From: Candidatus Marinacidobacterium sp.
GTDB taxonomy: Bacteria; Acidobacteriota; Vicinamibacteria; Marinacidobacterales; Marinacidobacteraceae
NCBI GenBank assembly: GCA_965204755.1
Contig: OZ242011.1
Coordinates: 2,784,001-2,848,000 of the forward strand
DNA: 64,000 bases
Direction of reading: 5' to 3'
Shown here: positions 1 through 64,000 of the stretch, one piece after another
How the letters are laid out: every line of letters begins with the position of its first letter
How positions within the stretch are numbered: the first letter of the stretch is position 1
Made by a program: the position numbers and the translations under genes
The notes under the pieces: generated by a model
Seen by the model: the letters and a program-made list of their open reading frames with translations, nothing else
Database searches by the model: none
Told to the model about the DNA's origin: nothing

Positions 1-439
1 CGACCGGGAGCGGGAAGTCCGGGACGAGTTGGCGCGGCGGCTCGAAGAGGCCGGCCTCGCGCCGCCGACGCTGGCCGACGCCGCGCGCGAGTTGGAGGCC
101 CCGGCGCCGCTGGTGGACGCGATGCGCCGGCTGCTCGCCCACGAGGGCCGCGCGGTGGTGGTGACGGCCGACCTGGCCTTCGACGCCGGGGCGCTCCGGT
201 CGCTGCGCGAGGCGGTCCGCGACCGGCGGGCGGTCAACCCGGAAGTCTCGGTCGGCTGGTTCAAGGAAGAGTTCGGGCTGAGCCGGAAGCACGCGATCCC
301 GCTGCTGGAGTGGCTCGACCGCGAGCGGGTGACGGTGCGGGTGGGGGATGTCCGCCGCATCCTCGCCCGCGCCGCGCCATCGTCGTCATCATCGGCGGCG
401 AAACCGGCGGCCGCCGTTCGCGGCGCTCCCGCGGCTTGA
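1..439 (+). CDS. selB: Selenocysteine-specific elongation factor, C-terminal winged-helix part (5' end outside window)
   Basis: FKEEFGLSRKHAIPLLEWLDRERVTVRVGDVR matches the SECIS-binding WH4 motif of SelB. Confidence 0.85.
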   Translation, partial: DREREVRDELARRLEEAGLAPPTLADAARELEAPAPLVDAMRRLLAHEGRAVVVTADLAFDAGALRSLREAVRDRRAVNPEVSVGWFKEEFGLSRKHAIPLLEWLDRERVTVRVGDVRRILARAAPSSSSSAAKPAAAVRGAPAA

Positions 440-2859
440 ACGCGATCCTCGCGGACCTGCGGTTCGCGCTGCGCGACCTCCGGCGCCGCCCGCTCCTCAC
501 CGGGCTCGCGGCGGCGTCGCTCGCCCTGGCGATCGGCGGCAACGGCGCGCAGTTCTCCTTCATGAGCGCGCTGCTGCTTCGCCCGATGCCCTACCCGGAG
601 CCGGAGCGCGTCGTCGTCCTCTGGCAGACCGACCCGGCGAACCCCGCGGTGGACCTGATCCCGGTGTCCTCCGCCAACTACGACGACTGGCGGCGCGAGG
701 CGCAGTCGTTCTCCACGCTCGCCGCGCAGCGCATCCGCCCGATGAGCATCACCGGCGGCGACCTCCCCGAACCGGTCACCGGCGCCGAAGTCCGCGCCGA
801 GTTCTTCCCGCTGCTCGGCGCGCGGATGCATTTGGGCCGAGTCTTCCGGCCGGAAGAAGTGGAAGCCGGCCTGCGCGTGGTCGTCCTGTCGTTCCTCCAC
901 TGGCAAAACCGCTGGGGCGGCGACGCGGACTTGGTGGGCCGCGACATCGAACTCGAAGGCGAGCCTTACGAAGTGCTCGGCGTCCTCGAAGACGGTTTCG
1001 AATTCCTGCAGGGCGGCACCGCGCTGTGGACGCCGATGGAGTTGACCCCGGCGCGTCTTTCGCGCGACCGCCGCGACCTGATGGTGGTGGGCCGGTTGGC
1101 GCCCGGCCGTTCGAGCGCCGACGCCCAGCGCGAGATGGAAGTCCTGAACGACCGCCTGGTCGCCGCCTATCCCGACTCGAACCGGGGTTTCGGCATCCAG
1201 GTGCTCACGCTCGAAGAACTGCTCACCTACGGCCCCCGCGAAGAGTTCTTCTTCCTGATGCAGGGCACGATCTTCTTCGTCCTGCTCATCGCCTGCGCGA
1301 ACCTGGCGAACCTGCTGCTGGCTCGCGCGATCGACCGCCGCGGCGAAATCGCCGTCCGCGCTTCCGTCGGCGCGACGCAGCGGCGGGTATTGCGCCAGTT
1401 GCTGGTGGAGGCCGGTCTGCTCGCCGGTCTCGGCGGCGTCGCCGGCCTGCTGCTGGTTTGGGGGTTGATCGGGGCGCTTCGTTACTCCTTCTCTTCCAGC
1501 GAACTCATGCCGCGCCACTTCCTGCCGGAGATGGACGCCGGGGTCGTCGGCTTCACGCTGCTGGTTACGGTCATCGCCGCGCTGACCTTCGGGATCGCGC
1601 CGTCGCTGGAAGGCGCCCGCGGCGCGCTCTCCTCCGGTCTCTCCGAGCAGGGGCGCGGCGGCTCCTCCGGCGGCCGCGGCCGGCGATACCTGTCGAAGGG
1701 GTTGGTCGTCGGCCAGTTGGCGGTGGCGCTGGTGCTGCTCGGCGGCGCCGGGTCGTTGATGCGGGCGTTTTCGTCGCTGGCGTCGAGCGATCCCGGTTTC
1801 CGACCCGACGGGTTGCTGGTGTTCACCGTGAACCTCCCGGAGAGCCGTTACCCCGCTCCGGCGGGCCAGGCGGAGGCGGCGGAACGGTTGGAGCAGGCGG
1901 TTGCGGCGCTTCCCGGAGTCACCGGCGTCGCGCTCACGAACCATGTTCCCTATACCTACCTGTCGCCGAAACTCCCCTACCGCCTTCCCGGCGAAACCTC
2001 GTCTTCCGACGATGCCCCGGCGCGAACCGCGACGGTGATCACGGCGTCGCCGGACTACTTCGCTTCGCTCGGCGTGCCCTTGATGCAGGGCCGGGTCTTC
2101 GACCGCAACGACCGCGAAGGCGCCCCGCCGGTGGCGCTGGTGAACCGCGCTTTCGCCGAGAGCATCTGGCCGGGAGGCGAACCGCTCGGCCAACAACTCG
2201 AAGTCGGCGGCGAAGCGCGCGAAGTGGTGGGCATCGCCGGCAATGTCAAACAGGACGCCTTCCTCGACAGCGCCATCGGCGGCGAGCGGATCGTCTATCT
2301 CCCCTGGGGCCAGGCGGCGTCGCCGGCGCTCTTCGGCATGGCGCGGACGGCGGCGGACCCCGCCGGGCTGGCGCGCCAGGTGCGCGAAACCATCGCCGGC
2401 GTGGACCGCGGCATCTCGACCTCGAATGTCCGCCCGCTCCCGGAGATGCTCGCCGAGTTCCGCATCGGCCTCGACGCGATCTCCGGGTTGCTCGCGGGTT
2501 TCGGCCTGCTGGCGCTGGGCCTCGCCGGATCGGGGATCTACGGCGTGACCCGCTACGGCGTATCCCGCCGCACCCGCGAGTTCGGGATTCGCGGAGCGTT
2601 CGGGGCTTCGCCGCGGGGCCTGCTCCGCCTGGTCATGCGCGAGGCGGTGACGCTCGCTTTGCTCGGCTTCCTCATCGGCGCTCCGTTCATGGTCGTCGTC
2701 GTGATGTTCGTCCGCCGGATGCTCGCCGGAATGAGCCTCCCCAGCCCCCTCGCCGCCGTCGCGGTCGCCGCCCTCCTCTTCGGCGTCGCCCTCCTCGCCA
2801 GTTGGCTCCCCGCCCGCCACGCCGCCCGAATCCCCCCGAGCCAGGCGCTCCGGTATTGA
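436..2859 (+). CDS. ABC-type duplicated permease (ADOP/MacB-FtsX family)
   Basis: TTG start overlaps the selB stop; DLRFALR..LRRRP N-terminus, LLIACANLANLLLAR, RTREFGIRGAFGA and SWLPARHAARIPP motifs. Confidence 0.9.
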   Translation: MNAILADLRFALRDLRRRPLLTGLAAASLALAIGGNGAQFSFMSALLLRPMPYPEPERVVVLWQTDPANPAVDLIPVSSANYDDWRREAQSFSTLAAQRIRPMSITGGDLPEPVTGAEVRAEFFPLLGARMHLGRVFRPEEVEAGLRVVVLSFLHWQNRWGGDADLVGRDIELEGEPYEVLGVLEDGFEFLQGGTALWTPMELTPARLSRDRRDLMVVGRLAPGRSSADAQREMEVLNDRLVAAYPDSNRGFGIQVLTLEELLTYGPREEFFFLMQGTIFFVLLIACANLANLLLARAIDRRGEIAVRASVGATQRRVLRQLLVEAGLLAGLGGVAGLLLVWGLIGALRYSFSSSELMPRHFLPEMDAGVVGFTLLVTVIAALTFGIAPSLEGARGALSSGLSEQGRGGSSGGRGRRYLSKGLVVGQLAVALVLLGGAGSLMRAFSSLASSDPGFRPDGLLVFTVNLPESRYPAPAGQAEAAERLEQAVAALPGVTGVALTNHVPYTYLSPKLPYRLPGETSSSDDAPARTATVITASPDYFASLGVPLMQGRVFDRNDREGAPPVALVNRAFAESIWPGGEPLGQQLEVGGEAREVVGIAGNVKQDAFLDSAIGGERIVYLPWGQAASPALFGMARTAADPAGLARQVRETIAGVDRGISTSNVRPLPEMLAEFRIGLDAISGLLAGFGLLALGLAGSGIYGVTRYGVSRRTREFGIRGAFGASPRGLLRLVMREAVTLALLGFLIGAPFMVVVVMFVRRMLAGMSLPSPLAAVAVAALLFGVALLASWLPARHAARIPPSQALRY

Positions 2860-2879
2860 AGTCCCACGAGGTGGTGGCT

Positions 2880-3335
2880 ATGTCGCCCGATGCCATCGAG
2901 CGGGACTTCCGCGAGGCGGTGTCCGCGAGGATCGAGTTGGTGGCGGACGGAGCGGAGCGCTACCGCGTGCTGAACCCTTTCCTCTTCGACGACGGCGACC
3001 ACTTCCCGATCGTCCTGCGGCGCGAGGGAGGGAAATGGGTGCTCTCCGACGAAGGCAACACCTGGATGCGGCTGACCTACGAACTCAGCGAGAAGGATCT
3101 CCGGCGCGGGAGTCGTCGAAAAGTCTTGGCTGATGCTCTGTCGCTGTTCGAGATCGAGGATCGAGACGGGGAGTTCGTGATCTCGGTGCCGGGAGAACGC
3201 TATGGCGATGCGTTGCTTTCCTTCGTCCAGGGGATATCGAGGGTTGCGGGCGTCGCGCTGCTCTCACGCGAACGAGTAAGCGCGACTTTCCGCGAGGACC
3301 GCGATGACTCGCGGACGGACGAAGAAGCGGACTGA
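2880..3335 (+). CDS. DUF1828-like protein, probably C-terminally truncated
   Basis: PFLFDDGDHFPIVL..WVLSDEGNT motif; ends shortly after RERVSATFRED. Confidence 0.6.
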   Translation: MSPDAIERDFREAVSARIELVADGAERYRVLNPFLFDDGDHFPIVLRREGGKWVLSDEGNTWMRLTYELSEKDLRRGSRRKVLADALSLFEIEDRDGEFVISVPGERYGDALLSFVQGISRVAGVALLSRERVSATFREDRDDSRTDEEAD

Positions 3336-3397
3336 CGGGGCCGGAGCAGCGGAATCGCTCACTGCTTGCGGTTCGAAGAATGGACTTCGAATCGATG

Positions 3398-4504
3398 TCA
3401 GCGAAGTTCGATGTTCATTCCCAGGCCGGCATCGACTTGGTCCGCGTCGAATCGTACGGCGAACCGAAGGCGCCGATCCAACTTGAAGACGAAGACCTCG
3501 GAGGCGAGATCGGGACTGTCGCGGTAGAGCGACGCCAGCGCCTCGAGACAGTCGAAACTGTGGGTCGTAGCCATGATCTGAACGGAGGATCGCGCGGCGG
3601 TCCGGATCAGGAAACGCCAAGCGTCCCGCATGACCGACCAGTGCGCGCTGCCGGCGATTTCGTCGGCGAGGACGCAGCCCCCGGTGCTCGTGATGACGGA
3701 GAGCGCGAGCGCCAGGGCGCGGGTGATTCCCCCACCGAGACTGCCCAGTGGGACGCGCCGCCGTTCGCCGTCGAGTCCGGCGAGGATGCCCGCGACTCCC
3801 GGCTGCGAACCGACGGCGACGCCGGCGAGGAAATGGAGGGACACGAGTCGTTCCTCCACGACCCGGAGCGCCTCGACCACCTCCGACTCGCGGCCTTCGA
3901 CCATCACTTGGTCCCACATCTCCCGCAGGATGTCGGCGTCGAGCGGATCCGAAGCAAGAAACGCGACCGGCATGGATTCTCGCTCCGAGGTCGCCGGGCC
4001 GCCGTGCAGGACCGGCCCGAGGGCCTGCCCGTCGCTGTCCAGCGGCACGAGCGCGCTCGACTGCGAGTCGCCGCCGGTGAACTCGAGGGCGAACTCCGGT
4101 AATGCGACGAGCGAGTCCCCGGCGCTTGCGTCGATTCGCCGACGCTCCGCCGCGATGAGCGCCCGCACCCGCAGCGAGATCGAACCGGGTTCAGGTTCCC
4201 CTTCGATCCGAAGGCATGGTGTCTCTTCCGGGCGGATCTCGTGGCCGGGGAAGAACTGAGCCGGGTCAGCCATCCATCGGCCTTCACCGCTTTCCGGATC
4301 GGCGACCCAACGCAACTCGCCGCGCCGCGCCGCCGCTCGGCGGAAGACGGCGGGACCACCGCGCGAGGCGAGCAGTTCCACGGCCTCCAGCAGCGAAGTT
4401 TTTCCGCTGCCGTTCTCGCCGACGAACAGGTTCACGCGGCCGAGACCCGACACCTCGTAGTCGTCGAAACTGCGGTACCCGCTCAGCCTCAGCGTATGGA
4501 TCAT
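3398..4504 (-). CDS. AAA_15/AAA_21-type ABC-like ATPase
   Basis: Walker A GENGSGKTS near the N-terminus, LGGG signature, VLADEI Walker B and ATTHS H-loop. Confidence 0.8.
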   Translation of the reverse strand: MIHTLRLSGYRSFDDYEVSGLGRVNLFVGENGSGKTSLLEAVELLASRGGPAVFRRAAARRGELRWVADPESGEGRWMADPAQFFPGHEIRPEETPCLRIEGEPEPGSISLRVRALIAAERRRIDASAGDSLVALPEFALEFTGGDSQSSALVPLDSDGQALGPVLHGGPATSERESMPVAFLASDPLDADILREMWDQVMVEGRESEVVEALRVVEERLVSLHFLAGVAVGSQPGVAGILAGLDGERRRVPLGSLGGGITRALALALSVITSTGGCVLADEIAGSAHWSVMRDAWRFLIRTAARSSVQIMATTHSFDCLEALASLYRDSPDLASEVFVFKLDRRLRFAVRFDADQVDAGLGMNIELR

Positions 4505-4592
4505 GTCGAGTTCTCGCTGCGCGCGGTGTTCCGGTACCGGTCAGCCGGGATGCTAACCATTACCGGGGGCGGGTCGGCGCGCGGCCGGCCGT

Positions 4593-5397
4593 GGCTAAAC
4601 TGACCGGCCCATGGCCAGCGTGACCGTCAACAAGACCATCCGGGCGGCGCCGGAGCGGGTGTTCGCCATTGCGACCGATCTCCCGAACATCGCGGAGACG
4701 GTTTCCGGGATCGAGAGCGTGGAGGTGCTGACGGAGGGGCCGGTGGGCGTGGGGACGCGGTGGCGGGAGACGCGGAAGATGTACGGGAAGACCGCCACCG
4801 AGGAGATGCGGGTCACCGGTTTCGAGCCGCCGCGGTCGTTCGTGGTGGAGGCCGAGTCGAACGGCGCCCACTACACGACCGAGTTCCGCTTCGAGCCGGA
4901 GGGGCTCGGAACCCGGCTCACGCTGGTGTTCGGCGCCCGCCCGCTGACGCTCGCGGCGAAGGTGTTCTCCGTCGTCGGCGTCCTCATGGCCGGAACGGTG
5001 CGGAAGGCCCTCGAACGGGACATGGAGGATGTGAAGCGCGCCGCCGAAGCGGAGGCCAAGTCGTAGCGACGCGGCCGCCGGGCGCGATGACGGCGCGGGC
5101 GCCGTCCGCGGATGCCCGGAACGCGCCGGAGGAGGGGCTCGTCCTCCGGACGGAGCGCCTGGTGCTGCGCCCCTTCCGCGAATCCGACTTCGACGCCGTC
5201 CACGAGTACGCGTCGGACTTCGAGACCACCGCGTACCTGCGCTGGGGGCCCAACCGGCCGGAGGACACCCGCGCTTTCCTGGTCGAGGTGGCGGGCGGCC
5301 GGCTGGCGCCGCGCCAGTTCGACTTCGCCGCCGTGGAAGCGGCCGGCGACCGCCTCGGCGGCGGGCTCCGGCTGCTCGAACGAGCCCCCCGCCGCTA
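4593..5397 (+). repeat. Direct repeat copy 1 (~805 bp) of 6184-6988
   Basis: Near-identical sequence at a constant offset of 1591 bp through the coding part. Confidence 0.95.
4611..5066 (+). CDS. SRPBCC/polyketide-cyclase family protein (copy 1)
   Basis: 151 aa; IRAAPERVF..GPVGVGTRWRETR pattern. Confidence 0.8.
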   Translation: MASVTVNKTIRAAPERVFAIATDLPNIAETVSGIESVEVLTEGPVGVGTRWRETRKMYGKTATEEMRVTGFEPPRSFVVEAESNGAHYTTEFRFEPEGLGTRLTLVFGARPLTLAAKVFSVVGVLMAGTVRKALERDMEDVKRAAEAEAKS

Positions 5398-5398
5398 G
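5087..5398 (+). pseudogene. Truncated GNAT (RimJ/RimL-like) acetyltransferase
   Basis: 5' half of 6678-7298; a TAG is created exactly at the repeat end. Confidence 0.8.
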
Positions 5399-5465
5399 AT
5401 TCATAGTGTAATCGGGCCCGTTCAACGAACGGATCCGGCGTTGTGGTGCAGCCGATGCGGCGTCG

Positions 5466-5873
5466 CTACGGGCGCCAGTTCTCGAGCCGAAGGTTGGGTA
5501 TTCTCGCCATGTGTTTCTCGTCCGTGCTCACCAAGGTGCCGTCGAGAACGATCGCGTGAGCGGCGATGGCGACATCGAAGTCCTCGATTCGCCTTCCTTT
5601 TCGCTCAAGATCGACCTTGAGGATGCCGAATGTGCGGCTCACCTCATCTGTCCACTCGGCCCGCATCGCCCGGTTGAGAAACAGGTCGAGGCGTTGTGTC
5701 AATGCCTCAAGTCTCTTCGATTTCTTCAGGCGGGACAGCCCGTATCGAATCTCTGCGATGACGGGTTGTGGCAGCAGGACATCGGGTCGCGGATGTGTCA
5801 GAAGGCGGGCACACACTTCCCGATCTCCCTTCATGGCCAACGACAGCGTGTTCGTGTCGAGGATGTATCTCAC
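5466..5873 (-). CDS. vapC: VapC PIN-domain toxin
   Basis: YILDTN, IAEIRYG, DFDVAIAAHA and LVSTDEKH PIN motifs. Confidence 0.92.
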   Translation of the reverse strand: MRYILDTNTLSLAMKGDREVCARLLTHPRPDVLLPQPVIAEIRYGLSRLKKSKRLEALTQRLDLFLNRAMRAEWTDEVSRTFGILKVDLERKGRRIEDFDVAIAAHAIVLDGTLVSTDEKHMARIPNLRLENWRP

Positions 5874-6124
5874 AGAGCGGGCGGTCCCTTCCGGGTCCGG
5901 TTTGCCACGATCGCCCGGAGCATCTCATCGACGAGTTCATGGCTGCGGGTGTCCGCACGCGCGGCCTCGAGCATCTCGACGAAGTCGGCGCCCCACTCGG
6001 TGTCAGTTGCCAGACTGCGTTCGAGGGCGCGAACGATGTAGCGGTTCCGGCTCATGTCGAGGTCGCGGGCTCGGCGGTCGACGGAGTGGAGGAGGTCTTC
6101 GGGGAGATGGACGGTCGTAGGCAT
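5870..6124 (-). CDS. CopG/RHH antitoxin (VapB-like)
   Basis: TTVHLPEDLLHSVDRRARDLDMSRNRYI ribbon-helix-helix; 4-nt overlap with vapC. Confidence 0.85.
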   Translation of the reverse strand: MPTTVHLPEDLLHSVDRRARDLDMSRNRYIVRALERSLATDTEWGADFVEMLEAARADTRSHELVDEMLRAIVANRTRKGPPAL

Positions 6125-6183
6125 GGCGGATAGAGTAGGAATATAGTCGCTGTGCTTGGCCTAGTCAAGGGGGCTCGGGCGGC

Positions 6184-6988
6184 GGCTAGACTGCCGGCCC
6201 CATGGCCAGCGTGACCGTCAACAAGACCATCCGGGCGGCGCCGGAGCGGGTGTTCGCCATTGCGACCGATCTTCCGAACATCGCGGAGACGGTTTCCGGG
6301 ATCGAGAGCGTGGAGGTGCTGACCGAGGGGCCGGTGGGCGTGGGGACGCGGTGGCGGGAGACGCGGAAGATGTACGGGAAGACCGCCACCGAGGAGATGC
6401 GGGTCACCGGCTTCGAGCCGCCGCGGTCGTTCGTGGTCGAGGCCGAGTCGAACGGCGCCCACTACACGACCGAGTTCCGCTTCGAGCCGGAGGGGCTCGG
6501 AACCCGGCTCACGCTGGTGTTCGGCGCCCGCCCGCTGACGCTCGCGGCGAAGGTGTTCTCCGTCGTCGGGGTCCTCATGGCCGGAACGGTGCGGAAGGCG
6601 CTCGAACGGGACATGGAGGATGTGAAGCGCGCCGCCGAAGCGGAGGCCAAGTCGTAGCGACGCGGCCGCCGGGCGCGATGACCGCGCGGGCGCCGTCGGC
6701 GGACGCCCGGAGAGCCCCGGAGGAGGGGCTCGTCCTCCGGACGGAGCGCCTGGTGCTGCGTCCCTTCCGCGAGTCCGACTTCGACGCCGTCCACGAGTAC
6801 GCGTCGGACTTCGAGACCACCGCGTACCTGCGCTGGGGGCCCAACCGGCCGGAGTACACCCGCGCCTTCCTGGCCGAGGTGGCGGGCGGCCGGCTGGCCC
6901 CGCGCCAGTTCGACTTCGCCGCCGTGGAAGCGGCCGGCGGTCGGCTCGGCGGCGGGCTCCGGCTGCTCGAACGAGCCCCCCGCCGCTA
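6184..6988 (+). repeat. Direct repeat copy 2 of 4593-5397
   Basis: Sequence comparison. Confidence 0.95.
6202..6657 (+). CDS. SRPBCC family protein (copy 2, identical protein)
   Basis: Same translation as 4611-5066. Confidence 0.8.
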   Translation: MASVTVNKTIRAAPERVFAIATDLPNIAETVSGIESVEVLTEGPVGVGTRWRETRKMYGKTATEEMRVTGFEPPRSFVVEAESNGAHYTTEFRFEPEGLGTRLTLVFGARPLTLAAKVFSVVGVLMAGTVRKALERDMEDVKRAAEAEAKS

Positions 6989-7298
6989 CGAGTTGAGTTT
7001 CGTCTTCGCCCGCCGGGTCCGGGGGCGGGGCTACGCCACGGAGTCCGTCCGCCGCCTCCTCCGCTTCGCCGCCGCCGACCTCGCGGCCGAGGAGGTCTTC
7101 GCCCTGGTCGTCCCGGAAAACCCCGACTCCCGCCGCGTCCTCGTCCGCTGCGGCTTCCACCCGGCCCCCGACCCCGCCCCCTACGCGGCGTGGCGCGAGG
7201 GCCTCTGCTCCACCGCCGAGGCCCTGCGCTTCACCCCCGGCCTGCGGTGCTATCCTGCTGGCGCGAGCCAAGAACACCGGCGGAAAGGAGGTCCCTGA
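6678..7298 (+). CDS. GNAT acetyltransferase (RimJ/RimL family)
   Basis: LRTERLVLRPF, RGRGYATE and PENPDSRRVL motifs. Confidence 0.85.
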   Translation: MTARAPSADARRAPEEGLVLRTERLVLRPFRESDFDAVHEYASDFETTAYLRWGPNRPEYTRAFLAEVAGGRLAPRQFDFAAVEAAGGRLGGGLRLLERAPRRYELSFVFARRVRGRGYATESVRRLLRFAAADLAAEEVFALVVPENPDSRRVLVRCGFHPAPDPAPYAAWREGLCSTAEALRFTPGLRCYPAGASQEHRRKGGP

Positions 7299-7300
7299 CC

Positions 7301-7885
7301 GTGGCGAAGCGTAAGGCGAAGCACACGGCGACGCCGCACTTCCTCATGCTGACTTGGGGCGACGACGGCAAGCCGTCGATCGGAACATCGCTCACGGTGC
7401 AGCCGGCGAAAATTCTCCCGGCGCTGATGTTCCCGTCCATCGCGGAACTCGATGTGGCCGGCAGCCTCTCCGACGCGATGAAGCCGCCGGCCACCAACGG
7501 TCAGGCGAGCCGGCGAGACCTGGAACGAGCATCGGGCGCGCTGGCTGCCTTGATGGCGATCGAGATGCGGAGTGACGCAAGCGGGTTCGCCGCCGTTCTT
7601 CCTGACGGCGCCATCCGACTCTTCTTCCACGCCCGCGAACTCCCGGTCAACGCGCCCATGGAGATAACCGACAGCATGAAGAAGATCGCGGATGAACATC
7701 GCGTTCAGATCAGCGCCGTCGGTATTTCAGACGCTGACCGAAAGTTCCTGGAAGGCGCCAGCGACCGGGTCGCCACACAGTGTCTGTTCTCCAACATCGC
7801 CGCGCTTCTGGTGCGGATGAAGGTGACCGGCAACGGGATAGAAGCCGGTGTTCGAGAGGCGATTCGCCGCGGTAACTCGCCATGA
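7301..7885 (+). CDS. Hypothetical protein
   Basis: GTG start after AGGAGG; non-shadow amino-acid composition. Confidence 0.6.
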   Translation: MAKRKAKHTATPHFLMLTWGDDGKPSIGTSLTVQPAKILPALMFPSIAELDVAGSLSDAMKPPATNGQASRRDLERASGALAALMAIEMRSDASGFAAVLPDGAIRLFFHARELPVNAPMEITDSMKKIADEHRVQISAVGISDADRKFLEGASDRVATQCLFSNIAALLVRMKVTGNGIEAGVREAIRRGNSP

Positions 7886-8163
7886 CGCATCCTCCCGTTC
7901 ATCCGTCGACCTCGGTCGACCCCATAGTAAACCAGGCGATTCGCGCGGAAAAAGCGCGTTTCCGCAGGGAACATCGCGCACAGAGCAGGCAGCAAAAGCA
8001 AATGCTGCGGCACGGACGGAAGTCCGCCCTGAAAGTTGTGCGCCGGTTGCTCAGAGGACTCAACAACCGGAAGGTCTCGTGGGGAATTCTGCTTGGCGGC
8101 ATAGGCGCGCTGCTCAGCGGAACGGGGACGCTTTTACAGGGCATCGCAGCGGTATTCGAATGA
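7882..8163 (+). CDS. Small basic protein with a C-terminal hydrophobic segment
   Basis: ATGA overlap with the upstream gene; hydrophobic tail WGILLGGIGALL. Confidence 0.5.
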   Translation: MTHPPVHPSTSVDPIVNQAIRAEKARFRREHRAQSRQQKQMLRHGRKSALKVVRRLLRGLNNRKVSWGILLGGIGALLSGTGTLLQGIAAVFE

Positions 8164-8212
8164 CCGCACGGCAGAGCCCGCCCCGCCGACGCCCGCCCCT
8201 GCGGCGGCGCGG

Positions 8213-11200
8213 CTACGCCCCCGCTTCGGGGCTTGAAGGGTAGGTGAGGCGGAAGACGGAGTCGGCGAGCCAGCGGCGGAATGTCTCGTTTTCCGAGAAG
8301 TTCTTGTAGAGGTCGGTGTCGTCGGCGACGACTTCGTTCATCACCCGCCGGAGGGCGCGCTCCAACTCGACTTGCGCGTTCTGGCGGTCCCGGCGGCGGC
8401 GGGCGTTCTCGTAGGGCCGATCCTTCAGGACGCGCTTCGGGATGTCCTCGGTGATGAGCCGTCGGACGCGGTCGGCGTCCTTCCACTCGATGTTGCCGTA
8501 GTGCTCGTTGAAGGACTGGATGATCTTCGACAGCAGGTCCAACTCCGGCTCGGCCATCCCGCCGCCGCCCTCGACCGGGGTCGGGTCGAGCGCGCCCTCC
8601 TCGTCGGCGAGGGCGATTTCCATCTCCTGCTTCTTCTCGATCCGGTAACTCTCCATGTCGATGGCTTCGAGGATGCCCCGGGAGAGGTCGTCCTCGCGCG
8701 GCGCCGGGAGTTTGGGAACGAGGAGGTCGAAGAAGATGGCCCGCTCCTCCCACGCCGGGTTGCGGTAGCGGAGGATCGTGGCGAGGAAGTAGTAGGAGCG
8801 CAGGAACGCCTTGGCCTTGCCCTTGAAGTCCACCTGCCCGTCCTCGTCCAGTTCGCGCAGATAGACCTCGACGCAGCGGTCGAGGATCGGGTCGAGGCGC
8901 TCCCGCGGCGCGTCGTCCAGAAGAGCCCGCGCCACTTCGGACACCTGCTCCGGCGCATAGACCTGGAAGCCGTCGAGCGCCGACTGCAGGTCGTGGAGCC
9001 GGTCCGGGTCCGTTTCGTCGGAGAGGATCGTCGTCCGGTAGTACCGCTCGAAGGCCTCCCGGATGGCGTCCGACTGGTTCTGGAAGTCCAGCACGAACAC
9101 TTCGCGTTTCCCCGGGTGCGCCCGGTTCAGCCGGGAGAGCGTCTGGACGGCCTTGATGTCGGAGAGGTGCTTGTCCACATACATCGTGTGGAGCAGCGGT
9201 TCGTCGTAGCCGGTCTGGAACTTGTCCGCGCAGATCAGGAAGCGGTAGGGATCGTCGCGGAACCGTTGGGCCGTCTCCGACGCGGAGAACCCGTTCAGGC
9301 TCGCCTCGCTCACGGTCTCGCCGCCCCGCTTCCGCTCGCCGGAGAAGGCCGCGAGCGCCCGGTACGGGCTGCGTCGCTCCCGGAGGTAGGCGCTGATCGC
9401 GTCGTAGTAGGAGACCGCCCGATCCACGCCGTCGGTGACGACCATCGCCCGCGCCCGGTCGCCGATCTTGCCGCGCACCCGGTCGTGGAAGTGGTCCACC
9501 ATGATCTCGGCCTTCATGCGGACGGCGTGCTCGTGCCCTTCGACATAGCGCCGCAGTTTCTTCTGCGCCTTCTTCGCGTCGAACTCGGGATCGTCCTCGA
9601 TCTTCTTGGCGATGCGGTAGTAACTCTCGATCGGCAGGTAGTTGCGCACGACATCGAGGATGAACCCCTCCTCGATGGCCTGCTTCATCGGATAAGTGTG
9701 GAAGGGAGCATGTTCGACGCGCCCGTCCGGCTTCGGCTCGGGGTTCCCGAAGATCTCCAGCGTCCTGTTCTTCGGCGTCGCGGTGAACGCGAAGAAACTG
9801 GCGTTCTCCGGCAGTTGCCGCGACTCGATGATCCGGTTGATCTTGTCCTCGTAGGACTCCTCTTCGGGCTCGCCGTCCCCGTCGGCGAGCACCCGGGACA
9901 TCGCCGCCGTCGTCTTGCCGCCCTGACTGGAATGGGCTTCGTCGATGATGATGGCGAACCGGCGGGCACGGCCGCCGGCGTGGATGGCGTCCAGGATGTA
10001 GGGGAATTTCTGGACGGTGGAGATGACGATGGGTTTGCCTCCGTCGAGCAGCCGGCGGAGGTCCTTCGACTTCGCGGCGTGCCCGACGGTCGCGCCGACC
10101 TGGGCGAACTGCTTGATGGTGTCGCGGATCTGGCGGTCGAGGAGCACCCGGTCGGTGACGACGATCACCTGGTCGAAGATCCGCTCGTCGTCCTTGCGGA
10201 GACCGACCAGTTGGTGGGCGAGCCAGGCGATGGAGTTGGACTTCCCGCTGCCGGCGGAGTGCTGGATCAGGTACTTGCGCCCGGCGCCGTTCTCTGCGGC
10301 ATCCTCGAGCAGGCGGCGCACGGCGACCAGTTGGTGGAAGCGCGGCCAGATCGGAACGGGTTTGCTCCAGGTTTTCCCGCCGCCCGCCGGGCGGAGCGCC
10401 TGGGCGTAGTTCTCGATGATGTTGGTGAGGCTGCGGCGATCCAGGACCTGCTGCCAGAGGTAGTCGGTCTTGAGTCCGTCTTCGTTCGGCGGATTCCCGG
10501 CGCCGCCGTTCCATCCCTTGTTGAACGGCAGGAACACCGACTTGCCGCCGCGCAGGTGGGTGCAGAAGCGCACTTCGTGTTCGTCCACCGCGAAATGCGC
10601 GAGACAGCGCCCCGGCTGGAACAGCCGCTCGCGGCCGTCGCGGTCGGACTTGTACTGCTGCACCGCGTCGTGGACGGTCTGCTTCGTCAGGCTGTTCTTC
10701 AACTCGAAGGTGGCGACCGGGAGGCCGTTCACGAAGAGCGCGAGGTCGAGCGCCAGCCCGCTCCCGTTGCGGTATCGCAGTTGCCGGGTCACCGAGAAAC
10801 GGTTGCCGGTGTAGAGGACTACGCCCTGCTCGTTCCCCGGCGAGGGTATGCCGTAGAAGAGTGTGACCGCGTGGGCGCCGTGCTTCACGCCGTTCCGCAG
10901 CACTTCGATGACGCCGCGCTTCTCTATTTCCGTCCGGAGGCGCGTGAAGAACTTCCGGCGGACCGGGGTGGGGTGGTCCGCTTCGAGCGCGGCGTGGATC
11001 TCCGGCTGCGTCGCGTCGAGGAACGCCGCGAGTTGCGCCCAGTCCACGCAGAACTCGGGGTCGTAGTGGACGGGGTGGCCGCAGATCCAGCCCCGGTATC
11101 CCTCGCGCGGTTCGGCGACCTGTCCGGCGGGCGCGCCGTCCGGTTCGCAGGCCGAGCCGGTCAGCGCCTCGCAGATGCGCCGCTCGAGTCCGCGCTCGGT

Positions 11201-11215
11201 CAGGTCGGTGGGCAA
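8213..11215 (-). CDS. hsdR: Type I restriction endonuclease subunit R
   Basis: DLALFVNGLPVATFELKN nuclease motif; QHSAGSGKS, DEAH, FTATP and KFQTGYD helicase motifs. Confidence 0.95.
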   Translation of the reverse strand: MPTDLTERGLERRICEALTGSACEPDGAPAGQVAEPREGYRGWICGHPVHYDPEFCVDWAQLAAFLDATQPEIHAALEADHPTPVRRKFFTRLRTEIEKRGVIEVLRNGVKHGAHAVTLFYGIPSPGNEQGVVLYTGNRFSVTRQLRYRNGSGLALDLALFVNGLPVATFELKNSLTKQTVHDAVQQYKSDRDGRERLFQPGRCLAHFAVDEHEVRFCTHLRGGKSVFLPFNKGWNGGAGNPPNEDGLKTDYLWQQVLDRRSLTNIIENYAQALRPAGGGKTWSKPVPIWPRFHQLVAVRRLLEDAAENGAGRKYLIQHSAGSGKSNSIAWLAHQLVGLRKDDERIFDQVIVVTDRVLLDRQIRDTIKQFAQVGATVGHAAKSKDLRRLLDGGKPIVISTVQKFPYILDAIHAGGRARRFAIIIDEAHSSQGGKTTAAMSRVLADGDGEPEEESYEDKINRIIESRQLPENASFFAFTATPKNRTLEIFGNPEPKPDGRVEHAPFHTYPMKQAIEEGFILDVVRNYLPIESYYRIAKKIEDDPEFDAKKAQKKLRRYVEGHEHAVRMKAEIMVDHFHDRVRGKIGDRARAMVVTDGVDRAVSYYDAISAYLRERRSPYRALAAFSGERKRGGETVSEASLNGFSASETAQRFRDDPYRFLICADKFQTGYDEPLLHTMYVDKHLSDIKAVQTLSRLNRAHPGKREVFVLDFQNQSDAIREAFERYYRTTILSDETDPDRLHDLQSALDGFQVYAPEQVSEVARALLDDAPRERLDPILDRCVEVYLRELDEDGQVDFKGKAKAFLRSYYFLATILRYRNPAWEERAIFFDLLVPKLPAPREDDLSRGILEAIDMESYRIEKKQEMEIALADEEGALDPTPVEGGGGMAEPELDLLSKIIQSFNEHYGNIEWKDADRVRRLITEDIPKRVLKDRPYENARRRRDRQNAQVELERALRRVMNEVVADDTDLYKNFSENETFRRWLADSVFRLTYPSSPEAGA

Positions 11216-11424
11216 GTTGGGTGTCGGGACGCGTTTCGGCGTCGGCGCGCCGGGCGCGGCGCGCCCGGAAGGCGCGAGATTCTACGGAGCCACCCGGCTC
11301 GGAGCGCCCGGCGGCCGACGCCACCGGCGATCAGAAGGGGCCGGATCAAGCCCGCCCGGGATGGGGGCCGCACCGACGCCGAGCGCCCGTTTTTCGGGTT
11401 TCTTTTCGGCAAGACCGCCTGAAC

Positions 11425-12060
11425 TATTAATAGCAAGTCGTTGAATAATCGGGACTATGGAGGATTCCTTTTCGGCAAGACCTCCCGTTTCGGGGCCGTA
11501 CGCCGAAAAGGATTCCGGCTCACTGCCCGGGCTCGGCCAGCGACTTGCCCGGCGGACGCCGCGACCGGTTCGGAGCGCGGAAACGAGAGCGAGTCCGGAG
11601 CGAGGCGGGCGCCGGGCCGGACCGGCCGGGTGGGCGGCCGACCGGGGCCGAATCGCCGATTTTATTAATAGGCCGCCCCCCGGATTATTAATAGCAAGTC
11701 GTTGAAAAACAGGGGTTATGAAGGGTTTCTTTTCGGCAAGACCTCCCGTTTCGGGGCCGTACGCCGAAAAGGATTCCGGCTCGCCGCCCGGGCTCGGCCA
11801 GCGACCTGCCCGGCGGACGCCTCAACCGGTTTGGAGCGCGAAAACGAGAGCGAGTCCGGAGCGAGGCGGCCACCGGGCCGGACCGGCCGGGTGGGCGCCC
11901 GACCGGGGGCCGGAACGCCGATTTTATTAATAGGCCGGCCCCCGGACTATTAATAGCAAGTCGTTGAAAAACAGGAGTTGTGACCGGTTTCTTTTCGGCA
12001 AGACCCCCCGTTTCGGGGCCGTACGCCGAAAAGGATTCCGCTCACTGTCTGGGCTCGGCC
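11425..12060. repeat. Tandem repeat, 261/262-bp period, two full copies plus a partial third
   Basis: TATTAATAGCAAGTCGTTGAA starts at 11425, 11686 and 11948, each followed by TTTTCGGCAAGAC..GCCGAAAAGGATTCC. Confidence 0.95.
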
Positions 12061-13325
12061 ACCGTCCAGAGGGGTTTCTTGCGGCTGCCCCGATTGACGA
12101 TCCGACCGGTGCGGCGCAACTCCTGGATCAGGTTCTGCGTGAGGACGCGCTGCCTCTCCTCCGAGAGTCCGCCGGGAAGGTAGGCGGCCATCGCGCGGTC
12201 TATCTCGCGTCGGCCGATCGGGCCCCGGCTCCGAACCAGCGCGAGCAGCCGATTCCGTTGCCGCGCCCGGTTCGAGGCGGCCGAAGCGCTGTCGCCGGTC
12301 CCGCTCGCGTTGGCGACCCGCAGTCCCGGGCCGAAGTCCGAGATCAGCCCCTCCGCCGACAGCCGCCGCCGCGCCTCGTCGTCGATGGGCAGCCCCTTCT
12401 GCACCCGGTCGAGCAGGACGACATCCTCGAGAGGAAGGTCGGGTCGGTCGAAGAGCGTCCGGTTGTAGTCCTCTTCGATGATGCGGCCGGGGATCTCGAC
12501 ATGCACCTCGTCCGGCCGCGACAGGTCGTAGTCGGGAAGCGCGAACGACCGCTTCTGCTGCGTCTCGAACATCCGCCGGATACCGCCGCCCTGCGTCTCG
12601 ATCAGGTCCAGTCGAACCATGGCCTGCCCCAGGAAGGGATTGCGGTACGAGAACGGGGCGTTTCGCCGAATCGCCGTCTCGACATCGCCGGGCAGGAACC
12701 GGCCGAGATTGGAGAACACCCCCCGGTCCGGAAACTCCGTGACGACGATGCGCCCGCCCCGCCGGTGGTCCTGATGGGCGATCGCGTTGTGGAGCGCTTC
12801 CCGCAGGATCCACTCGTCGTACTGGGCAACGGGCATGACGGCGCCGGTCCCGTTCGGCAGGAACATCAGCGTCAGGTTGCGGATCCATTCCAGCAGGCGG
12901 TCCGCGGCGAAGAGGAGGGGCGGATCCAGGTGTTCGGAAGCGAGCGTCTTCTCGTCGCCGTCCTTGAGGATCCACGAGATTCGGCTCACCGCCGACGGAC
13001 GGAGCAGGGAACCGGCCTCGCTCCTGCCGACCAGCAGCACTCCCGCATTCGTAACCGCCGCTTGCCGGAGGAGCCCGGCCTTCCCCAGAAAGGTGGCGTC
13101 GTCCCACTCGGCCTCGGCCTCGGCCGCCGCCGGATGCCGGGCGGCGAAGCCGCGCCGCGCCGCCGCCACGACCTCGGGGTCGAGGTCGTCGAGCGTGGCC
13201 CCGTCGCAGATCTCGCCCGACCAGTCCCTCCCGGCGATCTGTTCCGGCGCGTCGCCGCCACCCGTGAATCCCAGCCACTCCGCCTCCGCCGGAAGTCCCG
13301 GCGTCGAACCCAGTTGCCCCATCAC
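12042..13325 (-). CDS. ATP-binding (HATPase_c_4/RecG-C-like) + wHTH protein; N-terminal AlbA_2 domain apparently absent
   Basis: LREALHNAIAH, YRNPFL..MVRLDLIETQGGGI motifs; begins at the ATLDDLD linker. Confidence 0.7.
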   Translation of the reverse strand: MMGQLGSTPGLPAEAEWLGFTGGGDAPEQIAGRDWSGEICDGATLDDLDPEVVAAARRGFAARHPAAAEAEAEWDDATFLGKAGLLRQAAVTNAGVLLVGRSEAGSLLRPSAVSRISWILKDGDEKTLASEHLDPPLLFAADRLLEWIRNLTLMFLPNGTGAVMPVAQYDEWILREALHNAIAHQDHRRGGRIVVTEFPDRGVFSNLGRFLPGDVETAIRRNAPFSYRNPFLGQAMVRLDLIETQGGGIRRMFETQQKRSFALPDYDLSRPDEVHVEIPGRIIEEDYNRTLFDRPDLPLEDVVLLDRVQKGLPIDDEARRRLSAEGLISDFGPGLRVANASGTGDSASAASNRARQRNRLLALVRSRGPIGRREIDRAMAAYLPGGLSEERQRVLTQNLIQELRRTGRIVNRGSRKKPLWTVAEPRQ

Positions 13326-14749
13326 GCACCCGACTCCTTCGGTTCCGACAGGCCGTCTGCCGCCTCGCGCACATCCAATCTCCCGGTCACCACATCGGCG
13401 ATCAGTCTAGCCCGATACTCCTTCAACAACTCGACCTCTCGCCTGACCGCGGTAATGGCGGCCTCGATGTCAGCGGTCACCTTGTCGAGGTGTCGAACGA
13501 TGGTTGCCTGCTCAACGATCGGGGGCGTCGGTACTCGCACTCCGCCCAGACTCGAAGCCGACAGTTCGGAGAAAGTCGTGCCGCGTCCAAGCGATTCCAG
13601 TTCGTCCTTCAACACCGCAACCAGATAGTACAGATACTCCGACCGAATCCTTCTCGGCACAAGTGTCCGGCATCCCTGGTTGGTGCACGCCGTAGAGGAC
13701 AAAATGGCTACATGCCCGATCGGTGCTCGGGTGGACAGGACAACACTACCTGCTGGTGCCGTAGTCGCGCCGCACGCCGCATAGCCGTCCGCCGTGATGG
13801 ATCGCGCGCCACTCGAGATGGTGCGTCCTGAAGACGCACCGAGATCATCCGGCGTAATCCAGCGAATCGGCCCATCCCAGTAGGAGGGGACCGATGTGGA
13901 CGGTGTGCCCCCGTTGAGTATCTGAGCCACGGCCTTCACTCTCTGCACTGACCAGTGCTCCGGAACATCACCGAGCCACGGCACGCCTGAGGCCCGAAGA
14001 TGAACGCCCTCATCGATGCCCCGCGTCACGGCTCTACGCAACACGACCTGTCGCTCTTCATCAAGGGAATCAGTGATGCGCTGCCTCCCCGCGATAATCT
14101 CTCGAATTCGCCGATCCACCTGTTCGACGAATCGAACGATGCTTTTCTGTTCGAGAGCCGGGGGTACGGGAAGTCTCTGGCACCCGAAGTCGCTCCACCG
14201 AAAATCGCACGATCGTTCGCGAATACCCTTTGCAAGCGCCGCGATCCAGCCTGTTCGCGCCATTTCCCGTAGGAGGTACCCGTAGTAGTGAGCATTCACG
14301 TTAGGGCGCGGACTGCATACACAGTAGACGGGTGTGGCCTTGCCGTCAGCGTCGGAGACACCGATTGCGCCGGCGAAAGCATCCATCGTATGGATTACGA
14401 GGTCGCCATTCCGAACGCCTTGATATCCGATCTCCTTTAGCGACTCGGTGAAGCCATCAGTTCTCCGGGAGTGGCGAGTCGTTACGGTGCCGTCCCGGAA
14501 GCACGTGATCGTCCGGTCGCCATCGCGAACTGCGCGATTCATGTGCAGGAACAAGTGCTTGGCACGGAGAACGGACCAGTGTTTCCGTGTGGCCGGAAAC
14601 CACAGCGACTCTCGCGGTGATGCGCGGAACCCACTCCTGCGCGGTCTTGGTTCGTGGCGGTGGGAGGCAGGTGTCACGGTGCTGTGGGGTTTGTGGTGTT
14701 GGGCGTCCGCGTTATCCGACTTCCACTTGTGGTAGTTCTTCTTGGGCAT
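13322..14749 (-). CDS. hsdS: Type I R-M specificity subunit
   Basis: Two TRDs separated by PP..EQ..IV conserved regions; SGVPWLGDVPEHW; LIADVVTGRLDVR. Confidence 0.92.
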   Translation of the reverse strand: MPKKNYHKWKSDNADAQHHKPHSTVTPASHRHEPRPRRSGFRASPRESLWFPATRKHWSVLRAKHLFLHMNRAVRDGDRTITCFRDGTVTTRHSRRTDGFTESLKEIGYQGVRNGDLVIHTMDAFAGAIGVSDADGKATPVYCVCSPRPNVNAHYYGYLLREMARTGWIAALAKGIRERSCDFRWSDFGCQRLPVPPALEQKSIVRFVEQVDRRIREIIAGRQRITDSLDEERQVVLRRAVTRGIDEGVHLRASGVPWLGDVPEHWSVQRVKAVAQILNGGTPSTSVPSYWDGPIRWITPDDLGASSGRTISSGARSITADGYAACGATTAPAGSVVLSTRAPIGHVAILSSTACTNQGCRTLVPRRIRSEYLYYLVAVLKDELESLGRGTTFSELSASSLGGVRVPTPPIVEQATIVRHLDKVTADIEAAITAVRREVELLKEYRARLIADVVTGRLDVREAADGLSEPKESGA

Positions 14750-15383
14750 CGCGGCGCGATGCTGCTATGGCCTTGTCGAGCTCTGGCTTGCCTCCGATTA
14801 CAAGAAGGCCCATGAGCCTATTTTTGGCAACGCCTTCGTTACTTTCTCCAAGATCACGGCGAATCGCGCGCAGAAGGTCGTCGAGTGCAGGTAGCATGCT
14901 GTGTCCACTGGAGTCTTGTCCTGCCGCAGGTGTGCCTGACTCGCGCCAGCGTGCAAAAGCGTTTACGACTTCCGGGCTTCCGTAGATCATGACCGTCATC
15001 ATGAGTTCTTCGAGAGATTGCACTAGTCGGCTCGGAGTTTTGTCGTTAGCCGTCTTCTTGGCGCGACCTTGAGGCGTCTGCTTGATCATTTTCATGACGG
15101 ATGTGAGCACCGTGAGGAAACTGTTGTAGGCGTCAACCTTCTTGCTCCGGTTCATTTCTCGATCCGCTTGTTCTCTTGTGCGATGAGCGCTGTAGGTCAC
15201 GAGCCATACGGATGCGCCGGCGGTGAACGAGGCAGTCGTTAGCGCCGGAAGCCACTGCGTGTTTGTCGTGATGTCAGTACCAAGAAGCCAAGCAAGAACA
15301 TAGTGGGTTGCAGCGTAGGCGAGCGGTACGAACACGAGTGGACCGATAAGGATCGCCAAGAGCGGGAGGAGGAAACGCTTCAT
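14712..15383 (-). CDS. Hypothetical membrane protein inserted between hsdM and hsdS
   Basis: Two N-terminal hydrophobic helices; lower GC than flanks. Confidence 0.65.
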   Translation of the reverse strand: MKRFLLPLLAILIGPLVFVPLAYAATHYVLAWLLGTDITTNTQWLPALTTASFTAGASVWLVTYSAHRTREQADREMNRSKKVDAYNSFLTVLTSVMKMIKQTPQGRAKKTANDKTPSRLVQSLEELMMTVMIYGSPEVVNAFARWRESGTPAAGQDSSGHSMLPALDDLLRAIRRDLGESNEGVAKNRLMGLLVIGGKPELDKAIAASRRDAQEELPQVEVG

Positions 15384-15441
15384 GACCTGTTGCGGGTGCC
15401 GCTGGAGGGCTTGTAGAGAAAAACGTCGAGTGAAAGTAGGG

Positions 15442-17580
15442 CTAGCGTGTCGGTGTGTCAAGCAGAAGGCCGAGGAGGTGATCGGTCTTCCGACGCGTCT
15501 CGAGGAGGTCGGCGCGAATTTCCTCCGAGGAACGCATCGGTTCGGGCAGGAAGAAGTGGCGTGCAAAACTAATCTCATAGCCGACTTTTACGCTCTCTGG
15601 GTCGTACCACGCGCCAGAAGCCCATGGAAGGACTTCGCGGGTGAGGAAGCCCTCGATGCCACCCTCCTCGATGAGCGGGATCTGCTCGGTGTCGTGGAGG
15701 TCGGGGTCGGGCTCGTACTCGACCAGGGGTGCCAGTCGCCCCATCGTGCTCGCGAACCGCCCGTGGATCGGGTCGGCTGCCGACTTACCGGCGGGGCGGC
15801 GCTCCCGGATCACCGGTTCCGCTTCGGGGTCGCGTTCCGTGAGGGCGCGGAGCGACTTGCGCCGCTTGGCCGTCATGCGGAGACTGGCTTTCGCCGCTGC
15901 CGACTCGACGGCTTCGACGAACCGATTCCAGTCGAGGCAGCGGGTCTCGCCAATCTCCTCCGCCGCCCGGTCCACCGCGTGGGCCAACGGCTCGTCCCCG
16001 GCCTCGCGACAGGACGCCCGAAACCGCTCGCGGGCCTCCGGCGTGAGATCCACGGCCAACCGCAGCGGGCGCTCGACGGTTACCTTCCAGTAGCCGAAGG
16101 CCTCGTTCGGGAAGATCTTGGACTGTTCGGTCTCCTCGAACGCGTCGAAGGCGGCGCAGATGCGCTCGATGTCCTCCTCGCCGAGTTCGCAGGTCTTCTT
16201 CCCGAGGTTCTTGCGGAGCGGGCGGAACCACTCGACCGCGTTGATCAACTGCACCTTGCCTTTCCGCCGCTCCTCCTTCCGGTTCGTCAGCACCCAGACA
16301 TAGGTCGCGATCCCGGTGTTGTAGAACATGTTGAGCGGCAGGGCGACGATGGCTTCCAGCCAGTCGTTCTCGATGATCCAGCGGCGGATGTTGCTCTCGC
16401 CCTGGCCGGCGTCGCCGGTGAACAGCGAACTCCCGTTGTGGACTTCGGCGATGCGGCTGCCGAGGTCGGTGCTCGTCTTCATCTTGCTCACCAGGTTGGC
16501 GAGGAAGAGCATCTGCCCGTCGCTGACCCGCGTGACCATCGAGTATTCCGGGTCGCCGCCGTGGCTCACCCGGAATCTCTGGTCGGCGAGTTCGCGCTTG
16601 CCGCCCATGCGCTCGAGGTCGGTCTTCCAACTCTTGCCGTACGGCGGGTTCGACAGCATGAAGTCGAACTGCTTGTCGGGGAAGGCGTCGGCGGAGAGGG
16701 TGGAATGCCCCGGGCCGCCCCGGATGTTGTCCGCTTCCTCGCCCTGGCCCTTCAACAGCAAGTCGGCTTTGCAGATGGCGTAGGTTTCGGCGTTGATCTC
16801 CTGCCCGTAGAGGTGGGGAGCGACTTCCTTCCCGCGTTCGGCGGCGAGTTTTCGCAGCGTCTCTTCGGCCACGGTCAGCATCCCGCCGGTGCCGCAGGCG
16901 CCGTCGTAGAGCAGGTAGGTGCCGGACTCGATCCGGTCGGCCACCGGGCGGAAGATCAGGTTCGCCATCAACTGCACGGCGTCGCGGGGCGTCCAGTGTT
17001 CTCCCGCCTCTTCGTTGTTGTCCTCGTTGAACCGCCGCACCAACTCCTCGAAGACCGTTCCCATGCCGTGGTTGTCGAGGCCGGGATGCCGTTCGGAACC
17101 GTCGGCGTTCAGCACCGGTTCCGGGCTCAGGTTGATGTCCGGCGAAGTGAACTTCTCGATCAGCCCGCCCAGCGCGTCGGCCTCGGCGAGGACGGGGATC
17201 TGGTTGCGGAACTTGAAGTTGTCGATGATGTCCTGCACATTCGGGGAGAAGCCGTCGAGGTAGGCCTCGAAGTCGGCGCGGAGCGTTTGCGCCGTGCGCG
17301 ACGCCCGCAGGTCGCTCATGGTGAACGCCGAGGTGTTGTAGAACGGGCGTCCGGCGGCGGCGCGGAGCGGCGGATCCACTTCGCTGATATCCGCCGCTTC
17401 GAGTTGCTCCTTCAGGTCGAGGACCGCCTGCTTCGTGTCCCCCAGCACGGCGTCCAGCCGCCGGAGGACGGTCATCGGGAGGATGACGGTGCGGTACTCC
17501 CCCCGGCGGAAGACATCCCGGAGCACATCGTCGGCGACCCGCCAGAGGAAGCCGGCGATCCAAGTCAGTCGGTCCTGCAC
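15442..17580 (-). CDS. hsdM: Type I R-M N6-adenine methyltransferase
   Basis: GEHWTPRD, YDGACGTGGML and SNPPY motifs. Confidence 0.95.
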   Translation of the reverse strand: MQDRLTWIAGFLWRVADDVLRDVFRRGEYRTVILPMTVLRRLDAVLGDTKQAVLDLKEQLEAADISEVDPPLRAAAGRPFYNTSAFTMSDLRASRTAQTLRADFEAYLDGFSPNVQDIIDNFKFRNQIPVLAEADALGGLIEKFTSPDINLSPEPVLNADGSERHPGLDNHGMGTVFEELVRRFNEDNNEEAGEHWTPRDAVQLMANLIFRPVADRIESGTYLLYDGACGTGGMLTVAEETLRKLAAERGKEVAPHLYGQEINAETYAICKADLLLKGQGEEADNIRGGPGHSTLSADAFPDKQFDFMLSNPPYGKSWKTDLERMGGKRELADQRFRVSHGGDPEYSMVTRVSDGQMLFLANLVSKMKTSTDLGSRIAEVHNGSSLFTGDAGQGESNIRRWIIENDWLEAIVALPLNMFYNTGIATYVWVLTNRKEERRKGKVQLINAVEWFRPLRKNLGKKTCELGEEDIERICAAFDAFEETEQSKIFPNEAFGYWKVTVERPLRLAVDLTPEARERFRASCREAGDEPLAHAVDRAAEEIGETRCLDWNRFVEAVESAAAKASLRMTAKRRKSLRALTERDPEAEPVIRERRPAGKSAADPIHGRFASTMGRLAPLVEYEPDPDLHDTEQIPLIEEGGIEGFLTREVLPWASGAWYDPESVKVGYEISFARHFFLPEPMRSSEEIRADLLETRRKTDHLLGLLLDTPTR

Positions 17581-17758
17581 GGGCGCCTATTCTCCCACCG
17601 GAGCGGCCCGGCCCGGAACCCCGCGCCGGGTTCGCCGGGCCGGCGCCGGAGGCCGGGCGGGGGACTCCCGGCGCGATCCGCGCCGCCGGGCGCCCGGCCG
17701 CCGGGGGGCGGCTCTACGATTCCCGGCGTTCGCGCCGCCGCGCGCGGGAAGGGTCGCC

Positions 17759-18295
17759 ATGAATCCAGAAGCGCCGGATCTCCGGTATCCCATCGGGCGG
17801 TTCTCGCGGCCCGACGCCGTCACGCCGGACCAGGTCGCCGCCTGGACGGACGACCTCGAAGCGCTGCCCGGCGACCTCCGCCGGACTGTCTCGGCGCTGA
17901 CCGACGCGCAACTCGACACCCCGTATCGCCCCGGCGGCTGGACGGCGCGGCAGGTCGTCCACCACCTGGCCGACAGCCACATGCACAGTTTCCTCCGCTT
18001 CAAGCGGGCGCTGACCGAGGATCGCCCGGCGATCCACGCCTACGACCCCGGCGGCTGGGCGATGCTGCCGGACAGTCGGCAGGCGGTCGCCGATCCGCTC
18101 GACCTGCTCGCCGCGCTGCACCGCCGCTGGGTGGGCCTGCTGCGCAGCCTGGGTTGGGAACAACTGCAGCGCGAGTACGTGCATGTCCGATCGGGCCCGG
18201 CGACGCTGGCGGTTACCGCGGGCCTCTACGCCTGGCACGGCCGGCACCATCTCGCCCACATCGAGCGGCTGATGGAACGCGAAGGCTGGCGCTGA
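17759..18295 (+). CDS. YfiT/DinB-family putative bacillithiol S-transferase / metal hydrolase
   Basis: DLRYPIG, YRPGGWT.RQVVHHLADSH and YAWHGRHHLAHI. Confidence 0.88.
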   Translation: MNPEAPDLRYPIGRFSRPDAVTPDQVAAWTDDLEALPGDLRRTVSALTDAQLDTPYRPGGWTARQVVHHLADSHMHSFLRFKRALTEDRPAIHAYDPGGWAMLPDSRQAVADPLDLLAALHRRWVGLLRSLGWEQLQREYVHVRSGPATLAVTAGLYAWHGRHHLAHIERLMEREGWR

Positions 18296-18439
18296 GGCCG
18301 CGCCGGGCGGCCGTCGCCGAGTCGCACACTTCCCCCGGGGGGATCCGCGATCGCCGGGGAGGGCGCATGGCCCGGAATGGGTGCGCTGCCGCTGTCGCCC
18401 AAGGGCGACCGTGACGGAGGCCGGCGGAACGCCGGGCCG

Positions 18440-18856
18440 CTACAGGTGCCGAGAGAGCAGAATCAGTAGGGCGAACAGTCCGGCCGCCACGATCGGGCCG
18501 GCGATCATCCACCTCCGAATGCGCGCCTCCATTGCTGCGTTCTCGGCGTCAGAGACGAGTTGCATCGCCTCGATTCCCGCTCGGATGCCCGCGATTTCCG
18601 CCTCGGAGACGAGGCGTCGCGCCTCCTTTTCCGCCTCGTGAGTGGCGAGGCCTCCGGTCTCGGTCCCGGCTCGGATGTCTTCGATCCTCGCCTGCGTAAC
18701 GAGGCGCAGTGCCTCGATTCGTGCGTGGGCGACTTCGAATTCCGCTTGGGTTACGAGGCGGCAAGCCTCGATCTTCGCCTGGGTGACGAGGCGCCCCCCG
18801 ATTTCGGGCAGGAAACCTTGGATGGGGGCCAACAGCGCCGAGTTCGGATCGAGCAT
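18440..18856 (-). CDS. Coiled-coil repeat protein with a C-terminal TM anchor (DUF1640-like)
   Basis: Repeated RLVTQAxxE/RLVSEAE units, then RWMIAGPIVAAGLF. Confidence 0.55.
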   Translation of the reverse strand: MLDPNSALLAPIQGFLPEIGGRLVTQAKIEACRLVTQAEFEVAHARIEALRLVTQARIEDIRAGTETGGLATHEAEKEARRLVSEAEIAGIRAGIEAMQLVSDAENAAMEARIRRWMIAGPIVAAGLFALLILLSRHL

Positions 18857-19023
18857 GGAACCATCGTAGCGGGAACTCCCATCCTCCGCCCGGCCGGGGA
18901 AGCGCGGCGCGCGCCTCACCTCCACAGTCGGCCCCGGAGCGCTGTCAGGTCCCGCGTCGCCCGCGGGCCGGGACAGTCGGCGGTCGCTGTCGGGAGGCGG
19001 GCTCGGCGGAATTGCCGCGGGAA

Positions 19024-19254
19024 TCAGCGGAGCGCGACGATCAGTCCGGCCAACCCCAACATCGCGCCGAACACGGCGCCGAACATCCACTTGACCAGAC
19101 TCCACCTGACCTTCTCGAGGTCCGCCTTGGTCGCCGCGTTCCCGTGGAGCAGGGCGGCCCGCTCCTCGGCGAGCGCTTCGGCCTGTTCGGAGAAGCCGTT
19201 CTGCGTCAGATTCTTCACGAACCGGTGGGTGTCGAACGGGATGGCGACGGTCAT
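19024..19254 (-). CDS. DUF1640/CCDC90-like protein
   Basis: FDTHRFVKNL..GFSEQAEAL, ATKADL and LVKWM plus TM helix. Confidence 0.75.
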   Translation of the reverse strand: MTVAIPFDTHRFVKNLTQNGFSEQAEALAEERAALLHGNAATKADLEKVRWSLVKWMFGAVFGAMLGLAGLIVALR

Positions 19255-19599
19255 GGGACGGGAACTTAGCGAAGGGCCGGATCGCCGATCGAGCCGGCGA
19301 CGCGCCCAACCACCACCCGGGCCCGCCGCCGCGCTTGCCGGAGCCCGACCGGCCGCCGCCCGACCACCCTCCACCCCCCTGATGCCGCGCTAGCATCCGC
19401 GCTCCTCGCGGGCGGTCGCCCGCGCGTCCCGCAGTTGAGTTGGCGGGGCGTTTCCGCTGTCGCTCTTTCCCGGCCCCGGCGGGCGCCGTTCCCGCCGCGA
19501 TTCCCCGCCCGACGAACCCCCTGATGAACCCACGATGACCCGCCCGATGACGCCGACGCCGCCATGAGGCCGCCCTGACCGCCCCGTGAAGACCGCCCC

Positions 19600-20352
19600 G
19601 TGAAAAAGGTCCGGCCGCTCCCCCGACCCCTCCCCCGGCCGCGACGCCGCCTGATCCCGCGCCCGGCCCCGTTCCCCGCCTGGGCGCCCGGCGTCCCCCG
19701 CCGCCGGCGCCCGGTCCCGGGCGAAGACCCCGGCGCGCGCCTCCTCGACAGCGGCGCCCGCGGCCTCACCAACGAGGAACTGCTCGGCCTCGTCCTCGGC
19801 GAGGGCGGGGACCTCCCGCGCCGGGTGCTGGAACGCTCCGGCGGCGTCGCCCGGCTCTGCCAGACGCCGCCGGGGCAGGCGGCGCAGTGGCCCGGCCTCT
19901 CCCGCTCCCGCCTCGTCCGGATGTTCGCGGCGCTCGAACTCGGCCGGCGCGGCGCCTACCCCTGCGACGGCCGGATGCCCTGCTTCCGCACTCCGGAGGA
20001 AGTCGCGCGGTATGTCCTCGCCCGCTTCGGCAACAAGGAGGTCGAGGAGTTCGGCGTCCTCCTCCTCGACACCCGCGGCTGCCTGCGCCGCGCGGAGATC
20101 GTCTCCCGCGGGTCGCTCACCGGGGCGATCGTCCACCCCCGCGACCTCTTCCGGCTGGCCGTCTCCTACCAGGCGGCCTCGGTCGTCCTGTTCCACAACC
20201 ATCCGTCCGGCAACCCGCTGCCCTCCGACGCCGACCGCCACCTCACCCGGCGGCTCCAGGAGGCCGGCAAGACGGTGGGCATCCCCATCCTCGACCATGT
20301 GGTCGTCGGCGCCGGCCGCTGGTACTCGTTCGCCGAAGCCGGCGACCTCTGA
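19600..20352 (+). CDS. radC: RadC JAB-domain protein
   Basis: VHPRDLFR, FHNHPSGNPLPSDAD and ILDHVVVG; start uncertain. Confidence 0.9.
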   Translation: MKKVRPLPRPLPRPRRRLIPRPAPFPAWAPGVPRRRRPVPGEDPGARLLDSGARGLTNEELLGLVLGEGGDLPRRVLERSGGVARLCQTPPGQAAQWPGLSRSRLVRMFAALELGRRGAYPCDGRMPCFRTPEEVARYVLARFGNKEVEEFGVLLLDTRGCLRRAEIVSRGSLTGAIVHPRDLFRLAVSYQAASVVLFHNHPSGNPLPSDADRHLTRRLQEAGKTVGIPILDHVVVGAGRWYSFAEAGDL

Positions 20353-20388
20353 CGCCGGGCGACCACGCCCGAGGCGCCGAGGGGGGTA

Positions 20389-20865
20389 TCAGTCCCCGGA
20401 AGCGGACTTCCCGCAGTCGCGGCAGACGCCGTACAACTGGTGGCGATGCGACACGAGCCGGTAGCCGTATTCCTCCGCCACCTCGTCCTGCCGGCGCTCG
20501 ATCTCCGGGGACAGGAACTCGTCTATCCGCCCGCATTCGAGGCAGATCAGGTGGTCGTGGTGCTCCCGCGACAGTTCCGGCTCGAACCGGGTCAGCCCGT
20601 CCTTCAGGTCGATCGAGGACGCGATCCCGGCTTCGCAGAACAGGCGCAGCGCCCGATAGACCGTCGTGCGCCCCACGCCGGGGTGGGCGGCGCGCACTTC
20701 CGCGTGGAGGTCGTCGGCGGAGACATGCCCGCCCATTCCCAGGAACCGCTCGAGGATGAGTTCGCGCTGCCGGGACTTCTTGAGCCCGTTCTCCTGAGAG
20801 AACGACCGCAGCCGCTCGAACGCTTCCTCGCGGGTCGGCTGCGGGGACGGGACGGGTTCGGGCAT
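20389..20865 (-). CDS. Fur-family transcriptional regulator
   Basis: TVYRALRLF, HHDHLICLECG and CRDC. Confidence 0.9.
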   Translation of the reverse strand: MPEPVPSPQPTREEAFERLRSFSQENGLKKSRQRELILERFLGMGGHVSADDLHAEVRAAHPGVGRTTVYRALRLFCEAGIASSIDLKDGLTRFEPELSREHHDHLICLECGRIDEFLSPEIERRQDEVAEEYGYRLVSHRHQLYGVCRDCGKSASGD

Positions 20866-20982
20866 CGGCGGCGGCGCCCCGACCGCCGCCCGAACGGGCC
20901 GCGCCGGAACGCTCTTCGGAATATACCCAACCCCGTCCGCGCCGCCGGAAACCCCGCGCCCGGCCCCTAGAATCCGCCGCCC

Positions 20983-22158
20983 TTGCGCATCCTGTTCGTG
21001 GACGGCTCCGCCGGCCTGTCCGGCGACATGTTCCTCGGCGCGCTGCTCGACCTCGGCTACCCCGAGGAGCGCCTCCGCGAAGTCGTCGCCTCCTTCCGGG
21101 CGCCGGTCACCGTCTCGGTCAGCGAAGCCTCCCGCGGCGGCTTCCGCGGCAAGTCGCTCACCGTAACCGCCCCGAACGACCGCGGCCACCGCCATCTCGC
21201 CGAGTTCCTCGGCGTCCTCGAAGGCAGCGCCCTCGACGAACCCGCCCGCAAACGCGCCGCCCTCCTCCTCCGCCGGATCTTCGAGGCCGAAGGCCGGATC
21301 CACGGCCGGCCGCCGGAGTCCGTCCACCTCCACGAACTCGGCTCGCTGGACACGCTGGTGGACCTCGCCGGCGCCGCCGACGGCGTGGGGCATCTCGCCC
21401 CCGACCGCATCGTCTTCGGGCGGGTGAACCTGGGCAGCGGCTCCGTCACCGCCGAACACGGCGTCCTGGAAGTCCCGGCCCCGGCGACCGCGCTGCTGCT
21501 GCGCGGCGTCCCCACCTTCTCCGACGGCAGCGGCTTCGAGCGGACGACGCCCACCGGCGCGGCGCTGACCGCCCTCGCCGACGACTGCGGCGGCTGGCCG
21601 CGCTTCACGCCGACCCGCGTCGGCTACGGCCTCGGGACCGCCGACCCGAAGGAGGGCCGCCCGAACGCCCTGCGGATGGTGCTCGGCGACGCCGAAGACG
21701 CCGCGACCCGCCCGGGCGAGCCGCTGCTGGTCGTCGAGGCCACGGTGGACGACCTCTCTCCGGAACTCGCCCCGCACCTGCTGGAACGCCTGCTCGCCGC
21801 CGGGGCGCGCGACGCCTTCCTCACGCCGGTGGTCATGAAGAAAGGACGCCCCGGAGTCACGGTGACCGCCCTCGCCGCGCCCGACCGGCGCCGGGCGGTC
21901 GTCGAAACCCTGTTCGCCGAGAGCACCACCCTCGGCGTCCGCACCACCGAGGCCGCCCGTGAAACCCTCGAGCGCCGCGCCGTCCCGGTCGAGACCCCCT
22001 GGGGGCCGGTAACCGTGAAACTGGGGCTCGCCGCCGACGGGAGCATCGTGAACCGCGCCCCGGAGTTCGAGGACTGCCGGGAGTTGGCCGAGTCCGGCGG
22101 CGTCCCGCTCAAGGAGATCTACCGCGCCGCGCTCGCCGCCCCCCTCCCGGACGCCTGA
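20983..22158 (+). CDS. larC: Nickel pincer cofactor nickel-insertion protein
   Basis: GLSGDMFLGAL, VHLHELG, PAPAT, MKKGRPG and PEFEDC. Confidence 0.9.
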   Translation: MRILFVDGSAGLSGDMFLGALLDLGYPEERLREVVASFRAPVTVSVSEASRGGFRGKSLTVTAPNDRGHRHLAEFLGVLEGSALDEPARKRAALLLRRIFEAEGRIHGRPPESVHLHELGSLDTLVDLAGAADGVGHLAPDRIVFGRVNLGSGSVTAEHGVLEVPAPATALLLRGVPTFSDGSGFERTTPTGAALTALADDCGGWPRFTPTRVGYGLGTADPKEGRPNALRMVLGDAEDAATRPGEPLLVVEATVDDLSPELAPHLLERLLAAGARDAFLTPVVMKKGRPGVTVTALAAPDRRRAVVETLFAESTTLGVRTTEAARETLERRAVPVETPWGPVTVKLGLAADGSIVNRAPEFEDCRELAESGGVPLKEIYRAALAAPLPDA

Positions 22159-22204
22159 CGCCGGGACGCCTGACGCCCCCCCGCCCGCCCCGGCCCGCGC
22201 CGAA

Positions 22205-23059
22205 ATGACCGACTCGCACGCCCACCTCGACCAGCCGGCGTTCGACTCCGACCGGGACGCCGCGCTGCGCCGCGCCAAGGCCGCCGGCGTCCACACCGTC
22301 GTCTCCATCGGGATGCTCGACCCGGAAGGGTCCTGGCGCGGGACTTTCGCCCTCGCCGACCGCCTCCACCCCACCCCGGCAGACCACGCCGACCCGGCCC
22401 TCCCGCAGGTGTTCACCACCATCGGCTGCCACCCCCACGAGGCCTCCGGGTTCGACCGGTTCGGCGGGGAAGACCGCCTCGCGGAACTCGCCCGCCGGCC
22501 CCGCCTGGTCGCCATCGGCGAGATCGGGCTCGACTACCACTACGACCACAGCCCCCGCGAAGTCCAGCGCGAGGTGTTCCGCCGCCAGATCCAGGTCGCC
22601 CGCGCCCTCGGCCTCCCGGTCTCCGTCCACCACCGGGACGCCGAGTCCGACTTCCTCGAAATCGCCGACGCCGAAGGCCTCGACCGCTGCGGCGCCGTCC
22701 TCCACTGCTTCACCGCGTCCGAGGCCCTGGCCCGCGCCGCCCTCGAACGCGGCCTCTACCTCTCGTTCTCCGGCATCCTGACCTTCAAGAACGCCGAAGA
22801 CCTGCGGCAGACCGCCCGCCTCGTCCCGCGCGACCGCCTGCTGGTGGAGACCGACTCCCCCTATCTCGCCCCGGTCCCCCACCGGGGCAAGCGCTGCGAG
22901 CCGGCGATGGTGGTCGAGACCGCCCGGCGCCTCGCGGAGGTCCGCGGCGAGCCCCTCGCCGAACTCGAAGCCGCCACCGACGCCAACTTCCGCCGCCTCT
23001 TCCTCGACCGCCCGCCGGGCGCCGCCCCGGACGACCGCCCGGCCTCCCCGCCCGCCTGA
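22205..23059 (+). CDS. tatD: TatD-family hydrolase/DNase
   Basis: DSHAH, GCHPH, GEIGLDY, HCFT and ETDSPYLAP. Confidence 0.92.
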   Translation: MTDSHAHLDQPAFDSDRDAALRRAKAAGVHTVVSIGMLDPEGSWRGTFALADRLHPTPADHADPALPQVFTTIGCHPHEASGFDRFGGEDRLAELARRPRLVAIGEIGLDYHYDHSPREVQREVFRRQIQVARALGLPVSVHHRDAESDFLEIADAEGLDRCGAVLHCFTASEALARAALERGLYLSFSGILTFKNAEDLRQTARLVPRDRLLVETDSPYLAPVPHRGKRCEPAMVVETARRLAEVRGEPLAELEAATDANFRRLFLDRPPGAAPDDRPASPPA

Positions 23060-23129
23060 GCCCCGCCTCCCCCTGCGGGCCGTCCCCCGGCCCGGCCCCC
23101 GCCCGGTGCGATAATGGCGCCGGTTCCCA

Positions 23130-24164
23130 GTGATGCCGTCCGTTTCGAGCGCGGGGGTCCGGCTCGCCGAAATCGAAACGGAACTGGCCCCCGACCTCCG
23201 CGCGGTCGAAGACCTGCTGGCCCGGCAGGCCGACAGCCGGCTGGAACTCATCGAGCAGGCGAGCCAGTACCTCTACCGGAGCGGCGGAAAACGCATCCGC
23301 CCGATGATGCTGCTGCTCGCGGCGCGCGCCGCCGGCGACGCGTCGGGGGCGACGGGGGCGTCGGAGTCGCCGGGGCAGCCGGGGCAGGCCCCCTCCTACG
23401 GCGCCGTGGTGGAGATGATCCACACCGCCACGCTGGTCCACGACGACATCGTGGACGCCGCGGACACCCGGCGCGGGCGCGAGTCGCTGAACAACATGCT
23501 GGGGAACGACCTCACCGTGTTGATCGGCGACTACCTCTACATCCGCTCCATGTCGCTGGCGGTGGAGATGGGGAACCAGCGGATCGTGAGCCTGATCTGC
23601 GACCTGACCCTGCGGATGATCGAGGGGATGCTGCTGGAGATGGCGCGCGGCGGCGTCCTCGGCCTCACCCGGGAAGAGCACCTGAACATCCTCCGGCTGA
23701 AGACCGCCTGCCTCTTCCAGGGCTGCGGCCGCATCGGCGCGGCGGTGGCGGAGGCGCCCCCGGAAGTCGAGGAGGCGCTCGGGACCTACGGCCTGAACCT
23801 GGGAATGGCGTTCCAGGTCGCCGACGACCTGTTCGACTTCACCCGGAGCGCCGACGAAGTGGGCAAGCCGGTGCTCACCGACCTGAAGGAAGGCCACCTC
23901 ACCCTCCCGATCCTCTACGCGCTGGAACGCGAACCGGGGGCGGCGCCGCTGGTGGAGGGAGTGCTGGACAGCGGCCGGCTGGACGCCGAAACCCGCGCCG
24001 GGATCCTGTCGCTGGTGGAGCGGCGCGGCGGGCTGGACGAAGGACGACGGGTCGCGGCGGGTTACGCCGCCGCCGCCCGGGAAGCGCTCGCGCCCGTTCC
24101 GTCTTCCCGCTGGAAGGACGCGCTGGAAGCGCTGACCTGGTTCGTCATCTCGCGCGGCCGTTGA
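23130..24164 (+). CDS. Trans-polyprenyl diphosphate synthase
   Basis: GGKRIRP, LVHDDIVD..RRG, LKTA and FQVADDLFD. Confidence 0.92.
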   Translation: MMPSVSSAGVRLAEIETELAPDLRAVEDLLARQADSRLELIEQASQYLYRSGGKRIRPMMLLLAARAAGDASGATGASESPGQPGQAPSYGAVVEMIHTATLVHDDIVDAADTRRGRESLNNMLGNDLTVLIGDYLYIRSMSLAVEMGNQRIVSLICDLTLRMIEGMLLEMARGGVLGLTREEHLNILRLKTACLFQGCGRIGAAVAEAPPEVEEALGTYGLNLGMAFQVADDLFDFTRSADEVGKPVLTDLKEGHLTLPILYALEREPGAAPLVEGVLDSGRLDAETRAGILSLVERRGGLDEGRRVAAGYAAAAREALAPVPSSRWKDALEALTWFVISRGR

Positions 24165-24213
24165 GGCCGCTCCGGCCTGGCGCCGCGCCGCGGGGACGGC
24201 CGAGGCGACCGAC

Positions 24214-25458
24214 ATGACCGGCGCCGACTGGAACGACGCGGACATCGCCGTCCTGATCGTGGACGACGAGGCGGTCATCCGCCGCTCGCTCCGCCGCCGG
24301 CTGCGCTACGAGGGCTGGCGGGTCAGCGAAGCGGCTTCGGGGCCGGAGGCGCTGGCGGCGCTGGAGAAGGAACCGGCGGACCTGGTGATCCTGGACATCA
24401 AGATGCCGGGGATGGACGGGATGGAGGTGCTGCAGAAGATCCGCGCCGAGTCGCCCGGCGTCGCGGTGGTCATGCACACCGGGCACGGGGACATCGAGAC
24501 CGCGGTGAAGGCGATCCAGGCCGGCGCGGCGCACTTCCTGGAGAAGGGCGGGGGCAGCGACATCGGGGCGTGCCTGCGGATGGCCATCGAGAAGACGGCG
24601 ACCCTGGAGCGCAAGCGGTTGGAGGACGAGAACCGGCGGCTCGCCGCCGAAGTGGAGGAGCACCGGGAGCGTTCGGGGGGGTATCGGTTGATCGGGGATT
24701 CGCCGGCGATGGCGGCCGTCCGCGAGCGGATCGAGCGCGTCGCGGCGAGCGAAGTGCGGGTGTTGATCACCGGGGAGTCGGGGACGGGGAAGGAAGTGGC
24801 CGCCCGGCTGCTCCACGAGGGCAGCCCGCGCGCCGGGAAGCCGTTCGTGGAACTCAACTGCGCGGCGATTCCCGAGGAACTCATCGAGAGCGAACTGTTC
24901 GGGGCGGAGCGGGGGTCGTACACCGGCGCGCACCGGAAGATGGTGGGCAAGTTCGAGCAGGCGCACCGGGGGACGCTGTTCCTCGACGAAGTGGGTGACA
25001 TGAGCCCCAGGACGCAGGCGAAGGTGCTCCGGGCGCTGGAGGAGAGCCGCGTCACCCGCGTCGGCGGCGCCGAGGCGGTGGAGGTGGATGTGCGGGTGTT
25101 GTCCGCGACGAACCAGGACCTGCGGGGGGAGGGGTTTCGCAGCGACCTGCTGCACCGGTTGGAGGTGATCCCGCTGGCGATGCCGCCGCTGCGGGATCGT
25201 CCGGAGGATTTGCCGCTGCTGGTGGCGCACTTCCTGGAGTCGCTGTCACGCCAGGCGGGGCATCGTCCGCGCCCGTTCACGGAGGGTGCGTTGGCCGCTT
25301 TGGCGGCGCATCCGTTCCCGGGCAATGTCCGCGAGTTGCGGAACCTGGTGGAGCGGTTGTTGATCCTGAGCCCGGGCGACGAGATCACGGAGACCGATGT
25401 CCGCGACAACCTTGGCGCGGGCAGGCAGGGGGCGTCCGGGGCGGCGGGGAGCGGATAG
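24214..25458 (+). CDS. Sigma-54-type response regulator (REC + AAA+), no C-terminal HTH
   Basis: LDIKMPG receiver, GESGTGKE, ESELFG..GSYTGA and FPGNVRELRN. Confidence 0.88.
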   Translation: MTGADWNDADIAVLIVDDEAVIRRSLRRRLRYEGWRVSEAASGPEALAALEKEPADLVILDIKMPGMDGMEVLQKIRAESPGVAVVMHTGHGDIETAVKAIQAGAAHFLEKGGGSDIGACLRMAIEKTATLERKRLEDENRRLAAEVEEHRERSGGYRLIGDSPAMAAVRERIERVAASEVRVLITGESGTGKEVAARLLHEGSPRAGKPFVELNCAAIPEELIESELFGAERGSYTGAHRKMVGKFEQAHRGTLFLDEVGDMSPRTQAKVLRALEESRVTRVGGAEAVEVDVRVLSATNQDLRGEGFRSDLLHRLEVIPLAMPPLRDRPEDLPLLVAHFLESLSRQAGHRPRPFTEGALAALAAHPFPGNVRELRNLVERLLILSPGDEITETDVRDNLGAGRQGASGAAGSG

Positions 25459-25729
25459 AACACTCGTTCGGTGCCCGCCGCGAACTCCTGGCGCACCGCA
25501 CGGCGGTCCGGCCCGGCGTCGGCGAGCGCGCAGTCGGGAACAGTGGTGGCCGGATGCGCTCGCGCTCACTCGCCGGGGCGGGGCGCCACCGTCGTGGCGC
25601 GATGGCCGGGTGACGGTCCGCGAGTCCGGCAGAGGGGACGGAGGCTGCGGTCTGTGAACTTTTTTTCGGTACTACCCCTTGAAAAGTCCCGAAACCGTGA
25701 CAAATACAGGAGTGCGCGAGGTAGCACGC

Positions 25730-26740
25730 ATGGTTCCTGCCGAAAGACGACCTGCCGAACGGCCGACGGGCCGAGGCCCCGGCGCCCCATGGATGCGCGC
25801 GAGTTACGCACTCCTGTTCGCCTCCTTCACGGCGTTGTGCGCCATCGCATTCTGGCGACAGCGCGTGTCGGTCGAGCACCTCGAAATCCAGCCGCCGAAG
25901 CCGACCCGTTCGGCGCCCCGCGAGCATCAGCGGCCGTCAGCGCCCCCGGGGACGGCGGCATCGGGCGCTGTCATAGCCGACGGTCCTCCGGCGGAACGGC
26001 TCGTCGCGGCTTCGGCCGCCGGCGATATCGAGGTCGTCCGCGCCGCGCTGAAGGAGGGCGCGTCCCCTGACTCACGGAATCGCGAGGGGCGCGGAGCGCT
26101 CCACTCGGCCGCCGCCAACGGAGAGGACGCCGTCCTGAGAGCCCTCCTCGACGCCGGCGCGAAGATCGAGTCGCCTGACAGCATCGGATGGAGCCCGCTC
26201 ATCTGGGCGGCCTACACCGGAGCGGCGGCGTCCGTGGAAACGCTGCTCGCTGCCGGCGCCGATCCGAATGCGCGATACGACCCGAACCGGGTCACCGCGC
26301 TGGAGCAGGTGGTCGCCGGATGGCGGATGGCCGAATTGCGCGGGAAGCCTGCTCTTCGGGAGTTGGAGCGTCGGCGTATCGCCGAGAGCCTGCTCGCTGC
26401 CGGCGCGGACCCGAATCTGCCGGGGCCGTACGGGCCGCCCCTTCGTCTCGCTCCGCATCTCGACGAACAGCTGCTGGTGTCCCTGCTCCGATACGGAGCG
26501 CGGGTGGACGACCTCCCCGAACTTCGCCGCCTGACCAGGAGAGCGGGGTCGGTCGGGGACGGATTCCGTCGGGCGTTCCGGGAGGCCGATGAACGGGCCG
26601 CGCGCCGTCCCCCATCAGCGGAGGCTCGCCCGCCACGCCCTTCCGGACGAGTCTCTCCGAGGAGTCTTCGTTTACGCGACGGTGACGAAAGTCGCCGCGA
26701 TCCTGTATCCACTGTTTCTACCCAAGGGAGGACATCATGA
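25730..26740 (+). CDS. Ankyrin-repeat protein with an N-terminal hydrophobic segment
   Basis: ALHSAA, SPLIWAA and LLAAGADPN repeats; start uncertain. Confidence 0.8.
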   Translation: MVPAERRPAERPTGRGPGAPWMRASYALLFASFTALCAIAFWRQRVSVEHLEIQPPKPTRSAPREHQRPSAPPGTAASGAVIADGPPAERLVAASAAGDIEVVRAALKEGASPDSRNREGRGALHSAAANGEDAVLRALLDAGAKIESPDSIGWSPLIWAAYTGAAASVETLLAAGADPNARYDPNRVTALEQVVAGWRMAELRGKPALRELERRRIAESLLAAGADPNLPGPYGPPLRLAPHLDEQLLVSLLRYGARVDDLPELRRLTRRAGSVGDGFRRAFREADERAARRPPSAEARPPRPSGRVSPRSLRLRDGDESRRDPVSTVSTQGRTS

Positions 26741-26952
26741 GGATCTTTCTGGCCAACATCGTGGCCGCCGTCCTGTTGACGGCCGGCGCCGTGTTCCTCG
26801 CTGCTGCACCGGTCGCCGCGCAGGGCGACGAGCCCGAGTGCGAGGAGTTCTGCTGGTGGGAATGGCACGAGGAGTGTTTCGTGACTCCCGACGCCGGCTG
26901 GTGTTCCGGACACTTGGACGAGGTTTGCGAGATTCGCTGTCACCACCCGTGA
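26737..26952 (+). CDS. Small secreted cysteine-rich peptide
   Basis: AGGGAGG RBS; Sec signal ending ..PVAA; six Cys in the mature part. Confidence 0.7.
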   Translation: MRIFLANIVAAVLLTAGAVFLAAAPVAAQGDEPECEEFCWWEWHEECFVTPDAGWCSGHLDEVCEIRCHHP

Positions 26953-27082
26953 CCAGCCGCTGCGCCGTGAAGGCGCGCGACGGGACTTCTGGACTGGGGA
27001 ACGGAGCGCTTCGGCGCATCGGGTCACTCCCGGTCTCGGGGCTCCGCGCGCGCCCGGCGCGAGCGGGGTCCGGGCGAGTGCC

Positions 27083-29557
27083 GTGTTTGCGCGCCTAGGT
27101 ATCGGGGCACGGACCACGGTCCGTGGCGCGCGTCGGTCGCCTGCCAGCGCGTTGGCGGTCGTCGTCGTTCTCGGCGCGGCGGTCACCGCGGACCTGGCGG
27201 TCATCGCCGTCTGGAGGGCTGTGATCGAACGGTCGTGGCCTTTCCGCTCCCCGGAAACCGTCGTCGAAGTCCGGATGGGCTCCGCGGAACCGGGCTCCGC
27301 CCCCGGAGCGCTCCGCTTCACATGGCCGACGGTGGAAGAAGTGGCGGCGGTGCTCGAACGCTCCGAGTCGTTCACTTGGCTCGGCCAACACACCTTCGAG
27401 GAGGTCGTTATCGGGGACCGTCCGGGCGGCGCTTCGTATCTCGCTGTGTTCGTCGGGGCAGGTCTCCTCGATTCCTTGGGAACGGCGGTCCCCGTGCTGG
27501 GCCGTTCGCTGACCCCGGAGGATCACGCGGCTCCCGGTGCTGCTCCCGGCCGACCTCGTATATCGCCGCGCGGCCAGCCCGTAGTCGTCGTCTCACATTC
27601 CTTCTGGACCTCCGCTCTCGGCGGTTCCGCCGCCGCTGTCGGTCGAGAGATCACGGTCGGCGGCGCTTCGGTGCGCGTCATCGGGGTTCTGCCGCCCGAT
27701 TTCTTCTTCCCGAGACCGGAAGTGGCGATGTGGATGCCTCTTCGAGACGACACGAACTCGACCGACTACCGGCTCTTGGGCACCGCTCGGCCGACCGTCG
27801 GCCGGTTGGCGGCTGGCGTTTCGCCGGAGGCCGCCGCCCGCGAACTGGCGGTGACCCTACGGAACGCCGAACTCTCCATCCGGAGAGGTGGCGAAGTGCG
27901 GGTCATCGTCCAGCGCTTCGGCGAACGAACTACTGCGGCGGTGCAACCGGTCCTCGTCCTCCTCCGGGTCGGCGGTTGGCTGTTCGCGCTCGCCGCCGCG
28001 GTGAGTTGTGCGGGTCTGCGGCTCTTGCGAACCACCCGCGAGCGGCGCGCCACTCAAGTCCGATTCATCCTCGGCGCATCCCTCCTCCACGAGATAGGCG
28101 GGACGGCGCTCCGTATCGCCGCGTTCGCCGCCGCCGCGTTCGCCGGCGCCGCTCTCACGGCGCCTTATCTCCTGCAGTTGTTTCGCCGCCTCGGGGCGGC
28201 GCCGCTCACTGGACAGGAATGGAGCGTGAGCCCGGCCGTCCTGCTCTCGGGTCTCGCCACGACGATCCTCATCGCGACTCTGTCGGAGTCTCCGGCGCTC
28301 GCCGCCCGGCTGCGTCTTCGGAGGAACCCGTTGGCCCCGGCTCCACTCGGCGCCGCGGGCGGCCGCCGAATGCTCCGCAGCCTGCTCGCCGCCGGAATCG
28401 CCTTGGCTACCTCGGCACTCACCCTCACCGCCCTGCTCGGAACGAATGCCTGGGCGCTGCTCGTCGGCCGCGGCGGCTACTCCGACGAGAACCTCGTCCA
28501 AGTCAGCGTGGACTTCTCCGGACGCTCGCCGAACGAGAGGGCTCCGCACCCCGAGAAGATCAACGCGCTGGAACGCGCCGTCGAGCGGCTGGCCGCCTTG
28601 CCGATCGTCGAGGCCGTGGGATACGCCGACTCCCTGCCGGACGAGAGCGCCGGTCGGTCGTTCCGAGTGGGGCGAACCCGGCGAACGCGCAACGAACCGG
28701 TCGTCTTCGGAGGCACCCGGCGAATCCGCGGGGTAAGCCCGGGCCTGTTCGGCGCCCTCCGCATCCCCGTGCGCGAGGGAAGGGGATTCCATCGGTCCGA
28801 CGACCCGCCCGGCGAGCGCGTCGTCGTCGTGGACCGAAACCTCGTGACCCACTCGGACGAACCGGTGCGCGTAGATGGCTTCGAGGAGATCTCGATCTTC
28901 GGCGACGCCCGCGTAGTCGGAATCACCGAGCCCGTCCGCGTGTTCCCTTCCGGCGCCTCGACCCCCGTGGCCTACCACCCCATCGCCTGGGAACCGGGAG
29001 GCCGCTCCGAACTCCGCCGCGCCCAACTCGTGGCCCGCCTCCGCTCCCCGCCCTCGGACGAACAGATCGAGTCTCTCGCCGCCACCGTCTCCACCGCCCA
29101 CCCCCTACTCCGCATCCGCCGCGCCGAAACCACCCGCCAACGCCGCCTCCGCGCCCTCGGAATGGGAGTCCTCGCCGGCGCCGCCCTCGGTGCCTTCGGC
29201 GTCGCCGGCCTCCTGCTCGCCGCCCTCGGCGTCGTAGGAAATGTCCTGGACGAGGCCGCCGCCGGCCGAAAGTCTGCGGCCATCCGCCGAGCCCTCGGCG
29301 CGTCCGAGACCGAAGTCGCCCGAGAAACCCTCCGCCGCACCGCCACTGCCCTCGCCACCGGCGTCAGCCTGGGCGCCATCCTCGGCTTCATCGCCTCCCG
29401 CCTGGTGGCCAACCGCGTCACTTGGGTAGAGACCGGCGACCCCTTCGTCTACCTCGCGCCGATAGCCACGGTACTCCTGCTCGGCGGCGCCGCCGCGCTT
29501 TTCGCCGCCCAACGAGGCGTCCGCGCCGAACCATGGACAGCGCTCCGCTCGCTCTGA
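27083..29557 (+). CDS. Divergent ADOP/MacB-like permease
   Basis: VVVVSHSFW, VIGVLPPDFFFP and AIRRALGAS; duplicated permease layout. Confidence 0.8.
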   Translation: MFARLGIGARTTVRGARRSPASALAVVVVLGAAVTADLAVIAVWRAVIERSWPFRSPETVVEVRMGSAEPGSAPGALRFTWPTVEEVAAVLERSESFTWLGQHTFEEVVIGDRPGGASYLAVFVGAGLLDSLGTAVPVLGRSLTPEDHAAPGAAPGRPRISPRGQPVVVVSHSFWTSALGGSAAAVGREITVGGASVRVIGVLPPDFFFPRPEVAMWMPLRDDTNSTDYRLLGTARPTVGRLAAGVSPEAAARELAVTLRNAELSIRRGGEVRVIVQRFGERTTAAVQPVLVLLRVGGWLFALAAAVSCAGLRLLRTTRERRATQVRFILGASLLHEIGGTALRIAAFAAAAFAGAALTAPYLLQLFRRLGAAPLTGQEWSVSPAVLLSGLATTILIATLSESPALAARLRLRRNPLAPAPLGAAGGRRMLRSLLAAGIALATSALTLTALLGTNAWALLVGRGGYSDENLVQVSVDFSGRSPNERAPHPEKINALERAVERLAALPIVEAVGYADSLPDESAGRSFRVGRTRRTRNEPVVFGGTRRIRGVSPGLFGALRIPVREGRGFHRSDDPPGERVVVVDRNLVTHSDEPVRVDGFEEISIFGDARVVGITEPVRVFPSGASTPVAYHPIAWEPGGRSELRRAQLVARLRSPPSDEQIESLAATVSTAHPLLRIRRAETTRQRRLRALGMGVLAGAALGAFGVAGLLLAALGVVGNVLDEAAAGRKSAAIRRALGASETEVARETLRRTATALATGVSLGAILGFIASRLVANRVTWVETGDPFVYLAPIATVLLLGGAAALFAAQRGVRAEPWTALRSL

Positions 29558-29743
29558 GCCCTACGCCCTACGAACGGGGCGAACGGTCCTGCCGGAATCA
29601 GCCGACGCAGGGGCCGCCCGATGAGAACCCGGTTAGTTCAGCCAAGTATTACCACAAGGCGTTGGATCGAGTTTGCGTCCACACGGAATCCAACCCGTCC
29701 CGTACGGCAAGGCGCACCGACAGATGCTTCGGCGGGCCAAGCC

Positions 29744-31000
29744 CTACGGCTGATAGTGGGCGTCACGAATACGCCAATAGATGTCGCTGTCCTTTAGTTC
29801 GCTGTTGCGTTCAAGATAGCCCAGCACCGAGTATCGCCCACATGAGGCCGGGTTCATCTTTGCCCCCGCTGACAGAAGGGCTTCAAGGACATCTGGATTC
29901 TTGCTCGAGTTTGCTGCGGAGTGAAGCGGAGTGTCGCCAGTTCTGGTTGGCATCGCTTGGTCTCCCTCATAGTAGCATTTCACTTCGCGACCACCGACTC
30001 GGACTCCTACCCGCTGCCCTGTCCGCGCGGCCACATCCGCCCCCGCGGTGACGAGCGCGGTGACGACCTTCGGATCCGGATTGGAGGAAGCGGCGGCGTG
30101 AAGCGCCGTCGGGCCCAGTTCCCGCTCAACCGCAGGCCCCACTCTGATGGTTGGCGTGGAGCGGTTGCCGGTCGCGGTGTAGGGAACATGAGTATCGGCG
30201 TGGACATCTGCACCCGCGGTCAGCAGCGCGTTGACGACCGCGACGGAGTTCGCCGCGGCCGCGACAATGAGAGGTGTCTGTCCACCATTTGCTTGACTTC
30301 GACCGGGCATTTCCCGTGCCTCGATGTCGGCGCCGGAAGAGAGCAGTGCACGCAATACCGGGACATGCGGGTTGTGGCGCGCTGCTCGAAGGAGGGGTGT
30401 TCCTCTGGCCCCCGTCGGAAAGTAGCCAGTGTCCCACTGTCGCGCCTCACGCCATTGGCCCAGATTGAAGGATCCGTCGTCCAGCGCCTCAATCGGTGCG
30501 CCGGCATCTATCAACATGGCGATCACTGCCGGATGCGAGGTGCCCTCGGCGGCCGTGTGGAGGGGCGTCTTGCCGTCAGTGTTCCGTGAACTGGCGCTCA
30601 GTCCCTCCGTTATGAACCACTCAACCACGTCTGGCGAGGCATCGCACAGACCCGCAAGGTGCAAGAATGTATTCCCCACGCCATCGCGGAACCGGCGAAT
30701 CTGTGTCCTGTCGTCGTCTGAAGCAGCGGAAAGTACGGTCATGGTGAGGACAGACTCGGCAGCTTCGCATGTGCCCGGAGGGAGTCCTTGGAGTGCGGAC
30801 GGTGGACGAACGGGGAGAAGTGTTGATGCTGACGCGGCAAGAAGCGATGCGGTGCCTCGTGCAGTCGGTCGCGCACTGCGCGTGGAGGGTTCGGTGACCG
30901 TTGTCGCAACACTGTGGAGGGGGAACCCCGCCAGAAGTGTGCTGACCGCGATCAGAAGGAAGGGTGAAAAGTTGACGCGATGGCGGTTATCGTGGGGCAT
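29744..31000 (-). CDS. Secreted ankyrin-repeat protein
   Basis: Signal-like N-terminus; TPLH/TPLL/TALH..LL.AGAD repeats. Confidence 0.85.
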   Translation of the reverse strand: MPHDNRHRVNFSPFLLIAVSTLLAGFPLHSVATTVTEPSTRSARPTARGTASLLAASASTLLPVRPPSALQGLPPGTCEAAESVLTMTVLSAASDDDRTQIRRFRDGVGNTFLHLAGLCDASPDVVEWFITEGLSASSRNTDGKTPLHTAAEGTSHPAVIAMLIDAGAPIEALDDGSFNLGQWREARQWDTGYFPTGARGTPLLRAARHNPHVPVLRALLSSGADIEAREMPGRSQANGGQTPLIVAAAANSVAVVNALLTAGADVHADTHVPYTATGNRSTPTIRVGPAVERELGPTALHAAASSNPDPKVVTALVTAGADVAARTGQRVGVRVGGREVKCYYEGDQAMPTRTGDTPLHSAANSSKNPDVLEALLSAGAKMNPASCGRYSVLGYLERNSELKDSDIYWRIRDAHYQP

Positions 31001-31389
31001 GTGTGTCAGCGACCGGCCAGCGCGACCGGAGGTGGAACGGAAGGGAAAGTATCTTGGTCAGGGGATGCCAAGATTGGGTTTCTGGTGTCCGACGGCGGCA
31101 GCGCGGACGATTCAATCGCTTGCCCGATGCGGGTGGTGCGCCGACCGTCGGTGCTAGGGTGCACACCCATAGAGCGGTTGCCGGCCAGCGGACACCAGAG
31201 GCTCGCACCCTGGCCGCCCAACTGACGGACCGCCGGCTTTGGCGGAGCAGCGCGAGATTCGGAAGGCAAAGACACGGAGTACGCGGTTCGCGGCGCGAGT
31301 GCGGTCAGGTGAGCGCGAGATGGGTCGGCTCTGTGTTGTCTAGCGACGCGACGGAGTGACACCCGAGAGGCTTGTTTCTCTGCTGGCTG

Positions 31390-31728
31390 CTACCGCAGAA
31401 GCGCGCGGCGACGCTTGAAGATCATCTCGTAACTGGCGCTTCCGCGGCCCCGGCTGGTGGCCCGCCGGGCAAACACCAACTCCCACCCGTCCTGCCCGAG
31501 GGTGTCCATGGTCTCCTCGAAACTCAGGTCGTCAGGAGACTCGATCGAGTACTCCCACCTGGGCGCGAGGATCTGCAGTCCCAAGGCGTGCAGAGCCAGT
31601 AGTCCCGTGATCACGCCGATCAGGATGACGGTCCAGTTCGTCGTCTTGGTTGACTTCGGTGGCGTGGGCACGGGTGGGGCGTCGGGCGGCGCGTCCTTGC
31701 TTGACGGTTCGCCAACAGTCGGTGCCAT
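31390..31728 (-). CDS. DUF4177-like membrane protein
   Basis: TM helix followed by WEY..LGQDGWELV..IFKR. Confidence 0.65.
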   Translation of the reverse strand: MAPTVGEPSSKDAPPDAPPVPTPPKSTKTTNWTVILIGVITGLLALHALGLQILAPRWEYSIESPDDLSFEETMDTLGQDGWELVFARRATSRGRGSASYEMIFKRRRALLR

Positions 31729-32210
31729 GAGGAGACCTCGCGTGTTCACTACGGCGTTGGTTGCGCCGTTCAGGGAGCGTCCTCGACTCGAGCGGGGGAC
31801 TCGGGACGGTTCGCCATCAGTTCGAAAGGTGTCAGGGCTCGCGTTCGAAGTCGGCCCGTCGGTGCCGCCGGGGAGTCGGTGATGGTCTGGCCGGCCCGAG
31901 CGGCGCACTTCCACACGGGCGGGTCCGAGGTTCGGGCTGACGCCGTGGCCGGCGAGAACGGGTCGTCAGGCAACCTGGCTTCGCGAGCGGCGGAGAGCAG
32001 GTGGTCCGGCCGGGCTCGCGACATGACACGATGGGACGATGGGGCGCCGCGTTGCGTGGCGCTGCGCTGCTTTCGGGAGCCTGTGGCCGACGGGCGCTGC
32101 GGAGCGCGGCAGCGACCTATTCTGAACCGCCGACTTCTGCCCAAACCGAACCAGAGCCGAGGCGACTCCATCACTCTTCAACTTGTGAGTTCCTCGCATC
32201 GTGAGACCAG

Positions 32211-33173
32211 CTACCGGCAACTGAAATGCGGTATGTCCTCTCCGGGAATCTCGACAGTAAATTCCTGCTCCTCGCTCCAGTCGCTGCATCCGACGAGTTC
32301 GTCGCGATTATCGGGATTGCGTGACCAAGATTTCCGCATCGCGTTGAGGGCCGCTTCCTCGTCATAGAGAGTACATACCCTTATTTCCATTATGCATCCA
32401 TGTTCATTTCTGTTCGAGCCGTAGTTCCCAGCGCTATCGGGACTGTAATTGAATGGAGCAGGGTAGAGTGGCTGCCGGCTGACTGGGCGGGTATTCGTCT
32501 GGACTACGTACCCATATGCGCCAGCTACGGGTCGCCAGGTAACCTGTTTAAGGAAACCGCCCTGCGAGGCTTTGGACTCAAGAGTGCGCATTTCGAAGCC
32601 GGACGGAGTGTGGTTCGAGTCGGCTTCGACAGTCTGCCCAATTATGGTGTCGCTCCAAGGACTGTGGGCGCCGGCAGTGTTTTCGGCTCGAACGCGAAAA
32701 CAATAATCTTGTTTCTGGTTCGCCAGCAGCGCGCGGTGGCTGGTCTCGAGAACCTCTAGGTCTATCTCCGTCTCGTACAGGTCTCGTTGGAAGAAGCCCT
32801 CGTGCGCGAAGATATCTAGAAGTCGGTCCGGAAAGAACCGGCATCTCTCATCCCAGTCGACCTCCAATCGGTAGAGAGCGGCATCCGGTACGGCATTCCA
32901 CTCCAGGTCGATAAACATGTGAGTTTCCGTCGCACCCTGTCCGACGACCCGTAGTCCCGAAGGCGCTTCGGGAGTCGTAGGTAGCGGCGGCGCGGGAGGC
33001 GGAGACGGTGTCGGTGTGCTCGGGGGTTGAGGATCCGGAGTGGCCGGCGATGAGTCGCCGCCGGTGCTGTCGCAGGCGGTGGAGAAGAAGACGAGGAGGA
33101 GAAGCGAGACCAAGGCGAGGGTGACGCGTCGGATCTTCCTGGAAGGGGGGAGATGGGGCAGTGGGGGAGTCAT
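32211..33173 (-). CDS. Fibronectin type III lipoprotein
   Basis: Lipobox STAC, Pro-rich linker, PEAPSGL..LEWNAV..YCFRVRAEN..SPWS. Confidence 0.75.
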   Translation of the reverse strand: MTPPLPHLPPSRKIRRVTLALVSLLLLVFFSTACDSTGGDSSPATPDPQPPSTPTPSPPPAPPLPTTPEAPSGLRVVGQGATETHMFIDLEWNAVPDAALYRLEVDWDERCRFFPDRLLDIFAHEGFFQRDLYETEIDLEVLETSHRALLANQKQDYCFRVRAENTAGAHSPWSDTIIGQTVEADSNHTPSGFEMRTLESKASQGGFLKQVTWRPVAGAYGYVVQTNTRPVSRQPLYPAPFNYSPDSAGNYGSNRNEHGCIMEIRVCTLYDEEAALNAMRKSWSRNPDNRDELVGCSDWSEEQEFTVEIPGEDIPHFSCR

Positions 33174-34096
33174 CGGTTGTTTTCCTGAGGATCGCCCTCT
33201 TTGGGAAACCAGATCCATCCCTCACTGGTCTTGATGTCATCTACGCTCGCGGAAGTAGACGTTCCCGTCTCTTCGGCCAGCCATGCGACGGCTTCGGGGT
33301 GCTCGGGTCCGACGCTCTCGGCGAGCAGGAAGTGAAGTCCTTCCAAGACACATAGGACGGCGTCGATGCGGTCGTGGTCGTAGTTGATCTGTCCGCCCTT
33401 CGGTGGTGTCGGACGCAAGTCATCCGCGTTGAGCGTTAGCCGAGCGGGAAGGTCTTCCTCTACGATCTCGCGACGATTCGTCTGGGCGAGTTTGGAGTCT
33501 TTACTCTTGTAACGAAGTCTCTTGGCCTCGTGGTTTCCCCGCAGATGCTGCAGCGTCAGTCGGGGATAGACCTCGATGGCGCCGGTCCGTTCCAAGCCAC
33601 GGGCGTCCCAGAGCAGTGGAACGGTGGACTGTCCGTGCTCGCTGACTCTGAGTCGGCCGAGAAGTTCCAACGCGGATCGCGCGACGCGGGCGATGCGGTC
33701 CGCGCCGATATCGAGCGGAGCGCCCGGGAATTTCTGCGCGATGAAGCGATCCGTGTGCCGTCGAAAGAGGTGGTTTCCGGGGTTCCGATCCTTGTGTCGC
33801 GGGTCGGAAGGACGCCCGAACGACGCGCCGGCGCGGTGGTCGTGAAGTGCGCGCGTCATGTGGATGGGCCAACCCAGAGGCGCGTCGAGTGCCAAGAGCG
33901 TTTTGCCGAGCCCGTCGGCGTAATGGCGGTTGATCCAGCACTGAACCTGCGCTACGAGATCGTCGAAGCAGTTGTCCGAGCCCTTGCCCTTGTCAACCTC
34001 GACGATCTCCACCGTGCTCCCCCGGACCAAGCCGCGGGCGAGTCCGAAGTCCTTCGGTTGGGCGGCGCAGTCGATGCCGATGATCTGGATGCTCAT
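33170..34096 (-). CDS. DUF429 (predicted RNase H-fold nuclease) protein
   Basis: IIGID, ALDAPLGWP, RRHTDR, IEVYP and IDAVLC..EGWIW. Confidence 0.8.
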   Translation of the reverse strand: MSIQIIGIDCAAQPKDFGLARGLVRGSTVEIVEVDKGKGSDNCFDDLVAQVQCWINRHYADGLGKTLLALDAPLGWPIHMTRALHDHRAGASFGRPSDPRHKDRNPGNHLFRRHTDRFIAQKFPGAPLDIGADRIARVARSALELLGRLRVSEHGQSTVPLLWDARGLERTGAIEVYPRLTLQHLRGNHEAKRLRYKSKDSKLAQTNRREIVEEDLPARLTLNADDLRPTPPKGGQINYDHDRIDAVLCVLEGLHFLLAESVGPEHPEAVAWLAEETGTSTSASVDDIKTSEGWIWFPKEGDPQENNR

Positions 34097-34680
34097 CAGG
34101 GGGCCTTCTTGGCGGCTTCGAGGAAGGCCGTGGCGTCCTCGGCTGCAGCGGTGAGTTCCTCCGAGAGCGCCATCGCTTCGTCGCGTTCGGTTGCGGCTGT
34201 TTCGAGTTCCTCGTAGGCGCTACGCAGGGCCTCCCGGGCGGCGACGACCTCGGAGTTTGCGGCTAGGGCTTTCTCGAAGGCCTCCTCTTCCGCCTGTTTG
34301 ACGGTGTTACTGAGGGCGCCGAGTCCCGCCGTGAACGCGAAGTCCCGCTCTCCGCCAGCGAGGAGTTGAGCGATACCCGCTTGTCGTCCCATGCGACGAA
34401 CATCCTCGGGAACAGCCGCCTTGGCGGCGGCGCGCGCCGCCGGCTCTGCCTCTTCCAGGACCGTCGCCAAGTTCTCTTCCGCGAGAGCGACCGACTGTTG
34501 CGCGCTTTCGATGCGTTCCTCGGTCGGAATCGCCGCCCGGGCCTCGTGCGCCGCAGCCCACTTGGCTTCGGCGTCGAGCCGCGCGGCCTTGATCTCTTCG
34601 GATTCGCAGCCGGTCACGAGGATTGCCAGCCCGGCCGCCGCTGCCGGTACGAGCATGAGTCGGTAGCGTCGCGACCTCAT
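34096..34680 (-). CDS. Coiled-coil lipoprotein
   Basis: Lipobox VTGC; Ala/Glu-rich helices; TGATG coupling to the next gene. Confidence 0.7.
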   Translation of the reverse strand: MRSRRYRLMLVPAAAAGLAILVTGCESEEIKAARLDAEAKWAAAHEARAAIPTEERIESAQQSVALAEENLATVLEEAEPAARAAAKAAVPEDVRRMGRQAGIAQLLAGGERDFAFTAGLGALSNTVKQAEEEAFEKALAANSEVVAAREALRSAYEELETAATERDEAMALSEELTAAAEDATAFLEAAKKAP

Positions 34681-34739
34681 CTGCGTTCCCTCCTTGCGAG
34701 GACTTCGAGACTTTCCGCCGGCGAGAGCGGAATTCAAAA

Positions 34740-34771
34740 ACGCTACCCCCCCCCCCCCCCGAAAAAGTCAA
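34740..34771 (-). promoter_or_regulatory. Sigma70-like promoter with a G15 tract in the spacer
   Basis: Minus strand TTGACT-TTTTC-G15-TAGCGT. Confidence 0.7.
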
Positions 34772-34963
34772 TACTTTGGATTAGCCCCTATTAATTCAAC
34801 GAGTTACGGGCCGTCGTCGTCCGGAGTTCTCGAGTCGCCGCCCGCTCACGCCTCCATTTCGGGCCGAACAGTCCGGAATGTCCGCGGAGCGCCTACATCG
34901 CCGTGGCGCGCTCCGACCGGCCGTGGTTCGGCGGCGTTCCGCCACTACAATCCGCGGTGGTTC

Positions 34964-35334
34964 GAGTCGTTCAGACGGTCGCCGGCTCCCTTCGGGGGGC
35001 GGGAGGAAAGTCCGAACTCCGCAAGGCAGTGCGCTGGGTAACGCCCAGTCCGGGCAACTGGAAGGAAAGTGCCACAGAAAACAAACCGCCTCTCCGTTCG
35101 CGGAGCGGTAAGGGTGAAAAGGTGCGGTAAGAGCGCACCGCCCGGGCAGCGATGTCCGGGGCACGGTAAACCCCGCATGGAGCAAGACCAAATAGGGAAG
35201 CGCCCGAGGGCCGCCTGTCCGATGCTTCCGGGTAGGTCGCTCGATCCGGCGGGCAACCGTCGGGCTAGATACATGACCGCCGTCCCGTTCCGGGCGACCG
35301 GTTCGGGGAACAGAATTCGGCTTACGGGCGGCTC
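34964..35334 (+). ncRNA. rnpB: RNase P RNA (bacterial type A)
   Basis: GAGGAAAGTCCGAACTCC, AGTGCCACAGAAAA, GGTAAACCCC and AACAGAATTCGGCTTA; P1 GAGTCGTTC/GGGCGGCTC. Confidence 0.97.
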
Positions 35335-35392
35335 GGACCCTCGCCGCTCTCCCGACGAGGCGCGCCGCCCGCGGCCGGGGGCCTGAGTCTCG

Positions 35393-36331
35393 ATGCTCCT
35401 CGTCACCGGCGGCGCCGGGTTCATCGGCTCCTGGCTCGCGCGGCGCGCGGCGGAGGCCGGCGAGCCGGTGCGCGTGCTCGACGACTTCTCCACCGGGCGG
35501 CGCTCCCGGGTGGACGGCCTCCCCGGGGTGGAGGTGGTCGAGGGGGACATCACCGACCCGGCGGCGGTCGAATCGGCGCTCGTCGGCGTCACCCGGGTGG
35601 CCCACTTGGCGGCCATGTCGTCGGTGCCCCGCTCGGAGGAGGAACCGGAACTCGCGGCGGCGGTGAATGTCCGGGGCACGCTGGAAGTGCTGGGCGCTTC
35701 GCGGCGGGCCGGGGTCTCGGCGCTGGTTTACGCGTCCTCGTGTTCGGTGTACGGCGACGGGGGCGACGCGGTGCTCCGGGAGTCGGACCCGGTGAACCCC
35801 TCGTCGGTGTACGCGACGACCAAGTTGGCGGGGGAGCGGCATGTGGTCGTCCACCACCGCACCGGGGGGCCGCCGGGGGTGGCGCTGCGGTTCTTCAATG
35901 TGTACGGCGCGGGGCAGCCGGCCGACTCGCCCTATTCCGGCGTGATCGCGCGGTTCACCGCCGCCGCGCTGGCCGGGGAGCCGGCGGAAATCTTCGGGGA
36001 CGGGGACCAGACCCGCGACTTCGTGCATGTCTCCGATGTCTGCGCGGCCATCCTCGCGGCGCTCGACCGGGCGTCGGACGAGTCCGTCGGGGGCGAAGTG
36101 ATCAATGTGGGCTACGGGCGGCGGACCTCGGTGCTCGACATCTGGGGGATCACCGCGGACGCCGCCGGGGTGAAGATCGACCCCCGGTTCGCGCCGGTTC
36201 GCGCCGGCGATGTGCGGAACGCGGAGGCGGACACCGGGAAGGCGGAGCGGCTGTTGGACTTCCGCCCCCGGGTCATGCTGGAGAACGGGATCGCCGAAGT
36301 CGTGGCCGCCGCCGGGGACGCGGACGCGTAG
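35393..36331 (+). CDS. NAD-dependent epimerase/dehydratase (GalE-like)
   Basis: TGGAGFIG, YATTK, LRFFNVYG and GDQTRDFVHV. Confidence 0.92.
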   Translation: MLLVTGGAGFIGSWLARRAAEAGEPVRVLDDFSTGRRSRVDGLPGVEVVEGDITDPAAVESALVGVTRVAHLAAMSSVPRSEEEPELAAAVNVRGTLEVLGASRRAGVSALVYASSCSVYGDGGDAVLRESDPVNPSSVYATTKLAGERHVVVHHRTGGPPGVALRFFNVYGAGQPADSPYSGVIARFTAAALAGEPAEIFGDGDQTRDFVHVSDVCAAILAALDRASDESVGGEVINVGYGRRTSVLDIWGITADAAGVKIDPRFAPVRAGDVRNAEADTGKAERLLDFRPRVMLENGIAEVVAAAGDADA

Positions 36332-36640
36332 CGGGCGGTTCGGCGGTCGGCGCCGGCGCCGGTCGGCGCGGGCCGGGATAGTCGGTTTCTTGAGAAAACC
36401 GAGTGAAAAGCCGGTTTATCAGGTGTATTTTCGGCGAAAATGAAGGTTCGCGCCGCGCGGGAGGCGCGGGGACGCAGGGTTCGGAACCGAGGCCGGTCGG
36501 GTGTCGGGAGGGGTCGGCCGCGGGGCGCCCGAAGGGGCGCCGGGAACGCTGATTGCACCGCCGGGCGCCGCTCCGAAACCCGCCGGCAGCCCTTTCCGGT
36601 TGCCGGAATTCGCGCCCTTGGTGTATAGGATGAGCCGGAA

Positions 36641-37945
36641 ATGGTCGTAAGAAACCGCGTTTCTGTCGTGGCTCTCGCCCCGGCCGCCGCCGTTTTCGCG
36701 GCGCTCGTGGCGGCGGTTCCGCTGGTCGGGGCGGCGATGCTCCGCTCCTGGGACGGGCCGTTCCCCGAGGTGCCGGACGCCGCGGAAACGCCCGAGCCGA
36801 GCGAGCCGACGCCCGGTCTGTTCTCGGTTCCGGACCGCTTCATCCGGGGGGACGCGCTCTCCACCGTCCTCGGGCGGAACGGTTTTACGGGTCGCGAATC
36901 CGCGGCGGTGGCGGAGGCGCTCGACGGGATCGCGGATGTGCGCGGTTTCCGGGTCGGGCAGACGGTGTGGATGCACCGCGACCCGAGCGGCGCGCCGAGC
37001 CGGGTGGTCTTTCCGCTCGGCGACTTCCGGGAGGTCACGGTGGCTCGCAACGGGGCCGGGTGGGACGCCCGCGAAGTCACCACCGAGCCTTCGTTCCAGC
37101 GGTCGGTCGTGCGGGGGGCGGTGGAGACCAGCCTCTACGAGAGTCTGGTGGGCGCGGGCGAGTTGCCGGGGCTGGCGGTGCTGCTGGCGAGCGCGCTGGA
37201 ATACGACATCGACTTCCACCGGGACAGCCGGCGGGGCGACACCTGGTCGGTGGTGGTGGACCGGCGCTACGCGCCCGGCGGCGAGTGGAAGGGCTACGGG
37301 CCGCTCCACGCGGTGCGCTATGTGAACCGGGGGCGCGGCATCGCGGCGTTCCGCTTCGAGTCGCCCGGCGGCGAGGTCGGCTACTACGACCGGGAGGGCA
37401 ACTCGATCCGCCGGGCGTTCCTGATGAGCCCGGTGGCCTATTCGCGCATCTCCGGGGTGTTCACGCACCGGCGGCTCCACCCGGTGCTCGGGGTGTACCG
37501 GCCGCACTACGGGGTGGACTACGCGGCGCCGCACGGCTCGCCGGTGATGGCGACCGCGGACGGCGTGGTGGTGGACGCGGCCAACCGGGGGCCGAACGGG
37601 AACATGGTCACGCTGCGGCATACCGGCGGCTACATGACGCGGTATCTCCACCTTTCGCGGTTCTCCGCCGCCGCGAAGCCGGGGCGGCGGGTGAGCCAGC
37701 GCGAGGTGATCGGGTATGTGGGCTCGACCGGGCTCTCGAGCGGGCCGCACCTGGACTACCGGTTGTACCGATACGGGAAGCCGCTCGATCCGCGTTCGCA
37801 CATCCTCCCGCCGGGGCCGCCGATTCCGGAGGAGCACCTGCCGGCGTTCCACCGCGCGCGGGAAGCGCTGGAGCGGGCGCTGGACGGGGCGCCGACGCCG
37901 CTTCGCGAGCGCTCCGCGGTGGCGGCCGCCGACGGCGGCAGTTGA
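36641..37945 (+). CDS. M23 peptidoglycan endopeptidase (MepM-like)
   Basis: HYGVDYAA, YLHLS and STGLSSGPHLDY. Confidence 0.9.
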   Translation: MVVRNRVSVVALAPAAAVFAALVAAVPLVGAAMLRSWDGPFPEVPDAAETPEPSEPTPGLFSVPDRFIRGDALSTVLGRNGFTGRESAAVAEALDGIADVRGFRVGQTVWMHRDPSGAPSRVVFPLGDFREVTVARNGAGWDAREVTTEPSFQRSVVRGAVETSLYESLVGAGELPGLAVLLASALEYDIDFHRDSRRGDTWSVVVDRRYAPGGEWKGYGPLHAVRYVNRGRGIAAFRFESPGGEVGYYDREGNSIRRAFLMSPVAYSRISGVFTHRRLHPVLGVYRPHYGVDYAAPHGSPVMATADGVVVDAANRGPNGNMVTLRHTGGYMTRYLHLSRFSAAAKPGRRVSQREVIGYVGSTGLSSGPHLDYRLYRYGKPLDPRSHILPPGPPIPEEHLPAFHRAREALERALDGAPTPLRERSAVAAADGGS

Positions 37946-38029
37946 GTCGCCCCCGCCTTCGCGGCGGGTTTGGTCGGCGGGGTTCGGTCGGGGCCCGGCG
38001 CGGGGGTAACGCTTCGTTGGCGGTTCGGG

Positions 38030-38065
38030 GTCAACGCCGGTTGACGGGTGTCAACGGCGGTTGAC
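38030..38065. promoter_or_regulatory. Tandem palindromic operator-like sites GTCAAC-N4-GTTGAC
   Basis: Copies at 38030-38045 and 38050-38065, upstream of comEA. Confidence 0.5.
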
Positions 38066-38310
38066 GCCGGGGGGCGTCGGTTCGCTGCGTTGCGGGGCGG
38101 GGCCGCGGGGGTGGGGGAGTCGTTTCGATGCGATGGTTCTCGGTCTTCCGCGGGGTTTCGGGTTTCCCTTCGGCGGTCGGCGGGGCGTCGCTCGCCGGTC
38201 GGCGCGGTGGTTGCGGTCGGGAGGGGCAGCCGGGGCGAATGTCCCGGCGGCATCCGTCCCCGTCGCGGGACTTCACCACCCCAACCCGGGAACCCTCCAG
38301 GAGGAACCCC

Positions 38311-38691
38311 ATGATCCCGATGATCGCCCGCCGGGCCGCCACCCGGCTCTTCCCCGTTCGGCTCCTGCCGATCCGCTTCGTCGCGGTCGTCCTGACCGCG
38401 GCCGCGCTGCTGTTCGCGGCCCCGGTCGGCGTCGCCGCCGCGCAGCCGGACACTCCCATCGACATCAACTCCGCCAGCGCCGAGGAACTCACCGAACTGC
38501 CGCGCGTCGGCGAGGCCACCGCCGCGAAGATCGTCGCCTGGCGCGAGGAGAACGGCCCGTTCACCCAGACCCGTGAGTTGCTCAATGTCGAGGGGATCGG
38601 AGAGAAGACCTTCGAAGTCATCGAGCCCCATGTGACCGTCGGCAACTCCGGCGGCCCCCCGCCCGCGCCGGGAGGTCCCGAGGCGGGCTGA
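38311..38691 (+). CDS. comEA: ComEA helix-hairpin-helix DNA uptake protein
   Basis: Signal peptide; IDINSASAEEL..LPRVGEATA..VEGIGEK. Confidence 0.88.
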   Translation: MIPMIARRAATRLFPVRLLPIRFVAVVLTAAALLFAAPVGVAAAQPDTPIDINSASAEELTELPRVGEATAAKIVAWREENGPFTQTRELLNVEGIGEKTFEVIEPHVTVGNSGGPPPAPGGPEAG

Positions 38692-38734
38692 CCGGGGCGA
38701 CTCGGCGCAAGTCGAGCCACGGGGCGTCGGCGCG

Positions 38735-39472
38735 TTGCGGGCCTTCTCGCGGAAGGCGCCGCTCCCGGCGGAGGGCCGGCGCCGGCGCCCCGGTGAACCG
38801 GAGCGCCGGGGCCGTTCGGCGGCACCGTCGTCCCCCTCGAAGCACCTTCCGACCCGCCGGTCGGCCGCCCTGCGCGGTCGGCGCGGCGCGGCCGGTTTCA
38901 CGCTCACCGAGATGCTGGCCGCCTTCGCCCTGCTCGGCCTGCTGAGCGCGATGGCGGTCCCTCCCATCGTGGACAGTTTCCGGGCGCAGCGCGTCCGCCA
39001 CGCCGCGATGGCGCTGCGCACCCTCCTCCAGCGGACGCGCGCCGAAGCCGCCGCCCGCGCCGCCAATGTGGCGGTCGTTTTCGACCCGCCGGCCTCGGGG
39101 AATGCCCCCGCCGGAGCGGTGGTCCCCGGCGGCCCGCCCACGATCGCGGTGTACCTGGACGAGAACCACAACGGCGTCCGCCGCCGCGAGATCGCCGCCG
39201 GGGAGGAGCGCCTGCTCCGCCCGGCCTGGCGGTTCGACGAGCGGTTCCCCGGCGTGGAGTGGGGCGCCCCCTCCGAAACCGCCGGCGGCGCCCCCATCCC
39301 CGGCCTGGCGGTCGGCGTCGCGCGGATGGTTTCCTTCTCGCCGTTCGGCAGTTCCGGCAACGGCCGGATCACCGTCAGCGGCGCCGGCGTCGCCTATTCC
39401 GTCGTCATCCACGGCGGCAGTTCCCGAATCCGCCTCGAACGCCGCGCCGGAACCGTCTGGGTCCCCGCGTAA
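38735..39472 (+). CDS. Type IV minor pilin/pseudopilin (FimT/GspH-like)
   Basis: Prepilin motif AGFTLTEML followed by a hydrophobic helix; start uncertain. Confidence 0.75.
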   Translation: MRAFSRKAPLPAEGRRRRPGEPERRGRSAAPSSPSKHLPTRRSAALRGRRGAAGFTLTEMLAAFALLGLLSAMAVPPIVDSFRAQRVRHAAMALRTLLQRTRAEAAARAANVAVVFDPPASGNAPAGAVVPGGPPTIAVYLDENHNGVRRREIAAGEERLLRPAWRFDERFPGVEWGAPSETAGGAPIPGLAVGVARMVSFSPFGSSGNGRITVSGAGVAYSVVIHGGSSRIRLERRAGTVWVPA

Positions 39473-39520
39473 CCCGACCGCGACCCCTGCGCCGGTCGCG
39501 CTAGCACCCGTTCCCCCCGC

Positions 39521-39697
39521 GTGGGCGCCGCGAACCGCGCCTCCGCGGCGCCGCCTCCCCGGCCGCCGCCCCCGAAGACACCTTCAGCGCCCTGGTTCAC
39601 CGCTCGAGTGCAGAAGGTCCTCCTCGTCGTGGCGCTCCTCAACCTCCTCCTCGGCGCCGCCCGCCTCCTCGTCGGAATCGGAATCCTCCTGAAATGA
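39521..39697 (+). CDS. Small hydrophobic protein (58 aa; alternative GTG at 39608 gives 29 aa), not in the ORF track
   Basis: ..VQKVLLVVALLNLLLGAARLLVGIGILLK*; ATGA overlap with 39694. Confidence 0.45.
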   Translation: MGAANRASAAPPPRPPPPKTPSAPWFTARVQKVLLVVALLNLLLGAARLLVGIGILLK

Positions 39698-40377
39698 CCA
39701 CCCCGCCGAGGCGGAAGCCTCGAACGGGAGAGAACCGACTCGACCCGGACGACCCCCGCTCGCGACCTTCGAGCCCGGAACGGGGCGCCGGGCAATCCCT
39801 CATCGAGCACCTCGAAGAGAGACTCCGCTGCGCCGACGACGCCCGCGTACGCGCCGCCGTCCGCTCCATCGTCGAGAGCCCGATCCTCGAGGAATTCCGC
39901 GCCCGGGTCGCCGCCTACGACCGCGACCACCCGGAAGCGAGGAAGGGCGAAGGCCCGGTCGCCATCCCGCAACGAGAAATCCGCGCCCGCATCGGAGAAA
40001 TCCCCGTCGGCGTACTGACGCGCCGGGCGCGGACCGCGCTGAAATGTCCAACCGACGCGGAGTCCACTCTTTCGCCGATCGTCCGCCTCTCGGCGGAAAC
40101 CGCCCTCAAACAACTGAAGCACAGCGACCCCGGCCTCAAGAGACCGCTGACCAACGACGACTACCGCCTCCTTCCTGGGGTCATCGAGCACGGCGAGATG
40201 CTTTCCATTACCGACCACGAGTTGGCGTTCTTCCTCGAGGTGAAGGGAGAGTGGTATGCGGCTGTCGTCAAACGGACGGAAGACCACCGCGTCTATCTCA
40301 AGACCTTCCATCGCACGAAGGATCGAGACCGGCATGCGGCTCGGAGGCGCGCGGGCGAACGCAAGAGCCCGAAGTAG
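39694..40377 (+). CDS. Putative BECR/RelE-like ribonuclease resembling C-terminal toxin domains of phage MuF proteins
   Basis: LSAETALKQLKH..DYRLLPGVIEHGE..WYAAVVKRT..VYLKTFHR pattern, recognised from memory and not searched. Confidence 0.5.
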   Translation: MTTPPRRKPRTGENRLDPDDPRSRPSSPERGAGQSLIEHLEERLRCADDARVRAAVRSIVESPILEEFRARVAAYDRDHPEARKGEGPVAIPQREIRARIGEIPVGVLTRRARTALKCPTDAESTLSPIVRLSAETALKQLKHSDPGLKRPLTNDDYRLLPGVIEHGEMLSITDHELAFFLEVKGEWYAAVVKRTEDHRVYLKTFHRTKDRDRHAARRRAGERKSPK

Positions 40378-40380
40378 GGC

Positions 40381-40488
40381 GGCGCACGGTGGGGCCCGCC
40401 GTCCGGCCGAAGCCGGCATCCCCACATGGCACTCCGCTTCCGAAGAAGCGTGCTACGGCTGGCGGAAAATTACCGTGTCACGTGCGCC
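40381..40488 (-). ncRNA. Structured pseudoknotted RNA element, copy 1
   Basis: Terminal stem, two cUUCGg hairpins, 5-bp pseudoknot; TATGCT box at 40495-40500. Confidence 0.65.
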
Positions 40489-40773
40489 GGAGGAAGCATA
40501 GCACGCGGCGCGACTTGCACCGGCGAGCGCTGCGTCCGTCCGTCCCGATCCATCGAGACAGCAAAACGCGTGGAGACCGGACTCCGGCCCTCCAGCGCCA
40601 AGCGCCGTGGACCGCCGGCCCGACCGGACGGCCCCCATCCGAGCAGCAGACGGAGCCGTCATCGAACGGCGAATCTCCGGCATGACCCTCTACCCGAACC
40701 ACAAGGGAGACTCCCGGCGCAAGAAGCGACCAGTGGCGGCGGTAGGCCATTCGTGAACTGCTGCCGACAATGT

Positions 40774-40881
40774 GGCGCATGGTGGGGCCCGTACCCCGGC
40801 CGAAGCCGGCATCCCCACATAGCGCTCCGCTCCCGAAGAAGCGTGCTACGGCCTACGGAAAATCACCGTGTCACATGCGCC
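40774..40881 (-). ncRNA. Structured RNA element, copy 2
   Basis: Compensatory changes relative to copy 1; TCGACA-N17-TACCGT upstream on the minus strand. Confidence 0.65.
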
Positions 40882-40969
40882 GGGAGAACGGTAGCGCTCT
40901 CGGCGATGTCTGTCGAGCGCGGCCCGGCGGCCGAGAGGGCGAATCGGGGTTCCGCCCTCCGCAGCCGGT

Positions 40970-41077
40970 GGCGCATGGTGGGGCCCGTCGTCCGGCCGAA
41001 GCCGGCATCCCCACATGGCACTCCGCTCCCGCGGAAGCGTGCTACGGCTGACGGAGAATCACCGTGTCACATGCGCC
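40970..41077 (-). ncRNA. Structured RNA element, copy 3
   Basis: Same fold; TATGGT at 41084-41089. Confidence 0.65.
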
Positions 41078-41169
41078 GGGAGAACCATAACGCGCTCGGC
41101 GACGCTTGTTGTCGAGTGTGGCCCGGCGGCCGAATCGGGCGGAACGGGGTTTCGCCCTCCGCAGGCGGT

Positions 41170-41276
41170 GGCGCATGGTGGGGCCCGCCCCCCGGCCGAA
41201 GCCGGCATCCCCACATGTCGCTCCGCTTCCGGGGAAGCGTGCTACGGCCGGCGGAAAATTACCGTGTCCATGCGCC
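41170..41276 (-). ncRNA. Structured RNA element, copy 4
   Basis: Same fold; TACGCT at 41283-41288. Confidence 0.65.
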
Positions 41277-41375
41277 GGTGGAAGCGTAGCGCGCTCAGCG
41301 ACGCAAACCGCCGGGCGAGGCGCGGGGTTGCCGGATTTCGCAGTCGACCCTTCGCTGATCGGGGTCAAGCGAGGT

Positions 41376-41484
41376 GGCGCACGGTGGGGCCCCCAATCCA
41401 AGCAGCGCTTGGCAACCCCACATAGCGCTCAGTCCCATCGGGATCCGGCTACGGCATGGGGAATAACACCGTGTCGCGTACGCC
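41376..41484 (-). ncRNA. Structured RNA element, copy 5 (divergent)
   Basis: Hairpins replaced but still paired; pseudoknot CCCCA/TGGGG; TACGAT at 41492-41497. Confidence 0.6.
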
Positions 41485-41665
41485 GCCCGGAATCGTAGCC
41501 GCCCTTCGAGGACGGCGCGTCGCATCGGAACCGTGGCTCTCGCCGAAGACTTGGGGAGGGGCGTAGCGGGCAGGCCGGTCCCGACCTGCCGGTACTGAGC
41601 CCGGGTGAGAACTAGGCTGCCATCGGCGTGGCGCTCGACCGCCGCCCCGCGGGCTGGCCGGCCGC

Positions 41666-42124
41666 CTACTCGTCGCTGCCGCGGGTCAACTCGGCGTCGC
41701 GCACCGACAGACGCGGCCACGCCCGAATCTCCCGGAACGCGTCGCCGTCCACGGCGACGATCGGCGGGACCGCCGGGTACATCTCCTCCCCTACGAAGGC
41801 GGCCAGGGCGACGAAGGCGTCCACGCCGCGGGTGATGAGGGCGGCGGGGGCGGTGCCGCGGCGGATCGCTTCGAGCAGCACCGCCGCCGTCGTCGAAGAT
41901 CCGCGGGTGGCGGGCAGCGCCAGGACCCGGCCGGCGCCGTTCTTCCCGGCGAGCGGGTGGTGGGGGTCGGTGATGCGGCCGTTCGCCGCGTCGTAACCGC
42001 CCCAGAAACTGAGCGGTTCGTCCGAATGGAGGACCGGCCCCTCCGCTTCCCCGGCGATCACGACCCGTCCGACCAGCCGCGAAGCGGGCGGCGATTCGCC
42101 GGTCGCCCCCGTCTTCAGTCCCAC
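41666..42124 (-). CDS. Aconitase X swivel subunit (DUF126)
   Basis: GEAEG..EPLSFWGG.D..GRITD.HHPL.G..RGSST. Confidence 0.85.
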   Translation of the reverse strand: MGLKTGATGESPPASRLVGRVVIAGEAEGPVLHSDEPLSFWGGYDAANGRITDPHHPLAGKNGAGRVLALPATRGSSTTAAVLLEAIRRGTAPAALITRGVDAFVALAAFVGEEMYPAVPPIVAVDGDAFREIRAWPRLSVRDAELTRGSDE

Positions 42125-43410
42125 GGCGACGGCTCCCGAACCACGCGTCCGGCGCGCGCGGAAGCGACGCACTCGCCGAGGCTGCCGAAGGCGACTTCGG
42201 CGTCCAGCAGGCCGGGTGCGTACCACGCGTACTTCGCCGAGTTCGTCATGAGCCGGCGCGCGCCCGCCGGCAGCATCGGCGTGGCCAGGATGCAGGTGTC
42301 CACCGTCACCTGGCCGCCGAAGGCCCGCAGCGGGTCCAGCAACCCGGCGCGCTCCACCAGCGCGGCGACGCCGCGGCTGGTCGTCACGAGGAACCGGCAG
42401 CCCGGGTGGCGTTCGCCCCCCCGCGCGCGGATCTCCGCCGCCAACTTCTCGAACTCGCCGAAGGAGAAGTGGGGGCTGCCGAGCACCACGAGGTCCAACT
42501 CGCCTTCGGCGCGGCGGTTCAACTCGGCTCTCGCGGCGCGGAGTTCCGCCATACCCACCTTCCGCGCCTCCTTCGGCGGACGCCCGCCGAGCGCGTCCCG
42601 CAGCGTCGGCGCCTCCGGTGTTACGCCGGGCAGGTGGAAGAGCGCCACCGCTCCCGAAGAAGCCGCCGCCGCTCCCAGCGCCTTCAGTCGATCTTCTCCC
42701 GGCGTCCCCGGTATCCCGACGATGGCCGCCGGTTCGTCCCCCGCCCACGGGCCGAGCAGGTGCCCGAGCACGGGGTGGAAGTCGTCGGTCTCCGCGAGCG
42801 CCTCCGGAACGCCCGAGAGTTCCAGCACCCGCGTCGCGAGCCGGTTTTCTTCCAGGTGGAGTCCCACCGCGGGAGCGCGCCCGGTGATCGCGCAGCACAC
42901 ATCGAGCAGGTCGGGATAGCGCTCGGTGCGCGCGCCGAGCACCGAGTTCGCGAAGACCACGGCGTTCGACTCGCCCCAGGCGATCTGCTGCCCGAACTTC
43001 GGCGCGTGCTCGGTTTGGTACGGGGCGCAGGTCCAGGTGGGAATCGTCCCCATCGAGTCGTAGGCGCGCATCTGCCGCGCCGACTTCTCCGCCCATTCCG
43101 CCGGCACCGCCCATTCCCGCCAGTGGAACTCGTCGAGCCCGCTCACATTCAGCGTCGAGGGCACCCGGACCTTGGCGCCGAGTCCGGCGAGGCGCTCGGC
43201 GAACTCCAATCCGGCGTCGCCCACATAGATCGTGCTGTCGATGTGCGCGCTCTCGATGTCGAGCAGGGTATCGGCGCCCCGCGCCTCCGCCATCCGCGCC
43301 ACGATGCGCATCGCGAGGCGCGCCGCTTCCCCCTCCTCCCCGGCCAGCAGCGAACGGTCGCGCTCGTCGAGGCGCAAACTCCCGGCGCTCCCGGACTCCG
43401 GCCCGGTCAT
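42115..43410 (-). CDS. Aconitase X catalytic subunit (DUF521)
   Basis: AHIDS, TWTCAPY, AWGESNAVVFANSVLGART, LGSPHFS, DTC and TNSAKY. Confidence 0.88.
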   Translation of the reverse strand: MTGPESGSAGSLRLDERDRSLLAGEEGEAARLAMRIVARMAEARGADTLLDIESAHIDSTIYVGDAGLEFAERLAGLGAKVRVPSTLNVSGLDEFHWREWAVPAEWAEKSARQMRAYDSMGTIPTWTCAPYQTEHAPKFGQQIAWGESNAVVFANSVLGARTERYPDLLDVCCAITGRAPAVGLHLEENRLATRVLELSGVPEALAETDDFHPVLGHLLGPWAGDEPAAIVGIPGTPGEDRLKALGAAAASSGAVALFHLPGVTPEAPTLRDALGGRPPKEARKVGMAELRAARAELNRRAEGELDLVVLGSPHFSFGEFEKLAAEIRARGGERHPGCRFLVTTSRGVAALVERAGLLDPLRAFGGQVTVDTCILATPMLPAGARRLMTNSAKYAWYAPGLLDAEVAFGSLGECVASARAGRVVREPSPWD

Positions 43411-43477
43411 CGGCCTTCGTCAGCCGCTTCCGCCCGAACCCGCGCTCCGCCCGCGGCGCCGCTCCGCGCCCCGGCCG

Positions 43478-44947
43478 TCAGCGGCCGTTCTTCGAGTCGG
43501 CGACGGCGCGCTTCCAGACGAACCGGTTGATCGCGATGCAGAAGAGGATGAGCAGGCCCGCCTGGAACAGCACCGCCCCGATGCTGAACTCGCCGAGCGG
43601 ATCCCACCACCGGCTGCCGGCGGTCGTAACCGACTGCCACAGCCACCACCCGAGGAGCGCGGTGAACTCGATCGGCACCACCCAGGTGATGATCCAGTCG
43701 AACCACTTGCCGACGCGCAGGCGCTGTTCGGAACCGTTGAAGTGTTCTTCCCGGAACTTCCGGGCGCCGCGGTGGATCACCGTGATCGCCACGAAGAGAC
43801 CGGAGACCAGCAGCGCCACTCCCCAGGCCCAGTCCTGGTTGCGGAAGAAGCCGAGCGACCACGCGGAGGGAAGCCCGAAGACGAACGCCACCGAAGCCAC
43901 CATGGGCACCGATCGCCGGCGGGAGACGCCGAGGTCCATGACCATCCGGTTCGCCAGTTCCAACTGGGTGATGAGCGAACTGATCGCCGCGCAGGAAAGG
44001 GTGAGGAAGAACAGCGGCAGGAAGACCGCGCTGCCCGGGATCTGCTCGAACAGCGGCGGCAGCCAGAGGAAGGTCAATCCCTCGTTGCTCTGCGAGAACG
44101 CCGCGGCGCGGTCGGCGTCGGAAGCGCTGAGCGCGAAGACCGTGCAGAGCACCGCCACCCCGGCGAGGAGCGAAGCGAAGTTGTTGGCGAACGCCGCGGT
44201 GATCCCGGTGCGCACGAAACCCTGTCCCCTCGCGACATAGGCCCCGAGCACGGTCACGAGACCCCAGCCGGCGCCGGTGCTCCACGCCGTCTGCGTGAGC
44301 GCCGCCAGCCAGATCCGGTAGTCGCCCAGCCGCTCCCAGTCGGGAACGAACAGGAAGCGGAGCCCCTCCGCCGCGCCCGGCAGCCGGACCGCGTTCACCG
44401 CGGCGATCACCAGCAGGACGAAGAGCGTGGGTATGAGGTACCGGTTGACCCGCTCGATACCCCCGCGCACCCCGCGCCAGATGATGCCGCTGGCGATGAG
44501 CAGCGCCAGCGCGTGGAACACCACCGGCTGCACCGGGTCGGAAGTGAAGTCGTCCCAGAACGCCTGGGCGTTCTGCGTGTCGAGCGACCCCAGCAGGGTG
44601 CTGACCAGGTACTTGAGGCACCAGCCGGTCACCACGCTGTAGTAGAAGGTGATGATCGTGGTAACCAGGCCGATGAACAGCCCCATCCAGTTCAGTCCGC
44701 CGGTCGTGGCCACGCCGACCGCCGCCGACGGCCCGCGCCGCGAACTCTTCCCCAGCGCGAACTCCGCGAGGAGCAGGGGTATCGCCCAGAGGAACAGGAA
44801 CAGCAGCCACGGGATCAGGAACTCGCCGCCGCCGTTCTGCGCCGCGATGCGGGGGAAACGCCAGATGTTTCCCGTGCCCACCGCCATGCCGACGGTGGCG
44901 AAGAGGACGCCGACCCGCGAACTGAACCGTTCCGTGGTCGGGGCCAT
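43478..44947 (-). CDS. Sodium:neurotransmitter symporter (NSS) amino-acid transporter
   Basis: GMAVGTGNIWRFP..NGGG.FL motif; many TM helices. Confidence 0.9.
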   Translation of the reverse strand: MAPTTERFSSRVGVLFATVGMAVGTGNIWRFPRIAAQNGGGEFLIPWLLFLFLWAIPLLLAEFALGKSSRRGPSAAVGVATTGGLNWMGLFIGLVTTIITFYYSVVTGWCLKYLVSTLLGSLDTQNAQAFWDDFTSDPVQPVVFHALALLIASGIIWRGVRGGIERVNRYLIPTLFVLLVIAAVNAVRLPGAAEGLRFLFVPDWERLGDYRIWLAALTQTAWSTGAGWGLVTVLGAYVARGQGFVRTGITAAFANNFASLLAGVAVLCTVFALSASDADRAAAFSQSNEGLTFLWLPPLFEQIPGSAVFLPLFFLTLSCAAISSLITQLELANRMVMDLGVSRRRSVPMVASVAFVFGLPSAWSLGFFRNQDWAWGVALLVSGLFVAITVIHRGARKFREEHFNGSEQRLRVGKWFDWIITWVVPIEFTALLGWWLWQSVTTAGSRWWDPLGEFSIGAVLFQAGLLILFCIAINRFVWKRAVADSKNGR

Positions 44948-44977
44948 CGAAGTGGTTCGCGGGACCGGGAGCGGCGC

Positions 44978-45961
44978 TCAGGCGGAGTCCTGCAGCCGGA
45001 TCGTTCGGCCGAGGCCCCGCGCCACCGCCTGTTCGTACACGAAGGCGGCGCAGGCCACATCCTCGATCGCGACGCCGACGGACTTGAACAGCGTGATGTC
45101 CCCGTCCGATTCGCGTCCGGGCGTCTTGCCGGCGACCACTTCGCCGAGTTCGGCGTGGATCCGGGACTCCTCGAAGGCGCCGCCCCGGACCGCCGCCATC
45201 AGGTCGCCGGCTTCGCCGAGCACCTGCTCCCGGAAGTCGAGCACCACCCGGCACTTCCCGAAGGCCGCGGCTTCCACTTCGCGCTTCACCGGGGCGTTCG
45301 CGCCCACCGAGTTCACATGCATCCCCGGCTCGAGGCAGTCCGCGAGGACGACCGGCGCCTTCGTGGTCGTCGCCGCGCAGACGATGTCCGAACCGCGAAC
45401 CGCTTCTTCGGCGGTCCCCACGGCTTCGGCGGCCACGCCCTCCTCGCGGAGCGCCGCCGCACAGGCCTCCGCCGCCTCGGGGACGGCGTCGTGGATCCGC
45501 GCGGAGCGGATGTCCCGGACTTCCCGGACCGCCGCGACCTGGTTCCGCCCCTGGAAGCCGGCCCCGATCAAGCCGAGGCTCGACGCGTCTTCCCGCGCCA
45601 GGTACCGGGTCGCCACGCCGCTCGCCGCGCCGGTGCGCGTGCCGGTGATGTGCGTCCCGGGCATGACCGCCCGGAGCGCCCCGGTCTCCGTATCGAAGTA
45701 GAGGACCGCGAAGTAGGTGTCCTCCGGGGCGCGCTTTCCCGGGGTGCCGGTGAGCGTCTTCAGGCCGAACCCGCCCAGGTCGGGGATCACCGCCGCCATG
45801 ATGCGGAAGTTCCCGGCGACGCCGGAGAGCGGCATCACCAGCCGGGGCGCGAGTTGCGTCCGCCCCTCGGCGTGGAGCCGGAAGGACTCGTCGAGCAGCC
45901 GGACCGCCTCGCCCATCGGGAGGAGTTCCGCCACCTCCCGCTCGGTGAGGATCAGCGCCAT
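44978..45961 (-). CDS. Ornithine cyclodeaminase/mu-crystallin family protein
   Basis: RTGAASGVAT, IGAGFQ and LFKSVGVAIED. Confidence 0.9.
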   Translation of the reverse strand: MALILTEREVAELLPMGEAVRLLDESFRLHAEGRTQLAPRLVMPLSGVAGNFRIMAAVIPDLGGFGLKTLTGTPGKRAPEDTYFAVLYFDTETGALRAVMPGTHITGTRTGAASGVATRYLAREDASSLGLIGAGFQGRNQVAAVREVRDIRSARIHDAVPEAAEACAAALREEGVAAEAVGTAEEAVRGSDIVCAATTTKAPVVLADCLEPGMHVNSVGANAPVKREVEAAAFGKCRVVLDFREQVLGEAGDLMAAVRGGAFEESRIHAELGEVVAGKTPGRESDGDITLFKSVGVAIEDVACAAFVYEQAVARGLGRTIRLQDSA

Positions 45962-46019
45962 CGGCGGCGGAGTGTACGGCCTGCCGGTTCGGGCGGCCGG
46001 GCGGCGCCGCCGGTTCCGG

Positions 46020-46925
46020 TCAGCCCCGGGCGAACACCGCCCGCATCACATGGCCCGCGATGTCCGGGTTCTTGCGCAGCCGCCGGAGCGAGTAGGGGAG
46101 CCACTCGGGGCCGAACGGCACGCCGATCCGCACCGGGTGCCCGGCGTCCTTCACGATCTCCCTCAGGCGCGGCCGGACGCCGTGGAGCATCTGGAACTCG
46201 TAGTCGTCCGGCCCGAGGCGGAGCCGCTCGACCAGCCGGCACGCGTGGTAGATGACCCACTCGTCGTGGGTGGCGATCCCCACCCGGCACCCGGCTTCGA
46301 GCAACTCGCCGAGCAGGGTCAGGAAGTTGTCGCGGATGAGTTCCGGGTCGGTGAAGGCGAGTTCGTGGGGTTCGAGATAGACGCCCTTGCAGAGGCGCAC
46401 CGGGGTCCGGTGGGGCGCGATCTCGCGCACATCCTCGAGGCTGCGGCGCATCCGCGCCTGGATCACCACGCCGAGTTCCTTCGGCCACTCGGCGCGGAGC
46501 CCCCGGTAGAGGCTCAGCGTGGGCTCGATCCGGGGGCTGTCCTCCATGTCCATCCGCACGAAGACGCCGCCCCGGTCGCGGGCGCGCTCCAGCAGACCCA
46601 CCACCAGCCGGCGGCAGAGGTCGGGGTCGAAGGTGATCCCCAACTGGGTGGTCTTCACATGGATGTAGGCGGGCAGCGCGGCGCGCTCGACCTCGTCGAG
46701 GACTTCCCGATAGACGCGGGCCGCCTCCTCCGCCTGCTCCCGGGCGGTCACGAACTCGCCCAACTGGCTGAGCGCCAGGCGGTACCCCTGCCGGGCCAGG
46801 CCGCCGCCCACCGCCACGAGGTCGGCGACCGTCTTGCCGGCGATGTAGGGGCGGGCGAACGGGCGGATCGCGGCCTTCGGCAGCAGCGGCAGCGCGGCGG
46901 CCACCGCCCGGTTCAGGAATCTCAC
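46020..46925 (-). CDS. Monofunctional proline dehydrogenase
   Basis: RMDMED, VRLCKGVY, IATHD, EFQML.G and Y..RRL. Confidence 0.88.
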   Translation of the reverse strand: MRFLNRAVAAALPLLPKAAIRPFARPYIAGKTVADLVAVGGGLARQGYRLALSQLGEFVTAREQAEEAARVYREVLDEVERAALPAYIHVKTTQLGITFDPDLCRRLVVGLLERARDRGGVFVRMDMEDSPRIEPTLSLYRGLRAEWPKELGVVIQARMRRSLEDVREIAPHRTPVRLCKGVYLEPHELAFTDPELIRDNFLTLLGELLEAGCRVGIATHDEWVIYHACRLVERLRLGPDDYEFQMLHGVRPRLREIVKDAGHPVRIGVPFGPEWLPYSLRRLRKNPDIAGHVMRAVFARG

Positions 46926-46985
46926 GGCGGGGAGCCGGGAGGGCGGCCGGCCGCCCCGCGCAGGAAGGGGCCCACGCCCGGCGGC

Positions 46986-47879
46986 CTACAGGTCGAAGTG
47001 GGCGAGGATGCGGTCGAGCGCTTCCCGGGTGGGGCCGTCGAGCGCCGCCGTCGGCGCCCGCGCCCCGGGGTGCGCGACGGCGCCGCGCCGCTTCAGCATC
47101 TCCTTGCGGATCGCCATGCCGATGCCCTCCTGGAACTCGAACCGCATCACCGGCGAGCAGCGGTAGAACGCCTCGGCCGCCCCGTCCCGGTCGCCGCGGT
47201 CCCAGCGGGAGACCACCTCGACCAGCAGTTTCGGGTAGGCGAACCCGGTCATCGCGCCGGTGGCGCCGGAGATCAGTTCCTCGAGCAGGTAGGCCCCGCC
47301 GAGGCCCCCGAAGATGCCGACTTCGATCCCCTCGGTCCGCTCCCGGATCCGCGCCGCCTTGTAGGGGGTGGGGGCGTCTTCGAGTTTGATCGTCCGCGCC
47401 GCCGGGATCTCCCGGCACATCCGGGCGAGCAGGTCGGCGTCCATGTGGAAGCCGGAGATCGGCGGGAAGTCCTGGACGACCACCGGGATGGAGATCGCTT
47501 CGGCCACGGCGGCGAAGTGGCGGAAGACGGAGTCGGCGTTGCAGCGGGGGGCGCGGGGCGGGGAGACCATGACCCCGGCGGCGCCGGCGCGTTCGGCGTC
47601 GCGGCATCTCTCGAGGCAGAGGTCGAGGCCCGCGCCGGTCGCGCCGACGACCACCGGGAGGCCGACGCTCCCGGCGTGGGCGAGCGAGGCCTCGAGGACT
47701 TCGGCCCGCTCCCGGTCGGAGAGCCGGTCCGCCTCGCTGGTGACGCCCAGGGCGGTGAACCCGGAGACGCCGTCGTCGGCGAACAGCCGGACCACCCGGC
47801 CGAGGCTTTCCGAATCGAAACGACCGTCCTCGCCGAAGGGGGTCGGCAGGACGGAATAGACGCCGCTCAGGGTGCTCAT
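46986..47879 (-). CDS. DHDPS/DapA-like aldolase family protein
   Basis: LPTPF, LGVTSE, MVSPP and TIKLED. Confidence 0.85.
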   Translation of the reverse strand: MSTLSGVYSVLPTPFGEDGRFDSESLGRVVRLFADDGVSGFTALGVTSEADRLSDRERAEVLEASLAHAGSVGLPVVVGATGAGLDLCLERCRDAERAGAAGVMVSPPRAPRCNADSVFRHFAAVAEAISIPVVVQDFPPISGFHMDADLLARMCREIPAARTIKLEDAPTPYKAARIRERTEGIEVGIFGGLGGAYLLEELISGATGAMTGFAYPKLLVEVVSRWDRGDRDGAAEAFYRCSPVMRFEFQEGIGMAIRKEMLKRRGAVAHPGARAPTAALDGPTREALDRILAHFDL

Positions 47880-47957
47880 GGGAATCGCTGATTCTTCCAT
47901 ACCCGAGGGCGGTTCCCGACGAGGGGATCCGCCCCCGTCTCTGGTACAAACCGGCGG

Positions 47958-48962
47958 ATGAAGATCCGCATCCTCTCCGCCGCCGACGCGCGGCGGGCCA
48001 TGCCGATGATCGAGGCCATCCGGGTGGTCCGGCAGGCGTTCGTCGAACTCTCCGCCGGACGGGCGGCCATGCCGATCCGCACCCGGGTGGATGTGCCGTC
48101 CCGGTCGGGGACCGGCCTCCCCGGGATCAGCCTCCACATGCCGGCCTTCCTCGAAGGGGAGCGCCGGCTGGCCACCAAGATCGTCTCCATCTTCCCGGGG
48201 AACCTCTCGCGCGAGTCGCCGCTCCCCACGATCCACGCGGTCGTGGTCGTGGTGGACCCGGACACCGGGGAACCGGCCGGCCTCCTCGAAGGCGGGTCGC
48301 TGACGGCGATCCGCACCGGGGCCGCCTCCGGGGCGGCGACCGCCGAACTCGCCGGCGAGGGCGTGACGACCGCCGGCGTCCTCGGGGCCGGCGTCCAGGC
48401 GCGGACGCAACTCGAAGCGATGGTCGCCGCCCGCCCCGGCATCGAGCGGGCGTCGGTGTACGACCCGCGGCGGGAAGCCGCCGAGTCCTTCGCCGCCGAG
48501 ATGACCGAGCGCCTGGGTCTCCCGGTGGAGACCGCGGAGGACGCCGACTCGGTGGTGGCCGCCTCGGAGGTGATCGCCGAGGCGACGACGGCTTCGACGC
48601 CGATCTTCTCCGACGCCGCGCTGCGGGACGACGCCCACCTGAACGCGGTCGGCTCCTTCACGCCGGAGATGCAGATCCTCCCGGAGGCGACCGTCGTCCG
48701 CTCGGCGGTCGTCGTGGACCACCGCGAGTCCTGCTGGGAGGAAGCGGGGGACCTCATCCAGCCCCGCGACCGGGGAGCGATCACCGAGTCGCACCTCTAC
48801 GCCGAATTCGGCGAGATCGCCTCCGGCCGGATCCCCAAGCCCCCGCCGGGGCGGCCCACGCTGTTCAAGACCGTCGGGACCGCCGTCCAGGACGCCGCCG
48901 TCGGCGCCGCCGCGCTCACCCGCGCCGCCGAACTCGGGCTGGGAGTGGTGGTGGACCTCTGA
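47958..48962 (+). CDS. Second ornithine cyclodeaminase/mu-crystallin family protein
   Basis: LTAIRTGAASG, LGAGVQA and LFKTVGTAVQD. Confidence 0.9.
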   Translation: MKIRILSAADARRAMPMIEAIRVVRQAFVELSAGRAAMPIRTRVDVPSRSGTGLPGISLHMPAFLEGERRLATKIVSIFPGNLSRESPLPTIHAVVVVVDPDTGEPAGLLEGGSLTAIRTGAASGAATAELAGEGVTTAGVLGAGVQARTQLEAMVAARPGIERASVYDPRREAAESFAAEMTERLGLPVETAEDADSVVAASEVIAEATTASTPIFSDAALRDDAHLNAVGSFTPEMQILPEATVVRSAVVVDHRESCWEEAGDLIQPRDRGAITESHLYAEFGEIASGRIPKPPPGRPTLFKTVGTAVQDAAVGAAALTRAAELGLGVVVDL

Positions 48963-48987
48963 GCGGGGGCCTCCGCGCTCCCGCTCA
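48960..48987. terminator. Hairpin between convergent genes
   Basis: TGAGCGGGGGC..GCTCCCGCTCA stem spanning both stop codons. Confidence 0.4.
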
Positions 48988-49878
48988 GGGGTTCCGCCGC
49001 ACCGGGTTCTCCAGGCGGCCGATCCCCCGGATTTCCGCGCCCACGGTGTCGCCGTCCTCGACGACGACCGCGCCCGGCGTGCCGGTGAGGAGGAGGTCGC
49101 CGGCGCTCCAGGTGGCGTCCCGGGAGAAGAAGGCGAGGAGGTAGTCCGGGGAGAAGGTCATCCGGGAGACCGGGGCGCTTCGCGCCGAGGCGCCGTTCTT
49201 GAGCGTGTGGGTGACCACTTCCGGCAGGGCCTCGGCGCCGCCGAGTTCGTCGGGGGTCGCGAGGCAGGGGCCGAGGCTCAGGAAGGTGTCGAAACTCTTC
49301 GCCCGGGTGAGGAACCGGGGGTTCTCCCGCAGGATGTCCTCCGCGGTCAGGTCCACCGCCAGCGTGAGCGCGGCGACCGCGCCGTAGGCCTCCTCTTCGG
49401 TCCAGTCCCGGCCGCTCCGGCCGAGCACGAGGACGAGTTCGCCTTCGCCGGTGACGCGGGCCGAGTCGCGCGGCAGGAACACGGTGTCGCCGGGGCCGAT
49501 CATCGAGGCGGTCGGGCGCATGAACCCCACCGGGGCGCTCGGGGGCGGGGCGTCGAGTTCGGCGGCGTGGGTGAGGTAGTTCAGGCCGGCGCACCAGATC
49601 TTGGGCGGCCTCGTCAGCGGCGCCAGGAGTTCCGCCTCGCCGAGCCGGGGCCCGTCCGCCGCCGGCCCGCCCGAGGCGACCGCTTCGGCGAGGGCCGGGA
49701 GCAGCCCCGCCTGCACCAGCGCGTCGAGGTCCCCGAACGGTTCCCCGGCCGCCCGCCCGCCCGGCGGCGCGGCGCGGTCGGCGACTTCCGGGGCGGCGTC
49801 CCGGATCGGGACCAGCCGGCCGTCCCGCTCCACGGCGGCCACGGCCGCGTCCCCGTCTCGGTATCGGTACAGGCGCAT
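48985..49878 (-). CDS. Fumarylacetoacetate hydrolase family protein
   Basis: KIWCAGLNY..H, EGEL, AKSFDTF and LLTGTPG. Confidence 0.9.
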   Translation of the reverse strand: MRLYRYRDGDAAVAAVERDGRLVPIRDAAPEVADRAAPPGGRAAGEPFGDLDALVQAGLLPALAEAVASGGPAADGPRLGEAELLAPLTRPPKIWCAGLNYLTHAAELDAPPPSAPVGFMRPTASMIGPGDTVFLPRDSARVTGEGELVLVLGRSGRDWTEEEAYGAVAALTLAVDLTAEDILRENPRFLTRAKSFDTFLSLGPCLATPDELGGAEALPEVVTHTLKNGASARSAPVSRMTFSPDYLLAFFSRDATWSAGDLLLTGTPGAVVVEDGDTVGAEIRGIGRLENPVRRNP

Positions 49879-49931
49879 CCGGCGAGAATACGCGCCCGCC
49901 CGGCTGCGGCCGGCCGCGGATTCCCCTCCCG

Positions 49932-51260
49932 GTGCGGACAGACGCGAGCGACCCTCCCTCGACCGTCGGCTCGCGCGGCGCCGCGCCGGCGGGCGTCCGG
50001 CTCGACTACGGCGAGACCGGCCTGGACTTCGAGGTTCCGGCGGGCGCGCGCGAAAACGCGGAGATCGTTCGGCCCCGCTTCCCCGCGCCGGTCGCCGACC
50101 CGGAAGCGGAGATCGTCCGGGCGCTCCGCGAGCCGGTCGCCGGGCCGCCGCTGAGGGAGCGCGTCCCTCCCGGCGCCGAGGTGGCCATCTCGATCTGCGA
50201 CGGCACCCGGCCGCAGCCCCGGATCCCGATGCTCCGGGCGATCCTCGAGGAGATCCCGACGCCGCCGGAGCGCGTCTCGCTGCTCGTCGCCACCGGGACG
50301 CACCGCGCGCCGTCCCCGGCGGAACTCGAAGCGATGCTCGGCGGCGAACTCCTGGCCGCCTGCGAGGTGGTCAGCCACGACTGCCGGGACGAGGCGGAAC
50401 TCGCGCCGCTCGCCGGCGGCCCGCCGGGTGTCCCGGTGAGGCTGAACCGACGGTTCCTCGACGCGGACATCCGGATCACCACCGGTTTCGTGGAGCCGCA
50501 CTTCTTCGCCGGGTTCTCCGGCGGCCCGAAGATGGTTGCGCCGGGGCTGGCCGCGCTGGACACCATCCTGGTCCTCCACGACGAGCCGCGCATCGCCCAT
50601 CCGAACGCCGTGTTCGGCGTCACCGGGGGGAACCCGATCCACGACGATGTGCGCGCGATCGCCGACCGCGCCGGAGTCGCCTTCGGCCTCGAGGTGCTGC
50701 TCGACGGGGAGAAGCGGATCACCGCGGCCTTCGGCGGCGATCTCGCCGAGGAGCACGCCGCCGCCTGCGAACGGTCCCGGCGGGAGGCGATGCAGCCGGT
50801 CGAGGGCGCCTTCGAGGTGGTGGTTACCACCAACTCCGGCTTCCCGCTCGACCAAAACCTCTACCAGGCCGTCAAGGGCCTCTCCGCCGCCGCCCGGATC
50901 ACCGCCCCCGGCGGGCGGATCCTCGCCGCGGCCGAGTGCCGCGAAGGCGTCCCGGACGACGGCGCCTACGCCCGGGCGCTCTTCGCCGGGGACTCGGCGG
51001 AGGCGGTCCGCCGGGCGCTGGCGGCCGCCCCGGAGCGCCGCCCGGACGACTGGCAGGTGCAGGTGCACTGCCGGGTCCTGGAGCAGGCTTCCGTAGGGCT
51101 CTTCTCCTCGCTGCCCGCCGCGACCGTCCGGCGCGCGCACCTCGAGCCGGTCGCCGACCTCTCCGAGGCCTGCCGGAGCGAACTCGCGCGGCGCGGCCCG
51201 GATGCGCGCCTCGCCGTCCTCCCGCACGGCCCGGTAACGATCCCTTATCTCGCCGACTGA
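49932..51260 (+). CDS. LarA-family nickel-pincer-dependent racemase/epimerase (DUF2088)
   Basis: DGTRP, ATGTHR, EPHFFAGFSGGPK and PLDQNLYQAVKG. Confidence 0.88.
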   Translation: MRTDASDPPSTVGSRGAAPAGVRLDYGETGLDFEVPAGARENAEIVRPRFPAPVADPEAEIVRALREPVAGPPLRERVPPGAEVAISICDGTRPQPRIPMLRAILEEIPTPPERVSLLVATGTHRAPSPAELEAMLGGELLAACEVVSHDCRDEAELAPLAGGPPGVPVRLNRRFLDADIRITTGFVEPHFFAGFSGGPKMVAPGLAALDTILVLHDEPRIAHPNAVFGVTGGNPIHDDVRAIADRAGVAFGLEVLLDGEKRITAAFGGDLAEEHAAACERSRREAMQPVEGAFEVVVTTNSGFPLDQNLYQAVKGLSAAARITAPGGRILAAAECREGVPDDGAYARALFAGDSAEAVRRALAAAPERRPDDWQVQVHCRVLEQASVGLFSSLPAATVRRAHLEPVADLSEACRSELARRGPDARLAVLPHGPVTIPYLAD

Positions 51261-51301
51261 GCGGCCGCCCCCGGCGCCGCCTTCCCGGACGCCGCTCCGA
51301 T

Positions 51302-51522
51302 CAGCCCGTGGAAAAAGCGCCCCGCCGTCCACTCCTCGACGCAAGGGCGCCGAGTCCGCGTTCGGTTTCGCGGCGGGGCGCTCTTCCCACAGGCCGGCGG
51401 CGCGAATCGCTGCGCGATTCCCCCCGCCAACTATCGCGGGGAGGGGTCCACCCCCTCCCCGCACCCCTCCCCGGTCGGCGCTTCGCGCCGACGGGGGCTC
51501 TCCGGACTTTCTCCACGGGCTG
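51302..51522. mobile_element. 221-bp MITE-like element, copy A
   Basis: TIRs CAGCCCGTGGAAAAAG/CTTTCTCCACGGGCTG; homologous to 59033-59253. Confidence 0.75.
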
Positions 51523-54069
51523 CTATCGCGGTTCGGGGTCTCTCCCGCCCCCCGGCGCGGCCTCCGGAGGCCGGAGGACGAGCGTCCACGCCGCCTCGCC
51601 GGCGAGCAGCGGGGTCGGGCGGCCCTCCTCCCAGTCCCGGTTCCCCGCCAGGTAGTACGGCGCGAGCGGGTGGCCCGACTGCCCGCCCGGCATGTGGAGG
51701 AGGGCGTCCTCCTCGCGTCCGGGGGAGACGACCAGGCGGTTCGAGGGGCCGTGGGCGCCGCTCTGCGCCCGGGGAAGCCCGGAGTCGCCGGGCAGGCCGC
51801 GCGGCGGGGCGTCGAGGAATCGGGCGACCGGGCCGGGGAGCCCCGGGCTCAGCGGGTGGCGGAGGTGGACCCGGTTCTCCTTTCCCCAGGTCGCCTCCGC
51901 GAGCGGCCCCGACCCCGCCGCCGCGCGGGCCGCGCGGAGCGCCGCGGCGGCGAGCGCTTCGTCCCAGTTCGCGGCGCCCGGAGGGACGAAATAGGACGGC
52001 CGTTCCCGCGCCAGGCGGAGCAGCGGCCCCGGCCACTGGTTCGCCACCCAGAGCGAGAAGTCGGGCAGCAGCCGCCGCGCCGGTTCGGTCAGCGGCTCGT
52101 ACGCCGCCAGCAGGAGTTCGATGCGGGCGTTGCGCGCCAGGCGGTAGGCCGCCGAGTCCACCGAAGCCCGACCGTCCCACCCCTGCCGCAGCACCCGCGC
52201 CGCTTCCGCCGCCAGCGGGTCGGGGGCGCGGTCGAGCGCCGGGAGGAACAGGTTCCGCCACTCCTCGAGTTCCACCGCGCGGTCGTCCAACTGGATGTCC
52301 AGCATCGCCGGCTCGTCGAGGCGCTCGGCGGCGAGGAGCCGGTCCCGGATGCGGGCGGCGCGGCCGCCGTGGGCGTAGCCGCCGCCCCGGCCCAGGAGGT
52401 CGAGCCACTCGCCGTCCACCAGGCGGTTGTTCGCGGTCCAGAGGAGTCCGGACGGCGGGTTGCGGATCTCGGGGGCTTCCTCCGGCGGGAGGTACCCGTC
52501 CCAGCCGCGCTCGCCGTCCGCCCAGGAGGTCGGCGCCGTCCCGGAGAGCCCCCGGCGGCGGGGGATCGGGCCGGCGATGGCCCAGCCGATCTCCCCGTTC
52601 GCGTCGGCGGCGACGAGGTTCTGCGGGGGCATCCCGCTCCGGCGGGCGATCCGGAACGCGTCGTCGAGGTCCTCGGCGGCGGCGAAGTCCACATACCCGG
52701 TCCGCAGTCCTTCCGGGTCGTGCGCGATCCAGCGGATCGCCTGCGGCCGCCCCCAGCGGTTGGTGACGGGCCCCCAGATGGTTTCGCGGACCGACAGCGT
52801 CTCCGCGGGGCCGTCCGCGACTTCGATGGTCTCCTCGAACACCTCCACGCGGCGGAAGCCGTCCGGCGCGCGGTAGCGGCTCTCGTCCTCGCCGTCGAAT
52901 TCGAGTTCGACGAGGTCGGTCCAGTCCCCGCCGGAGTTGGTGAACGCCCAAGCCAGCCGGCCGTTGCTGCCGGAGATCAGCGCCGGCACGCCGGGCAGGG
53001 TGAGTCCGGCCAGCCGCCGCCGCTGGAACAGCAACTCGGCGCGGTACCAACGGTTCGGCGCGCCGAGCGCGAGGTGCATGTCCCCGGCGACCATCCCCGC
53101 GCCGCGCGTTCCGCCTCTGCGGACGGTCCGCTCCGGCGCGGCCGCCCAACTGTTGCTGCCGGACACCGGCGGCGGCCCGGCGGTCTCGCCGGCGTCGGTT
53201 CCTCCCGGCGTCCCGCCGCCGGCGGCGAGCGCGCGGGCGAAGACCTCCGCGTCGGGGATCTCCGGCGTCGGGAAGGCGCCGCCGACCAGCGGCGCGTCCC
53301 GCTCGGTTCCCGGCGGGTTCAGGAACGCCGCCAGTTCGGCGGGGAGGGCGGCCTCCAGCGCCGCCGACCGGGCCTCGCGGCTCCCGTCCTCGTCGTTCAG
53401 GACGAAGTACATCGCCACGACCGCCAGCAGCGAGTCGGCGATCCGCCATTCCGCCGGCGCCTGCCGCAGCAGCAGGTACTCGAACGGCGGCCGGTCGAGC
53501 GCTTCCAGCCCCCGGTTCACGCCGTCCCGGTAGGCGGTGAACAACCGCCGGGCGTCCTCCGGCATCGCCGCGGCGGCGCGCTCGGCCCGCGCCCGCATCC
53601 GGTGCAGGCGGGCCTCGCGGTCCGCCGGCAGGGCCGCCGCGCCGACCAGCGCGGAGAGTTCCCCCGCGGCCTGCCGCCGCATGAGGTCCATCTGGAAGAA
53701 CCGCTCCTGGCCGTGGAGGAAACCCAGCGCCCGGAAGGCGTCCTCCGGGCCTTCCGCCCGCACCCGCGGCACCCCCTTCGTGTCGCGTTCCACCACCACC
53801 GGCGCCGAGAGGCCGGGGAGCGCCTCGGTCCCGGTCAGCCGGGGGAGGCTCGCCCGAAGCGCGGCCTGGACCCAGAGGCCCGCCGCCGCGGCGGCGACCA
53901 GGACGGCGGAGAGCGCCCACCCGCCGGCGCGGAGCAGCCGCCGCCGGCGGGAAGGGGGGGGCGCGGCGGTCAGGGGGTTTCCGATCGGTTCGATGACCGT
54001 CTTCCGCCCCGGGGGCAGGCGGCGGTTCGCGTTTATTCTCCCCCCGTTTCTCGGGCCGGTGGCGGACAT
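51523..54069 (-). CDS. Penicillin acylase family Ntn hydrolase (S45)
   Basis: RFFQMDLMRR, GSNSWA, GDMHL, TANN and PGGQSG; start uncertain. Confidence 0.9.
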   Translation of the reverse strand: MSATGPRNGGRINANRRLPPGRKTVIEPIGNPLTAAPPPSRRRRLLRAGGWALSAVLVAAAAAGLWVQAALRASLPRLTGTEALPGLSAPVVVERDTKGVPRVRAEGPEDAFRALGFLHGQERFFQMDLMRRQAAGELSALVGAAALPADREARLHRMRARAERAAAAMPEDARRLFTAYRDGVNRGLEALDRPPFEYLLLRQAPAEWRIADSLLAVVAMYFVLNDEDGSREARSAALEAALPAELAAFLNPPGTERDAPLVGGAFPTPEIPDAEVFARALAAGGGTPGGTDAGETAGPPPVSGSNSWAAAPERTVRRGGTRGAGMVAGDMHLALGAPNRWYRAELLFQRRRLAGLTLPGVPALISGSNGRLAWAFTNSGGDWTDLVELEFDGEDESRYRAPDGFRRVEVFEETIEVADGPAETLSVRETIWGPVTNRWGRPQAIRWIAHDPEGLRTGYVDFAAAEDLDDAFRIARRSGMPPQNLVAADANGEIGWAIAGPIPRRRGLSGTAPTSWADGERGWDGYLPPEEAPEIRNPPSGLLWTANNRLVDGEWLDLLGRGGGYAHGGRAARIRDRLLAAERLDEPAMLDIQLDDRAVELEEWRNLFLPALDRAPDPLAAEAARVLRQGWDGRASVDSAAYRLARNARIELLLAAYEPLTEPARRLLPDFSLWVANQWPGPLLRLARERPSYFVPPGAANWDEALAAAALRAARAAAGSGPLAEATWGKENRVHLRHPLSPGLPGPVARFLDAPPRGLPGDSGLPRAQSGAHGPSNRLVVSPGREEDALLHMPGGQSGHPLAPYYLAGNRDWEEGRPTPLLAGEAAWTLVLRPPEAAPGGGRDPEPR

Positions 54070-54072
54070 CTC

Positions 54073-55035
54073 GTGAGCACGGCCAGCCGGCGCGGCGCGC
54101 GGGCCTTCGGGGCGCGGCCCGGACTGCGTCGGCCCGGACGGCGGTGGCGCGGAGGCGCGGCGCTCCTGCCCTGCCTCCTCGCCGCGAGCGCCGGAGCGCA
54201 GCCGCCGGCGGCCGCCGGAGCGGGGGCGCCGGACGCGGTCGCTGTCCCGGACGACGGCGGCTGGGCCGGCAGCGCCGCGGTGAACTTCTCGCTCTCCGCC
54301 GGGAACTCGGAGAGCGCGACCCTGGGGCTCGACGCCGAGGCCGGCGGCGGAGTCGGGCCGTTCCGCCTCTCCATCGACGGCGGGGCCTTCCGGGCCGGCG
54401 TCTCCGGCGCGGACCGGGTGGCGGTCGGCGAGCCGGACGACTTCGCGGTGCGGCGCGAGTCCGCCGCCTCGACTTCGGCGAACCGCGCCCACTTCCGGGT
54501 GCGGCTGGCCGGGGCCGAGGAGCGCGAGATGGGCGGTTTCGCCGCCGCCGGCTGGGAGCGCGACCTCCCCGCCGGGGTGCGGGGGAGATACGACCTGACG
54601 GCCGGGGTCGGCCGGACCCTCGGCGGCGGCGCGCCCGGCGGCCTCCCCGCCGTGGCCCTCTCCGCCGGTCTGTCCCTGGTCCGCCAGCGGGACCTCGTCG
54701 CCGACGAGGAAACCGCCGACGACACGCTGGCGCTCCGCCTCGACGCCCGCTCCGCCGGCCGCGTCCGCGCCTTCGACCTGAGCCTCGACGCCGCGACCGT
54801 CTGGAACCTCCGGGAACGCGGCGACCTGCGCCTCGACGCCACCGGCGCCGCCGAGGTCCCGATCACCGGCCGCCTCGCCCTCCGCGCCAGCCTGCAGGCG
54901 CTCTTCGACGCCCGGCCGGCGCTCGAACGCCTCCCGCTGGCCCCGGCCGCCGGCGCCGAGCCCGTCGGGGAGGTGTCCGCCCGCCGCGCCCGGCTGGACT
55001 CGATCCTCCTCGCCTCGCTCGCGGTCCGTTGGTAG
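54073..55035 (+). CDS. DUF481-like outer-membrane beta-barrel protein
   Basis: WAGSAAVNFSLSAGNSES; alternating beta-strand pattern; terminal W. Confidence 0.6.
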   Translation: MSTASRRGARAFGARPGLRRPGRRWRGGAALLPCLLAASAGAQPPAAAGAGAPDAVAVPDDGGWAGSAAVNFSLSAGNSESATLGLDAEAGGGVGPFRLSIDGGAFRAGVSGADRVAVGEPDDFAVRRESAASTSANRAHFRVRLAGAEEREMGGFAAAGWERDLPAGVRGRYDLTAGVGRTLGGGAPGGLPAVALSAGLSLVRQRDLVADEETADDTLALRLDARSAGRVRAFDLSLDAATVWNLRERGDLRLDATGAAEVPITGRLALRASLQALFDARPALERLPLAPAAGAEPVGEVSARRARLDSILLASLAVRW

Positions 55036-56051
55036 TCGGCGGCGAAGCGCCCGCGGCGGCGCGGGCGGCGGTCCTCGGCCCGCCGGGGGAAACCGTCCCG
55101 CTCGGCCCGGTGCTCGAAGGCCTCGACCTGCCGCCGGGGCCGCTCGCGGCGGTCACCGTCGGCTGGCGGGAAGAGGAGTCGGCCACCGCGCCGCTCGAAC
55201 GCGAGGCGGAGCGCCTCGGGCGCGAGTTGACGCCGCTCGGACTGGGCGAGCGCGCCCGCCGCGTCTTCGAACGCGACCCCGAACTCGCGGAGGCGCACCG
55301 GAAACTGCAGGACGGGCTGCGCGCCGAAGAGAGCCTCTACCGGGAGCGGATGAAGCAGGAGATCGCGATGACCCACGCCCTCGCCCGGATCGCCGTCCCG
55401 GAGGAGCGCCGCCGGCCCTATCTGGAAGCGGCCTGGCAGGGCATCCTCGAGGCCGACCGGTTCCACCTGGCGGGGCAGGCCGCGCAGCGGGCCGAGTTCC
55501 GGGCGGCCCTCTCGCCGGAGGAGCGTCCGTCGGTGCGGGCGGAGACCGGGGAACTGGCGGCCCTGTTGGCCGGCTGCGCCGCCGCGCTGGTCGCCGGCGG
55601 CCATGTGGCGGTGATCCGGAACCGCCTCTCGCTGTTCGGCTTGGCCCCGCGCCTGGCGCGGTTGCCGCTGGTGGCCTGGTCCGCTGGGGCGATGGCCCTG
55701 AGCCCGAAGGTCGTCCTCTTCCACGACCGGCTCCCCTTCGGCTCCCGCCAGCCGGAGGTCCACGGCGAGGGCGCCGGCGTCCTGCCCGGGGCGGTCTTCT
55801 TCCCGGACGCCCGCCACCGCCTCGACACGGAAGACCCCGAGCACCTGGCGGAACTCGCCCGCCGGGTCGCCCCCGACCGCGGCGTGCTGCTCGACGCCGG
55901 GGAGTCGCTCACCCTGGCCGACGGGACCTGGTCGTCCCCGGGAGGGATCCGGCTCCTCTCCCCGGAGGGCGAAGTGGAAACCGTCGGTTCGTTCGCGGCG
56001 CGGCCGGGCGATTTCACCGGTGCGGCGGCGGGGGCCGGGGGCGCGGCATGA
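55029..56051 (+). CDS. Class I glutamine amidotransferase-like / peptidase S51-like protein
   Basis: VAGGHV, WSAGAM and VVLFHD; start uncertain. Confidence 0.6.
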   Translation: MVVGGEAPAAARAAVLGPPGETVPLGPVLEGLDLPPGPLAAVTVGWREEESATAPLEREAERLGRELTPLGLGERARRVFERDPELAEAHRKLQDGLRAEESLYRERMKQEIAMTHALARIAVPEERRRPYLEAAWQGILEADRFHLAGQAAQRAEFRAALSPEERPSVRAETGELAALLAGCAAALVAGGHVAVIRNRLSLFGLAPRLARLPLVAWSAGAMALSPKVVLFHDRLPFGSRQPEVHGEGAGVLPGAVFFPDARHRLDTEDPEHLAELARRVAPDRGVLLDAGESLTLADGTWSSPGGIRLLSPEGEVETVGSFAARPGDFTGAAAGAGGAA

Positions 56052-57193
56052 GCGTTTCCCTGCCGGGCCTCGCCATCTCCGACCTCCTGCTCCACGGGCC
56101 GCAGCCGGAGGAAGTGGACCGCTTCCTCGAAGCCCACGAGTTCCCGATCCGCGAAGGGCTCCACACCACCTTCGTGTACCGCGGCGAGGCGGACTCGGTG
56201 CTGCTCGGCCACTGGCTGTTCGGCATCGCCTCGTCCCGCGAGATGGAGCGCGCCCCGGGCACCGACCTCTGGTACCTGACCATCGACCTGCCGGCGGACT
56301 CGCGGGTGGAGTACCGGTTCCAGCGCGTGCGCCGGACCGAGGCGGAGTGGATCCTCGATCCGCTGAACCCGCACTCGGTGCGCGGCCCCTTCGGCCGCCA
56401 GTCGGTCTGCGACGCCCGCGGCTACATCCGCCCGGAGTGGACCGAGCGGGATCCGGCGGCGGCCCCCGGCGCGACCGCTCCGTTCCGCGTCCGGAGCCGC
56501 GCCTTCGGCGACCGGAACCTCACGCTGTACCGGCCGGCCGGGTTCCGCGCCGACCGCCGCTACCCGCTCGCCCTCGTGCTCGACGGCCCCGACTACCTGC
56601 GGTTCACCGACTTCCGGCTGATCCTCGACAACCTGATCCACCGGCACGAGATCCCGCCGCTGGTCGCCGCGTTCGCGCAGCCGGAGAAACGGATCCGCGA
56701 GTTCACCGACAACCCGGCGCACGCCGCCTTCTTGGTGGAGGAAGTCCTTCCCCAACTCGAGGGCGCCTTCCGGCCGGCCTCCGGCGCGGACGACCGACTC
56801 CTTGTCGGCGCCGGCCTCGGGGCGGTGGCGGCGCTCACCGCGGCCGCCCGCTATCCGCAGGTCTTCGGCAAACTGCTGCTGCAGTCCGGTTCGTTCGCGT
56901 TCACCGATGTGGGGCCGACCAGCCGGACGGCGCTGCTCGACCCGGTGGTGGAGTTCGTGAACGCGTACCGGGAGGAACCCCGCCGGGTGGCGAGCCGGGT
57001 CTTCGTGAGTTGCGGGCTCTACGAGCCGCTCATCTACGAGAACCGGGCCTTGGTTCCGCTGCTGCGGCGGAGCGGCATGGAAGTGCGGTATGTCGAAACC
57101 CCGGACGGGCACAACTGGGAGAACTGGCGGGACCGGTTGCGCGAGGGGCTCTCCTACCTGCTGCCCGACCCGACTTGGCTCTACTACCGGTGA
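56048..57193 (+). CDS. Enterochelin esterase-like alpha/beta hydrolase
   Basis: RVEY.F..DPLNP, YPL..VLDG.DY and DGHNWENW. Confidence 0.8.
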   Translation: MSVSLPGLAISDLLLHGPQPEEVDRFLEAHEFPIREGLHTTFVYRGEADSVLLGHWLFGIASSREMERAPGTDLWYLTIDLPADSRVEYRFQRVRRTEAEWILDPLNPHSVRGPFGRQSVCDARGYIRPEWTERDPAAAPGATAPFRVRSRAFGDRNLTLYRPAGFRADRRYPLALVLDGPDYLRFTDFRLILDNLIHRHEIPPLVAAFAQPEKRIREFTDNPAHAAFLVEEVLPQLEGAFRPASGADDRLLVGAGLGAVAALTAAARYPQVFGKLLLQSGSFAFTDVGPTSRTALLDPVVEFVNAYREEPRRVASRVFVSCGLYEPLIYENRALVPLLRRSGMEVRYVETPDGHNWENWRDRLREGLSYLLPDPTWLYYR

Positions 57194-57201
57194 GGGGGCC
57201 G

Positions 57202-58467
57202 ATGTCCCGCCCGGTGACCGCCCGCCGCCCGTCGCCGTTCGACCGGGGGGTTTCGCGCCGGGGCACCGGTTCGGTGAAGTGGGACTACGAGGAGCGCGAG
57301 TTCGGCCGCGCGTCCTCGCTGGTTCCGGCAGGGGATCCGGAGGTGATCCCGATGTGGGTGGCGGACATGGACTTCCCGGCGCCGGAGTGCGTCCCCGAGG
57401 CGATCCGCCGCCGCGCCGGGCATCCGCTGTTCGGCTACACCGCGCCGCCTCCGGGTTTCGCCGAGGCCTTCCGCGAGTGGGCGGCCGCGCGGCACGGCTA
57501 CCGCCCCCGCCCGGAGTGGGTGGTGGCCACCGAGGGCATCGTCCCCGACCTCCAGACCCTGGTCCGGGCGTTCCTGCGGCCCGGCGACGGCGTGATCGTC
57601 CACCGGCCGGTCTATACGCCGTTCTTCGGCGCCATCCGGAACGCCGGCGCCCGCGTCGTCCCCTGTCGGCTGCTGACCGCGGAGTCGCCGGTGTCCGTCG
57701 GGATCCGGGAGAACCCCTACCGGCTGGACTTCGACCGGTTCGACGCACTCGCTTCGGAGCGGCGGAACCGCATGACTTTCCTCTGCCACCCGCACAACCC
57801 GGTCGGCCGGCTTTGGAGCGGGGAGGAACTCGCGGTGTTCGCCCGGATCGCCCGCGACCGCGGGCTGGTCGTGGTGAGCGACGAGATCCACGCCGACCTG
57901 ACGCTCGACGGCCGGCGGTTTCGTTCCTTGCTGTCGATTCCCGACGCGGATCCGGCGCGAACGGTGGTTTGCGCGGCGCCGAGCAAGACCTTCAACCTCG
58001 CCGGCCTCAAGTCGTCGCTGTTGGTGATCCCCGACGAGACCCTCCGCGAACGGTTCCGGCGGGAGCGCGACCGCGCCGGCGCCTACGGCGTGAATCCGCT
58101 CAGCGCGGCCGCCGCCGAGGCCGCCTGGCGGGGCGGCGGGGAATGGCTGGACCGGGTGCGCGCCTACCTTTCGGGAAACGCCGCCGCGCTTCGGGGTTTC
58201 CTCGCCGCGCGTCCGGGTTTGGGCGTGGCCGCCGTCCCGCTCGAAGCGACCTACCTGGCCTGGCTCGACTTCCGGGCGTCGGGGCTGTCGGCGGAGGACC
58301 TCGATTCCCTCGGGGATTGGCTGGTGGAGAAACCCCGGCTGCGGCTCAAGGAGGGGTCGGTCTTCGGCCCCGAAGGGCGGGGGTTCGCCCGCATGAACCT
58401 CGCCTGCCCGGCGCCGCTTCTGGAAGAAGCGCTCCGCCGCCTCGCCGCCGCCTTGCCGGGCGGCTGA
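57202..58467 (+). CDS. MalY/PatB PLP-dependent C-S lyase
   Basis: SVKWD, PMWVADMDF, PHNPVGR, SDEIHAD and APSKTFN. Confidence 0.92.
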   Translation: MSRPVTARRPSPFDRGVSRRGTGSVKWDYEEREFGRASSLVPAGDPEVIPMWVADMDFPAPECVPEAIRRRAGHPLFGYTAPPPGFAEAFREWAAARHGYRPRPEWVVATEGIVPDLQTLVRAFLRPGDGVIVHRPVYTPFFGAIRNAGARVVPCRLLTAESPVSVGIRENPYRLDFDRFDALASERRNRMTFLCHPHNPVGRLWSGEELAVFARIARDRGLVVVSDEIHADLTLDGRRFRSLLSIPDADPARTVVCAAPSKTFNLAGLKSSLLVIPDETLRERFRRERDRAGAYGVNPLSAAAAEAAWRGGGEWLDRVRAYLSGNAAALRGFLAARPGLGVAAVPLEATYLAWLDFRASGLSAEDLDSLGDWLVEKPRLRLKEGSVFGPEGRGFARMNLACPAPLLEEALRRLAAALPGG

Positions 58468-58504
58468 CGACGCCCGCGCCCGCGGCTCGCGCCGGGCGGG
58501 CCGG

Positions 58505-59020
58505 TTACGGGGATTCGTTCAACCAGCGGACGAGCGCCTTCTCCGGGTCGGCGATTTCCTCGACCGAGGCGTACCAGGAGTCCCGCCAACCGGTTTCCGG
58601 GAGCCCGGCGAACACCATCAGGTTGAGCGGGTATTCCTCGCTGTCGGTGGAGCGGCGGAAGTCGTCCCGGAACAGGAACACCGGTTTCCCCCAGGCGATG
58701 GCCATACCCAACTCGACCATGACCCCTTCGTCCGGCGGGCAGCCGTTCACCACGGCGAAGAGTCCGTCGGCGTTCTTCACATCCGCGAAATCCGCCTGCG
58801 CGATCCGGTGCGCCCAGCCGGCGGCCGCGCGGTCGATCTGGTTGTTCCGGGTGAACGGTTCCCAAACCTCGGCGCCGACCCCTTCGAGCGCCCGGACCAG
58901 TTCCGCGAGCGGCCCTTCGCGGAGATGCGCGGAGAAGCCGTAGGCGTTCGCCAGGTAGAGGACTTTCTTCCGCCCGGGCGACCCGGCTTCGTCCGCGCCC
59001 GCCGGGCGCCTTTCCGTCAG
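58505..59020 (-). CDS. Nucleoside 2-deoxyribosyltransferase family protein
   Basis: LYLAN.YGFS and DEGVMVELGMA; probable CTG start after AGGAGG. Confidence 0.8.
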   Translation of the reverse strand: MTERRPAGADEAGSPGRKKVLYLANAYGFSAHLREGPLAELVRALEGVGAEVWEPFTRNNQIDRAAAGWAHRIAQADFADVKNADGLFAVVNGCPPDEGVMVELGMAIAWGKPVFLFRDDFRRSTDSEEYPLNLMVFAGLPETGWRDSWYASVEEIADPEKALVRWLNESP

Positions 59021-59032
59021 CGCGCCTCCTGA

Positions 59033-59253
59033 CAGCCCGTGGAAAAAGCGCCCCGCCCGCCGCCCCTCGACCGTAGGACGCAAGATCCCCGTCGCGTTTC
59101 CTGGCGGGGCGCTCTTTCCACGGGTCGGCGGCGCGAATCGCTATGCGATTCCCTCCGCCATCTATCGCGGGGAGGGGGCCACCCCCTCCCCGCACCCCTC
59201 CCCGGTCGGCGCTTCGCGCCGACAGGCCCTCCCCGGACCTTCTCCACAGGCTG
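59033..59253. mobile_element. 221-bp MITE-like element, copy B
   Basis: TIRs CAGCCCGTGGAAAAAG/CCTTCTCCACAGGCTG. Confidence 0.75.
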
Positions 59254-62200
59254 CTAACGGGTTTCCCGCGTCGCCGGGTCGAGGAAGTCGTTCCAGGCGA
59301 TGGCGCGCAGCGAACCCTTGGGGTGTTTCGCCAGCGCGGTGACCACCTGGCGCGCGAGGCGCGGGTCGGTGATCAGCGGGACCCCCCGGTCCACCGCGCG
59401 CCGCCGCACCCGGTAGCCGTCCGGACGCCCTTCCGGATCGAACCGCACCGGCACATTCACCACCAGGTCCACCCGTCCTTCGTCGATCAGGTCGAGCGCG
59501 CTCGGCGGGCCGCTTTCGAATCCTTCCCCGAGCGGCCGGTGCGCGACCGAGTGGACGCGGACGACTTCGGTGTTCGGGACGCCGTGCCGGTCGAGGATTT
59601 CGCTGGTGCCCGGCGTGGCGTAGATCCGGAGGCCGAGGTCCTTCACGATGCTCCGGGCGGCGTCCACGAACGCCTCCTTCCACCGGGGCGGGCCGAGCGA
59701 GAGCAGCACGCCGCGCCTCGGCCGGCGGAACCCGGTGGCGAACATGCCGTGCAGCAGCGCTTCGTGGAAGGAATCGCTCACGCACCCCACTTCGCCGGTG
59801 CTCGCCATCTCCACTCCGAGTATCGGGTCGGCGCCGCCGAGCCGGGAAAAGGAGAACTGCGGCACCTTGACGCCGACATGTTCGAAGTCGTAGTGGAGGC
59901 GGTGGGCCACTCCCGGATCTTCGCCGAGCATGATGCGGGTCGCCGCCCGCGCGTAGTTGCGTCCGGTGACCTTGGAGACGAACGGAAGGCTCCTCGACGC
60001 CCGGAGGTTGCACTCGATCACCTTGACCACGCCGTCCCGATACAGCATCTGGATGTTGCAGGGGCCGGTGATCCGCAGTTTCCGCGCGATCTCCTGCGCG
60101 GTCCGGCGCGCCTTCCCGAAGATGCGGAACGGCATGTCTTCCGGCGGCAGCACGAGCGTCGCGTCGCCGCTATGCACGCCGGCGTCTTCCACATGTTCGC
60201 TGAGCGCCCAGAGGACGACCTCGCCCCGGTTCGCCACCAGGTCGATTTCGATTTCCCGCGCGCCTTCCTCGAACCGGGAGATGACCACCGGATAGTCGGA
60301 CGAGATCGCCTTCGCCCGCTTCAGGATTCGCGCCAACTCGTTCGGCTCGTGCGCGACGGACATCGCCGTGCCGCTGAGCACATAACTGGGCCGGACGATG
60401 ACCGGGTAGCCGCCGAGCGTTTCCACGATCCGTTCGGCGTCGCCTTCGTCGGTCACCTGCGTCCACTTCGGCTGGTCCACCCCGATCTCTTCGAGCAGCG
60501 CGCTGAACCGGTGCCGGTCTTCCGCGCGGTCGATGTCTTCCGCCGCGGTGCCGAGTATGGGTATGCCGGCTTCGTGGAGGCGCATGGCGATGCGGTTCGG
60601 GATCTGTCCGCCCATGCTCACCACCACGCCGTCCGGGTTCTCCCGCTCGCACAGGTCGAGGACGGACTCGACGCTGATCTCGTCGAAGACCAGCCGGTCG
60701 CAGATGTCGTAGTCCGTGCTGACCGTTTCCGGGTTGTAGTTGAGCATCAGCGTTTCGCAGCCGAGTTCCTTGGCGGCCTCGACGGCGTTCACGCAGCACC
60801 AGTCGAACTCCACCGAGGAGCCGATGCGATAGACGCCGGACCCGATCACCAGGATGCGCCGGCGCCGTCCGGCGGGCGCGGCCGCCGGATCTTCGATGCG
60901 CCCTTCCTCGAGCGCGAGCCGGCGCCGCCGCCGGGAGGCCGCCTCGATCTCCTCGTCCTCGGCGGCGTGGTAGGTCGTGTAGAGGTAGTTGGTCTGCGCG
61001 GGGAACTCGGCGGCCAGCGTGTCGATCCGGGCGACCTTGGGGCGGATGCCGAACGCCGCCCGCTCCCGGTGCGTGGCGCCCCGTTTCCTCGCGGTGAGCG
61101 CGTCGAGCGCCTCGTCGGAGAAACCGAGTTTCTTGGCGTCCGCCAGGGCGGCGCGCGAGAACCGGAACGGCCTGGCGCGCCCGGCGTGTTCGATCTCCCG
61201 CTCCGCCTCGACGATCCGGGCGACCCCGTTCAGGAACCAGCGGTCGATCCGGGTGAGCGCGTGGGCCTTCTCGATCGCCGGTTCGAGGCTCCCGGAGTCC
61301 AATGCCCTCCGGAGGAAGCGGGCGAGGGCGAACACCCGCCGGGGGGTGGCGTTCGCGAGTTCGTCTTCGAGATCATCGAACGAGAACGCGCTCGAATCGA
61401 GCCCGCTGACGCCCACATCGAGCATCCGCAGCGCCTTTTGCAGGACCTCCGGGAAAGTGCGCCCGATGGCCATCACCTCCCCGACGCTCTTCATCTCGCT
61501 GCCGATCCGGTTGCCGGCGTCCTGGAACTTCGCCAGGTCCCAGCGCGGCGCCTTCAGCGTGAGGTAGTCGAGCGCCGGCTCGAAGAACGCGGTGGTTACG
61601 CCGGTGATGTTGTTCTTGAGTTCCGGAAGCGTGAATCCCAGACTGAGTTTCGCCGCGACATAGGCGAGCGGGTAGCCGGTGGCCTTGCTCGCGAGCGCGG
61701 AGGAGCGGGACAGCCGGGCGTTCACCTCGATGACCCGGTAGTCGGTCCCGTTCGGGTCGAGCGCGAACTGCACATTGCATTCCCCGACGATGCCCAGGTG
61801 CTGGATCGTGCGGATGGACACCGTGCGCAGCAGTTGGTATTCCTCGTCGTTCAGCGTCTGCGAAGGGGCGACGACGATGGACTCGCCGGTATGGATACCC
61901 ATCGGGTCCATGTTCTCCATGTTGCAGACGGTGATGCAGTTGTTCTCGCGGTCGCGGACGACTTCGTACTCGATCTCCTTCCAGCCGCGCAGCGACTCCT
62001 CGACCAGGAGTTGGCCGCCCACCCGGTCCTGCGCGGAGAAGAAGTCGGTGAGCGCGCGGTCGAGTTGCTCTTCGGTCTCGACGATGGCGCTGCCCCGGCC
62101 GCCGAGCGCGAATCCCGCGCGAAGCATGAGCGGCAGGCCGATCCCTTCCGCCGCCTTCTCCGCTTCGGCGCGGCTCCGGCAGGCGACGCTCCGCGCGGTC

Positions 62201-62607
62201 TTGACGCCGATCTCGGCGAGCCGCGCGTTGAACCTTCCGCGGTCCTCGGTATCCCGGATCGCGCTCAGCGGCGTGCCCAGCACCTGGATATGGAGTTCTC
62301 GGAAGTGGTCTTCGAGTTCGAGTCCGCAGTTGAGCGCGGTCTGCCCCCCGAACGAGAGGAGCACGCCGTCCACGCCCTCGGCGACGGCGGCCTGGCGGAC
62401 GAGGCCGGGCGTCACCGGGTTCAGGTACAGCCGGTCGGCCATGCCTTCGCTGGTCTGGATGGTGGCGATGTTGGGGTTGATGAGGACCGTGCGCACGCCG
62501 GACTCGGAGAGCGCCTTGATCGCCTGGGAGCCGGAATAGTCGAACTCGCCCGCCTGTCCGATCTTGAGCGCGCCGGAGCCGAGCACCAGCACCGAGCGGG
62601 GCCTCAT
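59254..62607 (-). CDS. carB: Carbamoyl-phosphate synthase large subunit
   Basis: GQAGEFDYSG, two ATP-grasp halves, NPETVSTDYD and an MGS domain. Confidence 0.96.
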   Translation of the reverse strand: MRPRSVLVLGSGALKIGQAGEFDYSGSQAIKALSESGVRTVLINPNIATIQTSEGMADRLYLNPVTPGLVRQAAVAEGVDGVLLSFGGQTALNCGLELEDHFRELHIQVLGTPLSAIRDTEDRGRFNARLAEIGVKTARSVACRSRAEAEKAAEGIGLPLMLRAGFALGGRGSAIVETEEQLDRALTDFFSAQDRVGGQLLVEESLRGWKEIEYEVVRDRENNCITVCNMENMDPMGIHTGESIVVAPSQTLNDEEYQLLRTVSIRTIQHLGIVGECNVQFALDPNGTDYRVIEVNARLSRSSALASKATGYPLAYVAAKLSLGFTLPELKNNITGVTTAFFEPALDYLTLKAPRWDLAKFQDAGNRIGSEMKSVGEVMAIGRTFPEVLQKALRMLDVGVSGLDSSAFSFDDLEDELANATPRRVFALARFLRRALDSGSLEPAIEKAHALTRIDRWFLNGVARIVEAEREIEHAGRARPFRFSRAALADAKKLGFSDEALDALTARKRGATHRERAAFGIRPKVARIDTLAAEFPAQTNYLYTTYHAAEDEEIEAASRRRRRLALEEGRIEDPAAAPAGRRRRILVIGSGVYRIGSSVEFDWCCVNAVEAAKELGCETLMLNYNPETVSTDYDICDRLVFDEISVESVLDLCERENPDGVVVSMGGQIPNRIAMRLHEAGIPILGTAAEDIDRAEDRHRFSALLEEIGVDQPKWTQVTDEGDAERIVETLGGYPVIVRPSYVLSGTAMSVAHEPNELARILKRAKAISSDYPVVISRFEEGAREIEIDLVANRGEVVLWALSEHVEDAGVHSGDATLVLPPEDMPFRIFGKARRTAQEIARKLRITGPCNIQMLYRDGVVKVIECNLRASRSLPFVSKVTGRNYARAATRIMLGEDPGVAHRLHYDFEHVGVKVPQFSFSRLGGADPILGVEMASTGEVGCVSDSFHEALLHGMFATGFRRPRRGVLLSLGPPRWKEAFVDAARSIVKDLGLRIYATPGTSEILDRHGVPNTEVVRVHSVAHRPLGEGFESGPPSALDLIDEGRVDLVVNVPVRFDPEGRPDGYRVRRRAVDRGVPLITDPRLARQVVTALAKHPKGSLRAIAWNDFLDPATRETR

Positions 62608-62617
62608 CGAACGCCCC

Positions 62618-63745
62618 TCAGCGTTTGCGGCATTCGGCCACGAACTCGTCGAACAGGTAACCGGTGTCCTGCGGCCCGGGGCTCGCTTCGGGGTGGAACT
62701 GGATGCTGCGGAACGGTTTGTCTTCCGATCGCAGTCCTTCGTTCGTCCCGTCGTTCAGGTTGCGGAACCACGGACTCCAGCCGGCGGGAAGACTGGACTC
62801 GTCCACCGCGTACCCATGGTTCTGGCTGGTGATGAACGACCGGCCGCTGACCAGGTCCCGCACCGGCTGGTTCACGCCCCGGTGTCCGTACGGCAGTTTG
62901 AAGGTGCGGGCGCCGGCGGCGAGCGAGAGCAACTGGTTCCCGAGACAGATCCCGAAGATCGGCCCCTCGAACCACTCCATGACCTTGCGCAGCCGCCGGG
63001 CGAGGTCGGCGAGGTCCTGCGGGTCCCCGGGGCCGTTCCCCACCACGATCCCCGCGGCCTCCCGGGCGGCGTCGCCGAGCGGGCCGAGGCCGGAGACCCG
63101 GTGGACGACCGCGCCGCGCGCGAGCAGCGACCGAACGATGTTGTCCTTGGCGCCCACATCCACGAGCAGCACTTCCGGGCCGTCCTCGCCGTAGCGCACC
63201 GGGGCCGGCGGAACGACCTGCTCGAACACCTCCCGGCTCATCTCCACCGAGTCGGCCCGGCGTCCGGCCCGCTTCGGCCGGAGCCGCTCCGGGGCCAGCA
63301 CGCCGGGCATCGTCCCCGACTCCCGGAGCCGCAGGGTGAGCGCCCGGGTGTCCACGCCTTCGATCCCCGGCACGCCCTCCTCGGCGAGCCAGTCGGAGAG
63401 CGACCGCCGCCCGGCGTGGTGGCTGAAGCCCGGCTCGTGCCGCTGCACCACCAGCCCCTGGACCTGGATGCGCCCGGACTCGAACGGCCCGGCGATGGAG
63501 CCCTCCGGGCGGGGGGGCGGCACGCCGTAGTTGCCCTGGAGCGGGTAGGTGAGGACCAGGATCTGGCCCCGGTAGGAAGGATCGGTCAGGGTCTCCACAT
63601 AGCCGGACATGCCGGTGTTGAACACCACTTCGCCGGCGACCACGCGGTCCCGGGCGCCGAAGGGGGCGCCGAGGAATTCCCCGCCGTCCTCGAGGTCGAG
63701 CCGCATCCGGCTTCGCGCCGGAGACCGCTCCGCTTCCGAACTCAA
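62618..63745 (-). CDS. carA: Carbamoyl-phosphate synthase small subunit
   Basis: GEVVFNTGM, FGICLGNQ, SQNHGYAV and QFHPEA. Confidence 0.96.
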   Translation of the reverse strand: MSSEAERSPARSRMRLDLEDGGEFLGAPFGARDRVVAGEVVFNTGMSGYVETLTDPSYRGQILVLTYPLQGNYGVPPPRPEGSIAGPFESGRIQVQGLVVQRHEPGFSHHAGRRSLSDWLAEEGVPGIEGVDTRALTLRLRESGTMPGVLAPERLRPKRAGRRADSVEMSREVFEQVVPPAPVRYGEDGPEVLLVDVGAKDNIVRSLLARGAVVHRVSGLGPLGDAAREAAGIVVGNGPGDPQDLADLARRLRKVMEWFEGPIFGICLGNQLLSLAAGARTFKLPYGHRGVNQPVRDLVSGRSFITSQNHGYAVDESSLPAGWSPWFRNLNDGTNEGLRSEDKPFRSIQFHPEASPGPQDTGYLFDEFVAECRKR

Positions 63746-64000
63746 ATCGGGCCGGAATTCTATCAGCCCTCCCGCCGGGGGCGCGCATCGAAGCCGGACG
63801 CTTTGCGGTGTCTCCCGCGCGCCCGCCGGCCCCTATAATGGGCGGCGTCCGAGGCCGCGGCCGGCGGCCGCCGGGACGCCTCCTTCTCCAGCCGCTCGGC
63901 GGCGGCGCCTTCCCGATTTCTCCTCCCGGAGTCGAACGCAGTTTGAATCGCACGATCCTCGAATCCGTCCACCGGCGCCGTCCGCCCCGGGCCGGGGCCG

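Follow-up and report, generated by a model that had tools for sequence, protein, structure and literature searches.

Downstream of a gene encoding a predicted RNase domain, we find an array of five structured RNA elements that each form a four-way junction with a loop–loop pseudoknot, and that represent an apparently undescribed RNA class. Gene and array are part of the window, i.e. the whole 64,000-nt stretch of DNA that was analysed. The same RNA follows related domains in other loci of this genome, in related genomes, and in Mu-like phages, with the RNA located 3′ of the gene in every linked locus. It is very probably the cognate partner of a PBECR/MuF-C-type BECR RNase domain. That it also serves as the immunity factor of this predicted RNase, comparable to the antitoxins of type III toxin–antitoxin systems yet outside their known families, we give a nearly even chance.

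The array consists of same-strand copies of ∼113 nt each (Table 1), with start-to-start distances of 393, 196, 200, and 206/207 nt and spacers of 83–280 nt in between. A filter-free scan of window positions 38000–43000 with the RNA's own model returned exactly five copies (103–136 bits) on the + strand, at the places and spacing of the original prediction; the next-best match reached 13 bits, and the minus strand at the array positions at most 9.6 bits. Copy 1 starts 1 nt past the stop codon of the gene (TAG, 40375–40377), and its outer stem GGCGCACG begins at 40381, the 3-nt distance that had been predicted. The conserved unit exceeds the predicted ∼108 nt: a conserved 3′ tail (GGnA..R-UAG-C), located 6–8 nt past the outer stem, extends it to ∼125 nt. 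A UAG is present within 24 nt past the element in 83 of 114 copies, compared with a mean of 26% and a maximum of 36% in shuffles. Spacers 2 and 3 have 24- and 20-nt repeats in common (D5 and D9), so that the duplicated unit consists of RNA plus spacer (∼196–200 nt). No degenerate sixth copy was detected in the 280-nt first spacer by the filter-free scan, and a promoter and terminator scan gave no promoter-like sites and no terminator-like sites inside the array.

Table 1. Features of the gene and RNA array, in window coordinates
Feature	Position	Strand	Remarks
P0001, 227 aa	39694..40377	+	ORF; free-standing copy of MuF minor head protein C-terminal half
Predicted RNase domain, residues 95–227	39976..40374	+	PBECR/MuF-C-type BECR, predicted from (near-)invariant columns and AF2 model
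RNA copy 1	40379..40491	+	135.9 bits; pseudoknot CCGCC/GGCGG
3′ tail, copy 1 (GGAAGCATAGCAC)	40492..40504	+	Conserved
Long spacer 1	40505..40771	+	Filter-free scan: best match ≤8.6 bits
RNA copy 2	40772..40884	+	133.4 bits; pseudoknot CCGTA/TACGG
RNA copy 3	40968..41080	+	132.7 bits; pseudoknot CCGTC/GACGG
RNA copy 4	41168..41279	+	124.7 bits; pseudoknot CCGCC/GGCGG
RNA copy 5	41374..41487	+	103 bits; pseudoknot CCCCA/TGGGG; most divergent; hairpins changed with compensatory changes
3′ tails, copies 2–5	40885–40897, 41081–41093, 41280–41292, 41488–41501	+	Equivalent to copy 1 tail

The fold of the RNA is apparent from the way in which the copies differ. The outer stem pairs GGCGCACG with CGTGCGCC in copy 1 and GGCGCATG with CATGCGCC in copies 2–4, and contains a single C-A mismatch in copy 5. 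The GTGGGG/CCCCAC pairing is the same in all five copies, while the inner hairpin CCGGC-CGAA-GCCGG has become CCAAGC-AGC-GCTTGG in copy 5. The original prediction had read these stems correctly, and its covarying pseudoknot likewise stands: 25 of 25 cells are paired, three of the five pairs vary on both sides, and the covariation among the five copies was reached by none of 500 shuffles. The latter result holds equally in 63 distinct copies from viral contigs, where compensatory changes occur at 20 of the 38 pairs, and where sliding the partners by 1–3 columns lowers pairing from 94% to 38–50%. When sequences are folded singly, the result is unimpressive (z −1.3 to −2.3) and the minimum-energy structures differ, so that the support for the structure is comparative rather than thermodynamic. 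Many unpaired nucleotides are conserved as well. Conserved G-U pairs (in 49 and 58 of the 63 viral-contig sequences), together with the low minus-strand scores, point to an RNA transcribed from the strand of the gene. Three further features were considered and rejected. Pairing of the 3′ tail UAGC with an invariant GCUA offers only four invariant pairs in general, without covariation for testing. tRNA mimicry would fit the cloverleaf-like arm order and loop–loop contact, but the helices continue as S1–S2 and S4–S5, the hairpin in the ‘anticodon’ place varies, and ARAGORN makes no call. The position at the stop codon would fit a stimulator of read-through or frameshifting, but the arrays and orphan copies do not.

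The RNA was compared with Rfam 15, whose families include self-cleaving ribozymes, riboswitches, Y RNA, and tRNA-like RNAs, giving no match in the region at gathering thresholds and only four unrelated weak matches at E ≤ 10, none of them a ribozyme or other relevant family. ARAGORN called neither a tRNA nor a tmRNA. The literature search returned no description of the RNA; supplements fell outside its scope, and one of these (PMC10690425, >10,000 candidates) may list it.

The gene upstream, P0001, occupies the sole coding-like frame there (GC at codon positions 0.70/0.50/0.80) and encodes a protein whose disordered N-terminus and helical linker precede a domain that we assign to the PBECR/MuF-C type. 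A jackhmmer search from P0001, which has 28 homologues without a Pfam family, leads to the C-terminal ∼125 aa of ∼400-aa ORFs. All eight such ORFs tested have PF04233 (Phage_Mu_F) at their N-terminal side. The alignment to MuF proteins covers only the linker and C-terminal domain, and Pfam finds no PF04233 in P0001. By sequence, the C-terminal ∼130 residues of P0001 share homology with the C-terminal domain found in the MuF minor head proteins of Mu-like phages. The AF2 model (pLDDT 80.5) has the BECR layout of a helix followed by four strands (H134–143; E168–173, 176–183, 186–194, 200–208; pLDDT mostly >90). K139, Q140, and H143 are located in the helix, whereas K193 and T195 are assigned to the third of the four strands (E186–194). 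Across 21 homologues H143 is invariant and T195 nearly so, and the matching columns are conserved in phage MuF C-termini. For PBECR/MuF-C domains, which are fused to MuF and have a predicted RNA-related role, the accessible text of PMC5512222 predicts an active site composed of a helix His and a Thr/Ser on strand 4. T195 lies just past strand E186–194, and its equivalence to that strand-4 residue is one of sequence alignment, not structural superposition. The domain thus appears to belong to the PBECR/MuF-C clade of predicted BECR RNases, with its His/Thr pattern intact, in agreement with the predicted likeness to BECR-fold toxin domains at MuF C-termini; PBECR domains are RNases by prediction only.

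Profile and fold searches with P0001 give weaker signals. Pfam returned no family at E ≤ 0.1, with the PBECR1–5 and MuF_C thresholds not passed; PADLOC and PHROGs gave nothing at E ≤ 0.05, and a sequence-profile search of the PDB gave two chance-level matches only. Foldseek against the PDB found nothing at E ≤ 0.001 (best: BrnT, E 0.075). The top VIA-align (wide) matches were RelE/ParE-type toxins, BrnT, CdiA-CT, colicin D, and colicin E5, all weak (Z 3–4.7, none reaching 5). One of the eight homologous MuF proteins matches PBECR3 (E 2.1e-4, 21.6 bits, under the 30-bit cut-off). In the Atlas, the feature neighbours (scores 0.91–0.94) have MuF_C, PBECR3, or PBECR2, which is a lead only.

The association between domain and RNA was followed from both sides. 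In this genome, all three P0001-like paralogues are directly followed by the RNA (5, 1, and 4 copies), and in three related genomes (G001, G021, and G024) six protein matches have a same-strand RNA hit 6–43 nt downstream. On viral contigs reached via the RNA, 77 of 79 pattern-matched loci gave model hits, 78 in total. The RNA starts at most 10 nt past the stop codon of a domain ORF in 53 of these and 11–60 nt past it in 18; one hit lies farther away, three have no upstream room, and three have the room but no domain. This places the RNA within 60 nt of the stop codon in 71 of the 75 evaluable hits, and eight of eight upstream ORFs tested carry Phage_Mu_F. Loci found via the protein alone have the RNA directly after the domain in 29 of 31 cases (29 of 30 evaluable); of the remaining two, one ends 30 nt past the gene, and the other is a relative with 32% identity. 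The question raised with the original prediction, whether hits sit 3′ of MuF/BECR genes, is thereby answered in the affirmative for other loci, genomes, and phages.

In phages, the RNA fills the gap between the MuF stop codon and a gpG-like gene, a same-strand placement that does not vary among the phages of several bacterial classes. Past 33 of the 77 copies outside the genus (73 from viral contigs, 4 from genome records), an ORF of 154–185 aa begins within 7–34 nt; the one tested matches PF05069, i.e. gpG-like. As only the RNA lies between stop codon and next gene, there is no room for a protein antidote, and in the window no ORF separates the gene from the array, as predicted. Among MuF toxins generally, the accessible text of PMC5576092 reports a small presumed immunity ORF downstream of 89.4% of 191 genes. 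The presence of the RNA also appears to go with an intact predicted active site. At K193/T195, the three paralogues linked to the RNA retain Lys-x-Thr (in one, Lys-Gln-Ala-Thr), while the RNA-less domain copies have lost the Lys in the four that align there (the other two are unaligned over the strand). In phage Mu, genes F and G overlap by 4 nt, leaving no room for an RNA, and its MuF-C is called inactive in the accessible text of PMC5512222.

The original prediction took the tandem array to be the form of the system. This describes the window, but its array results from amplification specific to the lineage; more commonly, a single copy lies between MuF and the gpG-like gene of Mu-like (pro)phages, with records of Brachymonas, Marinobacter, and Thiobacillus as candidate carriers of such prophages. 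Carriers are viral contigs, records titled Alpha-, Beta-, and Gammaproteobacteria, Desulfovibrio, and Desulfocurvus, and the present high-GC lineage. In this genome and its congener, the domain is free-standing and multi-copy, with RNA arrays of 1–6 copies plus orphans. Copy numbers are 13 in this genome, 32 in G001, and 1–2 or none in other genomes of the family, with 3 of the 13 and 14 of the 32 not headed by a domain gene. Similarly, 7 of 27 metagenome loci with the RNA have no domain gene, each with at least 900 nt of upstream room, and copies standing alone between genes point either way with respect to their neighbours. The element is partly dispersed, as the original prediction had weighed against itself, yet its link to the gene is strong: most copies are headed by a domain gene, and the structure is strand-specific. 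Across these very distant hosts the RNA is conserved in sequence, window copy 1 being 60–77% identical (mean 69%) to 65 viral copies, whereas the domain is only 20–33% identical.

Other searches were less productive. Contigs of four DNA runs contain the locus in related strains, breaking at the repeats. Among 50,697 isolated phage genome records, blastn with one viral RNA copy (a weak test with a 110-nt query) and tblastn with one viral domain (equally weak, with a divergent 125-aa query) gave nothing. A related-locus search of metagenome contigs with A3 yielded 164 pattern matches, none confirmed. Of the genome-contig pattern matches, 68 among the 80 listed were false positives, more than 20 of these loci coming from one Salinarimonas MAG with a different, REP-like palindromic repeat.

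How could such an RNA serve its domain? Its usual home is the head-gene block of Mu-like phages; in the present bacterial lineage, the MuF C-terminal half has become a free-standing, multi-copy chromosomal gene with RNAs amplified into arrays. The RNA would be co-transcribed with the gene and fold once the terminating ribosome departs. It could then bind and neutralise the newly made, potentially toxic RNase domain, leaving the producing cell unharmed, possibly after the RNase domain has cut it into units. In doing so, the RNA would take the place that an immunity gene holds in polymorphic-toxin loci. The cognate-partner and antidote readings are supported by the linkage in this genome, in relatives, and in loci found via RNA or protein, by the lack of room for a protein antidote, by the presence of the RNA at intact Lys/Thr patterns and its absence from domain copies that have lost the Lys and from Mu, by the resemblance of arrays and orphans to orphan immunity cassettes, and by the strand-specific signal. 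Several observations count against this account. With one RNA per phage mRNA, stoichiometric neutralisation would require low MuF translation or a long-lived RNA. An RNA better conserved than its protein is not expected of a co-diversifying antidote, unless it mimics a conserved cellular substrate. One locus (L057) keeps the RNA behind a degenerate domain without the Lys-Gln...His motif, and a more distant domain relative (L261) keeps Lys/Thr with no detectable RNA. Copies without an upstream domain gene (3 of 75 evaluable viral hits, besides those in metagenomes, this genome, and G001) and the weak fold matches weigh in the same direction.

A different role for the same partnership is that the RNA is the specific site which the RNase recognises and cleaves in the polycistronic late mRNA that encodes it, the cut falling, e.g., within the ribosome-binding region or the GGnA tail. 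Negative feedback would then set MuF and gpG levels, as with T4 RegB, and arrays would be processed into unit RNAs. We consider this unlikely, although it overlaps with the antidote reading, since an antitoxin of a type III system serves its toxin as substrate and inhibitor alike. Linkage and the correlation with an intact Lys/Thr pattern fit it equally well, the strong conservation suits a recognition structure, and the GGnA/UAG tail lies just 5′ of the gpG-like start codon where that ORF follows. The accessible text of PMC5512222 also cites RegB, a BECR RNase, for its cleavage of early phage mRNAs. However, mere cleavage sites would not readily account for arrays of up to six copies or for orphans that have no coding sequence under their control, and in locus L053 the motif is retained where unrelated genes, not gpG, come next.

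The RNA could instead work in cis on the late transcript without the protein. It might stabilise or insulate the 3′ end, couple translation to the gpG-like gene, or be a new self-cleaving ribozyme, with the domain sharing merely the junction. Small ribozymes are known to form tandem arrays, and conserved unpaired nucleotides combined with a pseudoknot are reminiscent of ribozymes and riboswitch-like RNAs; the exact position between two genes and the absence of the domain at some copies fit as well. Still, we judge a cis element improbable, as the RNA has stayed with the domain after exit from the phage head block and loss of the MuF core and gpG, is missing where the domain is inactive (Mu) and at RNA-less paralogues, and matches no ribozyme or other Rfam family even at the relaxed cut-off. 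Association with one domain would also be odd for self-cleaving ribozymes, as argued for the DUF3800 motifs in the accessible text of PMC5737381.

More improbable still is a cargo RNA, bound by the MuF C-terminal domain, taken into the capsid, and injected with the DNA to act as a decoy or regulator in the new host, with the bacterial arrays as host-side copies. To our knowledge, there is no precedent for such a cargo. The idea draws on MuF proteins being head components thought to be injected and on the predicted RNA binding of Mu's inactive MuF-C (both PMC5512222, accessible text), and on the ORF upstream of the RNA in L053, which matches phrog_220 (‘minor head protein and DNA pilot’). The RNA-linked domains, however, retain the catalytic pattern, the sole predicted pure binder (Mu) is without the RNA, and packaging is not possible for free-standing chromosomal genes without a MuF core. 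A REP/MITE-like repeat dispersed at the level of DNA, without RNA function and clustering near these genes by chance, is hardly credible: variable copy number and solitary copies in both orientations would suit it, but compensatory changes in five helices (the pseudoknot included), conserved G-U pairs and strand-specific scores, the fixed stop-codon position, and sequence conservation over very distant hosts do not.

Returning to the antidote reading, the closest known counterparts are type III toxin–antitoxin systems (ToxIN, CptIN, and TenpIN). Their repeat unit is ∼35 nt, compared with ∼113–125 nt and a four-way junction here. In the available descriptions, these systems likewise combine an endoribonuclease-type protein with tandem, pseudoknotted, same-strand RNAs, lack a protein antidote, and have phage links, but their RNA lies 5′ of the toxin gene in one operon. 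The present copies are spaced 83–280 nt apart, and most carriers are single-copy. The protein also differs: its modelled fold is BECR/RelE-like, and it mostly occurs as a C-terminal domain within a virion protein. P0001 has no Pfam or PADLOC match to ToxN/AbiQ, CptN, or TenpN at E ≤ 0.001, and its fold neighbours are RelE/colicin-type. Type III toxins process their repeat array into units by which they are bound and inhibited, and the present RNAs may be processed in a similar way.

T4 RegB, made early as a free protein, targets a short motif, and we know of no dedicated structured RNA partner for it. The likeness lies in a phage RNase of BECR fold whose targets are mRNAs of that same phage (PMC5512222, accessible text). 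MuF polymorphic toxins (Jamet et al. 2017, PMC5576092) are alike in coupling a MuF module to a C-terminal predicted nuclease, with a protective factor expected directly downstream. In the accessible text this is a small ORF, whereas here it would be a structured RNA, and the MuF module, kept by phage relatives, is lost from P0001. The polyvalent proteins of Iyer et al. (2017, PMC5512222) have the domain clade, MuF fusion, and His plus Thr/Ser site in common; an associated RNA is not reported in the accessible text, and P0001 passes no Pfam PBECR or MuF_C threshold. Complex conserved RNAs tied to one nearby protein domain are also known from the DUF3800-associated, drum, and skipping-rope motifs (Weinberg et al. 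2017, PMC5737381). As described in its accessible text, those occur on either side and in either orientation of the gene, often followed by terminators, in contrast to the fixed same-strand place at the stop codon here; protein family and RNA fold differ as well, and the present RNA has no Rfam match.

A widespread RNA class with a clear protein partner offers a concrete handle on PBECR/MuF-C domains, as a candidate ligand or substrate in structural studies and in assays of binding and cleavage. These domains are frequent among the virion and polyvalent proteins of phages, and we know of no target, partner, or control for them. If the RNA is an antidote, RNA-based toxin control would no longer be confined to the three families of type III but would include BECR RNases and phage-delivered effectors. 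It would also account for MuF ‘toxins’ that here have no immunity genes. Tentatively, one can speculate that no earlier RNA has been shown to confer immunity to a polymorphic toxin or to a phage effector that is injected, so that the present one would be the first. The RNA, possibly a substrate mimic, would capture the domain as it leaves the ribosome and keep it silent until capsid packing. Bacteria would have adopted the pair as a type III-like module in reversed order, in which arrays and orphans may soak up RNases injected by incoming Mu-like phages. At the level of annotation, gene callers extend some ORFs into the RNA, resulting in C-termini such as ‘...AHGGA...GNPT’, which a covariance model would mend.

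The RNA has a near-obligate place, the stop codon of a predicted RNase domain, in phages and also where the domain has moved to the chromosome. In the window, a scan of positions 38000-43000 without filters, using the covariance model R1 built from the five copies there, returns exactly five matches (103-136 bits), while all else scores at most 13 bits and the minus strand at the same five places at most 9.6 bits. The five repeat copies originally seen behind the gene of P0001, a 227-aa protein, are thereby recovered. The unit of ~113 nt lies on the gene's strand throughout, with spacings of 393, 196, 200 and 206/207 nt, and by the filter-free scan the long first spacer contains no degenerate copy. 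Third-position GC is 0.80 in the P0001 gene and 0.87-0.95 in its neighbours, which suggests a foreign origin and would fit uptake from a phage. The genes flanking the array locus (an M23 peptidase, an HHH_3 ComEA-like protein and, on the opposite strand, AcnX) are all ordinary, so the locus is outside any prophage.

Coordinates of the gene, the RNA copies, their helices (columns of the RNA alignment A2) and other loci
Feature	Position	Strand	Remark
P0001 gene	39694-40377	+	sole local frame with coding-like codon-position GC, 0.70/0.50/0.80
P0001 stop codon	40375-40377	+	TAG
RNA copy 1	40379-40491	+	R1 match
RNA copy 2	40772-40884	+	R1 match
RNA copy 3	40968-41080	+	R1 match
RNA copy 4	41168-41279	+	R1 match
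RNA copy 5	41374-41487	+	R1 match
3′ tail	40492-40504 (copy 1); L053:2975-2990		also at equivalent places behind copies 2-5
S1 outer stem	A2 3-10 with 104-111		runs on into S2
S2	A2 11-16 with 43-48		internal loop holds hairpin S3
S3 hairpin	A2 25-29 with 34-39
S4 two-part arm	A2 51-54 with 74-77 and 58-63 with 68-73
S5 short arm	A2 78-81 with 96-99
Pseudoknot, 5 bp	A2 18-22 with 84-88		S2 internal loop with S5 loop
RNase P RNA, bacterial class A	34963-35339	+	full length, 301 bits; unrelated to the array
Orphan-copy sites	G000:C1:3088950-3092225 and 3092297-3092412; G000:C1:1989631-1990829
Domain ORF cluster L276	G001:C1:3537700-3544500
Metagenome array	L358:931-1141		two abutting copies behind a terminator-like hairpin
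Metagenome array	L326:360-769		three copies, period ~155 nt
Inserted phage gene pair	L053:2975-4535		phrog_10040 and phrog_20580
Salinarimonas false matches	L111-L113, L118, L122, L124, L127-L130, L134, L144, L150, L152, L154, L155, L160, L172, L173, L179, L180

The element is a structured, strand-specific and conserved RNA. Its anatomy is as originally read, stems and pseudoknot included: in the window's five copies 94.7% of cells are paired, the pseudoknot pairs in 25/25 cells with 3/5 pairs altered on both sides, and the covariation score was reached by 0/500 shuffles. Twelve distinct, fully complementary pseudoknot sequences were read by eye from the alignment of 39 distinct copies from the genome under study (G000) and its relatives. 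Compensatory changes occur in 20/38 pairs among 63 distinct viral-contig copies (S1 7/8, distal S4 6/6, S3 4/5, pseudoknot 3/5), where pairing reaches 94.1%, compared with 38-50% after sliding the partners by 1-3 columns, and again 0/500 shuffles match the score. S2 and S5 are invariant in these copies and therefore uninformative on covariation. In the proximal helix of S4, two G-U pairs are conserved (49/63 and 58/63 sequences) and no pair shows a compensatory change. Together with the strand asymmetry, these G-U pairs suggest that the RNA is read from the gene's strand. Folding of single sequences (z -1.3 to -2.3) is weak evidence for structure.

P0001 matches no family in Pfam, PADLOC or PHROGs, and 0 of its 28 near-length homologues have a Pfam domain. 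A profile search of 1.84 billion representatives gave 512 matches at E <= 0.001, many of them ~400 aa long and matched at the C-terminus, and Jackhmmer from P0001 retrieves, in viral contigs, the final ~125 residues of the ~400-aa ORFs located ahead of the RNA. Phage_Mu_F (PF04233) is N-terminal in 8/8 of these ORFs tested (PBECR3 also matched in one, below threshold), and the MuF linker aligns to P0001 residues 33-68. From the Jackhmmer match to MuF C-termini and the linker alignment, P0001 is, by homology, the C-terminal half of a MuF protein (Mu-like phage minor head protein) turned independent gene. Iyer et al. (2017, PMC5512222) describe the PBECR clade, including 'MuF-C', as predicted BECR RNases. 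Judged by homology and residue pattern (H143 invariant; K139, Q140, K193 and T195 invariant or nearly so), P0001 belongs to this clade, though it passes no Pfam threshold; in homology, the original likening to MuF C-termini is supported. The AF2 model (pLDDT 80.5) has a helix and four strands, and the best-ranked structures in an all-against-all search are RelE/ParE-type toxins, BrnT, CdiA-CT tRNases, colicin D and colicin E5, with Z of just 3-4.7. ESM Atlas neighbours bear MuF_C, PBECR3 or PBECR2. Predicted proteins of relatives (P0015, P0016, P0020-P0025 and P0028 in the homologue alignment A3) end in '...AHGGA...GNPT', the translation of the first 50 nt of the RNA; gene callers thus run into it wherever the stop codon is displaced.

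The proposed check, whether the RNA lies 3′ of MuF/BECR genes elsewhere, came out positive. An RNA-first search of IMG/VR with a three-motif pattern matched 79 contigs, 77 of them confirmed by the model (78 matches, 40-99 bits). The RNA starts at most 10 nt after the stop of a domain ORF in 53 matches, at 11-60 nt in 18 and farther in 1; of the other matches, three lack room upstream and three have room and no domain. Conversely, the RNA lies directly behind the domain in 29/31 viral-contig loci found via the protein alone, the exceptions being a contig that ends 30 nt past the gene and a relative of 32% identity. Among 80 metagenome pattern matches listed, 27 are true; 17 have the domain directly upstream and 7 lack it despite at least 900 nt of room, one of these with a broken remnant. 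Two metagenome contigs carry arrays beyond this lineage (L358, L326), with no domain gene detectable upstream. Twelve of the 80 genome-record matches listed are true, with titles naming Maricaulaceae, Gamma- and Betaproteobacteria, Marinobacter, Thiobacillus, Zoogloeaceae, Brachymonas, Desulfovibrio, Desulfocurvus and a Candidatus Marinacidobacterium. More than 20 matches in one Salinarimonas MAG were rejected as a different dispersed palindromic (REP-like) repeat with two GC-rich hairpins.

G000 holds 13 RNA copies and 8 domain-bearing ORFs, and the RNA directly follows each of the three P0001-like paralogues (5, 1 and 4 copies). Three orphan copies lie ~70 nt past a DUF1156 gene (one; 1091-aa product) and upstream of a DUF5131 gene (two; phage Gp37/Gp68-like). 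Its congener G001 has 32 copies, including three arrays (5, 6, 5) and two single copies behind domain genes; 14/32 are not directly headed by a domain gene, and a DUF5131-like ORF likewise has copies around it. At L276 in G001, three successive same-strand domain ORFs have an RNA copy behind the first and behind the second, and the third has a MuF-like start; the cluster may represent the head block of a Mu-like prophage, its modules duplicated. Four other family genomes carry 1-2 copies each, directly behind a P0001 match in G021 and G024, and none was found in 16 genomes of two sister families. The original interpretation is supported in part: anatomy, homology and gene-RNA linkage stand, the RNA's role is a proposal, and the array arose in this lineage by amplification of an element that phages have in single copy.

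On the viral contig of L053, the gene order is MuF (phrog_220), RNA, two lower-GC inserted genes, head protease, virion protein, major head protein and connector proteins; other contigs have a gpG-like gene where the inserted pair lies. An ORF of 154-185 aa begins 7-34 nt past the RNA in 33/77 copies outside the genus (73/77 from viral contigs), and the single ORF examined belongs to PF05069, the family of Mu gpG. The F-G junction is therefore taken up exactly by the RNA, leaving no space for a small ORF, whereas a presumed immunity ORF is reported behind 89.4% of 191 MuF toxin genes (PMC5576092). In phage Mu there is no RNA, since F and G share 4 nt, and its MuF-C is the one called inactive by Iyer et al. 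(PMC5512222). All three RNA-linked paralogues of G000 keep Lys-x-Thr at 193/195 (or, in one, Lys-Gln-Ala-Thr); of the RNA-less domain copies, the four aligning there have lost the Lys and the other two are unaligned over that strand. Counter-examples are L057, with a degenerate domain and the RNA, and L261, with a distant, intact-looking domain and no RNA.

Rfam 15 gave no match at gathering thresholds and four weak unrelated ones at E <= 10, in line with the original expectation of no known family, and ARAGORN found nothing. Literature searches turned up no account of it, nor did the terms searched in a survey of structured phage RNAs and in a 2026 preprint on non-coding elements; it may sit unnamed in a large supplementary candidate list. 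By these searches, the RNA is a new class. Type III toxin-antitoxin pairs are closest in presumed way of working to this system, which differs from that family in the features tested: the RNA lies behind the gene, each 113-nt unit forms a four-way junction and is set off by spacers, and the predicted fold of the protein is BECR, not ToxN-type.

We favour, tentatively, a reading in which the RNA would be the immunity factor or antitoxin of the predicted RNase domain, because it sits in the immunity slot, tracks an intact active site, has no protein competitor for immunity, and occurs in arrays and orphan copies, like immunity cassettes. Its position at the stop codon would also favour capture in cis: a ribosome terminating 1-3 nt ahead of S1 would have to unfold the RNA, which could then refold beside the just-released domain. 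Against this reading stand above all the one-to-one stoichiometry in phages and the pattern of conservation, as the RNA is 60-77% identical between G000 and viral contigs and the domain 20-33%. Mimicry of some conserved RNA of the cell would fit this pattern, yet nhmmer shows no further G000 locus similar to the RNA. A dedicated, RegB-like cleavage or autoregulation site, compatible with the antitoxin reading, is possible if rather unlikely. That the RNA acts independently of the protein, as a cis element or a new ribozyme, seems improbable, and packaged cargo is a distinctly poor prospect. A DNA-level repeat is very improbable.

A 3′ tail, GGnA..R-UAG-C, is conserved 6-8 nt past S1, and UAG occurs at most 24 nt after the element in 83/114 copies, where shuffles average 26%. 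The tail's UAGC might pair with the GCUA of the core, which is invariant and so offers no covariation to judge by. The tail and the gpG-like gene's ribosome-binding region overlap in phages, yet the tail is kept in arrays with no ORF behind.

Follow-up and report, generated by a model that had tools for sequence, protein, structure and literature searches.

Probable tandem genes for a phage-linked four-way-junction RNA, convergent on a predicted BECR-fold RNase gene, as candidate RNA immunity factors

The DNA analysed in this work, referred to below as the window, is a stretch of 64,000 nucleotides from the genome of a Candidatus Marinacidobacterium sp. (assembly GCA_965204755.1, contig OZ242011.1, positions 2,784,001 to 2,848,000 of the forward strand). 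Between positions 40378 and 41484 it contains five copies, each of about 111 nt, of a single structured element, and these follow a gene for a 227-aa protein which is predicted to be a nuclease (Table 1). The initial annotation of this DNA had read the copies as apparent minus-strand units convergent on the nuclease gene; all five CM matches fall on the minus strand, and the gene is on the plus strand. The gap between the nuclease stop codon and the 3' end of copy 1 is 0 nt, while copies 2 to 5 are located 400-1100 nt away from the gene; gene and array together stand outside prophages, between housekeeping genes. The repeat units show 73-91% mutual likeness, and copy 5, the most divergent, is nearest in the alignments to copies which this genome has at a second site. 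The spacing of 393 nt from copy 1 to copy 2 equals two units, yet a relic copy between them was rejected, the best match there giving 5.6 bits with an E of 0.19. It should be noted that the contigs assembled from four runs over 39600-41700 were short fragments only, broken at the repeats.

Table 1. Positions of the nuclease gene, the RNA copies and their promoter-like hexamers in the window.
Feature	Coordinates	Strand	Remarks
Nuclease gene	39694..40377	+	227-aa ORF
RNA copy 1	40378..40488	-	111 nt; CM R1 125.4 bits
RNA copy 2	40771..40881	-	111 nt; CM R1 123.8 bits
RNA copy 3	40967..41077	-	111 nt; CM R1 120.6 bits
RNA copy 4	41167..41276	-	110 nt; CM R1 118.0 bits
RNA copy 5	41373..41484	-	112 nt; CM R1 103.9 bits
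-10-like TATGCT, copy 1	40495..40500	-	preceded by TGC
-10-like TACCGT, copy 2	40888..40893	-	
-10-like TATGGT, copy 3	41084..41089	-	
-10-like TACGCT, copy 4	41283..41288	-	
-10-like TACGAT, copy 5	41492..41497	-	
-35-like TCGACA, copy 2	40911..40916	-	17 nt upstream of copy 2 hexamer

Each copy was said to be preceded on the minus strand by a TAnnnT hexamer lying 6-7 nt outside its terminal stem, and all five of these hexamers were found, 6 nt from the first G of the closing stem in copies 1-4 and 7 nt in copy 5. A -10 element of the form TAnnnT at 6-8 nt before the start is present in 5/5 window copies, and the RNA 5' ends given by the CM boundaries (40488, 40881, 41077, 41276, and 41484) are exactly the start sites which had been expected. 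The TCGACA claimed at 17-nt spacing for copy 2 was likewise recovered; the TCGACA of copies 3 and 4 is about 20 nt from the hexamer, a spacing which is too long. Because the copies arose from one another by duplication, they do not count as independent trials when the hexamers are judged against chance. On sequence grounds the hexamers are nevertheless beyond chance, since TANNNT has a background frequency of 5.3e-4 per position per strand in this genome of 71.7% G+C, and since the T, A, and T are kept while the 6-7 nt between hexamer and stem vary freely. Across 7 related genomes TANNNT occurs at -13/-12 in 45/51 copies, and at the mirror position on the opposite strand in 0/51. A -35 hexamer at 16-18 nt was found in the window for copy 2 only, in 4/51 host copies and, by the strict rule, in 15/39 viral copies, with more recognizable by eye. 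A simple scan for the sigma-70 consensus, in which a good -35 is required, returned 0 promoter-like sites in 40200-41700. Distant phage homologues have canonical -35/-10 pairs of the TTGACA-17-TATAAT type at the same distance from the stem, examples being TTGAAA-17-TATAAT and TTGACT-17-TAGAAT.

In several of the phage homologues a hairpin with a T-run, i.e., a terminator, is located just beyond the RNA 3' end. Among the window copies a convincing hairpin was found behind copy 3 only (within 40907-40974 of the minus strand, -37.1 kcal/mol, z -2.8), and T-run terminators were absent; as clear terminators are missing from the window copies, there may be read-through between them. The initial annotation had also proposed an array of individually promoted small RNAs and not a processed CRISPR-like precursor, and this proposal agrees with the hexamer before each copy and its absence from the mirror position, with units of 111 nt separated by spacers that are not conserved, and with the lack of cas-like genes among the neighbors scanned. 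The five copies very probably represent five separate minus-strand RNA genes.

The predicted fold is a four-way junction with a pseudoknot. P1, the closing stem, has 8 bp; P2 is an invariant stem of 6 bp (GUGGGG/CCCCAC) bearing an inner hairpin (P2b); P3 is a tetraloop-capped hairpin; and P4 is a 4-bp hairpin with a 14-nt loop, five nucleotides of which pair with five in the internal loop of P2 to give the pseudoknot. In an alignment of 87 distinct copies 19 of the 31 nested pairs were changed on both sides in a compensatory manner and 96.4% of the cells were paired, and none of 500 shuffles matched the observed values on any of five measures. The sets of 13 and 51 copies agree, except for one measure (further pair types) which was reached by shuffles in the 13-copy set. 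For the pseudoknot, 429 of 435 cells were paired and at least 14 different complementary 5-mer pairs were seen.

The comparative evidence places the RNA on the minus strand. RNAalifold gave -43.0 kcal/mol for the minus strand versus -32.9 for the plus strand, and 11 of the 14 cells broken in the plus-strand fold are C.A or A.C mismatches whose minus-strand counterpart is a G.U pair. The 87 distinct copies contain 96 G.U cells versus 27 C.A cells, a count which leans toward the minus strand as the alignment was fitted to the minus-strand model. Folding energies of single sequences were weakly better than those of shuffles on both strands (z -0.8 to -3.3), so that single-copy z-scores do not separate the strands. 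The CGAA loops of the plus strand, which had been pointed out as UUCG tetraloops when read on the minus strand, are indeed of this kind in P2b of copies 1-4 and in P3 of copies 1-2. One stem (TGGCAC/GTGCTA) had been cited as pairing better on the plus strand and hence as a reason for doubt about orientation; this argument did not hold, as on our reading of the alignments the stem does not form in most other copies, whichever strand is taken.

The family is new to Rfam, as judged by searches of release 15 at E up to 1, in which neither window positions 38000-44000 nor 10 phage loci gave a match; the only match at gathering score in the whole window was RNase P RNA, elsewhere. ARAGORN found 0 tRNA or tmRNA genes in the window and the Rfam tRNA model also gave no match; tRNA identity was rejected on these two results, the four arms being only loosely cloverleaf-like, and a tRNA-like 3' CCA end was rejected as the tail is not conserved. 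A CRISPR array would be made of identical repeats of about 24-48 nt between unique spacers, as a rule with cas genes nearby, and it too was rejected in view of the length and divergence of the units and of the neighbors scanned, among which there was no cas-like gene. No description of such an RNA was found in the literature on PBECR, MuF toxins, Mu-like prophages, and RNA antitoxins, within the portions of these articles consulted.

The protein of the convergent gene has an N-terminal helical region at about residues 28-100 and, at about residues 125-220, a predicted RNase domain of the BECR fold (MuF_C/PBECR-like). It lacks a Phage_Mu_F (MuF head) domain and gave no match to Pfam (E up to 0.01) or NCBIfam; among 61 relatives 23 matched PBECR3 weakly (E up to 0.1, best 2.6e-4) and four matched Phage_Mu_F. 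The AlphaFold model (pLDDT 85) has a helix at 134-144 followed by strands at 168-173, 176-183, 186-194, and 200-208, and the top matches of residues 127-219 in VIA-align were BrnT (Z 6.3), CdiA-CT toxins, colicin D, and RelE. These matches are middling (Z 4-6.3), with a Z of 5 or more in four chains only. A Foldseek search of the PDB was empty at E up to 0.001, with BrnT (probability 0.95 over 45 columns) as the sole hint, and a profile found nothing meaningful among PDB sequences. The conserved residues are K139-Q140-x-x-H143, K193-x-T195, and T204; H143 is kept in 54/61 family members and 33/34 phage partners, and T/S204 in 56/61 and 33/34, respectively. Neighbors in the ESM Atlas bear MuF_C, PBECR3, or PBECR2. 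The layout of a His within the helix and a C-terminal Thr/Ser agrees with the PBECR active site in the consulted sections of Iyer et al. (PMC5512222). Both the RNase activity and the toxicity of the 227-aa protein are predicted properties. A search of the genome contigs with this single protein detected one distant locus.

The relation between RNA and RNase domain was addressed in phages with two sets of loci, one chosen by protein and the other by RNA. The MuF C-domain was the sole criterion for the protein-selected set, which comprised the 80 best of 208 related phage loci; in 71 of these 80 the RNA was present, always on the opposite strand and starting directly behind the protein match. 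The catalytic signature K-Q-H...K-T-S was kept in all 71 RNA-bearing loci. Where downstream DNA was available for RNA-less loci, seven out of seven had H143 replaced by Q and K139 by E, A, or D, and were without the C-terminal K-T-S; an unfiltered search repeated on six of these seven again found no RNA. As these seven loci share about three sequence signatures, they represent few independent losses. In the RNA-selected set of 47 viral loci a convergent ORF of the PBECR type was found in 43, two loci were cut off, and two had none within 2 kb; all four phage partners tested carried Phage_Mu_F. These patterns suggest that the RNA is in all likelihood an obligate partner of an RNase domain whose activity is predicted from its residues. 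The correlation with the catalytic residues would also fit an RNA that is substrate or cofactor of the enzyme.

In many phage loci the RNA 3' end overlaps the last codons of the partner gene (gap of -1 to -8). Of three loci examined for gene order, L084 and L093 have the interval from muF to a gpG-like gene filled by the RNA gene, which leaves no room for a protein immunity gene. By comparison, a small downstream ORF follows 89.4% of MuF toxin genes according to the consulted part of Jamet et al. (PMC5576092).

The window's own genome has the RNA 13 times at five sites, and a convergent nuclease paralogue is present at three of the five sites, which cover 10 of the 13 copies. Three other nuclease paralogues of this genome (L014-L016) gave no RNA beside them, all E values being above 0.6, and its two MuF genes are located elsewhere than the window gene. 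Copies for which no partner was detected in the DNA examined are those of the viral loci L072 and L117 and of the chromosomal loci L013, L046, L048, L051, L060, and L061; in L013 a 286-aa ORF convergent on an orphan pair of RNAs matches no Pfam family. Searches with blastn of two phage versions of the RNA gave no match in the sets "phages" and "ecoli_genomes". The RNA model gave no match in the isolated phages B23, POA1180, and MP38, the MuF proteins of which match the phage MuF query; the gap behind gene F in B23 and POA1180 is 270-310 bp.

Our proposed explanation is that of independently transcribed RNA genes of a phage-derived family, partnered with a predicted RNase for which the RNA would serve as immunity factor or antitoxin, a reading which as a whole we consider about as probable as its contrary. 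Each of the five genes would be driven by a separate promoter of the sigma-70 type (-10 or extended -10), with transcription beginning at the G that opens the closing stem and yielding an RNA of about 111 nt. The family would have arisen in Mu-like phages, with one opposite-strand copy directly behind the head-morphogenesis gene muF. In polymorphic-toxin loci the slot behind the toxin gene is the usual place of the immunity gene. Within the family of this bacterium the RNase domain would have become a free-standing gene for the 227-aa protein and the RNA gene would have been multiplied into arrays. As the likeliest mechanism, the RNA would be expressed constitutively under the control of its own promoter and would bind to the RNase domain, acting as decoy or pseudo-substrate, so that the domain stays inactive in the encoding cell, the outcome being an RNA immunity factor which is functionally like a type III antitoxin. 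The role of the RNA as inhibitor is plausible, though we would stop short of calling it probable.

The possibility that the RNA does not inhibit the RNase domain and instead serves it as substrate, cofactor or packaged partner, for example by being cut or carried by the domain or as part of an RNP loaded into the phage head and injected, is unlikely in our view. It would also explain why the linkage is tight and why the RNA is lost alongside the catalytic residues. MuF proteins are regarded as parts of the virion that are injected along with the DNA, which would suit such a role, as would the RNA-binding role proposed for inactive MuF_C in the consulted part of Iyer et al. (PMC5512222). It is opposed by the solo 227-aa gene and RNA arrays outside prophages, where virion packaging is irrelevant, and by the constitutive-looking RNA promoter, which opposes the late operon and suits expression in the lysogen better than co-expression with head genes. 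Silencing in cis, with convergent transcription into the 3' end acting on the nuclease gene or muF as antisense or by transcription interference (type I-like), is improbable: a conserved four-way junction and pseudoknot with compensatory changes would not be needed for it, a hairpin and T-run terminator separates the two genes in several phage loci, and array copies 2-5 are remote from the gene. The abutment or overlap of the RNA 3' end with the last codons, in the window and in many phage loci alike, and the window copies without clear terminators would nonetheless fit such silencing.

An independent phage "moron" sRNA acting on host targets, placed beside muF merely because this junction tolerates insertions, would account for a promoter and terminator of its own inside a late operon, which is moron-like, and for the two viral loci and several chromosomal copies without a nuclease neighbor. 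We hold it to be quite improbable, given that the RNA is found in most of the protein-selected loci and missing precisely from those that have lost the active site, and that it accompanies the solo nuclease gene outside prophages too. Hardly credible is an element of the plus strand, i.e., a 3'-UTR or processed read-through of the nuclease mRNA as a CRISPR-like or ToxI-like precursor. That the element follows the gene in the same DNA, and that single-copy folding energies are similar for the two strands, is compatible with this, but the plus-strand C.A mismatches turn into G.U on the minus strand, promoters occur on the minus side only (with canonical -35/-10 pairs in phages), and the terminators of the phage loci sit after the minus-strand 3' end.

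In type III systems (ToxIN, CptIN, TenpIN), which are phage-linked, an endoribonuclease toxin is neutralised by an adjacent pseudoknotted RNA in tandem copies. If the RNA described here inhibits its partner, the likeness to ToxIN comprises an RNase with an adjacent structured and pseudoknotted RNA, several tandem copies, and the phage link. The predicted toxin fold on the other hand is BECR and, with no ToxN-type chain among the matches listed, apparently not ToxN-like, and the RNA unit is a four-way junction of about 111 nt instead of a repeat of about 36 nt. The units are each promoted, downstream and convergent, whereas those of type III are upstream, on the same strand and behind a terminator; processing of the RNA by the toxin is a type III trait of which there is no sign here. 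An antidote function would make the family a second class of RNA antitoxin, structurally unrelated, beside type III. Our most far-reaching formulation, which is offered tentatively as possible and below the point of being probable, is that of a first RNA immunity factor for a MuF-borne polymorphic toxin: a four-way-junction RNA with its own promoter and a pseudoknot free to vary, made in lysogens, which plugs the active site of the BECR RNase as a substrate mimic. It would be widespread in Mu-like phages and domesticated in one bacterial family as a solo toxin gene with up to six individually promoted antidote genes per array, forming a new RNA-protein toxin-antitoxin class unlike ToxIN in fold and layout.

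Neighboring near-identical sRNA genes with one promoter each are also known from Qrr and PrrF, which are base-pairing regulators of the Hfq type with simple hairpins; the present RNA differs from them in its conserved multi-helix fold and in having a protein-gene partner. With the MuF polymorphic toxins, as presented in the consulted part of Jamet et al. (2017, PMC5576092), the phage relatives share a MuF protein with a C-terminal toxin-type domain, and the RNA gene takes the immunity-gene slot directly after the toxin gene. The occupant of this slot is an opposite-strand RNA gene and not a small ORF, and the window protein is without a MuF domain, solo, and outside any prophage. The PBECR/MuF_C RNases, in the sections consulted of Iyer et al. 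(2017, PMC5512222) and of a preprint (10.64898/2026.08.28.747851), have in common with the window protein a helix followed by four strands, a His within the helix with a Lys ahead of it, and a Thr/Ser in the last strand; those sections do not mention a partner RNA for them. Were the RNA an antidote, BECR/MuF toxins would have an RNA-based immunity which is invisible to ORF-based surveys, and this could be the reason why some MuF toxin genes are without an immunity ORF. Even without an antidote function this is an uncatalogued family of structured RNA, well supported and with a defined partner protein. As to annotation, the interval that follows muF in Mu-like prophages very probably contains an opposite-strand gene.

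Between the gene for a 227-aa protein, a predicted RNase that we call the nuclease, and the two genes of an aconitase X pair (41666-43410, minus strand) lies a 1.3-kb stretch without a credible ORF, in which an element of about 111 nt (the RNA) is repeated directly five times, at spacings of 393, 196, 200 and 207 nt. Rfam 15 gave no match to this element at E-values up to 1, and ARAGORN found no tRNA. The initial annotation had assigned to each copy a TAnnnT hexamer and a minus-strand promoter of its own; all of these hexamers indeed occur on the minus strand at the coordinates given there, outside the closing stem by 6-7 nt, and a TCGACA motif was confirmed 17 nt upstream of the hexamer of copy 2. 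The neighbours of the nuclease gene are housekeeping genes, with no phage genes near the two genes upstream, and the two muF genes of the genome are located elsewhere.

Features of the window around the RNA array
Feature	Position	Strand	Remark
RNase P RNA, bacterial class A	34963-35339	+	Rfam 301 bits; only Rfam match in the window
M23 peptidase with Csd3-like domain	36641-37945	+	upstream of the nuclease gene
GspH-like minor pseudopilin with prepilin methylation motif	38735-39472	+	upstream of the nuclease gene
227-aa nuclease ORF	39694-40377	+	
AcnX swivel-domain small subunit, aconitase X pair	~41666-42130	-	just past the RNA array
AcnX large subunit, aconitase X pair	42115-43410	-	just past the RNA array

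Alignments of the 13 copies of this genome, extended later to 51 and then to 98 copies, support one common fold on the minus strand. The fold is composed of a closing stem of 8 bp (P1), a practically invariant 6-bp stem (P2; GUGGGG/CCCCAC) which carries an inner hairpin (P2b), a stem of 2 + 6 bp capped mostly by a YNCG tetraloop (P3), and a 4-bp hairpin (P4; ACGG/CCGU) with a 14-nt loop, of which five nucleotides form a pseudoknot with five in the P2 internal loop. Across 87 distinct sequences 96.4% of cells are paired, versus 37-54% in slid registers, changes on both sides occur in 19 of the 31 nested pairs, and none of 500 shuffles reached the observed values. The pseudoknot is paired in 429 of 435 cells, by at least 14 different complementary 5-mer pairs. 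Support for P2 and P4 is mainly conservation, because these two stems hardly vary (one compensatory double change in each). Some copies of a sister genome lack P2b and keep the pseudoknot (L052:3026-3122, L053:2706-2802, L054:3095-3191, L055:2842-2940, L046:3447-3558); four of these five are short (97-99 nt), and apparent decayed ends of nuclease genes lie downstream of them.

The assignment to the minus strand is based on RNAalifold energies (-43.0 versus -32.9 kcal/mol for the plus strand), on the plus-strand fold, whose 14 broken cells include 11 that are C.A or A.C, on an excess of G.U (96) over C.A (27) cells in the 87 sequences, a count biased towards the minus strand because the alignment was model-fitted, and on putative promoters found on the minus strand only. 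Single-sequence folding energies did not discriminate between the strands. Comparative sequence evidence places the conserved fold on the minus strand, and it is less likely that the element works on the plus strand.

The 51 copies come from seven genomes, all of a single bacterial family, and in 45 of them a TANNNT hexamer begins at -13/-12 from the first G of P1; the genome background of this motif is 5.3e-4 per position, and the mirror position on the opposite strand has it in 0 of 51. At least 43 copies have a G two bases upstream of it, the discriminator positions are variable, and four of the five copies that score lowest against the covariance model are among the six without the hexamer. 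Decisive support for the promoter reading comes from phage homologues in lower-G+C hosts, which show canonical -35/-10 pairs at the same distance from P1 (e.g., TTGAAA-17-TATAAT, TTGACT-17-TAGAAT, TTGACT-18-TAAAAT, and TTGATC-18-TACAAT). Under a strict rule, TANNNT was present in 25 of 39 distinct phage upstream regions, together with a -35 in 15, and most of the remaining regions had TTGAC(A/T/G) with a weaker -10. Comparison of the copies establishes a single promoter-like site for each, with constant spacing to P1. For the window a consensus scan gave neither a promoter nor a minus-strand terminator, and a significant downstream hairpin follows copy 3 only; the RNA units there are predicted transcription units. 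In several phage loci a hairpin and T-run come directly after the 3' end of the RNA. Elsewhere the coding sequence for the Lys-rich tail of the convergent protein provides a T-rich run immediately past P1, so that the overlapping gene ends may form the terminator of the RNA. At viral loci such as L087, L076, L077, L088, and L102 the MuF C-domain tail ...RRLLKKGKK is T-rich on the opposite strand and abuts P1.

The nuclease had no match in Pfam or NCBIfam and few relatives in two large protein collections (28 clusters in one, 63 representatives in the other); the 28 clusters all derive from sequencing-run and metagenome assemblies and none has a Pfam domain. Scanning of 61 relatives detected PBECR3 weakly in 23, Phage_Mu_F in four and PBECR2 in two, and neighbours in the ESM Atlas bear MuF_C, PBECR3 or PBECR2. 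In the AlphaFold model (pLDDT 85) the best structural matches of residues 127-219 were BECR-fold RNase toxins, i.e., BrnT (Z 6.3), a Salmonella toxin (6.2), CdiA-CT toxins (5.4 and 5.2), colicin D (4.9), and RelE (4.6), a consistent list with middling Z values. The kept residues, K139-Q140-x-x-H143 in the first helix, K193-x-T195, and T/S204, agree with the His-in-helix and C-terminal Thr/Ser site of PBECR domains (Iyer et al., PMC5512222) and with the Lys-His arrangement noted in a BECR classification (preprint 10.64898/2026.08.28.747851). These features place the protein in the MuF_C/PBECR clade; its designation as a MuF polymorphic toxin was rejected, as it has no MuF domain. A second subfamily of nuclease paralogues (L012:1375-2070, L047:986-2494, L015:1425-2057, L062:4002-4799, L065:4028-5056), with the signature P-I-K-Q-H-Y and E instead of K193, is frequently found at the promoter side of an RNA gene, or convergent with it at a larger gap.

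The genome carries 13 RNA copies at five sites, and at three of these, accounting for 10 of the copies, a nuclease paralogue is oriented convergently, and 0-15 nt separate its stop codon from the closest RNA 3' end. A search of 101 related genomes brought the total to seven genomes of a single family (six of 27 others of that family, none of 74 from sixteen other families). In one sister genome there are 32 copies, the largest arrays having six.

Scanning IMG/VR with a pattern yielded 51 stretches, 47 of which matched the model (36-98 bits). A PBECR-type ORF was convergent in 43 of these 47, two were cut off, and L072 and L117 are exceptions to the pairing as no such ORF lies within 2 kb; their RNA matches are good (76-88 bits; L072:1991-2099, and two copies at L117:1991-2098 and 2176-2285). 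Partner proteins in phages measure ~390-450 aa, and all four that were tested carry Phage_Mu_F at the N-terminus. Their genes follow the portal gene and are succeeded by the RNA on the opposite strand, then by a gpG-like gene (phrog_26) and the protease gene; the promoter of the RNA overlaps the start of the gene next to it. In the isolated phages B23 and POA1180 the model had no match in the unannotated 270-310 bp gaps between gene F and protease (L120:3757-4031, L121:3697-4006), which might hold a different element.

The reciprocal search, with an alignment of ten phage C-domains, identified 208 IMG/VR relatives, and the analysis was continued with the best 80. Among these 80 loci, 71 have a model match to the RNA, which in every case lies on the opposite strand and immediately behind the protein match. 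Two of the nine RNA-less loci end right after the gene and seven have downstream DNA; unfiltered re-searching of six of the latter found nothing, and in the three of the seven that were inspected, the next large gene starts within a distance of ~20-125 nt. K-Q-H...K...S occupies the catalytic positions in 71 of 71 RNA-bearing loci; in all seven RNA-less loci with downstream DNA H143 is changed to Q and K139 to E, A or D, and the C-terminal K-T-S is missing. These seven represent about three signatures and thus few independent losses. The comparative evidence demonstrates, at the level of sequence, a near-obligate, convergent partnership of the RNA with a catalytically intact MuF_C/PBECR domain, as well as a phage origin of the pair with a domesticated solo version in the window.

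The RNA would be an immunity factor or antitoxin of the predicted RNase, a role suggested by its place in the immunity slot of a polymorphic toxin, by a promoter independent of the late operon and opposed to it, by its disappearance upon decay of the active site, and by its amplification into arrays beside a free-standing toxin gene. The colicin-like BECR toxins that have been characterised mostly cut tRNAs (preprint 10.64898/2026.08.28.747851), and for this reason a compact multi-arm RNA could serve as a decoy. The chief competing explanation makes the RNA a substrate, cofactor or packaged partner of the RNase domain, and the correlation of RNA and active site also fits this; antisense control and an unrelated moron sRNA are less likely.

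The closest functional analogue of an antitoxin RNA of this type is the type III toxin-antitoxin pair. The present pair departs from it in the predicted fold of the toxin, in RNA size and structure, in strand and position, and in the layout with one promoter per unit, and is therefore not assigned to that family. RNAs which neutralise protein toxins are a known kind; the RNA family in question here appears undescribed, the literature passages covered containing no RNA partner of such a domain. At one further site of the genome (L013:2003-2331; C1:1990502-1990830) a pair of copies is convergent with a 286-aa ORF without a Pfam family or likeness to the nuclease, which may be a different partner of the RNA.
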